The notes below the pieces were generated by a model. The model did not search any database. It saw nothing but the letters and a program-made list of their open reading frames with translations, and was not told the DNA's origin. Positions 1 through 64,000 of a DNA stretch of 64,000 bases are shown here, in pieces (position 1 is the stretch's first letter; every line of letters begins with the position of its first letter). The stretch lies in NCBI GenBank assembly GCA_043228905.1, contig JBHGNT010000010.1, positions 20,956,001-21,020,000 of the forward strand, in the 5' to 3' direction. Source of the DNA: Azolla caroliniana (Eukaryota > Plantae > Polypodiophyta). The position numbers and the translations under genes were made by a program.

Positions 1-745
1 ATTTTGGATAACTAGACTTGGGACTTAGTGGGTACATTACACAAAATGGTCATAGGGAAGAAGTGGGCATGGAAGATTGATGATAAGGCTTATGATTCCA
101 TGGATAAATATAATGTAGGACTTGTGGTGTGAGGGTATGCACCAAAGAAGAGAGCATATTTTGAGGAATCATTGGCTTTGAATACAAGCCTCTGAATTAT
201 TTGAGCATTTTAAAGTTTGCCTTTCTAATGGATATCTCAACGAGGGGGGTGATAGTGAAACAAATGGAAGGACTTGAGGTTGCAAAAAGCTCTTTATGGA
301 CTGACGCAAGCCTCAAGGGCCTAATATGAGAGGATCGATGTATTGATCATGGTTGTTAGAGTTAGGAGATGCCTAGCTAATTTGCCCTCTTTGTCAAAAT
401 AGAGGGTGAGCAAATAGTAACACTTGAGGAAAATTGTGCAAATTTATGTCTTCATGAAATGGTTAGGACCTAACCGGAGTAAGAAGCCATGACAACTCAT
501 TCCAACGTGAGAATACTAACACATAAATATAGACCAACCAATGGTGTGTGAGCTCGGGCAATTGAATGATGCGAGAGTTCGCAAGTAGAAGAAGACATGA
601 GGGTTCAGGGATAAAAGATAAAGTAGAATTTGAATTGACGAGGAGGATATGGTAGGTATGACTAAAGAGCTTGAGAGGGCATTTTGATGTGGAAAATGCA
701 ATGCGTGGACAATAGAAAGAATAGTGCATTGAGTGTGGTGGGTCT
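1..745 (+). mobile_element. Degenerate Ty1/copia LTR retrotransposon remnant (RT/RNase H region)
   Basis: 280-340 translates LQKALYGLTQASRA*YERID, matching the copia RT motif LxKALYGLKQAPRAWYERID with a stop. It is preceded by a decayed KARLVxxGYxQ-like segment (~115-175). Many stops and frameshifts; boundaries approximate. Confidence 0.75.
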
Positions 746-1057
746 CAGAACCTAGGGTATAAAAGTGGATCTTAATGTGTATTCTAGGGTTAATTCATCA
801 TTTACCCATGGAGTTTTATCTACATGTAAGCTAAATTAGGTGCGCATGACCTAAAGCTCCCTCTTATTGGATTAAACACTCTACCGATAATGCCAATCTC
901 TTTCTTCACCATCACATACTTTGTGGTGAGAGTATCTTCTGTCCATTGCAAGGGTGTCCACGTAGAGCATTCGATGAGCGGGGTTCTGCGGTCTCACGGA
1001 CATGTGCCCGCCCAAAAGAGACTAAGCCACACCTAAGACCACCAACATTCTTGTTTT

Positions 1058-1185
1058 GCTCTCTCTCTCTCTCTCTCTCTAGACACACACACACACACAC
1101 TTCCTCTCTCTCTCTCTCTCTCTAGACACACACACACACACACACTTCCTCTCTCTCTCTCTAGACACACACACACACACACTTC

Positions 1186-1216
<31 letters not shown>
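1058..1216. repeat. Compound microsatellite [(CT)n-AGA-(CA)n-CTTC] x3 upstream of the B' gene
   Basis: Three tandem units of (CT)n aga (CA)n cttc followed by (CT)n, read directly. Confidence 0.95.
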
Positions 1217-1421
1217 TCCTTCTCAAGATGCTCCGGTAATGGGCGAATTTCCTCTCCATAACCTCACCAGTGAAGATGACGCCCCGACAGAAAGATTTCC
1301 TTCAAGAATCACACAAAACACAGAGACCCTGCCCCGCTGCCCTGTTCCCCGTCCCAAACCCTAGTTTCATGTCTCTGACGCTAATCTCATAACCCTAAAT
1401 CTTAATCCTAATTTCATCATC

Positions 1422-3403
1422 ATGTTAGCCAAGCTATTCACCATGGCTCTGATGAAGCCATCATCAGATCGAGAAATGCCAGAAGGAGGAGGAAACCACA
1501 ACTTCAGAGGTAAGAAGCATCTCCTAAGCTTTACTCCATCTCTGCACGACTCATCTTCATCATCAGAAGAGAGATCTGCTATTGAAGATCTCTTGTTAAC
1601 AAGATTCTGCATCTGCTGTGTCATATTCGATTTCACAAACCCTAAAAAGAAAGTAGAAGAGAAACAGATCAAGAGAGAAGCTCTGCTAGAGCTTCTTGAT
1701 TACATGCCCTCTGTAGCAGGAAGCTTCACAGATACAGTAATGGAAGAATTCGTGAGTATGATAGAGTTAAATATTTTCAGATCTTTACCTCCACGCGATG
1801 AAGAAGGAACGCTATTAGCTATGGATCTCTCATGGTTTCATCTTCAGCTTGTGTATGATATTCTGGTCAGATTCATCGAATCAAAAGAACTCGATCCAAG
1901 GGTAGCTTCGAAATATATAAACCATAGCTTCCTTGAGAAACTTCTTGGTTTATTTAATTCCACCCCATACCCTCCAGAGAGAGAGATGCTAAAGACATTG
2001 TTACATCATACTTATCTTCGGCTTACGACTCATCGAGCTTTTATTAGAAAGGCGGTGAATGGGATTTTCCATCAGTTTTTAGTTGAACCCTTTCAACCCA
2101 ATGGTATAGCTGAGCTTCTTGAAGTATATGGAAGCATTATTAGTGGATTTTCGATACCTTTGAAAGATGAACATAAATTGTTCTTAGAAAGGTCTCTCAT
2201 GCCATTGCATAAGCCAGATTGCGTGTGGGTTTATCACAAACAGCTCTCGTTTTGTGTGGTCCAATTCGCAAGGAAAGATCCAAAGCTTGCCAGTAATTTG
2301 ATCAAAGGATTATTGAAGTATTGGCCAGTTACTAGTAGTCAAACGGAGATATTGTTCTTGCAAGAGCTTGAAGGCGTTTTGGAGGTTACAGAGGAAGCAG
2401 AGTTTCAACGATGTATGGTTCCTTTGTTTCGAAGAATCAGACATAGTCTAAGTAGTCCACATTCTCAGGTGAGGTGTCTTGCTCATTGCATTTTCTAATT
2501 GCAATGATCTTAAGTTGTATTAATTTACAATCTTAATTTGTATTAAGTTATGATTCATATCTTAATTGTATGAGAAATGCTGCAAATGTTTTAAGGATAT
2601 GAAAGTGGTTTCTCATTAAATGCTCCTAAGTGTTTTAATGACTCAATCATGACCACATTTAGAGAGGAACTTTAGATGGATGCATGGGAAGGTATGCCGA
2701 TGGGACAACTTTTGATGTCTGGAGGGAGTAGGATTATAGTTATCATATATTTTGTTATGAATGTTTGTCCATATTTCCCAACTTCAGACATACATGGGTG
2801 TGGATCAGGAATACATGCTAACAGTGGTGGTTGTCTTCCATACCAATTGGTCTATAAAACCCATAGATTATCAGAGCAAATAGGACTTTTTTGTAGGATG
2901 TAGCAGAACCGTAGCTATATTCCTAAGAGCATATAATCGAGTTGCAGATATTTGAAATCAAATTGATGTTTAATCATATTAATGTATGCTGTTGTGTTGA
3001 TTCAATCCATATCAGTTTAACATTGTTGTTGCTGTATTGCATTAGAGCTAAGGTGTTTTTATCATCGTCTCAGGTTGCTGTATCCACCATCTTTTTATGG
3101 AAAAATGATCACATAGTGGATCTGGTCGCTCAAAACCGACGAGTTATTTTACCATTGATCATTGGCGCCCTTGAAGAGAACCATTGGAATGTAGTTGTCA
3201 ATGGGTTCATATCAGACTTGAGAAAGCAGTTACTAGATTTAGACCATGAACTTTTTGAATCGTGCCAAAGGGAGTACCGAGAAGAGGGAATGAGAACAAA
3301 AGCGAGACAAGATCAAAGAGAAAAGACTTGGAAGCAACTGGAAGCACTTGCTATCACTAAGAGCCTGGGGATCTCAGGCTTGAATCAATGCCTTGAAGCA
3401 TAA
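1422..3403 (+). CDS. PP2A-B': Protein phosphatase 2A regulatory subunit B' (B56 family), divergent; 2 exons, 458 aa
   Basis: Exons 1422-2468 and 3074-3403 with a phase-0 GT-AG intron (SSPHSQ|VAVSTIFLWKNDHIV versus family SSHFQ|VAERALFLWNNDHI). B56 motifs present: CCVIFDFTNP, WFHLQLVY, NGIAELLE, GFSIPLKDEHKLFL, LLKYWP. Confidence 0.93.
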
Positions 3404-4799
3404 GATATGTGCATTATATATATGATGTACTTAGTGTTTCCCATGCATGTTCTCTCTGGAATGGCATGTCTGTGGCATAAATTATTCATTTGATTCTTGC
3501 ACAAATCATTCAAATTCTTTCAATACATTTGAAAAACTCATCCTATGTACCATGTTAAATGTTTTGAGATGTTCTATACTTTTTTTCATGATCCCACCAC
3601 CAAATTGGTGATTCCGATAGAGAATGATGGCAAACTTTCCGAAGCTCAAGAATATACCACCCTAATAGGTGGCCATCTTGTAATGGGATGAGTTACTGGT
3701 GCTATTGTAACAAGTGGGATCTCGTGTTTTCAAGCCCCCCCCCTTTTGTAATTGTTGGTTTCTTCTATTGGCTATCAAACCAACCAACCAAGTAATGCCA
3801 ATTTCAACCAATAAGTTACGAGATACATGTAAAGAGATTGATTGTGCATCCTGAGTGAGATTTGAGAAATCAGAAATAGATTTAATAATGTTCATGGATA
3901 CATGGAATTAGAAGAGATAATGCATATAGATCTGCATAATGCTCATGGATATGATACAAGGAATTAAAAGAAATATATGGCACATGATATAATCTCCTAC
4001 ACCAACAGGCATTTCAAGTTATTCAAGTTCTTCAGTTCACATAAAGAAGATGCAAATATATGGAAATTTTAAATGTGGCAAAAACATCAAATTTACATGA
4101 TGTGCAGACAAACAGCTACATTGCAAGGCATAAAGCATGGGCTCGGCCCATTTAGCCATTAGACCTCTCTACTTGAGACCCATAGCATTGTAATATCTTA
4201 AGTTTATGATCTGCTTTTCAACTGTACATCTTAAGAGAACAAATTATCTATGTATATGGTCTCTATTTTCCACAAGTCTCTCATGTGGCATTTTTGTGAG
4301 CTTTTCAGATATAACTCTTTGATAAAGTAAAAATGCTCCCTTTTCTTTTGATTTTGTCTCTTTGTTGTGGTCACTCCATGAGATGTTGATAACTTTGTTA
4401 TTCCTTTCCATTTTGAGTTGTAATTCTAAGCTCTCTTGAAATTTGCCCTCTTCTCAATCACATAACCATGGGTTGATTAAGACAACAAGATCATAAGGCA
4501 ATTATGACAATGATATCGCGCTCTAGTAGATGCATAAAGCCATATTTTTAGGAGCTAACCATTTATTTATGGAAATCAAATTTTATGAAGAATATTTGTT
4601 GATGAACGCAACAACTTTAGTGTTGTAAAGTACACACTTTACCAATACACCATTATCCTTTATATATATATATATATAAACTAAAGAAATTTTAATATGA
4701 TAATCCAAGTGAATCTATAAGCAATAACATTTTAGTTGGTATAAATGTGTAAAGTGTTTGTCCTACATGATGCGTGAGGCAACACATGTCATGTACCAA

Positions 4800-4952
4800 A
4801 TTTACTATGTCATTTATTTTTTCCTATTATTTCATGCACATGAAAAGGGATTTTACTATGTCATTTATTATTTCCTATTATTTCATGCACATGAAAAGGG
4901 ATTTTACTATGTCATTTATTTTTTCCTATTATTTCATGCACATGAAAAGGGA
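4800..4952. repeat. 52-bp tandem repeat, ~3 copies
   Basis: Unit ttttactatgtcatttattttttcctattatttcatgcacatgaaaaggga repeated three times almost exactly. Confidence 0.95.
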
Positions 4953-5922
4953 AGCTGATTGTCTGATCTATAAAGTAACTATCTTAGCATACTCATACAA
5001 GGTAGTGCGTTATTGATCTAGCAACTAACTACTGAATTATATTCTTGTAGATGTAAAAATAATCTTATTTAAACATAGAATGTGAATAACATCAATAATC
5101 AAGATTAAATCAAACTTGTTAAAGACATAACCTTATGAACCAATTCTAAAGGCTAGCTTTAATCGTTAGGAGGGTAATATCAGTGAGAAACTGGTTATCC
5201 TTGGACTCGGGACAAACCCATAAGGACTTGAGAACGCGCAGATGTGTGGAGCTCAAGGAGTTTAGTTACATAAAGAGTATCATCTAATATTTTATTAATA
5301 CAATAACATCATGAACCGATTCTGAATCCTAGTTTTAATGAATTTAAAGGTAGGATGAGTTCATTGTAATACTTGCGACACACGATGACATATGAGCCTA
5401 AAGAATTCAGCCCATGATAGCAAGACTAGCTACTCCCTTTGATATGCATTTCAAGGATTTTGTTGAGACCTTGTTGGTGAAGCAAAACTCTTATACTTCG
5501 AAATTTGTAGATTGGTTGACTTCTAAGGTATAACACGAAGGCCATATTTAGTGGTATGGATGTTAATGGAGTTTTTTGTTTATCTATGATCCTTTGCTCA
5601 ACGGTGCTCTGTGTGGTTAACAACTTAGCACACCTAATCCATTATTTTCATCCATCAATTCATTAATTGTTCATCATTAATATAAGAAACCATCGTCACG
5701 TGATAGCAAAACATTAATCGCAACTAGAGCGAAGCTTTTTGTCTCATTTGTTTTGTCCAACACACGTGCATGGATACATGCACACTCAATAAAATTAGTG
5801 TGTATATTAAAACAACATGGCAATAAAAAAACTTTTTTCTATTGCCATAATAATAATGAGGATCTTAGAGAAAGGTGAACCCACTAGGATGTTGTAACAT
5901 AAGTTAATATAGAGGCAACCAT

Positions 5923-6330
5923 TAACAATTGGCAACGGTTCGGTTCGGTTTCGGTTTGGTTTCAACAGTAAAAAACTATGGTTTAAATGGTTTCTATTTT
6001 TTAATTTTTTTAATTTTTTTAAAAAAAATTATAAAAAAATTCTAAACAATTTTTAAAATTATTTTTTAACAATCTTTTCATTTTTACACCTTATTCTCAC
6101 ATTTTAGGAACATCTTTAAAAAAATTTAAATTCTAAATAATGAAATATTATAAATTTTAAAAAATAAAAAATTTGACTTATGTTGAAAACTGAAACCGAA
6201 CCACAAAACCACGGTTTTTACGGTTTAATGGTTTAACGGTTTGGAAAAGGTTTAACAATTTGGTTCAGGTTTCAAAAAATTTAAATGGTTCGGTTTGGAC
6301 CCCCTCAAACCGAACTGTTGCCGATTGTTA
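5923..6330. mobile_element. hAT-type MITE, copy 1 (408 bp)
   Basis: TIRs TAACAATTGGCAACGG...CTGTTGCCGATTGTTA; 8-bp TSD GCAACCAT at 5915-5922 and 6331-6338; subterminal CGGTT/AACCG repeats; AT-rich core. A second copy lies at 56002-56359. Confidence 0.9.
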
Positions 6331-7170
6331 GCAACCATTATAAGGAAAATGTGCCCATAGAGTGCAGTACAAAATTTGCCAAATCAATATTCCTTTCAAC
6401 TTAAGTACCTTTGTGCTACTCCTTGCAAACCATCAAACAAGAAGCCATTTTTCATACTCTTATTGTACCATAGATCCCAATACCCAAGCTAATCATATAC
6501 TACCCCTGACCCCATACAAGGATCATGTAAAATTCTAGTTCTTTAACTGAAAATTTGCTTAAAGGGTCACAAAAGTATCCTAACTAACAAAGCGTGCAGT
6601 CCTATGCCTTCAACAAATTGGGCACACAACGAATTTGTGTCTTAAGATCTTTGTCAACTTTTTTATCAAAAAACATGTCCCATGTGAAGCTTCGTGGCAT
6701 TTTTAAGCCATCGCCAAAGGCAACCAACTATTGTTTGGCAAAGAAACATTTTGTGTGGGAAGGAAGATGAATTTTGCGATCCTACGTCTAATGCTTGACA
6801 ACACTTTTGCTAAATGGTGTGCCATGCAAGCGATACCTTCCCCACGAACCAAGCAAACTTATGATACACATCACTGGCAGGCTGCGATTGAATAATCAAA
6901 AGCCTTTCCATGGTTCATATGCCAACGAATGTGATAATATTCATGAGGTATATTGAGCAGGCCGGCTTAGTTCACACACTTTTCAAAGTCCCACGATATG
7001 CATGGGAACTCAAATAGTACAAACATTTATCATGCCCTCCCATTTACTTCACACCTCAAGAGTCAAGCAAGACATTGTGTATTTGTGTGTGTCTAATTTT
7101 GCAAATTTCCAAAACTAAGAGGCCTAACTTGTCGATACCTTAATTATTTTCCAATCTTCACACTGCACAG

Positions 7171-7197
7171 TTAGGGTTAGGGTTAGGGTTAGGGTTT
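7171..7197 (+). promoter_or_regulatory. (TTAGGG)4 array including a telo-box (AAACCCTAA on the minus strand), just upstream of the ATG at 7249
   Basis: ttagggttagggttagggttagggttt read directly, ending ~52 nt before the start codon. Confidence 0.7.
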
Positions 7198-7248
7198 CGG
7201 TTGTCTGTGTGTTTGGCCCTTCTTTTTCCTCCGTTCAGCAGGCTAGCT

Positions 7249-10200
7249 ATGTCGACCGAAGAAGGAGAGCTCTTACCAGAAGAGGAAGACACACCTCCTC
7301 AGCTTGCGACTCAATACCTGAATAATGGGAGAGATCCTTTCCTTGTCATCTGTCGATGCTTCAGTGTTGTCACTGCCATCAGCGCCATCCTCTGTGTTAT
7401 CGTCAATGTCTTCTCTTCCATACATTCCTTCACAAGCGGTGAGGACGTGAGTTCCTTCTCTCTTGAATTCTACACTTTTCTTCATTCTATACGCATTTTC
7501 CATATATCTCATTTGGGTGCGAGCATTTCCAATTGATCTAACTGCATTTTCTCTTCATTGTCTATTTTGAATGCGTGTCATGCAACTCTATTTTTGTTCA
7601 TCTTTCACGTTTTCTTTATGCATGTAGGCATCCTCAGTGCCTCTAACTCTGTTTCTCTTTGTTGCTCCTTTTTATCTATGTATATATGTGTGAATGCATG
7701 TGTGTGTACGAATGTATGTAGTTGATCTAATTCTGTATGTGTGGATTTACAAATTCGTCCTTCTTTCTATGTTTGTGTCTTCATGTATGTGTTTATTCTC
7801 ATTGCTTCCGCTTTTGGCGCATCAGATTTTTGGTGGCATCCTTAGGTGCTATGCTATAGTCTTCGCTTTTTTTGTTGCTATAGCAGAGACAGAATGGCAA
7901 TGGGTTTTCAAGTTCTGGAAGGTATTAGAAAACTCTTATCTTGTTTCTTCCAAATCATCACATGTAGTACTTTTTTGTGAAAACTACCAAAATGTGCTTA
8001 TGTCTATGAGAAAAAGAAAAGAAAAGTTATGCTTGCCAGTCTCCAAAAATCACCTATATTTGCTTCGTCAAAGGATGATGCGCAATCACATGAAAATTAA
8101 GATCCAACCATGTAATAAAAATTATAGATATTTAGAGGCATACACTTAGTCAACGTAATTATCATGATCAAGGATAATGTAGTAGCTTAATTTGCCTAGT
8201 AGTGCATTTAAAATATCCCCTAATTCATTGTCATTAACCAGCAAGTTGGGCTGCTAGAAGCAAAAGTAGAAAAATATTCTTTTAATCTTCTCAAAAAAAT
8301 GTGCTTATTTCTAATTAGAAACAAATTAGTGACATTAAGCTTCTACTTTGGGCAAGTTTCCTTTTTTTTATTAGAGAGAAACTAGTATTCAAATCTTATA
8401 ATCAGCTAAATGCAGTACCTAAGACTATTATTAATCCTTCTTCATAGTCTCATGTAATTTTTTTAAAGGTATACCTTTGTTATTAGGAGTGTAAATTTGA
8501 TTAAGACTAATTATGAAAAGCCAAGCATATTTATTAATTTATTCACACTTATAAGTATATTGTAAAAGTTTTCCATATCTCTTTTCTAGTTATGAAAGTT
8601 CAAATGATATGTCCTAAATTGCTTTAACTATTGTTACAGATTTTGGAGTACTGGGCTGGTCGAGGAATGTTGCAAGTGTTGTAAGAATCTCTCTTTTCTC
8701 TATACAATTGCTTCTGTATGTGTGTATTTATGAATCACAGAGAGAGAGAGGGAAGAGGGAAGAAAGATTTTATTATCGCCCATGAGGGGCCAAATTTGAC
8801 CTATTGGACCAAATACACATATTGTTTTGGAAGTGACTCCTTAAGATGGGGGAAAGAGTAGGAAGAAGTAGGACCAAATAAACGTATCATCTTGGAGATG
8901 AGTCATTCCTAAGATGGGTGGTTACTACTCTGTACTAAAAACTCTCTATATGAAAATAGTACAGGGACATGTGTGCTCATCTTTCTTGGTGGAGAGTTGA
9001 GTATGAAACTTAAATTATCATGCCTGTCTAACAAGTCATCATAATTCTTGGCACTCGCAAATGACCTTATATGCTGAGCATTGATTAAGTAAGCTATATT
9101 TATCCTCCATTAAGTTTTTGCTGCATACCTTGTATATCTTCATGCTCAGGTGATGATGCCATGATGCTGCCTCAAGATCTAACCTGCGTGAGTGAGTCTG
9201 AAGAAGTGTTAAGGCTCTCCGAGAGCCAAGGCTCATGGGAGCAGTAACATGTGGTTGGATACGTTCTGGAATGTTTACCTTGTTTTGGGGCCAACATTGA
9301 GGGTTACTATCTGCAATGATGTAATATTCCAGATTTGACATTTTAGCATCTTTCCACTTTATCATCAGTGCCTCTAGTAATCTATTTCAATGATCACATA
9401 CTTCCTAGAAATACCTAAGACCTCCAATAGATCTTTTACATCCCATGTTTTAAACTATTTTATAATGTCAAGCACCTAGCCAGATGACAGAATTTTGTTG
9501 TTATTAGTTTTTTGTACATTGCATTCTATATTCCAAGTTTGTCTTGGCAATCTGTGATCGGGCACATTCATGACTTTTGTTTGGATGGTCTTTGCATGGC
9601 TAGTTTATCTATGGGCCAGGCACTAAGTTCTGATAGCATGATCAGATAGCATGTTGAGGATTTATCCCTAATTTTCTACAGAAGAACAAAATTTTGGCTT
9701 TTCCATATTTCATTCAGTGCACTGAGTGAGATAGTGCCACTGTCACTTCCACTCAATAAAGCAATGTTTGGACCACTATAGCATTGAATAACATCAATCT
9801 CACTTCCCATCTTGAGTATCATTTTGTTTGCATTGATTCTCAAGCATATAATAACTATTCCAACTCACTTGACGTCTAGACTCATAGCATACTTTCCACC
9901 TATTTGTCAATGGGACAATACCAATATATTTGAAGCTTGCACCACTTGTATTTGGTTCTCCATTGTAAGCAAAAACGATGTAGTATTGTAGTTGTATTGC
10001 CTTTATTGCCATCATTTTTGTAATGCCTTTACGGGTGAATTCATGTCATCCATTCTTAATCAAAAATAAAAGCTGTAGGCTTCCTAAAGCGCCATGATCA
10101 TTATCTTGATGCATGTTGATCCATGATTTTTGAGATGGTTTACAAGCATGAAATGCATAGCTAATATGTATGAGGGTAGTGCTGACTGTACTTTGTATCC

Positions 10201-12613
10201 AAGGTTGGTTGATGCGGTGAAATGATGCTATGACAAAGTTTAACAAGTGGATGTGGGTGTCATCATGCGGATCGGAGTTGGTGAGCAATGGCCTTCATGA
10301 TCTTTTGACAGTATGGCCCATGGGGCTTATATCCTGGTACTCGCTGTCTTGGTTGTTGTCAGCATTCCTCCACTTGCTCTATGGTGACTCTTCGGCATGT
10401 TAGTGGAGGTACAGGGATATGGAAGAAATCAGTGATGTGGCCATAAATCTTCTGGCAATACCTTGTTCTATCGTCATTTTGGAGAGGTATACTATATGAA
10501 AAGGGTGGAAAGTTCTTGATGTCAAGGCCATTGTTGTTGAACCACTACATCACCTGTGAGTACTGTGATTCTTTTGCATGTTCTATAGCTGCCATTTACT
10601 TCGCCACGTCAAACACCTTATGTGTAATTCTTTCATGTAGTGTGGATGCTTTGCTATGTATTGTCTGTGACAATATCATGGCACGTTTTCACATGTACAT
10701 GGGGAAGTAAGGAGCCAATATGGCTGCACTGAATATGAGGGTAAGGATGTCCATGTTGTCAAAAAATATACTTTGGTACAGGATGGCTAGAACTACATTT
10801 GCTCGAGTGAGTCTATGAGTTATCATGGATGCATGGAAGGTCATGGTTTACTTTGAGATCTTTTTCATGGTAAAAGCCATGCAAGGCATTGAGATGATAT
10901 GAGAGTAAGGATGTCCATGTTGTCAAAAAATATACTTTTGTGCAGGATGGCTAGAGCTACATATGCTCGAGTGAGTCTATGAGTTAGCATGGATGCATGG
11001 AAGCTCATGGTTTACCGTGAGATCTTTTTCATGGCAAAAGCCATGCAAGGCATTGAGATGATGTAGAGTTGCATAAGACATAGACACCAAGAGCATGTCA
11101 TCAATGTAAAGAAGAATGTGGATGGGTGTACCCAACATGCCAATTCCCTCGCCACCTCTACGTGTGATGTAGTTCGCTACCTCATTGATGTACAATCCAA
11201 AGGTAGGGGAGAGTGGACATCCTTGCTTCACACCAATGGTAATGGTGATTACCTATGAGAGGCCCCTTGGACACCCAACTTGTCTCAACATTTGCTTATA
11301 TAATGCACATATAGCCTATATCATGTCTGAGGGAATTCTGAATGCAGAGAGTCTTTGTAGGAGATATTCTCTTTGTATATTACTAAAGGTCTGGTGGAAA
11401 TCTGTAAAGCATCCATACAATCACAACTTTTGCATATATGCTTGGTTCACCAAGCAATGTGATTTTAAGGATGTGCTCAGTGGTAAGGTTCTCCATAGTG
11501 ACGAGAATGTCATGCGTTTGGCCCATACATTCTGCAGTAGCATCTTTTCAAGTATTGTCGATAATGAGCTTTTCCAAACATGATTTATGCAACCCTAATA
11601 TGATATAGAAGAAAGAAATATTAACCTCTACTAGAGCTCCAAATTGTCATATGAGACACATTGCGATTGCAAATATGGATGACTCAGGTTATCCATACTG
11701 AAACGAAAATAAAAACGGTTTCTGAAATATCAATAATTATGATCTTAATCCTTGACAGTGCTTTTGAACCGGTAATTGTTCTGAATGAAAGTAAGCAAGA
11801 AATATTAACATCTACTAGAGGCCGGAATCATCCTTTGAGAAATTGTGATTACCAATATGGATGACTTCAGGTTATCCTTACTGAAACAAAAACAAAAGCT
11901 GAAGGTTTCCAAAATATCCACAATAATGATTTTAATGCTTGAAGTCGCTTTAGAATTGGTAATGATTCTTGAGATAGTTTTGCAAGCTCCAAGTATGTAG
12001 CATTGGAAACTGTCTTCTTGAATAGTATTTTTTTTCAGGTGCTTGTTCTTGCAAAGTTGTACAAGGAAATAATTATGTTTTGCACTTAATTTTGAAATGT
12101 GTTTTGTTGTGCATACATAGTGTGGCTGTGATGACAAGGGCACTTGCTGAGCAAGAGTCAGGTGGTGAGGCGATGGTTATAGTTCAACAAATATCCAGTT
12201 ACTTGTTATTGTCATGTGGAATTTTATATATAATCACTGTAAGTAGCTTGCTTGTTAATCTAATTGCAAGGTTGATACAAACTTGAAAGCCTGTCAATGA
12301 AAGCTCTGTATTTGTATTAGGGAATCTTATGCATTCGTCATTTAAAACAAGCTCGATTAAAGAGAGCACTAAATCGAGATCAAGCCGTGAAGGATCTTGA
12401 GGTAATTTCATCTGTTACAAATTCCCCAACTTTTTAAAGGTCAACCAACAAGAGTCATAAACATATCGGGCAATGCTTTAGCAGTGTGTCATGAAATTCA
12501 GGAATGATACATATTTTGGGTTGTGGATCATTTCAGTCTAATGGATTTTGATTGTTATGTACTTGCAGGAATTGGATAAACGGAGAAAGGAGTTGCAACG
12601 ATTGCTATCCTAA
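7249..12613 (+). CDS. COPI-associated / TVP15-like Golgi-vacuole membrane protein; 6 exons
   Basis: Exons 7249-7446, 7826-7921, 8640-8680, 12121-12238, 12321-12401, 12569-12613, all GT-AG and in frame. Protein: DPFLVICRCFS...RCYAIVFAFFVAIAETEW...ILEYWAGRGMLQVFVAVMTRA...RDQAVKDLEELDKRRKELQRLL*, matching the plant COPI_assoc family as I recall it. Confidence 0.88.
9780..11590 (-). mobile_element. Fragmented LINE (non-LTR retrotransposon) RT remnant in intron 3 of the TVP15-like gene
   Basis: Minus-strand KQGCPLSPTFGLYI and LLYIDDMLLVS (RT motifs QGxPLSP and YADD-like) at 10977-11231, and FKYIGI (FKYLG) at ~9920. Internal ~165-bp tandem duplication at 10737-11062. Confidence 0.8.
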
Positions 12614-14559
12614 ACCTGACCATAGTTCTTCTTGCCTGTTTAGGTGGTTATCATGAAGATATCATTATAATGTTTGCGACGGAAGTTTGGAACATGAATA
12701 AAGTGGACCAATGCAAGTTCTTCCAAACTGATTAGGTTGCTTTGTATGATTATGCTGGGAAGAAAAGAGAATTGTGGGTTCAAATGTTGTATTTTACCCT
12801 GCCATTGGTTTCTTTCTATCAATGACTGGTATGAAAATTACCATTGTTTTTGTAAACATATTTATTGAAGAGAAATTGCAAGAAGATTTGAGTTTATCAT
12901 TCATATGGGAGTTGTAAAATACTATTATTAAAATGGAATGTATTGTGCATTAGCAGTACGATGGGTTTTCATAAACATTTGTTGGCTAGACCTAGATTTG
13001 ATATATTTACCTTTCAAGTACATGAATTCTAGGTTTTTCTGAAAGTTCATTCAAGTAGATCGTATGCTTATCACCGTGGGATACTAGATTCTGATTTATT
13101 TGCAAACTTTGGTAGTTTCTTCACAATCATGTCAAGAGATGATAGTTCATGTAAATTTGTGATGGGAATATTATTTGATTTCAAGGGACCTCTCATGATA
13201 GCTATATTCCAATCACATAAATACTTTAGAAGGTAAGCTAAGTTAATCAAGAAAACATGTGTGCTTAAGAGGAAAGAGAGTGGTCAACTCTAATATGGAA
13301 TTGAGCTAATGAAAGTCCATCCTAATGAGGTTGAAGAGTCCTTTATTCTCTAGGAACAAAGCTTAGTGGGTTAATGGATACTATGAACAAGCTGTCTTGG
13401 CATTAGAATTAGAATGACAATGACTATAACATGCTAATGGAGTGGGGGTGATCTATCTAAAGAGTGAAAGATCACATAGTTAATTGTCATTAAAAGGGGG
13501 GATCTATCTAAAGATAATAGTTTGTTACCATACAACTTCAAGAGGATCCCAAGTACATACCTATAATAGAAATCATGTTATGTATGTGAATACAATCTTA
13601 ACATGAATGATTAAATTCCAACTTTTAGATCAGTATGATCAAACTATGTGATGGTTGAATCTAATTAAATCTACAATGTGATTGATGGCTTTGAATAAGT
13701 ACACAATTCTTGATTAAATCTGACAAGAGAGAGCCCAGATGGATAGAGCACATTCTCTAAGGTAGTTTGGCGAAAGATAAAAAGGTCATGGATTCTACCT
13801 ATGCAATTGCTCTTATCCTACTTTTATAAGCATAACACTCTTTCCATTATTCATTTTTTGTTTCTAGTTGACTTCAAATCTAATTAATGCACTATTTTAC
13901 TAGATGACATTGGCTATAGGAGTATAGACCTCCATGAGCTACATTCATGTGGTCTCTTTGTCTCTCTCTGATTAGTTTGGCCTAGTGGTATATGCTACAG
14001 CACAGTGATAGAAATCCATTGATTAGAGAGAGCCCAAGTTCTGATCCTTCCCCAAAGGTTGGGCCCTGTCAAATATATCATACATAGTCTTTCACAGATG
14101 GTAAAAGTAGACGTACGTATTTGATGTTGTATCGATTCCCTTCACAGCATGGAGGAGCAAGCAACAGAAGCACATGGAAACTGTTTTGGAGGGGAGAGAG
14201 AAAGTAAGAAATATTAACATGTTCTACTCGAACTCAACTCCTCTCCTCTCTTGGAAGTAAGGCCTATCAAATCAACCACTTGAACACTTTTCTTACGTAG
14301 CATCTAGTGAATTAACAGATATATATGAAGTAATAGACTGCTTGTAGTGTAAAGTCTTACCACTAGATTAAGCTAATTACATAATCAAAGGTACACAGAG
14401 AGAACAAATAGTTGTAAATATGTACATATGTAGACATACTTCCTTCATTAGTCATGAGTCACGACTTAAGAGGGATGTGATCATTATTAATATTGACCCT
14501 AGGTCACAGAGCATACATACCAATACACCCATCTACCATTTCATACACAGGCCGAAGCT

Positions 14560-15893
14560 ATGGAGGCCCCAGAGCTCGGCAACTTGACAGAAGAAGATGG
14601 TGTGCGAATGGCTTCTATGATCGATCAGATGCAAGTCCGAGACAGGTATTCTTCGTGTTCGCTCCCGCTTCTCTCTCATCCTTGTCTCCTTGTTTGATTC
14701 AGAATCTATGGTAGCTTTCGATTTCGGTTCAGAATTCTGTATCTATAATGTTTTGGATGCTTCACAAAGTAACCCTCTTTCGTATCCAGAATACGCATGT
14801 GCTTTGGAGAGGCATTCTTTTAAATTCTGGAAATTGAGGGGTACTCTGTTATGTAGCCAAGAAATGGGCTATTTTTTTGTTACAAATCTATATCAAATTT
14901 CTAGCACTGAAGAATTTTTTTCTCACCTAAGTTTAGTCTGTACTAGTTTCTATTATCTAGAAAAGACTGTACTCAGTAAGTTGCATTTCTTTCATCATGT
15001 TCGAGAAAGTGTTACGAAAGTCAGATATTTTCTTCAATGTAAAGACAAGAAGAGCATGCAGTTGTTATCAAGTCAGATGCTATGATGGGGAATTATTGTA
15101 AATTCCGAAAATGATGGGTATTCTGTTATATACCGAATAAAAATGGTATTTTGCTTAAAACAAATCCATGGTAACTTCAAATTTCTAGTCCTGAAGATTT
15201 TTTCTTTCTTTCTTAAGTTTAATAACTCCTATTATCTACGAAAATATGTACTAAGTAGCATTTCATGCATCATGGTGGAGACCATGTCAGGAAAGTCAAA
15301 AAATTTCTTCACTATCTAGCGATAAAGAGCGTATGCTTGTTATCACATCTTCATCAACTTTGGGGTAAATCACAGTTGACATACTTTTGTTTGCTGGTTC
15401 GATTGGTTTATGTGAAAAATTCTGGAAACACCCTGGTTTTGCCCACATGACCCTGAGTTTTGATATTTCTCCAAATGCCCTTGGTCGACATCCTGCAGAG
15501 ACAGTATTCTTTACTTTGGGCTTATGATGCTAGTGGCCATATCACTTTGAGTCTGCATCTGCTTTTACACTTGAATTGAATTCCTTTAATTTTGGGATTT
15601 GATATTTAGCTTAGCCTTATGATGGCGTCAATTTGATTGTTCTCATTTGAGGATTGAATTCTTAACTTGACTTTATGATGGCATTAGGCATACATACAGT
15701 GCATAGGGATTGGTTATGGTTCCAAGGATAGCAAACATTTGCTAAAAATGAGGGCTGCTGCTTAAACTAATGCTCAAGTCAAAATATTTGGGAAATCATG
15801 ATAGCATATGGTGTTCCAATCAATGCCTGGAATTTTTGGTGCTAAAATCATTCTTAATCGAACTGGAATATCTTAATCATTTTTATGTGTGTT

Positions 15894-15924
<31 letters not shown>

Positions 15925-16241
15925 ATAATCTGAAGTCTGTATTTCTCAGCATATTTGCTCTCCTGAATGTATAAGATATCATTGATTAGTGTAGCTTATT
16001 AGTGATAGGCCATGTATTCCTTTTTATAAAGCAAATGATCTTTCTTGTTCACAGCTTGAGGATGTACAATTCGTTGGTGGAAAGATGCTTTGGCCATTGC
16101 ATTGATAATTTCCGAAGGAAGACATTAGATAAGCAAGAGGAATCTTGTGTGCGCCATTGTGCTGAGAAATTCTTGAAGCACTCGATGCGAGTTAGCTTGA
16201 GATTTACGGAGCTAAATCAAGGAGGCATGACCCCAGATTGA
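14560..16241 (+). CDS. TIM9: Mitochondrial intermembrane-space small Tim chaperone TIM9; 2 exons
   Basis: Exons 14560-14645 and 16055-16241 (phase 2): MEAPELGNLTEEDGVRMASMIDQMQVRDSLRMYNSLVERCFGHCIDNFRRKTLDKQEESCVRHCAEKFLKHSMRV...; twin CX3C motif. Confidence 0.95.
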
Positions 16242-17599
16242 TTGAAAGAGTTACCAGTTTCCAATCTTGATGTTGAACTTTTGGTAAGAACTTATATAGT
16301 TTTGTAGCAAATTTTTTCTCGGATTTTGCTTCATAAAAGTGTGGGGGAAACACATGAAACCTTATGTAACCTCATGTGTTATCTCTCATGTGTACTACCT
16401 ATACATGCTGAGGAGAAACATTAATATAAAAATTCATGTGAAACCAGCTGATACAATTTTAGAGAGAGAATGACCAGATGGATGCAGCTCATGTGATAAA
16501 TTGGTGCTTGTGTCGGTCTGGAACTCTCTGTTTCTTTTATTTTCCTTTGCTATGTGGCTGCATGTTCAACAAATCTTGTTTTTATCAAACTAACTTTAGC
16601 CATTATTTTATGGTTGTTTTATGTTATGCATCATTTTTTGAATCTGTACATTCTTATGTCAAGTTTTCCTCATTTGTATTTTTTCCTGTTGAGCTTGGTG
16701 GGAAAGTTGGCATTCAGTGCTACTCATTGTATCATCATGTAATGATACTACTATTATGGTTCAGGTAGAGTAAATTGGGCTGAACATTAGTACATGGAAA
16801 TAAGCATGATACTTGGGATATGTGGCTGTTCTACTAGTGCCATCTACATACACTGGGTAGATTGTTAAGGTTTTACAATTGTGTACATATCTATAAAGAT
16901 TCTTGACCATTGTTTGTATTTTTAGTAATCATTTTTCTCTGTTCATTAAGGAAAATGTGAGTAAATTACAGTTGCAAATTATTTTATTCCAATAGCTCCT
17001 TTTATCACATATCTTGGTTATGGAAATGTCATTATGTTGATGGTTCGAGCCAAATTTGTTGTATTATATACACACAATTCATTATTTATCTTGAAGAACA
17101 TGATGAATCAATGTGATCTCTATAATATGCATTAATCTCTTTGCTCTTGCAATGGTGGCTTGTTGTGGTTTGTCATATGGTTAATGCTACCCAACGTTGT
17201 AGGGTGTCAGTGAGGTGAACGTGTTACCATGTGAAACGACTATATATGATTAGAGTGCCTATGAGCAAGGGCTAATGGGTGGACTTATGCTTGAATGCAT
17301 ATGGTTACAATCTTCTTCTCCCTTGTGTGTTTCTTAGCATTATAAAATTGTCTAATCTTTCCACCTCCACTCTTGCATGGCGGTGGCTCGCATTTGACTT
17401 AATGTCACTTTATTACATATTTCTTTGGAATGTTTATAGAGGAGAACATATCCTACATTTGACATTGGCACTTGATGTAGGGTGTGTCGATGTGTAACAC
17501 TACTTTATGGTTCTCTCAATGTTTGGCAACTCTATTTTGGGAATGAAAATGCATTTACAATGTCAAATGCATATAAGGTTCAAGATAAACACGAGAATC

Positions 17600-17830
17600 T
17601 CAAATCCATCTTGAATCAACAATTCCCCCATATACATCAGATTGTGGTGACAATTTGAGAGGAAAAGGAAAACTAAAAGCAAAATCTAGACGAAAGGGAT
17701 CTTTTAAGGATAAACAGGAGAAGGTCAAATCCATCTTGAATCTACTGTTCTACCATATGCATCAGACTCTAATGACAATTTGAGAGGAAAAGGAAAACTA
17801 AAATCAAAGTCTGGACAAAAGCAATCTTTT
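17600..17830. repeat. ~125-bp imperfect tandem duplication
   Basis: tcaaatccatcttgaatc...gacaatttgagaggaaaaggaaaactaaaa occurs at ~17600 and ~17725. Confidence 0.85.
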
Positions 17831-18155
17831 CAGGCTGAAAATAAGAAAAGAAAAAATGTGTGTATATATATATATGGAAACGTGCTAACAATGTAATGGA
17901 AGGAGAGCCATTGATTTCACCATACCATACTATATGCCATTACCAATACCATACCATATATCGTTACCAATACCCTACCATATTCCGTTACCAATACCAT
18001 ACCGAATAGGCTGGTTTTCTGGGATTACTAATAGTGTTATTGATTTAGAAAAAATGAGTTGTGATATTATGTAGCATGCTTTGTATGGCATGAATTCAGG
18101 TGATACAACCTTGGATTTGCTTGACAATGGATGAGCCCCCTTCGTATCGTTCATG

Positions 18156-18250
18156 CCATACCACATGATGTCGTGCCATACCATACCATACCATACCATA
18201 CCATACCATACCATACCATACCACACCATGCCATGCCATACCATACCATC
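18156..18250. repeat. (CCATA)n pentanucleotide microsatellite upstream of ALB3
   Basis: ccataccataccata... read directly. A second, degenerate CCATA/CCAATA block lies at ~17918-18005. Confidence 0.95.
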
Positions 18251-18312
18251 CTTATCATCCATCCCATCCATCCATTCATTCCTTCTTCTTCTTCTCCTTC
18301 CTTATCGTTGCC

Positions 18313-21300
18313 ATGGCTTCTTGCCCACTGTCCACGCGGCTTTTGTCCGCAGCGACAGTCAGCAAGATTAGCCATGGCTTCTTCCACAGATCAAGAAGCC
18401 TTCATCGTCATCATCATTCTTCTTATTCTGCAGGCAATGGTGTTCTCGCCATTCGTTCATCGTTTCAGGATTTCGATTCTACTTCACTAGAACTCGTCTC
18501 CAAAGGAATCCCCGAGCTCCTGATGAGAGCTGAAGGTCTTCTTTACACCATAGCGGATTCTGCTGTTTCTTCCGATCCTGTTGTGGCTAATACTCAACAG
18601 AATCGTGACTGGTTGAGTGGTCTTACTGATGGTTTGGAATCCATTCTCAAGGTAGGATACTTGTTCTTCGTCACGTTTAATCATTGAATCCTTGCTCAAT
18701 ATATAGCTCTTTCATGTTGGAGGTTTCATTATTAATTAATCTTTCTCAATGTAATGCGTTTTCATGTTTGAGGGTCTTGATCTCTGAAATAAAAATGTAG
18801 ATTTTGATGTTAATTGAGGATTTTGGTCTTCTAGCAGTACAAAAATGGCTGATTTAGATGGTGGACATGTTAGATGTTTCAATAGTCTTCTTTAAAAGAC
18901 TAAATTTGAAATTATGGATAGTCCCAAATCCTATGGAATTGAAATATTATTTTCTAAAAATAGCATGATCTAATCATATTTTTCCAAGTACAATGGGGAT
19001 ACTGAAAACACGACGAAAAATAATTTAGAATTAATGTCTAATGATTTAGAGAGTACTGATTTCAATGATGTCTTGGGATACAACTGATGTTGAGGGTAGT
19101 TCTAGAATATAGCTATTGATTTTGATGATGGTTCGAACATACAAGTGTTGCCTTTTTATGGTTTGAACATACAGCCATAGATTTTGATGGCTTCAAGATG
19201 AAGTTGCTTGGGAAACTACTATAATACAAAGTATAGATTTGGATGGTTTGAAAGTGAGGCTTCAGTTGTCTTTCTTATTGTTGGAGAGTGGTTTGTCTTG
19301 TTGTGAACAGCTATATATTTTGATGGTTTTAGCATACAATGATAGATTTTGACGTGTGCAACTTTGGAGGTTAGACCATATTCCTGTGCAAAAATCATTG
19401 ATTTGAATGTATTGAACATGAAGTTTTCAATTGTTTTTCTGAGACCAAAAATATGGGTTTGAGGTGTCTTACAACAACTATGATTCTTTCTGTTGGTTTG
19501 AACTATAGAGTTTAATATTTTGGAATCCATCAGGGAACTATCATTCACTATTTTTGTTTCAGCCGTTTCAATGCTTTAGGAAAGTATCATTCTCTTTTGC
19601 GTTTCATTCTTTTTCGTGTGTACCATATTGTTCAAAACATGCGATGAGCTCTCTGTTGGTTTGTACCATAGAGTTTAATATTTTGGAATCCATCAGGGAA
19701 TTGTCATTCACTATTTTTGTTTCAGCCTTTTCAATGCATTAGGAAAGTATCATTCTCTTTTCTGTTTCATTCTTTATCTTGTGTACCATTATGTTCATTA
19801 CGTACAATGGAGGTCTCTTGCCATTGAGGCAATAGGAACAAGGAAAACATCTATAAGGAAATCTTTTAAGAACTTTGATTTGTTCATATCTGCAATAAGA
19901 AGTGCATCGTGCAATCAGTTTCTGGGAAATATCAATACCGTATTGGGTTCTTTTGGATGTTTCAGGTTTTGAAGGACGGATTTCAAACCCTACATGTTCC
20001 TTATGCTTATGGCTTTGCAATAATTTTTCTGACAATTCTTGTGAAAGCTGCAACTTTTCCCTTAACAAAACAACAAGTATGCATTATCTCCTTTCTCCCT
20101 TCTTTTGTTTGCCTCATTTGCAATCTCGAAAATATCAATTGACTGTGCTTCTTGGGTACAGCTGGAATCTAGCTTAGCAATGCAGAGTCTGGCACCAAAA
20201 ATTAAAGCAATTCAGCAGCGCTATGCTGGCAATCAGGTGTGATATAATATATTTTGGATTTTCCCAATGTGAATAATTGATTTTGGGGAAGGAGTAAGGT
20301 CTGAAGGAATGCTTTTGGGAGAGATTTTTAAGGAAAGACAGTAATATTTTTAGGTTAAACGACTTGTTTGAATTGACTTGGCAAGATAATCCTTCTTCCA
20401 TACTTTCATCCACATGAATACTTTTATATTGATGATCAGAATGCTTTATTTTCACTAGGATAGATAATAGTGTTTTAGTTCCATGATGAGTAAAAATGAA
20501 CATTGCTTAGGGAGGACAATAGTTTTGTTTGTTATGCTTATATGTGCACAAATGGTACATTGCGGTGGACGCTAGTTCATTTATGATTATGCATGTACAT
20601 ATTGAATAGTAAATCATCTGCATGATAAGGGAGAAAAAGAGATGATGGATCTAATATCATAATAGTAGGAAGGATCAATATAAGGGCGATTTAAGGGCTA
20701 ACCAGGAGAGTGTATTTCATGACCCTAGTTATCATTGTGAGGGAATACTGTTTTTTGGTTGCATATTAAATTTCAAAAGTTAACACTACAGAAGATGTTA
20801 TTTTAGGAGAGAATACAACTTGAAACATCACGACTTTACAAACAAGCGGGTGTTAATCCACTGGCAGGTAAATGTTTGTCTCTATAATTGTTTTGCCTTT
20901 TTATCTTTTTTCTAAGTTCGCTTCATGTATTTGTAGGTTGTTTACCCACCTTGGCAACCATCCCTGTATTTATTGGACTTTATCGTGCCTTATCAAATGT
21001 TGCAAATGAGGTCGGATGACTTTATTTTTCTGTAGTCGTGTGTTAAAAGAAATATATTGACCTTTACATCACGCTTTATAGCTATAAAGCTTCACAGAAT
21101 CAGGTTTGATTAAATGTGAATGAGTCCTGTTTAACCAGGGGTTGCTGACGGAAGGTTTCTTTTGGATCCCATCCCTAGCTGGACCTACAACTATTGCAGC
21201 TCGCCAAACAGGAAGTGGAGTTTCATGGCTCTTCCCGTTCGTTGTAAGTCATATATTTATCGACATCATTAATACGTTATAACTTGTATTATTATTGAGA

Positions 21301-24300
21301 TTTGAACTTGGGTTTGTTAAAATATGTTTTATTGTCACACTATGCATCTTGTTTTTGTTAATATTATTTATTAAATCAGGCTGTGTTTATCTTTGCATGA
21401 ATATCTTTCCGATATATAGGATGGTGCTCCACCTCTTGGTTGGGGTGATACTATTGCCTACCTTGTATTACCTGTGTTGCTGATAATCTCCCAGTATGTT
21501 TCTATGCAAATAATGCAACCCCCACAGGTAATGCTCTATTTTGCAACTATTGATCGTCCTCTTTTTTATTTTAGTCTTCATTTTTTTTATTAATCTCATT
21601 CTCATGCAGTCTGATGATCCTAGCCAGAAGAATACACAAGTCATCCTGAAGTTTCTTCCGTTGATGATTGGCTACTTCTCTCTTTCAGTACCATCTGGTC
21701 TCAGTCTTTATTGGTAGTTTTATTTTTGCTTGCTGCTGGTTTTTAGAGAGAGAAAGAGAGGAAGAGATTACTGGATTGTATTGTTGCCCTTGAGATCAAA
21801 TATGACCTATGATCAAATGTGAGACAGTTCACGAGTTTGTGGACTTGAGTAATGACTCTTGATGTTCGAGAATTTGTCTAACGAATACTGCAATTGAGAG
21901 TGCACGTTATGACTTAGAAAAATTTGTGTGGCGATTGGACTGGACTGACAATACATGGAGAGAGAAGGAGAAAGAAAGATATACTAACATTTCTTAATAG
22001 GCCAAAATGACCTTTAAGAACAAATCAGAGATTACATCTTAAAATGTTGTGGCGTACTTGAGAACAAACCAATATAAATATAACTAAGTAAAAAAGTAAA
22101 TGAACTTAAACGTGATTAGAGAATCTCATTATTGATACATGTAAGATTCACAAGTCAGACAGATTAACATAGATCAATCCAAAATGGAGAGATCTCCAAT
22201 GTGAGGGAAGCACTTGTGATAGCGGCAGGTAATGGCCTTTATATGGGTGGTAAGATTGTGTCATCCACCAAGCCAAGGCCTGCATGCACGAAAAATTGCT
22301 AGTCTGATCTATTGTAACCCTCTGCCACTTCCTACATGGGAGCCCACTTGTGTAGCCCTTGATTAACTTGTAGCATTAGGAGTGATGGGGCAAAAGAAAG
22401 TTGTGATTATTCACATCTTATTTCATAGAAAACAGTACAATGATAGACATAATGCTCTCAGATTCTCCTCCCTGATGTCACAATTGACCAAAAAACATCT
22501 TAGGGGTATGGATGCATATCTCCCTATCTCAATCTGTTACTAATGTGAAGAGGTCTGCAACTGCCCTATGACACTCCACACCGCATAGGTTAGATGTATG
22601 TCATACAAGAGGGCTTGATGATGAATCCATCCTCTAATATGTGTAAAAAGTGTGCCTTATAGTGGGCCATTTTCCTACCATGAGATGTGGGGCTGAGCCA
22701 TGTTCTTGTGTTATCCAAGTTAATAATATCAGTTCTGCTTTGGTTGTGTTTAGATGGTTACAATCCAAACTATAGTGGGATGGGGGTAGTGCTTATGCCA
22801 TGCAACTCGAAGCATTGTTTAGTTTCAGCATACCAACAATGATTATCTCTGTGTTCAGCAAGTTGTTTTGATGCACATAAACCAACCTTGAATACCATCA
22901 TTTAGGGATCTCGAGTGTGCTCCCAAAGTGGTTGGATACAGGTCACTAATCAGAATGATGTCTCAGTGATGATTGGGGCTGCTTCTATCTCGGGCTTGCC
23001 CAATGAGTTGCTCCTTGTCATGCGGCCAAACATTGAGACGAAATGTCTTTTTAACACTTTCCAGGTTATGATTTGGTTCCCATTTGGTTGCATCACCTAG
23101 TAAATCAGTGTTATGAGCAAGCTTTGAACCTTGAACTTGTGGGGAGAGGGAGAGGGTTTGGAATTTCTGTCAGATGCCACATCTTGTTTTTTTTGACATG
23201 GGTCTTTGGATGTGAGCTTGGGCATTGGCTGGCGACCCTTGATAAATTTCCCAGTGTATTAGTAATTTGGCTGCTAGTAGTGAAACTTAGGTATGTTTTG
23301 GGCTGCTCTTCCATCTCTTTTGGAGAGATTCTGGATGTCTTGAACCCGGCTTGAGAAAAAGAAATTCCTTATATGTCAAATTTCCTCTGTGGCCTTGGGG
23401 AGGCGACTTTGAGTCATTATCTTTACGTCTGATATGTACTTATAAACTTTTTGGAAGACATAAAGCTCCATTGCTTTCTTCTAGTTTCTTGAAGCACTTC
23501 TAAAGCATGGAGTTGTGTTCTTGACCCTAAATTGTAGTATTGAAATTTCCTGTGTATTAACTCCTTTCCATTCCATGAGATGCCAAATGCTGCATTCTCA
23601 AACCCGAGTTCCATGTACATACATAATGAAGTACTATGCTTATGTACCATCTTTGGGTTGTGCCGAAGTGGCCCATACTCTCAAATTCTTAGTACTGGAC
23701 TGTAATGGGCTCCATTCCTTTAGTTTGAAAGCTTCAAATAATTTGAGTAGGCATATCAACTCCAAGGTAAGTGAAACTTTTAACTTTTTCAATGGTCTCC
23801 TCTTCAAATTTCAGACTGGACTACGGTTTCAATTTTCTCCTCTTTCGTAGTACACTTCTGTCTCCTGAATTTCATGGTTGGCTGTGGTTGCTACCATTCC
23901 TTTGAATAGTATTTACATATCTCAGAAAATCAAAGTTTTCTGTCAGACTGAAAAAGAGAGTACATCTGAACATGTCTCATCTGGGAAAACAAATCGAAGT
24001 AAGCTATAAACTGCCTAAGTAGAATGCCTGAAAACACACTTAGACATTCCCTTAAAGAAAACTGTACGGAATAGTTGCTGATTAATGTCTAAAGTTGTTT
24101 CCTATCTAAAAATAGGTCAATTGGTATAATGGGGAATTTGATCTTGTTATATTTAAATAAATGTACAGGGGAACAAATCTCGTGTTTATTAATATCTGAT
24201 GTCATCCTGATCCATTATTAACTATACTTTATTTACTGGGCCAGGTTAACGAATAACTTCCTAAGTACAGGACAACAAGTGTTTTTGCGGAAGATGGGTG

Positions 24301-25260
24301 GTGCTAAAACCCCCACCACTGTGGATGGGAATGACATTATAAGTGCAGGACAAGCATTGAGATCGAGCAGTGCCCCTCCTGTACTCGAGAAAAAGGATCG
24401 TCGTGGGGAAAAGTATTTCTAAATCACTTCTATTTTTCATTTACTTTTTAATCATCTTCAATGTTTTGTTTGCATTTTAATTTCAATGGCAATAACTTTA
24501 CTATTCCATTTGGATTTGTAATGGAAGATTTTAAAGATGATAACATCTCCCCCCCCCCCCCCCCCCCTTCCCCCCGGTAAAAAAACAAAAAATTTAATAA
24601 GTCAAGCATCCAATAATGGAATCTACTGTTGCCTTTTGGGATATGGGAAGCAATTTTAAATGTACAAGCAGATTCAATTCTTTTGCTTATAGTATTTGGA
24701 ACAGAAATTTGATGATGATCCTCTCATGAAATAAACAAATAATTGCCTTATCCCTTTTTGGGATTTCTATAGGAACTTGAAGATAATGGCAAGCCCTTGT
24801 GCAGAACAATAAACAAGCATGATTTGTGATATAGGTTCAGGCAGCTCAAGAAGGAGGAAGCACGGAAGAATGCGGGATCCACCAAAAAGACAGTTGATTC
24901 AACTCCAGATGGTGGGAACGATGACAGTGGTAGTGAGGAAGAATTAGATGAAATTATTGACCTTTCTAATGCTAAGGTATTACTAGAAAATGCTAATTTG
25001 TATGTTTTTTTAGATAGTTTTTTTTGTTCGATATATATGTATCTATTTGTACATGTCAACTTTATTGGGGCAAGTCCGTTCTGTATATTTTGCACATCAC
25101 AATGTTTGTTTATCTTTTTCTTGTACATGTGCTGAACTTATGTCTTCCTATATAGCAGGACTCTTTAGAAGAGATCTATAGCCGTAGCCAATCAGGAGGA
25201 GAATCTAGTTCCCCAACAACGAAGAAAGGGAAACGCTCAAAAAGGAAAAGGACTGTATAG
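18313..25260 (+). CDS. ALB3: Thylakoid membrane insertase ALB3 (Oxa1/YidC/Alb3 family); 11 exons
   Basis: Exons 18313-18651, 19966-20076, 20162-20236, 20807-20867, 20937-21010, 21139-21243, 21420-21527, 21610-21713, 24245-24412, 24835-24976, 25156/25159-25260, all phase-consistent. Transit-peptide-like N-terminus; motifs [60 protein letters not shown]; C-terminal KRSKRKR (ALB3-type cpSRP43-binding motif). Confidence 0.96.
19493..19790. repeat. ~165-bp imperfect tandem duplication in ALB3 intron 1
   Basis: gttggtttg...atagagtttaatatttt...ggaatccatcagggaa...aggaaagtatcattctctttt occurs twice (~19493 and ~19655). Confidence 0.85.
22040..23900 (-). mobile_element. Probable decayed retrotransposon insertion enlarging ALB3 intron 8
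   Basis: This 2.5-kb intron sits among ~100-bp introns and has higher GC and broken, coding-like sequence. I could read no diagnostic motif with certainty. Confidence 0.3.
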
Positions 25261-26237
25261 ATTACAATTTCATATTATTTTTTGAGCTTCTGCTGTACAA
25301 GTTATGATGGGAACTTGTTACTAGTAAATAGAGATGTATACTAGTTTTCCAGAGATCAACTTTGAAGCCAATGTTGATTTGGGAAACAATGATATGTTTT
25401 CTTGGCTTCCCAAGTATGTGAAGCACAATTATGTATTAAAGAGCACTGGAATGATGTTAGAATATCATTTCAAAATATCAGGTTCCCACCAAAAATTGAA
25501 CTGAGTGGCAAATATTGTATTCGTAACTGTCAAATATGCTTGTAGTCATGGTTGTCGGCATAATATATGTATGTATGGCATTGTTGATAAGAAAGTCCTT
25601 GGTAAAAAACATGTGGTATGGAATCTCTAGACGCAGACGATACCATGTGAATAGCACATATTTAACATAGTGTTGGTCTAATGAATTTCAAATCCTATTT
25701 ATCAAATCAAACTTTGTCATTTCAAGTTGTATTACCCATACCTTATACCCATGTATACCCACTAAATGCAAATCAATACCTCTAGTAGTGTCAATCACTT
25801 TAATAATGAAGCAAGAGTGAGCTGATATGGTGCTATCACCCTGGAGGCCAATGGTAGACAGTGATAGTGAATGATTATTTTACAGCATAGTGGTAAACAA
25901 ACATAACTTCCAACATTTCTTCTATGATCTAGATTATACAGATATTTAACACGAGGATAATTTTACATTGGTTATGCCAAGTCCAATCGTTTGCCTGAAC
26001 GGACGGACGGCAGCTTATGAACATTATTAGATTACACATGCTTGTCCAAATATCTTACAAGTTTGACCGTCAATTTCAATTCATTCACGCAAGAATATGC
26101 CACTGTGTCTTTAAGAAAAGTAAACCTAATGGATTTAGCTGTCAAATTTGAATGATAGGGCAGGAAGATGTGGTCTCATTGAAAAGCAATATGTACTCAT
26201 TTGTTGGTTCTTTCTGAGCTAAGAATCCGATAGCGAA

Positions 26238-37286: not shown

Positions 37287-40200
37287 TTAACATCTTTTGA
37301 ATATCATAGGAATATTTGTGCACTTTGAAATTTGGACGATTGAACAAAGACGCAGTGACGGCATATTTCTCTGGCACAAATAAGCCATGACCATGATGTA
37401 TACATTTAGACATAATTAGCTCTAACAAAGGAGGAAACTTGATGTATACATTCCAAAATGTATGGATAATAGAGGAAACTTGATGTATACGTTCCAAAAT
37501 ATATGGATAATAGAGGAAACTTGATATGTCATAGTTGAGATGAGCAAAGGACTAAATTATGACACTTTGCAAACAACTCTTGATTGAGAAAAACGAGAAA
37601 AGAAGTACAAAATTCTAAAAACTCACCCATTCCTTAGCAACAGTTGAGTCAGAAACAGAATAGAGCTTAGATATTTCAGCTTCAAATGTTATGTTAATGG
37701 ATATTCCGAATTCCAAAGAGAAAGACCTAAATAACAGAAGGGATGTAGAAGTTACCAAATGAATCAGTACGTCAAATTTTTTTCGAGCCTGGAGGAATTC
37801 TTCTTACCTTGTCGATAGTGTGGGACAGGTTAGAAGTCGAGGAAGAGTTAAATAAATTGGAAGAGATAGCCGACGGCAAACATCTCCATCTGCTATCTGT
37901 TCAGTTGAACCAAGACGATATTGATAAAAAAATACATATACATGGTAAATTCATTACACACATACTCATTGTAAATTGGCAACAAAGGTATAGTATATGC
38001 GTAAAATATGATCACATAAACATGTTTACTAATAAAGAAAATTGTGCATATAAGGGATGAGGATTTTCCCAAGAAACTTAAGAGAAGATATAAATGTATA
38101 TATACTGTCATACATGTGCATTGCCATTGCATATTCACGTCAAATAAGGATCCAGAATAAAAAGCAGTTACAAAGATCTATTTTCTCTGTAGCATTAAGA
38201 CGCTGAAAGAGATTCATGACCACTGTAACGCTAAGATAGCTTCATTATCTAGATCAGAAGATAAATAAAAAACACCTAGAGACATGAAATGGAATGAGTC
38301 TGCCAGGTGAGAAACAAGGTATACACTGATCATGCGGATTAAATTGGTTCCTTCTGTCCAAGGAAGTTCATCCATCTCCAATTAGCATAAAGTGATTTGA
38401 CACACAACAACCAGACAATTATACTGATTCACACATCTTTTTATGTTTGTATGCCTGATGTCAGACTCTAGAAATTTTTTTATCAACGATATTACTTGCG
38501 TAGATTGAATCTCTGTTGTCTCTGTGATCCTTCGATCATTCAAAATAATTGTCTCCGACCGCAGCAAATTCAAATCAATTGATCGAATTGGAACAGATGA
38601 AAATTCAACCGTAATCTCCCCTACAACCTGATCTGTTAGTATACATGATGTGACAACCCTCCCTGTGACTCGAAATCCACCTGAAACACATTACAATCCA
38701 CAATTGAGATAACTTTGATGTTCATATTTGAAGTGCACAAACATAATGAAAATGACAAATAGAAAATCAACTTTGGAAACCACTGTAAGCTTAAACGAAA
38801 TGCGATATCTATGCAACTTCATGAAGGCCAATGTCTCATATATTTCAGTAACAAATGGCTTCCAAATCTATGATAAGCCTTATTCCTCCCATCCTCATGA
38901 AAATAGAAATAAAATTGGAATTTATATTTATTTAATTTATATATTTGCATAAATTACATCCATGCAAGACAAGACTTCATAAGAACCAGTGTATAGCATT
39001 TTCTAGTAGTAAATATGGACGATTAAGAGCAGGTAAATAATATCAATTAATTCTCATGCTACAGTTTACTAATTGCAGTTTGAGAATGCTGGAATTTCCC
39101 AATTAGGTGATGTCCAAACAGAAAATTCTAAATGTGTATTTAGTCAGCATAAAAGTCTCCAGTGCTGAAGTCACCATACATATTCATTCAATTAGGTTAC
39201 TCTCCCTGAAGTATGCCGGATTCATTTATCACCATACAGCACCATATTAAGAGATGATTCAGCATGGTAAAGAATTATCTTCTGGGCGAAGAGGAAGTTT
39301 TATTTCTTTTCTCTGGTGTTCATGATTCTTTAAGATCCACCAAAAAATCATAAATTCAAACCACAATATATACCTGATCGAATTGAAGGCAAAAGAGAGT
39401 GCTTTTGTGTATCTTGTGTGATATAAAAGTACACAGAGTCATGTTGAATTGGAGAACGTGGAACAGGTCCTGTAATGACATATAGTATGTAAGTATATTT
39501 AGCAGCACAATAAGATCCAAAAACTTATGTATATACATCACAAAGTGTAAAGACAGAGAAACAAATTTGCCTTTTCTGTTTTCCAGAATAAATTCAAGTG
39601 TTGTAGATAAAGTCTTCTGCATATAGCTCCTGGAAATCTCTGCAGTCAATAGGTACTGGCAACGACAGCTCATAAGATTAAAGAAAACCGCAATAACCAA
39701 AATGTTAAAAACAAGTATTCCGCTCTGTGATAGTGATGCATCAATCTCTTAAAACCCTCCCGTATTTAACCATCAATCTCTTAAACAATCTCCCTTAATT
39801 AACCAACTATTGTAATAGTTTGAAACATGTTTTGTCTATATAGTAATTGTAAAATGTTGTTGGAGAATCAATCTTGAGATTCTAGAAAGAAAATCAAAGA
39901 AAAATAAAATTGTAGGCAGAGGAATTTAGACTTCTGTGCCAAAATATGAGAAGCATGAAGCTTCTTCTACTGATTTCTGTCCATGTAAATACATCTCCAT
40001 ATCTTTTACAGTGGACTTATTATACCAGTTATTAAGGGCAAGTCTAAGTGGAAAGAATGGTAAGGTGCTTGTTTCAGAGGTGAAAATACAGTGTAGCAGA
40101 AATGGAAACACACTTAGCTTACCTGAATGTTAATATTAGCACCATGATATGTATCATACAGGCAACCAAATGCACCATCTTTCGATCCATCCAAGGAAAT

Positions 40201-43200
40201 ACGAAATGGTATCTAAAACAGGCAAGGATATTACATAAGTGCCAGTCATGAATACAAATCACAAAATTATGTACAAGAAACAGGCAACTGTCAAACTCTT
40301 CACTGCAACAAAGAGAACAAGAACACTCATTCAAATATATAGAGCTATTCTTAGTAGCCAGAGTGGAAATGATGATGGATCATAGGAAGTGGGTGGCATG
40401 TTTTAAGTAAAGATAATATTGAAATTTGATTGGTGCTAGAAAACAAATAAGGTTTTCTTACATCTCTAATGCACAATGTTTTGGAACATTTTACATATTT
40501 CAGAACAGCTCAAACAGTAAAATTTATAGTATACATCCTTTTAAGTTTCCTTCAGTGCCTTCCATCATTAATATGAACTGTTATGTCAAACACCATTGCA
40601 TTGTAGGCTTCCCTGCAGACACTTAAAACACATTCCAGTTTGAAATTATAGTAAATGTTCACTATGGAAGTACATATTTCTAAAGATGCTTACCTCCTTG
40701 TTTCCTGGATCAATTTTGCCTGGGGAGGTTATCTGTATCATTTTATACCTGCATTTCACTTCAGTATGATATATAAGGAGCTTTGAACATTTTGGCAAAG
40801 AAACAAATAGATAAATAGAAGTCCATGCAGATTGGAAAAGATAAAGCCCTTTCAAATTTCAAAAGAGTGATTAAAACGAGAAGGCATCGATTCATAAGCC
40901 ACTATTTTAACTACAGTATATATTATCAAAACCTGAGAAGCCTTCACTGATGATTGGAGATTATTACTGGAGATAAGTGATATATACCAGTGTAAGACCA
41001 AACCAAGAGTTTGAATATATAGTGTTTGCTTTCATTGAGAAAATTTAGGAAATATGGCTGGTTTACCCTCAACCAATCTATTGACCCTAATACTTGAGAG
41101 GGCTGATAACCAGCCAGTCGGCTGTGGGCTGTGGGCTGTGGGCTTATAGTTTAATTGGTTGAAATGTAACACTCATAATAATAGTATTGTTGGTTCAGCA
41201 AAATTGACTTCTGCTAAAAGGGTTACGTAAGTGAATTTCGGTCGGGCCAGCATCAGTGTTTGCCGATATATAAATGCTCCAATGGAAAAGTACTAACACC
41301 ATGAAGCCAGATTAATGCCTTCGCCAGACAGCGGATAGTTTAAATGGATTCAATTAAAGGGAGTTGTTAACTGCCCTCCTTAGATCGACGACATGAGCGT
41401 CAGGTATGTATGCCAAATTACAAACACAAATTACTATGTGATGCCAATCTTTAGTATACCCAGGGGTTTGTGTGATGTCGTCCACCCAAACGCTACCTCT
41501 GTTACCCATTGGCGGGGAGTAGTGGAAAGACTCCACGAGTGGCGTTCTACCTTGACAGCCATCACTCAGACCTCATACTCATTACCTCTCTAAACATTAT
41601 TTGCGCTTGACTAGAACCTAACCTTGGCAGGAACCAGCTTAACAAGTGTATTCTGTGGTTCTTCACTTGGTAGGGATCTGTTATACCACTTAATCAAAAT
41701 GATAGCATGTGATTAACAACAAGGATAGGTGAAAATATGATACAATGTGTACGCATTTAGAGGAAACTGAATTATATTAGCAAAACTTGGCTGTTATTCT
41801 CACTTCTCATGCATACAATTGTGTGCCCTTCAGCAACTTTTATACATGTTTTGGTGGTTGCAATCTCAACTTTTACCTTTAATTACATATTCATTTATTG
41901 ACTAACCAACAGTTACCATCACTCTTAATCAGTATTATGGCTGCATATTTATTGTTACTATTTTATACATTTGCTTTATATATTATGGCCTTCTGGTCGT
42001 ATATACTCTTGTTAGACAGCCAACACTATGGCACGCCTGTAGGACGACAAATTCCGCAAATAAACCCAGTGAAGCAATTGAAGGCCCTGGGGTGACAGCT
42101 CAACAACAGTGGGATTGCTACATCTTCCACAACTTCCTTTGGAATGAACGGAGCGTTGGCAAGCTCAACACGTTGCTCCAACTGGGAGTGTCTGAGGCCA
42201 CCTCAGTCTTAGTCGTGACGAGTCTTCATCCCTACAGTTGGTGCTTCTTTTGCCCCGAGCTCCACTTTGAGCTCCTCCTAGAGGTGGTTGGTTTGGCGCA
42301 ACTGGGCATTTGTTGCAGATGGGGATGCATGTACTGCCAATTGGGGCATGTGCTCGGGGGAAGTCAGGTCCACATGCATTGATTGGCAATCATCTGTTTT
42401 GCATCAGTGGGGGGGGGGGGGGGGGGGTGGAGTAGTATACGCTACATGTGGTCCCACCTACCATTATTTTGGCCAGCTATGAGGTGTCCAGGAGCAACTG
42501 CAGAGGTATGGCAATTGCTCTTGAGTTTCAGGCCAAAAGTAGGGTCAGGCGGAGGTGGAGAGCAGAGAGTGGGATAGCAGAGACTGTCCCCAGATCAGGG
42601 TGTTGGTGCAATGAGTATGTGTTTTCTGGTTCTTTGGTGTGACAGTATCCCTATAGCTGGCAGGGAGGATGTGGTGGTGATGGTGCAAAGACCAGGGAGG
42701 TTAGGAAGAGAGCTTAGTTGAGCTTTGCCCTCCAACCGTGCCCTCTGCCACACAGGAATTCCATAACTCGATCCTTGTCAGTTTCATATGATAAAACAAT
42801 TGTAGGTGTCCTTGACGGCATTCTGGCATGAATGGACTGCAAATGCAGCCAAGCTTCACCTACTCCAGGATTATTGAGAAGCCCAACTCCAACAAGGAAC
42901 AGATGCCTACTTTTTGGACGTTGCAGCAATAGTTGAGATGTGGGAGGACATAACCAAGGGAAACCATAAAATGGTGGACGTGACCAATGAGGTTCACCAT
43001 CTTCTGTCTAGGTGAGATCACCCACAACCCTGCCTGACCACCAATTCAGAACAGCTCATGACAGTTTCCCATCATACAGCTCCTAGCATCCATCAGGTGA
43101 GGGTTCCAGAATACAAACTGCCCTGCCGAGTTTCCCATCATACGGCTCGTGGCTGGCAGAAAGAACACATATGTCGTGCTACTTGTTGTCACCTGCAGTA

Positions 43201-45294
43201 CCTCTAGAAGAGGCCATAGTAGCACCGCAACTACCAAACTCATCAACTCTCCATAAATGTTGGACAAAATTGTAAATGATGAAATCATCCGAAACCATCA
43301 ATGAGCTCTTGCCCCCTGCTTATCCTGGGGCACTTCATTGCTTCACCAGATTTTTGCACAGAATCTGTTGTCCCACAGGCATGCCACAGTGTTGGTCATC
43401 CAACAGGTGTAATCATGGCCAACAAGCAATAGTCTATTATACATCAAATAGAAACAGTAAATACTCTTTTGCTTGAATGGTTTTGTCAAGGGAATTCGTT
43501 GTCTCACAGGCATGCCATAATATAAACACAGCCAGAAGGCTATATTATATAAAGTACTGTATGAGTAGGAATAGTAAATATGCTTTAGGTAGGTATAACC
43601 ATTGGTTGATCACCCAATAAAATATGTAATTAAAGCTAAACAATGAGATAGCAACCTGCCATAACATGTGTAAAAATTGCAAGAAGGGAACACAAATGTG
43701 TGTATTAGAAGTGAGAATAACAATTGAGCTTTGCTAATATAAATTGACTTTTACTTTAACTGTGTATACTGCATATTATATTTCTGCATGTCCTTATTAT
43801 TAATTGCATGTTTATCATTCTAATTAAGAGGTATAATTGAGCTCTCCCATTTAATAAACAACAAGCTATGATCATTAAGTTGGTTTCTAGTTTGCAATCG
43901 GGTTTCGGTCAAGTACAGCTAGTGCTCGTACATATTACAATTTGTGTCTTGTTGCAATTTGTGTTTGTAGGGCTCGGAGATCAAAGAGCTCTTATTACAA
44001 TACGCTGGCATGCATAGCTGAAACTCATGACTTCAACTGGAAGAGGGCTGGTAAAAAGAGTGAAAACCAATGCAAACAGCTCCATTCTGACCTCTTTCAC
44101 TTAAATAACATAAAGTATGCTTTTCATCATTTCAAAATGCACTATATGTAAATCCTATCTAAATCTTGTATGAGCTCACAAGTAAATCTGTATATATTTG
44201 TATTTATTTATATGGTTGATATATATGAACATAAAAAGTTAAGAAAAAATGAAAATCAAAGAGCTAATGAATAATCATGAATGATTGCAAAATAGACACA
44301 TGCAATCACAAAGGTCATACTTCTTTCTAAATTTTGCATGCCTGAAAATAGATAACATCATCATAACGCCACTGATATCTCAGTTTCGGGGTGATTGCTA
44401 CATTATTGCAACGGATGTGCTTTAAAACTTCTATGGAACAAATGTTTCTCATGCTATAATTATCAGATGTTTGAATCTTTGTATGCAGTACAGGATTGAC
44501 CTCATTAGCAAATAGTAATGATTTCTCAAGCATGAAGAGGAAAATAGGAAGTGGGGAGAGATGCTTACAGCAATTGGATCGGCTTTACGGATGTATACAA
44601 TGATTCCAGAACTCCAATAGATTGAACGCTAGGCTGTTCAAAAAGCCACAAGAAAACAAAATAAATAAATATAGAAGAAATGGTGCCCTCTAGATATCAG
44701 GAATAGCAGAGTTCATAACCAAGATTCCTTGGAGAGAACAAAATACCCAAAAAATGGTAAAAAATGGCCTTTCAAATCATGAAAACAAAAATTCTTGCAG
44801 AGGGAATGAAGTAAAATAAAATGATCAAAGCTTCAGTGAAAGAGTACAGAAACGGCCATTTCAGATCTTCATGAAATGTTGAGACCATAAGGAAATTACT
44901 TGTGGAGTAAAACAAGTAAAGCAAACGCCGAGAAATGGTGCCAAACTGGAATTTTGAGCATCTTGAAAATTGAGATCATAAATTGTTTGTAGAATAATGA
45001 AGAAAGAAAAAAACCTGCAGAGAAATGGTACCGACGGCAGTGATTTTGATACCTTGATGAGAGATACTTGAGAAATTCTTCAATATTAAGAAACCATCGA
45101 TGACGTCCTGTGAAGAAAATAACAGGAGAATAAAAAAGAGATGCGTCTAATAGGTTACAAAAACTCAGATAAAACCTTCGACCTTTACAAAGATGAAAAT
45201 GACATGTATAAATATAGATATGTATACCCACAGGTGGTCTATATATTCGATCCGCTCTGCTGAATTTGAGCTCCATCTCCATCGCCATCGCCAT
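37287..45294 (-). CDS. VPS26C: VPS26C/DSCR3 (retriever complex subunit); at least 11 exons
   Basis: Exons 45294-45232, 45107-45015, 44633-44569, 40748-40694, 40212-40123, 39655-39571, 39469-39374, 38680-38496, 37896-37808, 37726-37627, and tentatively 37370-37287. Motifs: LKFSRADRIYRPP, SHQGI, YDTYHGANINIQ, FYITQDTQKHSLLP, GGFRVTG, IQSTQ|IADGDVCR, LPRLLTCP. The last exon is uncertain. Confidence 0.9.
41600..43925. mobile_element. Two diverged LTR-like sequences in head-to-head (inverted) orientation in VPS26C intron 3
   Basis: 41600-42075 is the approximate reverse complement of 43325-43925. The minus-strand copy begins TGTCACAC at 42644. Both arms carry degenerate tRNA-Met PBS-like TAAG(T/A)GGTAT motifs facing outward (~41680-41692 and ~43825-43842). 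Confidence 0.6.
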
Positions 45295-46510
45295 CGCCAA
45301 AAGCCTCCTAAAATATTTGTTCACGAATCACAACAAACAACGAATGTGTTCATTTTGAGTGGCAAGAGAAAGCACCTTCAAACGTAGGTCTAATATTTCT
45401 TTAAACTACAAATATGTCACAATATCTAGATTAGTCGATGGTTATAGAATAGATAGATTTAACCACGAGGATTCTCTCTAGCTAATTTGATACTTTCAAG
45501 TGGTTGGAGGTTTATAGACTATTAAGCAAGATCAAAGAGCGATTAGATATTAATCCAAATCACTAATCGCATATCAATATAATCTCTAGATAGAGCTCAT
45601 AGGCTATGCTCTTCTGTATATAATGCCAAAATGATTAAGATACATGAGTTTATGACCCACCATATGATGGGATGCATATATACTATTCACATCATGACTT
45701 GTTAACTAAAGCTTAAGGCTGAGATAGGTATAACATCACTCGTTACATGGATGAGCTCATAACAATGGTCACTAATTAACTTTAGCTATGTGCGCTCGAA
45801 CACATGAATCATGCCTTATAATTAACTATATAGGGTATACATTGTAATTCTTTCTTATTCCTGAGGTGTTTGGGCATGAGGGGAGTCATGTAGTGTGTGA
45901 TGCAAAGAACTTGCAAGCTTCAATCTATGTTTTTTTGTTGGCATAGGGCTCGATCTAAATATTCCTTTCAAGTTGTCTGATTCATTCCATAAGTTGGGGG
46001 ATATCCAAACACCAAGAGATGAGTTGTTTGAGTTTGAAATTCTTGGAAATTTATGGCATTGTGAGAATTGTGCGGACCAATCATTTTTAGCAAGGGAATT
46101 TCTAGAAATATAAATTGTAATATGCATTGACCTATCAAGTAGTTGTTTTATGTTTTTCATGCTTTAATATGAAAAGTCATTGATATTGTCATATATGCGA
46201 GATCAAGTTTCCCCTTCTTTTTTAACCACTATTACGCATGAAGTGATAAAAACTTGGTGCAGACAAGGAATGAACGAGCAATATGTTGTATCAATTTTGA
46301 GTACTTGCCATGCATTCCCATGGCAAGCACATTGACATTGGTGTGTCATATAAGAAAAAAAACAAGAAGTATCTATGTGTGCAATAGAGGAAAAGTTAGA
46401 ATGTAAGGCCTTGTGGCCACCATCATGTGAAAACGGCTAAAACAATTTAAAGACAATGACTATTTTTGTGTCATTTTTTGGTCTTCTTCTTCGTTCTCAA
46501 TCTTTAGACT

Positions 46511-46513
<3 letters not shown>

Positions 46514-46564
<51 letters not shown>
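46514..46564. repeat. (CT)n microsatellite
   Basis: About 25 CT units read directly. Confidence 0.95.
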
Positions 46565-46569
<5 letters not shown>

Positions 46570-47766
46570 AAACACAATTATATTAATAAATATATGTGAA
46601 AACACTAGAATGGTATCACAACTGAGTGGTGTCACCACAACACATCCACCGGAAAAGAACTTTGACTTGCTCCAATAAACAAATTTGTCACAGTAGTACT
46701 CCTACGATCATAGACATGCATGAACTCCGTGCATACTATGAAATACAAAAATGTTGTGCATATTTCAAGTCGACTTGTGTGAATTGTGCAAACACTCCAA
46801 TTCTTGGTGTCATATAGTAATGTGATCAAATTTGTCGAATCTGACAAGCACTCAATCATTGAATGAAATGACTAGTATTATCTTCCACTTGAATAATGTA
46901 AAAGAAGCAACTGATTATTGCTATAATTGGCCCAAAAGGCAAACTCCCAATCAAATATACTCTCCAAATGAAGACTTTTGCTAGAAGTTGCAATTTATAA
47001 TGCCAACTATGTTTTGAGATTTTCCATCATCCATAATCAAAGTTATGTCATTGAATAAATTCAATGTAGCTGTCCTCATTACTTCATATAGGTAAGAACC
47101 TTGCATCAATATTATATTCTCTTTCTAATTAGCTTACCTTAGTGGTAACTTGTTACTCTTCTAATACTACGTCTTGAGTTCGGAACCCAAATTTCTCACC
47201 TCTCTATTACTCCAAAGATATCTCTTAATTTACTAGATGCCACCATGGCATGTAAGGGTTGAACTCATCACCTTTTTTGGATTTCACAATTCCTGTTATT
47301 AGTGAATTATAAAGTATAGTTGTATATAATATGGAATAATAAAAGTTAACATGATATATTATAAGACCATTATATATACCTTTTATTGTGGAGATTGCAC
47401 ATTTTAACACACTTCTTTACGGAGAATGTGTCTGTGTTGCTTGTCCATCGACGATGACCATGTAACACCTTTTTGGATTTTACAATTCTTGTTATTAGTG
47501 AAAACAGAAGTCAAGAATATGCATGCTCATGGATTATCAAAACAAGCTTGAAACAATATGGATGGGTGTTTGACATTATGAAATTATTTAAAAATCAGGG
47601 AATGAAATGTCTTTTGGATCTTTAAGGTGAGATGAAGTACATCATCACCAAGGATAGATTACTAGTTGAGGCAAGCTCTTAGGTGATGTTATGAAGTATA
47701 AGATCACCAAGAATAGATTAGTAGTCGAGGCACTAAGGATGTGGCAATACACTAAACCGCCCCCAT

Positions 47767-50262
47767 TGTCACATTCTAGACTCGAACCTTTGACTTTTAT
47801 CACACATAGTACATTGTGTTGTGTTAACCATATGAAAACTCTTGTGAATTGTCCACATTTGATTGTGAACTTGTATATATTGTAGAGTCTAGTGTATAGT
47901 ACATTCGAGAATATTCTAGTCGTTAGTATATTCTAGAATTATTCTGTGGTATATTCTAAACGGGTATATTCTCGAGATATTTCTCGACTATATTCTAAAG
48001 ATATTCAATCTCAGAAATTGTATAAATACTTGTAACATCCTTGGTCCATTTCAAGGGATTCAACACCAGTCATTGACACATCAATCTAGTATTCTCCTTT
48101 TGCCTCATCTTTGTCTCCTTGATCATTATTTCTATCTTCATGCCCTCATGTCGATCATAACATCTAGAGTTCCTAGCCTCGTCACATCTAGCACCAAGTT
48201 CATCCGTCGCTCGTAGCCCCATCATCTGTGCTCCGTCCTAGTCTGCGCTTTGTGTGTTCGTGACAGTTTGAATCCCTTCCAATTGGGAGCACCACCCGTC
48301 TTCGTCATCGCCTTTGCTTCTAAAGTTACCATCATCACCGTCCTTGCTTCTGGAGTTACCATCATCAACATCCTTGTCTTCAACATCATCATTTTCGGAA
48401 CCTCTTCGCCCAACCATTGTCATCATCATTTTTAGGTATCATTTTGCATCACGATTTTGGTGAGGAGTGCTTTCGATTGCTCACCTTCCCAGTTCCGGTG
48501 GGGGTCACAACCGCTCACGTTCCTGGTGAGGATTGGATCACTGCTCGCTTGCACTGCATTTTCGTTATAGTTCAAGTCTCGCACCACTTTCTGTTGGTGA
48601 GGACCAATTTCGATCGCTCACCTTCTAGTTTCAGTGGCGGTCACAACTGCTCACTTTCCTGGTGGGGATCCCGTTGGTTTCTCGTTGGCGCTACCATTTG
48701 TGACATGTGTTGGGTCAACCTCGACTATTTACCCTCTCATAATAGAAGAAGTCGAGTCGACTGCTTCATTGGCACTCCTTCACCTGTTGTTGTTCTAGTT
48801 CTCAGTGAGGGCCACATGGTCGCTCATGTCCATTTGTGTTCTAGTTCTCTGTGAAGGCCGCATGGTCGCTCACGCCCGTTCGTGTTTTTGATGAGGACCG
48901 CACATGGTTGCTCACGTTCCAATTCTTGATGAGGGCCACACATGGTCGCTCACATCCGTTCGTGTTCGAGTTCTTCGTGAGGGCCACATGGTCGCTCACG
49001 TCCATTCGTGTTCAAGTTCTTCGTGAGGGCCACATGGTTGCTCACGCTCATTCGTGTTCATTTCTCGGTGAGGGCCGTATGGTCGCTCACATCCGTTCGT
49101 GTTCGAGTTCTCAATGAGGGACGCATGGTCGCTCACGCCCGTTGGTGTTCATGTTCCAATTCTTGGCGAGGACCGACATGGTCTCTCATGCCCGTTGGTG
49201 TTCGTGTTCCAGTCTCCTGTGAGGACCGCACATGGTTGCTCACTCCAACTATTGTTTGTGTTCCACATTCTGGTGAGGACAGACATGGTCGCTCATGCAT
49301 GTTGTTGTTCATGTTCCAGTTCCCGATGAGGACCACACATGGTTGCTCATGCTTGTTGGTGGTTGTGTTCCCAACCCTCGACGAGGACTGACATGGTCTC
49401 TCATGCTCGTTCGTGTTCTTGTTCCCCATGAGGACCACACATGGTCACTCACGCCCGTTGGTATTCGTGTTCCAGTTCCGGACGAGGACCACGCATGGTC
49501 GCTCATGCCCGTTGGTGTTCGTGCTCCCCGTGAGGACCACACATGGTCACGCATGCCCATTGGTATTCGTGTTCCAGTTCTGGGCGAGGATTGCACATGG
49601 TCGCTCATGCTTGTTGGTGTTCAATACCTCGTCTTTTGGAAGGGTTCTAGAAGGGTTACTCCTTGTCTAGGATTTAAAAAATACTTTGGAGGTGGTCTAA
49701 GATTTTCATCAACAGTATCCCCTTAAGCCAAGGACCGGTTTGGGAAGGCAGAGTAAGAGGGGGGATAATGTCACATTCTAGACTCGAACCTCTGACTTTT
49801 AACACACACGTACATTGTGTTGTGTTAACCACATGGAAACTCTTGTGAACTGTCCACATTCGATTGTGAACTTGTATATATTGTAGAGTCTAGTGTATAG
49901 TACATTCGAGAATATTCTAGTCGTTAGTATATTCTAGAATTATTTTGTGGTATATTCTAAACGGGTATATTCTCGAGATATTTCTCGACTATATTCTAGA
50001 GATATTCAATCTCGAAAATTGTATACTTGTAACATCCTTGGTCCATTTCAAGGGATTCAACACAAGTCATTGACACATCAATCTAGTATTCTCCTTTTGC
50101 CTCATCTTTGTCTCCTTGATCGTTATTTCTATCTTCATGCCTTCATGTCGCTCACAACATCTAGAGTTCCTAGCCTCGTCACATCTAGCTCCAAGTTCAT
50201 TCGTCGCTCGTAGCCCCATCATTTGTGCTCCGTCCTAGTTCGCGCTTGGTGTGTTCGTGACA
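47767..50262 (+). mobile_element. Structurally complete non-autonomous LTR retrotransposon (TRIM/LARD-like, chromovirus-derived)
   Basis: 5' LTR 47767-48265 and 3' LTR 49769-50262 (TGTCAC...GTGACA, ~95% identical by eye); TSD CCCAT at 47762-47766 and 50263-50267; PPT aagaggggggataa at 49755-49768. No gag/pol ORF, but a chromodomain remnant QYLVFWKG (49622-49645) and DFHQQYPLKP lie just before the PPT. Confidence 0.95.
48800..49622. repeat. Tandem array of ~17 units (38-54 bp) inside the LTR element
   Basis: Consensus approximately gtgagg(g/a)ccacatggtcgctcacgcccgttcgtgttc...gttc; the catgg core recurs about 17 times. Confidence 0.92.
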
Positions 50263-50267
50263 CCCAT

Positions 50268-50600
50268 AAGGAGCCTTATTACTTCTTTGAACTCTACTCA
50301 CACAAGTTAGGTGTTGAGATCGTAGCATCATGGCATACATTACTCAGCCAAGTACAAAGACATGCAATGTGCGTAGTGAAAACCTAGTGGAAGATGAATA
50401 TCATTGGCTTCATGATGCATGCTCAACACGTAAGGCGATTGACAAGAAGTATGGTGAGATCGTAGCATCATGGCATACATTACTCAGCCAAGTACAAAGA
50501 CATGCAATGTGCGCAATGAAAACCTAGTGGAAGATGAATATCACTGACTTCACGATGCATGCTCGACATGTAAGGCGATTGACAAGAAGTATGGTGTATG
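50268..50600 (+). mobile_element. LINE ORF2 C-terminal (CCHC-type) remnant with a ~140-bp tandem duplication; probable target of the LTR insertion
   Basis: HKLGVEI...W...KTCNVRSENLVEDEYHWLHDAC resembles the LINE C-terminal motif SHxLxIExGRW...CxxC...EDExH...C. The block tgagatcgtagcatc...aagaagtatggtg is duplicated. Confidence 0.6.
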
Positions 50601-50674
50601 GGTAGAAGGCCATGATGATTAAAGTGTCTCGAGTCTCGGAAGGAGTTTTTAAGAGAGAGAGAGAGAGAGCCTAG

Positions 50675-50747
50675 ATGGATGTAGCTCAATTAGTAAGGTT
50701 GCCCAATGGAAATTAGGTGGTCATGGGTTCAACCCCTACATTCCACA
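50675..50747 (+). mobile_element. tRNA-derived SINE or tRNA pseudogene
   Basis: Box A-like tagctcaattag and box B-like gggttcaacccc at tRNA-like spacing. The stems are degenerate, so this is not a functional tRNA. Confidence 0.45.
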
Positions 50748-51341
50748 GTGGCATCTAGTGAAATAACGAACCCAAGATGTAGTGTTACTAGTGTAAACGA
50801 CTTACCACTAGGGTAAAAGGTAATTACGATAATAAGAGAGCGAGAGAGAGAGAGAGATGTTACCCCACCTCCTCCTTTGGAAGGAATTACGTACAAGAAG
50901 ATGATATGCTATGTTGATGATTTGTGTCCCACACGTCAAATTTCGCCTCCCTCGTGGACAACAGAAAAAAACTAGTCTATATTCTATAATACTATACATA
51001 CTCTCTTTTTCTCTTTTCACTTTCTCTAGGGTTTATTTTAGGGTTTCTCGTCAACTCTGCATGTCTCGTTAAAGCCCCCCCCCCCTCAAGCCTCATTAAT
51101 ACGCGTGCTCTCCTCTTTCCATATCTGGCTCAGGTTTCTTCTTTCCTTTTATAGCCGTTCCCTCCACTCACGAGCGCGGGGGGAAGAAACGAAAGAGAGT
51201 TTTCCTCCTCGATTTCGTTTTGTTTCTTTTCTTTGATTTTTGATCTGCTTCTCAGGCATATGAAGTTCTCTTAGGCTATACATTCGAACGTTTTCTTCCG
51301 TACTAGTTGCAGAAGAAGGAATTCAGCAAAGAAAGAATTCC

Positions 51342-51789
51342 ATGGCTCGTGCAGGCGGAGTAATTAATTATCCTGTTTTTCTGGAGATGGATCAATCCTG
51401 GAGCAGGAAATATGGTCTAATTAGCACTATTCTGCATGGATCTTGGTGGGAAACCGATTCAAGGACATGGCAAGAAAGCGTATTCTACACGCTATGTGGA
51501 GCTTATTCTTTGCTTGCTGCAGTTACACTGGTAATATGCCTCTCTCTCTATATATATATGTCATATTTTTTTGTTCCATTCAGTATTCGCGATGAATGTA
51601 TGTTAATTTTTACGTATACATATAGATATGGATGCATATAATAGCATAATGGCATACTCATAATACTTCATATATGGAGTATATGGTTGTATTGCATGTC
51701 AATCATTTTGATATGCCTCTCTTTCCATAAGTATTGTATGTTAGTTTGGTTCCATCTGATGAATGTAGACGGAACATAGTTGTATATTG

Positions 51790-51825
<36 letters not shown>

Positions 51826-54800
51826 TATATTATATTATACTAGTTTTGTCTCTGTGCGTGTCACTTTTGTGTGCCTCAGTTTTGTATAGTGATATTGACT
51901 TGCTCCATGGTATTTTCACGTGATAATATATGTATATGTGTTCCATTTGGAATGAACTGGTCTGTTATGTTGTGCAAGGTAATTGCTTCTGTTTTATTTG
52001 CAATTCAAGGGAGTGGTTAAGCATAATAAACAATGGAAGTGGATTTATTCATGAAATGTGGCATGCGTTGCATCTAATGTATGCTTAAAGTTAATGAAGC
52101 TTTGAAGCAAAAGAAACATGTGTGAGTTCTTAGTCATGAAATCTGTTCATGTACCATTCTGATGTACCCCAGCGTTCAGTTGAATGTTAAATAAATAGAT
52201 GTTGATATTCTTGCAGCAGTGAAAGTTTTTTGGGATGGAATTGATTTCGATTGTTTCATTGGTGGTCTAAATCCATAGTAGGTAATGGTCAGGCTGTTTT
52301 GGATTGTATGGTATATTCTGTATATATCGAGAAAGGCAAGTTCAATGCCAATTGTACTCTGCTGTCATCTTTTCGTTAGGAGGAACAAGAGAATTCTGTA
52401 GATCTCCCTGAAGGTCCTGTGTTGTGTGATGAAATTAATGTTGGATTCAAGGGATGCATGTTAAATTCTGAAAAGGAAATTCGATAGATTATATGTTAGC
52501 TAATGTTTTCTAATTTACAGTGACCATACTATTGTTTTCCTATTGAATCTATACACCTACATGTGTTCAAAGGTGACAGATCACTGTCAAATTTCAATAG
52601 ATATGGTTTGTTTAGGTTCTTAAATGTGAATCTTGCAGATTAGGACCAGCAAAGAAGTTTCTTTTTTATTAACACACCAAAGTTTTCTGATACTGTCAAA
52701 TTTCAATAGATATGGTTTGTTTAGGTTTTTAAATGTGAATCTTGCAGATTATGACCAGCAAAGAAGTTTCTTTTTTATTAACACACCAAAGTTTTCTGAT
52801 ATGGTTTGTTTAGGTTGTTAAACGTGAATATTGCAGATTATGACAAGCAAGGTTGTCTTTTCATGTGTCCTGAGATATTACCAGACCAATCCTTTCCATT
52901 TTGATTATGCATATACTTGAAAGCCATGCTAACAGATTTGTGATAGTAAAGGTGACATTACTATCTTTTTGTGATAAACTTACTGATATTATGTATCAAA
53001 TACTAGATGCTGGCTATCCCCTTCATATATGGGATACTAAATGTAGCTACATCTATGACATACTACACTAAAGTTTATCCTCACTTATGTTTTAAAAACT
53101 CTAGTCTGTAAGATTCAAGTCTTTTAGGTGCTGTAACATTGATGACTTGGGTATGGATAAATTACGACTCAAAAAAGTGTGAATAAGTCACATGTAACTC
53201 ATCTCTAACATTTTGTCTAGGTTGTATGATGACACTCATTAGATGTGAACAATTCATTTGTAGCTTAGCACTCATCTATTCTTTAGGTTATAGAATGATG
53301 ATAGTTCAGCAGTCAAGAACTTGATTTGAGTGAGTACAATAACAATTGTCCAACACAAATATAGCTATTAAAATTTCTTTTATATATATAAAGATTATAG
53401 ATGCTGATTTAAGTCGAATAGTAATCAAAAGATGAAACATAGTATGTCCTGCGCTGAATGTGTATTTTTTGTCCCCTGATGCATCTATCTGTGTCATTTT
53501 GTTGGGTTTTGACGTATTTATATTCTGAAAACTCTTAGCATAAGGCGCAATGCCAAATGCATATGGATATTTCACCATTAAATTTGTTACATATTTAGTG
53601 GTTAACTCAAACAATTGCTTATCTACTTGACTTTCACGTTTTTCAGTTGACATCTCTTTTGGATACATGTAATGTTGAGAAATTTTAGGGTTTTGAAGTA
53701 GGTACGGCTGAACTCTTAACAGAAGGTGCAATGACAAATGCATATGGATATTCATGATTAAATTTGTTACAAATCTTAGTGGTTAACTGGAACTATCGTG
53801 TATCTACTTGGCTTTCATATTTTTCAATTTGCATCTCTTTTGGATGCATGCAGTGTTGAGAAATTGTATTGAAATAGAAACTAGAAATTCTCAACAACTT
53901 AAGTTAAACTATGCTTTCCTTCGATAATAGCTAGAGAAAATATGATAACTTGAAGTTAAACTATGCTTTCCTTCGATAATAGCTAGAGAAAATATGATAA
54001 CTTGATAATTGCTTACTTCGTGCTCAATATTTTGTCAGTCTCAACCAAATCTATACAGCTAGGATTTTGCTTTTGTTATTCCTCAAGCTGTCCGTATTTA
54101 TTTTTAGAGAGAATTGAGTATGATAATTGGATCTTGTCTTGTTTTATGCTGAATAGATTCAACTAGTACGCATTGAGATACGTGTGCCAGAGTATGGTTG
54201 GACTACTCAAAAGGTTTTCCATCTGATGAACTTCTTAGTGACTGCTGGTATCTCACTTTCCTAGCATGTCTTGTTGTCCTTTTTATTGGTTTTGTTTTAA
54301 TTGTTGATTTTAACATCTGCAGCTCGAGCACTGGTCTTTGGCTTCTTTGAAAGTGTCTTTTCATTTAGAATCAAGGTAAATTCTTTCAGAACAAATGTTT
54401 ATATCTTGAGTTCCAGATATATTCTAAGCTTTTGGTTTTAATTGTGTCAAGTGCTATTGCAGATTCTGAGTGCTATCCTGCTAGAACTTCCAGGACTTCT
54501 TTTCTTCTCTACATATACCCTACTTGTTCTCTTTTGGGCAGAAATATATTACCAGGTATGAGTTGATTGTTTACTGACTGAGTGTAGTTTTTAAACTTCA
54601 GATAAATCTTAACTGTAATTGTGCTTAAAGAGCATACAAGAGACTAATTTGCCTGTCCCAGAGACTAATTAGCTGCATTACAAAACAATACATAACCTGT
54701 CCTTGTGTCAGCTCTGTGGCTGTAAACAACAATACATAAATCATGGCCAACCCATGTACTTCCTAAACTACATCAATGCGTCTTGAGGACAGTTTGACAA

Positions 54801-57800
54801 GTGGAATCATATCCTTGATCTAATGGGACGTGAGCCCATGCATTTTAGTTCTTTATGCATAGAGACTTTCATGAATTGTCACAACCTAATTATGTTCTGT
54901 GTGTCAGAATAAATGTGGTGTTTCGTGAAGAAGGTGATATGATTAACAAAGGTGTAGTGTGATAGCGTATGTCCCTCCACCATAGGGCATGCCCTTATAT
55001 AATTCCCCCATGCATAAGTGCTGCTGGGCATGTCCACCCCCTTGCCTACTCAAAATTAATGTTGTGTGTCCATTCTCACACCCAAGGACATGTTAAGTGT
55101 GGTTCCATAATGCTTTTGATCATGACATTAATGATGTGTTGTAAACATATGAACTCTTGTTTCTTTGGTATTAAAACAAGAATTCATGTACTCATCAAAA
55201 CATGATGAAAGAGGGGAGATAATTGTGAGCAATTTCTAAATTCTAGGATATTGTAGTAGGCTTGTATATATATATATTTGCTGAGGTTAATAAGGTCTCT
55301 AATCTTTCTAGTTTTGTGATTGCATAGTAGCAACGGGCTTATTAAGAAAATATGTCATGTATTTGCCGTAGATAAATAGAAGCCTTCATTTGATGTGAAT
55401 ATACACATCCCCACTATAACAACCAAAGTTGGAGCTTTGTTAGAAAGAGTTCTTCCATATAAGCTACCTTATTTTTTTCCTAGCAGAGTGCTGGATTTAG
55501 AACCCAAGGAGAGGTTTTTCCAGGTATTCACAAGGCGGATGCTCCAGCGCCCTTCGATGATGCATTGCATCAGGCATGAAACTGTAACTTGAAGGTTACA
55601 AATCCCTTGTAGAAGTTACCATTGAACTGTCAGTTTTCAAATGAATTGTTTACAGGCTTCTGTTATACATAAACTACTTTTTTTGCAATATGTTTGGAAG
55701 TTTGATTGTTCTTTAATACTGCTTTTAATGGAGATTCAGAACTAACAACGGATACAGTGCGTTCATGTTGCTGTATTATAATTGCAAGATTGAGCAACTT
55801 GCAGTTGTCTCTAGATAATAAATAATGGACGGTCTTCCTTGGAATGAATAGGCTATATACAGCTTTTAACGGAGATTCAGACCTAACAGTGGATACAGCT
55901 AGTTCATGTTGCTGTATTATAATTGCAACGTTGAGAAACTTGCAGTTGTCTAGATAATAGATAATGAAAGGTCTCCATAGAATGAATAGGCTATATAATA
56001 GTAACAATCGGCAACGGTACCGCGAAACTGTGGTTTAAACGGTTAAACGGTTTTAAAATTTAAAAAAAAAAGTAAAAATTGTTTTTAAACAATCTTTTCA
56101 TTTTCTTGCCTTATTCTCATATTTTAGGAAAATCTTTAAAATTTTAAAAATTTAAATAATGAAAATTTTAAAATTTTAAAAATTGACCTAAGCTGAAACC
56201 GAAACCGAACCACGAAACCGCAGTTTTACCAGTTTAATGGCTCAACGGTTTGAATTTTTTTAATGGTTCGGTGTAACGGTTTCATGGTTCGGTTTAGGTT
56301 TCAATAATTTTGAACAGTTTGGTTTGGACCCTCTTGAACCAAACCGTTGCCGATTGTCATATAATAGCATGGCCACAATCATGTTTGGTGCATTTATATT
56401 CACTGTTTAGCAATATTATTATAAATCCTAGCTATGGGTTGAAATTCTAGCATCAAAGCTATTATATATATATATTTTTAATCTTAAGATCACATGTACT
56501 CGTTACACTCATAACAGGCACGGAGCATGCCTACAGAAAATCTTCGCCCTTTATTTCTTGGAATAAATGGTGCGATTTATGTCATACAGGTACAGATGTA
56601 ATGTTCATGACAAGTAGGAACTCCTATACATGTATCTGAAATGCCATGATCTAATTGAGGATCTTTTGTCTGTTAGATCATAATTTGGGTCTGGGAATGC
56701 GTAAGTTATAATGCAGTTACTCAAGTTGCAACAAAAACATTTTTTGCAGGTAAGCACTTATCAGATGTACTTAAATTGTTTCCAAATAAATAGATTCCAA
56801 GATTGGAGATTGACATTTGTATTGTTTTGACATGTGCATATATTGCTAGAATAGGAACATGCATGTTCTGAACGTAGTGATGTGTTGGCCTGAACCTCAT
56901 AGGTGTATTAAGACTGAGTATTTTACAACATGGATTTAGTTTTTTGCCTCTTATTCCTCAAAGAAAATAACTCCTTTACAGAAGCTGTTTTGTCAAAACC
57001 ATTAGTTATCCAAAGCTTTTTTAGTTCACCCATATTTGTTCTTAATAATTCTCCTTCCTAAAGCATCTTTTCTACTATACATTGATGTCTGCAGTTGTAT
57101 CATGTTTTGCTGCTATAGGCTTTGCTATATATGGAGGGAGGTATGTTGACATCTAAATAAGAATCAGAGTTTTCTATGCTTTTGAATCAAACTGTTTCAA
57201 CAATAATTTGGCCAGGTTATTTTTTATGCTAAGACGATTCCCATTAGAGTCGATAGGGCGTCAAAAGAAGCTTAGAGAGGTGCACCTTTGAAACCTGAGT
57301 ATTATAACGTAAGGTATTGCTATTATAACATTTTCATTGTTTTAGTTTTGGCTAATGTGCATGGGTTTATGAGCAGGTTGGATTTATAACGACTGTGTGC
57401 TTTACTTGTTTTATCATCCGAACGGTTGTGGTAAGATTCTTTCATTCTTTCCATTGAATGTGAGTTCCATGGAAAGAGCAAAAGAGCTTTCAGTATCAGA
57501 GTAATATTTGTATTGTGTTATTATTTGTTTATTGAGATACTCATATGTTAACCTGGCAAATGAAGTTGTTTTTTGTTAACCTGGCATATGAAGATGTCCA
57601 CATTGTCTTTCATTGGTTCTAGTCTATTTTTTATATTTTAATCTATTCATTTAGAATCCGTTGCTCCCATCAATCCATTAGGTTCTCATCCCCATTATTC
57701 GAGGTGTAGTATTGCAAGGAAGTTTTAAATTTAAGGGTGTCAAAATTTACGACTTCTGATCGAAGTTCTTATGAATCTACGAAGTTCCTTTTCTGATGTT

Positions 57801-58694
57801 CTGATTCCGGAAAGGTCATTGTTAGGATATAAAAATGCTAGTATGTTTTAAAAAAATGTGATGGCAAAACAGTTTGAAAAAGTCACCCCTTTCTGATCCT
57901 GTGGCTCCAAAAGTTCATTATTATTTGAAGCAAGTGTTAGTCTTATATATAAACAGTGGTAGCCAAATATGGTAATTAAAGTCCTGAAAAACCAGAGACC
58001 CAAGTTTCTTTAAAAATGTGTTCTATACACCCTTTCTGATCCCCATGATTCCACAAGTTATTAAAACAAATGCTAACGTTTCATAAAAGATTGGTAACCA
58101 AGTGGTAATAAAATTTTCGAGAATATGTTAAAACAAATAGCAAAATATTAATTCAATATTTAGATATTTCAACTAGGGAAGTGTCTTCTGGATCTCTTCT
58201 GCGTTTCAATGATGACTATGAGGGCTGTAAATTGCATCGATCAAATCATCAAACAATGGATTACCCTGTTTTAAATCTAGGAAAGTGTCTTCTGGATCTC
58301 AGCAATATGTGTTGAAGCTTTGCAAATGAGTTCAAAACATATGCTAACAAGGCTTAGGTCAAATGTCATTCGATCCTAAATTATCCTTTTTTATAGTTTC
58401 GAAGTGGGTTTTTAATCAATCAGGTTGCTGAACTTTCAGGTTGCTTTTTCAGCATTTAACGCAAAGGCTGACTTGGATGTGTTATATCACCCCCTTCTAA
58501 ATTTACTCTACTACATGGTAATGGAAAAGTTTTTAAATAAAACTCGTCTTTGGTCTTTTTAACTTGTAGCCATAGATTTGATTGTAATTACTTTCATATA
58601 GGTGGCTGAAATTTTTCCTTCAGGGCTTGTTCTTTATATTCTCCGTAAGCTTCCTCCAAAGCGTGTAACAGCTCAATATCAGCCTATCAGTTAG
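51342..58694 (+). CDS. TOM1: Tobamovirus multiplication 1 family (TOM1/TOM3/THH1, DUF1084) multi-pass membrane protein; 11 exons
   Basis: Exons 51342-51530, 54157-54247, 54323-54375, 54463-54555, 56518-56589, 56677-56749, 57095-57140, 57216-57279, 57377-57430, 58440-58517, 58602-58694, all in frame. Motifs: [78 protein letters not shown]. Confidence 0.96.
52584..52850. repeat. ~108-bp tandem repeat, ~2.5 copies, in TOM1 intron 1
   Basis: gatatggtttgtttaggtt...aaatgtgaatcttgcagatta...ccagcaaagaagtttc repeated. Confidence 0.9.
55700..55995. repeat. ~140-bp tandem duplication in TOM1 intron 4
   Basis: gcttttaa.ggagattcaga.ctaaca..ggatacag...gttcatgttgctgtattataattgcaa...aatgaataggctatata occurs twice. 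Confidence 0.85.
56002..56359. mobile_element. hAT-type MITE, copy 2 (358 bp), in TOM1 intron 4
   Basis: TIRs TAACAATCGGCAACGG...CCGTTGCCGATTGTCA; 8-bp TSD TATAATAG at 55994-56001 and 56360-56367; colinear with 5923-6330. Confidence 0.9.
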
Positions 58695-59895
58695 GAAACT
58701 TAAATATCAGTAAATATAAGAGGTTAGGCAGCAAGATAAAGTATGGGTAAACCTCATTTGGGTAGACTCATTTTGATGCACTTATCTACTGGTATGTATC
58801 CACTTGATCTCTATTGGCAATAGCAACTATAACCAGATTCATCTCTTATGAGAGAGCTCTTAGGAGGATGGAAATCAAGCTTGTCAAACACTGTCAACTT
58901 CCAACACTGGCTAAACAAGTTCTTCACAAAGTTTGTGAGTAATTAGCTTTTGTGATATACAGAAGCTGTGTAAATATGGCTTTTGTTATATATGAAAGTG
59001 ACTTGTTCATTGAATTGATTTGAAGAGTAGCTTTTGTTATATATATGAAAGTGACACTTGTTCATTGAATTTATTTGAAGAATACACACAAAGCTTGGAC
59101 ACAGTTCTTAGGTTCTACTTGTGAATGCAGCCTAATTGAGATGCTTTGTCAATTGCATGTAGTAGATGTCAAATTAAAGTTAATATTCTGGAAACACTGC
59201 CACCCTAACAGGAGAATTTGAGGGAAAATAATCTGCCAGTCACTAAACCGTTTCTAGCTTTCTGTTAAATCTCTAAATTTGTGGTGTTGGTCACAGTAGG
59301 TACTCATTGTTTGAAATATGTTTAGTGACAATTGAGCAACTATCATTTACCCACAAGCAAAAGACAATATGTTTTAATTGAAGGATCCTTCAGGATGAGT
59401 TGAACTGAAGCTTTATTTCTATAATCCCTTGTTAAAAAATTGCAGAATTCTATGACATCATATTTTGTTCCCAGTTACCAGACAATTATAATACTCTCAT
59501 AGTTAATTCACAATTATGCATTTGTGTAAACCATGTTCAATTTTGGTATCTGTAGACATAAACAAGAGAAACCAGAATAATTTTTGGCAGACTTTCATGA
59601 AGCTTATATGCTGTTTGCCACGTGAAACCCTGGATTTTAGTTCAAATAGTGAGATTTCGTGTTGCAAGACACTACTTTTATGCTCGCAAGTACATGATAA
59701 AATTTCTGTCTATTTTGCAACATGCATACTCATTTTTACCTCTATTAATGGCAAAACGAAGTTCCCTTTAATTTTGATAAACTCTGCCTATTGGAACATA
59801 AAGTGTACGTATGGATGGTATTGTAATATAAAGCGTTTATTAAATTACCTTGGCAGACCTTACTATTGAGACAGGCTTCTGTTCCTCTGCAACTC

Positions 59896-62800
59896 TCATT
59901 CTTCGGTAGTAGATGGGCAAATCTTCTGAAAGATTGGTAACCGCCTTGGCCGCAGACTTATAATTCTTCCATATGTTTGCAGGTCTTCTAAACATTGATC
60001 ACCTGCACTTTGCATAATACTAGTATTTAGATCTTATGAATATAGTGTTTGTACCTAAACACTTACGAAGGACGATCCCATACTGTTTCATGGTCAGAAT
60101 GTGAATGCTTCACGATGAGACATTCAACCTATGGACCTAATGCCTATATTACGATCCTTTTTCGGCCATAAGCATACCGGGAACTCTTTATGATGAGAAC
60201 ATTTTCGAACTCTTTATGATGAGAACATTTTCAACCTGCTCGTATACAATCACAAAGACGTCATCCTTTCTTCATAATAATATTGTGAAATAACAGAGGA
60301 CGGGATGCTGCTGTTCTATGTGCCGTCACTTTAGTAGTATATCAGAATACTGTGTGATATTCTCAGGATGACAGCATTTATGTCCTATTAATTTGCTTCC
60401 GAATAAACCCAATTGTTGCTATATGATATGTATTTTCTCGTTTCTCGTATAAATATTCATCATGACAGCGAATGTTTAATTAGTAAGATGATAAGACAGT
60501 AGTACTGTTTGTAGTAGATTCACGTCTGAGCTGAGCTTCGGTAGATGTTGATGGATAATTGCTTGCAGAAATAGCCTTTGAGTCAATCTGGTAATTACAA
60601 TATATTTGCGAGGAGAAGAAATCTGTTAAGGGGAAATGCAAATTAAGTGATTGAACAGACCAACAAACCTTGTGCAGTTTCTCAGCAGAATTGGGATGTG
60701 ATACTTCCAATAAGTTGCGCCGATGCTGTGGGATTACGTAACGTCCTGGTGATTCAACATAACCAGAGGCAATCTGTGAAAGACGAACTTTCTGGTTTTT
60801 ACAAAACCAAACACCAATTATATAGTTGACCGCACATTATGTCCCCAAGGATTAAGCAATGGTTGAATAACATAAGAAATTAGACTAGATAACTGCGAAG
60901 TTTATTAGTTCCAGTCAAATCGAGCAGACAAGTGTGAAAAGTTTTAATATTTGATCATCCTAGAGCATTGCTTTGCGGAAACATGTGACAAATCTTAAGG
61001 AAGAATTAATTAGCAACGACTGAATTTTATAAGACCGAGGCCATGCACAGCTGTTATGTTTCTAACGAAATATGAAAGAAAGATCTCACAGATGACACTA
61101 TTTAACCGTCTTGAAGAGCATTACATATCTCTCAAGGAACGTGCATTAATGGATGAAAATTAGAACAAATTACATAGGATGACCTGAGAATATAAATTTC
61201 AACACAAAATCTGTGAAAGAACTAGAAATGTGGCAGTAAAGAAACATTATTAAGCAGAATGCGGCAGTAATGTACTTTCAAAGAAATAGAAATGCTTTTA
61301 AATTCGCAAGAAACTACAAATAAACTGAGATTATGCATTGAGTAATCATCAAACTATTTAACCTCAGAGAGCGCTCGTTTTACCAATATTTCTGTACGTA
61401 ATCTGTCTTTCAATGAGTGGAATTCACAAGAAAGTAGAGACAAACAATGTCATTACGAATGTCTAAGATCAATAGTAAACAATGTTGTATCTCATACACA
61501 TTTGTTTGCATCCACCAGATACACAGTCCGAGTCCGATTCCAAATTAATAAATAATGAGTGAAATTACAAGAATAAAACGTAACATGAGAAGATACGTTT
61601 CTAACTCATTATGTGAGCTCTGTAAACAGAAATAGTAACAATCTTGACCTCCATTAATTTGATAAAAATAAAATCTACAATGTTTAAAATCTGAGAAGAT
61701 GCGCTGCTGAATGTCACAGTAGATATTAAACCAGCTCGAAGAGCACTAAATCATTCCTTATAAACATTTATTGTAAATGAATAGAGCATTTTCATAGTTC
61801 GGACATCCATTAATCCTCGGGAGGCTATGAACTAGCGATGAAAGGTATAAGAAATCAGGCATAACCTCAGAAAACAGATTTCTATCATTACAGCGGGTTG
61901 AAGATAATTCATTGCGTAAAACTTTCTTCTCTAAGGAAGCATAACGAATCAGTTATGTTAAATAATTTTCTACATATGGATAGCATTATTAGCAATTTCG
62001 TAAAGATTAGCTGAAGATGAAACAAGAACTAACGAAGCACTAGCAAAAAATGTCATGGAGGTTTCTTCTATTCGTCCACTAGGGATAGTTGTTGAATGTC
62101 TCCTCTGTTCATTTACAAGTGATTGTTCGTTCATCGAACGTCTCTTCTGTTTATCCATGAAGAATCATTTGCATTCCTAGATATTTTTTCGATTAACATT
62201 TTGTAAACGTTCTTGAAGCAAGAGCAAACGAAGAACAAGCGGAAAAACATTTCAAACATAACTTATGCTCATTCACACGAGGTCAAGAGCATTTTTGTAT
62301 ATAGATTGATGCAGAAAGCTCCGTTGGAAAGAATAACGATCACAACGCCTTGACATACAAGGCGGACAAAGAGGATTTCCACCGTGGATATATTTGCAAA
62401 ATTACAACATATTTGCAGGAATGTAGCACAAATCTCACCTGAAAGTCATGGTCATTACGAACCTCCATGTTTATCGGCTTGATCTTTTGGGAGGAATTAT
62501 AAGAACAACCATATGAGCTTCGTTTGCAGGAATGACTAGTTCCACTGGCCCTAAAGGGCATCTCAATTATTAAGCCGGATATGCTCGATGATGATGAAAA
62601 TCGAATATTCTGATCAGAATGAATTAAGGATAGGTGTCGATCTTTTTTCATATTGCTCGTCCCAATTTTCTTAACCAAAAAACCGTCCATGATGACCACG
62701 TTTTCATCGCGTTGGAAGGTCATCTCCATCTCGGGACTAGACGCAGTTGTATGAGTTGATGCAGAGATATAGCGATGGCGATATTGATCCAAGTTTCTAA

Positions 62801-63089
62801 CAAGCGGTTTCCATGGAGAAACATCGCTTCTGGTAGAAGTAAAACTCGCAGTAATGCTCTGGTTCTGCTTACACGTGTTCATGATGGAAGAAAGAACAGG
62901 GAGTGGGGGAGAATGAGAAGGAGACGAAGGAAGAAGTGAAGAAGAAGAAGAAGAAGAAGAAGAAGAAGAGGGTGGAGAAAAGATATCATAAGGGAAGATG
63001 TAAGGCTCATTTGATGCACAAGGAGGAGGAGATAGTGAGAAATTAGAATGAGGAGGTGAAGGTGAGGCAGAAGATTCCAGGTCTGCCAT
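59896..63089 (-). CDS. TTP/ZFP36-like (CCCH-family) protein with a C-terminal RRLPIF motif; zinc finger apparently degenerate, internal exons unresolved
   Basis: Exon 1 63089-62439 is S/P-rich and contains ENVVIMDGFLV, like ENVLVMDGVLV of plant ZFP36-like proteins. Probable exon 2 starts at 60773 (IASG, resembling FAHG). Terminal exon ~60002-59896 encodes YGRIISLRPRRLPIFQKICPSTTEE*. Confidence 0.62.
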
Positions 63090-64000
63090 ATCCAACAAGC
63101 TCGTTAAGCTTTCTTCTGCTCAGATAGCGGGAGGGAAAAAGGCGTCAAATTCAAAAAAGATTTTCTTTCTCGGACGTTAGCATTTGACGGCCGTGTCTTA
63201 TTATTATTATTATTATTATTATGTTACTTCCTGGGTCTGCAACGTGGAACTCTCAGATCATACTCCAACTATCTTTTGTTTTTGTGGAGATTTCGTTAAG
63301 TGTTTGTTGTCTTCCATGAGATTTCTAAGTGAAGTTTGTTCTAACTTCACTATAATGTTCATGGGAAGTGTCCTTGATAAAATTTCTATGATTTTCTACC
63401 TTGTTATGCTTTCTTTTGAGATCATGGCAAGTCTTTCTAAATTTGTCCATCACCCCACCTTAGGAACTCATCGTCTTTTGATCCAAGCTTGATAAAGTCT
63501 CTGGTACTACACTACACTCATTAATGATATGATGGGTATTAAATATTGTTTTATCCAACAAAAAAACCAAACCAAATCAACACGACAATCCTTGGATGCA
63601 ACAATTATGGTTTTGTAAGTGTTGCTATTTAAGAAAACCCTTGCATTTTTATAAGAACGATAATATTATTCCAAAAGACTTCATTGCTCCCAGAATTTCA
63701 TGTTGTCCCTTTAGAATTCCACAATCACGCATAAAATTCTAAAAATTGTGGGTGTGTAAACACATGGGTGGTCAAGACCTCTTGCCTCTAGTTGTCCGTC
63801 CATAGTGAACACACATCAAATGGAACCTTTGTAAATGTGGCATATAGTGATTCAAACAACAAGAAGCAGAATAAAACAGAGAACCTATGACGCCATACTG
63901 AAATGCCACTACTTATGAACACGTGAGTTATAGGACTGGGATTTAAATTAAACATTTTAACGACAATTTTCTTTATTGCAACAAGTATCTATAAACTCTA

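What the first reader, a model, noticed from the sequence alone, without database searches (positions are those of the whole stretch)
47767..48278. Self-priming (tRNA-independent) primer-binding site in a non-autonomous plant LTR element
Seen: after the 5' LTR end (GTGACA, 48265) and a 2-nt spacer comes TTGAATCCCTT (48268-48278), which lacks the TGG start of a tRNA PBS. Its exact reverse complement AAGGGATTCAA lies inside the LTR at 48053-48063, 32 nt after TATAAATA (48021), i.e. at the predicted transcription start, and is unchanged in the 3' LTR (50050-50060). Known: fission-yeast Tf1 primes reverse transcription by annealing the first 11 nt of its RNA to the PBS, with RNase H cleavage releasing the primer; self-priming has been proposed for Tf1/sushi- and Tcn1-type chromoviruses. 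Inference: this is a protein-less 2.5-kb parasite of a self-priming chromovirus (chromodomain remnant QYLVFWKG and FHQQYP.KP at its 3' end). Its intact TSD and PPT imply it was mobilised in trans, or lost its coding region after insertion.
Basis: partly seen in the sequence, partly recalled or inferred. Interest (0 to 1): 0.85.

Follow-up and report, generated by a model that had tools for sequence, protein, structure and literature searches.

The report
Self-priming Tcn1-type mini-retrotransposon in a fern
A 2.5-kb gene-less jumping element, in what is probably a fern, has a primer site that pairs with a stretch of its own terminal repeat, and distant relatives keep that pairing with different letters, so it likely starts copying itself without a host tRNA, a trick shown for yeast Tf1 and already predicted for moss and clubmoss Tcn1 elements.

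Summary
The 2,496-bp LTR element (47767-50262, TSD CCCAT) has an 11-nt PBS that is the exact reverse complement of 48053-48063, 32 nt after the TATA box (2 of 20,000 shuffles). The chromodomain remnant is real. It leads to full Pol proteins that end in the same PPT/LTR-start tail, and their RT core is 122/160 identical to Selaginella SM-Tcn1 (counted by eye). Covariation is the strongest evidence: SM-Tcn1 and locus L007 have the same TGACA-GT-TTG junction and TATA spacing, but primers differing at 4 and 7 of 11 positions, each matched by its own PBS. The non-coding interior is shared by many copies, so the family likely spread in trans. The transcription start and the priming itself are untested. 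The mechanism is known: REXdb predicts self-priming for 83% of 1,500 plant Tcn1 elements, and this scan noted similar elements on other DNA. The one new point is the host. A one-gene tree places it among ferns, where a 2010 PCR survey found no Tcn1.

The parts
47762..47766 (+). 5' target-site duplication CCCAT
47767..48265 (+). 5' LTR, 499 bp, TGTCA...TGACA
48021..48028 (+). TATA box (predicted promoter core); start of a module shared by LTRs with at least three different U3 regions
   Evidence: loose ends and depth peak; L005
48053..48063 (+). predicted self-primer, AAGGGATTCAA: first 11 nt of the RNA if transcription starts at A48053
   Evidence: TSS inferred, not mapped
48064..48080 (+). 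bulged C, then the R-side arm of the flanking duplex
   Evidence: 24 of 2,000 shuffles as good
48253..48267 (+). U5 end plus GT spacer, the partner arm of the flanking duplex
48268..48278 (+). primer-binding site TTGAATCCCTT, no TGG start
48279..48790 (+). non-coding leader/interior; no match to Pol proteins
   Evidence: gag was not properly tested
48791..49622 (+). degenerate tandem array of 46-54-nt units (16 cores counted)
   Evidence: also in L001 and partly in L005
49619..49645 (+). chromodomain remnant, first piece (VQYLVFWKG)
   Evidence: tblastn of P0126/P0127, 7 of 9 identical
49671..49772 (+). chromodomain remnant, second piece in another frame with one stop, running through the PPT into the LTR
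   Evidence: tblastn of P0125, 20 of 34 identical
49755..49765 (+). polypurine tract, 3 nt before the 3' LTR
49769..50262 (+). 3' LTR, 494 bp; primer copy at 50050-50060; 4-nt deletion in its TATA box
50263..50267 (+). 3' target-site duplication CCCAT

Best explanation
This is one copy of a multi-copy, non-coding LTR retrotransposon carrying a chromodomain remnant, likely derived from a Tcn1-type chromovirus, whose PBS pairs with its own LTR and which likely primes reverse transcription with the 5' end of its own RNA, using proteins likely borrowed from a coding relative. Shown: LTRs, TSD, PPT, the 11-nt complementarity, the same geometry with different letters in two distant relatives, the remnant's homology to intact Pol proteins, and many related copies. 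Inferred: transcription starts at A48053; the first 11 nt anneal to the PBS, helped by the flanking R/U5 stem; the helper's RNase H cuts after nt 11, at the bulged C; the helper's RT extends that primer into minus-strand strong-stop DNA; the PPT primes the plus strand; and the helper's integrase inserts the copy with a 5-bp TSD.
For: (1) The match is beyond chance (2 of 20,000), and predicted pairing probability is 0.95-1.00 for 9 of 11 pairs. (2) Covariation. SM-Tcn1 (supplement of PMC2864245, read by eye) has TGACA-GT-TTGATTCAGATTGTG, complementary over 15 nt to CACAATCTGAATCAA in its LTR, followed by the same CACCAGTC; 4 of the last 11 primer positions differ from ours and all are compensated. 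L007 has TGACA-GT-TTGTCGAGACTG, complementary over 12 nt to CAGTCTCGACAA; 7 of 11 differ and all are compensated; 2 of 20,000 shuffles. (3) The primer's 3' end lies 42 nt from the first TATA base in the window and in L007, and 42-44 nt in SM-Tcn1 (by eye). (4) In four sequencing runs, none of the 40 listed variant rows (38 places; 73 rows in all) falls in the 22 primer/PBS positions: P = 0.016, or 0.044 without CpG sites. (5) Of 7 listed variants in the flanking duplex, 5 keep or improve a pair, 1 is neutral and 1 breaks a pair. (6) The remnant finds 4 proteins among 1.84 billion, 3 of 4 with Pfam Chromo above cut-off. These lead to 5 of 114 candidates, of which 4 are long Pol proteins with RT and 3 of those reach the chromodomain; P0125 and P0126 end in the same PPT/LTR-start tail. 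(7) Tcn1 is 83% self-priming, 100% 5-bp TSD, 100% chromodomain in REXdb.
Against: No TSS, RNA or cDNA data bear on it. No RT tree with named references was built; the Tcn1 call rests on a by-eye identity and shared LTR anatomy. The third duplex of the Tf1 'pretzel' is not supported: the best candidate is 7 bp (102-398 of 2,000 shuffles as good), and the family majority letter at 48287 breaks one of its pairs. L007 lacks the long flanking stem (1,925 of 2,000 shuffles as good). Among the 4 metagenome LTRs covering the primer, only L001 is intact; L003 and L006 have one change each and L004 a 9-nt deletion, and none has a PBS attached. 33 variant rows were not shown. No compensatory change was seen within the family itself.
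Confidence: 0.88

Rival explanations
1. The PBS binds a host tRNA half or another small RNA, and the match to the LTR is a by-product.
For: Half-tRNA primers exist in plant copia lineages Osser, Bryco, Gymco-II and Bianca. The host tRNA set could not be searched (no genome).
Against: Three families have three different PBS sequences, each matching its own LTR at the same distance from TATA; a fixed tRNA would not track this. Half-tRNA priming was found only in copia elements.
Confidence: 0.03
2. The pairing is a structural stem (packaging, dimerisation or translation control) of an RNA that starts elsewhere, and priming works by another route.
For: The TSS is unmapped, the fold is equally stable from any start between 48045 and 48053, and the full three-duplex structure is not shown. 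Novikova et al. 2010 reported no evidence of either priming mode in SM-Tcn1.
Against: The paired segment sits exactly at the PBS position and there is no other primer site. Its 3' end is fixed relative to TATA in three families. The SM-Tcn1 sequence in that paper's own supplement has a 15-nt match.
Confidence: 0.06
3. The element is self-priming by ancestry only: a full-length chromovirus copy that lost its genes after insertion and never moved in this form.
For: No complete second copy with both LTRs was recovered (0 of 5 family loci), and the tool warns that contig depth is not a copy number.
Against: L001 is a separate copy with a 96% identical LTR, the same array and the same chromodomain deletion. 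8,000-10,000 contigs per run lie along the element at 80-99% identity, across the non-coding interior (3 of 4 runs; 2,875 in the fourth).
Confidence: 0.03

Closest known systems
Plant Tcn1 chromoviruses (SM-Tcn1 of Selaginella moellendorffii; REXdb lineage chromovirus|Tcn1)
   Same: TGTCA...TGACA LTR ends, GT spacer, TTGA-starting PBS, TCAA-CACCAGTC after the primer, 5-bp TSD, chromodomain just before the PPT; RT core of the coding relative P0125 is 122/160 identical to SM-Tcn1 (by eye); self-priming predicted for 83% of 1,500 elements.
   Different: 2.5 kb and non-coding against 5.5-9.4 kb; interior replaced by a tandem array; different primer letters; host probably a fern, whereas Tcn1 was reported only from mosses and clubmosses.
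Tf1/Tf2 of Schizosaccharomyces pombe and the Tf1/sushi group (Tj1, Tosmo, Tcry1)
   Same: An 11-nt match between the predicted RNA 5' end and the PBS, with a flanking duplex.
   Different: In Tf1 the TSS, RNase H cut and priming are shown by experiment, here none is. Only two of the three 'pretzel' duplexes have support here. Tf1 is autonomous.
TAR lineage of Ty1/copia (Houba, Osr-1)
   Same: Plant LTR elements predicted to self-prime (89% of 203), 5-bp TSD.
   Different: No chromodomain is listed for copia lineages; here the remnant and its relatives are gypsy-order Pol with a C-terminal chromodomain.
Non-autonomous plant LTR elements (TRIMs and larger derivatives)
   Same: LTRs, PBS and PPT kept, coding capacity lost, many copies.
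   Different: TRIMs are under 1 kb with tRNA-type PBS. In 115 sugar-beet non-autonomous families six PBS motifs were found, described as tRNA-derived, and 'self-priming' does not occur in that paper's main text.

Membership tests
Tf1/sushi-type self-priming | PBS complementary to an LTR segment rather than a tRNA 3' end | tested here: met
   11 of 11, 2 of 20,000 shuffles
Tf1/sushi-type self-priming | Primer and PBS covary among relatives | tested here: met
   4 of 11 compensated in SM-Tcn1 (by eye); 7 of 11 in L007; no compensatory pair seen inside the family
Tf1/sushi-type self-priming | The primer is the very 5' end of the transcript | not testable with these tools
   Only contigs were available, no raw RNA reads; position 32 nt after TATA is compatible
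Tf1/sushi-type self-priming | Three-duplex 'pretzel' around the PBS | tested here: inconclusive
   Central duplex yes; R/U5 duplex 24 of 2,000 shuffles; leader duplex not above chance
Tf1/sushi-type self-priming | RNase H cut after the primer and primer on strong-stop cDNA | not testable with these tools
   needs bench work
chromovirus|Tcn1 | C-terminal chromodomain with aromatic cage | tested here: met
   Remnant homologous to Pfam Chromo proteins; relatives P0125/P0126 show the three aromatic sites by inspection; the cage is in 95% of Tcn1 but also 54% of Galadriel and 59% of Chlamyvir
chromovirus|Tcn1 | RT/RH/INT phylogeny groups with Tcn1 | tested here: inconclusive
   No tree with named references. 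RT core 76% identical to SM-Tcn1 by eye and 79% to L007; no Galadriel/Galahad RT was compared. Atlas neighbours of P0125 are mostly Basidiomycota/Chordata clusters, taxa from few members
chromovirus|Tcn1 | 5-bp TSD and TG...CA LTRs | tested here: met
TAR (Ty1/copia) | Copia-type coding remnant, no chromodomain | tested here: not met
   The only remnant found is a gypsy chromodomain tail
TRIM | Under 1 kb, terminal repeats of 100-250 bp, tRNA-type PBS | tested here: not met
   2,496 bp, 499-bp LTRs, no tRNA-type PBS
Non-autonomous LTR family | Multiple copies share the defective interior | tested here: met
   L001; contigs across the interior in 4 of 4 runs; no second complete copy recovered

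The most novel reading that the evidence does not exclude
Ferns carry an abundant, recently active Tcn1 lineage that has not been described, with coding and non-coding families that swap U3 regions around one conserved TATA-primer module. Tcn1 would then span mosses, lycophytes and ferns with the same self-priming junction, which changes the published case for patchy fungus-to-plant transfer and gives a plant system with hundreds of copies in which self-priming can be tested directly.
Probability: 0.5. Interest if true: 0.5.

Novelty: new member of a known kind. Interest (0 to 1): 0.36.

Why it matters
In the papers I read, self-priming in plants is a prediction from sequence. This family adds compensatory-change evidence across three distant elements, including SM-Tcn1, whose describers reported no priming signal. 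It also suggests Tcn1 is present in ferns, where a PCR survey of 26 ferns and horsetails found none; that bears on whether Tcn1 reached plants by repeated transfer from fungi or was inherited and lost in seed plants. The mechanism itself is not new.

Tried and rejected
No whole genome is held, so copy number, intact copies and the host tRNA set could not be searched; the metagenome loci have no genome handle. The search for sequencing runs gave no RNA holder listed; all runs laid were contigs. A 20-base LTR pattern gave 0 hits in viral contigs and 6 in metagenome contigs, 1 of them (L002) a chance match. An 18-base junction pattern gave 1 hit in viral contigs (L008), a chance match inside a long open frame of a virus record, with no LTR similarity, no complement upstream beyond 6 nt and no Pol. 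The word-based homolog search with the chromodomain piece found 0 of 6 candidates; Pfam on the window's remnant pieces gave no Chromo hit; the full HMMER search succeeded. P0123 and P0125 found no relatives in viral contigs. Rfam found 0 matches over 47600-50400 and ARAGORN 0 tRNA genes in the window. Global folding of 48053-48300 is no more stable than shuffles (z = -1.06), so only the local duplexes are cited. The gag query from L007 was cut in the wrong frame, so a gag remnant was not properly tested. The AU test against bryophytes did not finish. The two chromodomain pieces were analysed only separately. The scan's notes hold nothing for this genome or for look-alike DNA. Lin and Levin 1998 was not held. 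TAR/copia origin and TRIM status were rejected (see membership test).

Full report
Observation. The element runs 47767-50262 (2,496 bp) between CCCAT target-site copies, with LTRs of 499 and 494 bp that match at 472 of 499 aligned columns (K2P 0.046). After the LTR end TGACA and a GT spacer comes TTGAATCCCTT (48268-48278), the exact reverse complement of 48053-48063, which starts 32 nt after TATAAATA. Only 2 of 20,000 dinucleotide shuffles of the LTR gave such a match. The copy in the 3' LTR is not independent evidence. The 3' LTR has lost 4 nt of its TATA box, which other copies keep.

The structure is larger than 11 bp. Folding from the predicted start gives the 11-bp duplex, a bulged C48064, two pairs with the GT spacer, and a 12-position stem between 48069-80 and the U5 end. 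That flanking duplex beats all but 24 of 2,000 shuffles. A third duplex, which the Tf1 'pretzel' needs according to passages of the S. osmophilus preprint, is not supported: the best candidate is 7 bp, matched by 102-398 of 2,000 shuffles.

It is a family, and it probably spread without genes. Laying public contigs on 47500-50500 placed 10,050, 9,286, 8,019 and 2,875 contigs from four runs of three coded organisms. Depth across the non-coding interior was hundreds of times that of the unique flank piece in X1, X2 and X5, and tens of times or more in X10 (the tool warns this is not a copy number). A 20-base LTR pattern gave 6 metagenome loci, 5 of them family members. L001 has a 96% identical LTR, the same 46-54-nt array and the same deletion in the chromodomain, so the defect predates amplification. 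None of the 5 holds a 5' LTR with its PBS. Of the 4 that cover the primer, 1 is intact, 2 have one change and 1 has a 9-nt deletion; those three are only 72-83% identical to the window's LTR. In one search, depth peaks over 48035-48095 at up to about ten times the rest of the LTR, and loose ends show at least three U3 types joined to the same TATA-R module. None of the 40 listed variant rows (38 places, of 73 rows) lies in the 22 primer/PBS positions (P = 0.016; 0.044 without CpG sites). This test is weak: 33 rows were hidden, and two majority variants near the stretch's end seen were not listed.

The coding relative. An unchanged 36-residue piece of L001's remnant found 4 proteins among 1.84 billion; 3 of 4 carry Pfam Chromo above cut-off, and P0123 ends in the same PPT/LTR-start reading as the element. 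From P0123, 5 of 114 candidates passed, 4 of them long Pol proteins with RT, RNase H and integrase, 3 of these reaching the chromodomain. Their tails align with the element through the PPT into the LTR (20 of 34 for P0125, 25 of 42 for P0126). Loose ends in the same runs read as the P0125-type LTR start and as a HRYPHKP tail, so coding relatives occur in the same DNA. Which one is the helper is not shown. The RT core of P0125 (residues 264-423) differs from SM-Tcn1 at 38 of 160 positions, counted by eye against the supplement of PMC2864245, and is 79% identical to L007. No tree with named references and no Galadriel comparison was made.

Covariation. SM-Tcn1's LTR ends TGACA, followed by GT and TTGATTCAGATTGTG, the complement of CACAATCTGAATCAA in its LTR, which is followed by the same CACCAGTC as here (by eye). 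Four of the last 11 primer letters differ from ours and each is matched in the PBS. The paper's text says no evidence of self-priming was found for SM-Tcn1. L007, the 1 confirmed locus of 22 pattern matches in genome contigs, is a related element whose own host is unknown. It has TGACA-GT-TTGTCGAGACTG pairing over 12 nt with its own LTR, 7 of 11 letters different from ours, 2 of 20,000 shuffles, with the primer end 42 nt from TATA as here. It shares no detectable DNA similarity with the element and lacks the long flanking stem. Three different primers, each matched by its own PBS at the same place, argue against chance and against a tRNA primer.

Mechanism. Tf1 anneals its first 11 bases to the PBS and RNase H cuts between bases 11 and 12 (passage of PMC7175516). 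By analogy, transcription here would start at A48053, the cut would fall at the bulged C, and a coding relative would supply Gag, RT/RNase H and integrase. Start site, cut and priming are all inferred.

Host. The window's single-exon aspartyl protease (31450-33009) was placed in a quick tree with 26 of its 120 listed homologs (48 rows plus one more in the first tree; rows chosen by me to cover lineages). It falls in a 10-row clade with support 99 whose four named members are all ferns: Psilotum, Pteridium and two Ceratopteris rows. Grouping with three lycophyte rows is rejected (p-AU 0.0006). This is one gene of a paralog-rich family, with no hornwort or Isoetes row.

What is known. Neumann et al. 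[quoted passage not shown] Their per-element table and FASTA were too large to read and may hold similar PBS sequences. Novikova et al. 2010 (PMC2864245; section 7, passages, one supplement) found no Tcn1 clones in 26 ferns and horsetails. Passages only were read of PMC3350952, PMC4600332, PMC13570524, PMC6934838, PMC8282616 and PMC13469084. Searches for Tcn1 with 'fern genome' (1 paper, the 2010 one), 'Azolla' (0), 'Ceratopteris' (0) and 'fern' plus 'LTR retrotransposon' (9, seen as listings or passages) showed no report of Tcn1 in ferns. In one search, 0 of the 30 listed (of 295) mention Tcn1. The library is partial and supplements are not searched, so automated annotations of fern genomes may already list Tcn1. 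A search for non-autonomous self-priming elements listed 5 papers; I read passages of one, which describes no such plant family, and saw the other four only as listings. The scan's own notes describe the same signature in at least 8 findings on other DNA; I did not test them.

Verdict. A real, well-supported, non-autonomous member of a known self-priming kind. The modest added value is the cross-family covariation and the probable fern host.

Noticed in passing
window 48061 (loose ends in runs X1, X5, X10, X11): Some contigs join the R region from 48061 to a different upstream sequence ending in TTCAAGGTGAA, in three of the four runs preceded by its own inverted copy. This may be a sister family with a different primer; its PBS was not seen.
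   Followed up: no
L007 1-3847: A gypsy LTR element with self-priming junction, gag-like and pol frames sits in a cyanobacterial metagenome-assembled genome; probably a eukaryotic contig binned there.
   Followed up: partly
SM-Tcn1, supplement of PMC2864245, positions 392-406 and 499-513: A 15-nt primer/PBS complementarity that the paper's text says was not found.
   Followed up: partly
L005 1-2000, minus strand: Next to a short family member with another U3 lies a different retroelement: a 478-aa open frame with a zinc-knuckle-like motif and a divergent RT fragment (35-39% to P0125/P0126).
   Followed up: no
L001 1-660: The family copy is cut on its 5' side by unrelated sequence that looks like another LTR with a tRNA-type PBS on the minus strand.
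   Followed up: no
window 47225-47272 and 50719-50766; 50312-50596: A 48-nt, 83% inverted repeat brackets the insertion and a 140-bp tandem duplication lies just downstream; the flanks are themselves repeated at low level, so the element may sit inside an older repeat.
   Followed up: no
window 10733-11069, 11609-11969, 14800-15345, 17584-17847, 19486-19818, 55716-55997: Many 130-280-bp local tandem duplications across the window.
   Followed up: no
window 1365-2498, 31450-33009, 51264-51641: Host genes: PP2A B56 subunit, aspartyl protease, and a TOM1/THH1-like first exon about 1 kb downstream of the element (the TOM1 hit is below Pfam's cut-off).
   Followed up: partly
window 27466-28002 and 18169-18687: Frames that look like a PhzF-family exon and an ALB3-like exon; labels recalled from memory (the second had no Pfam hit, the first was not scanned).
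   Followed up: no
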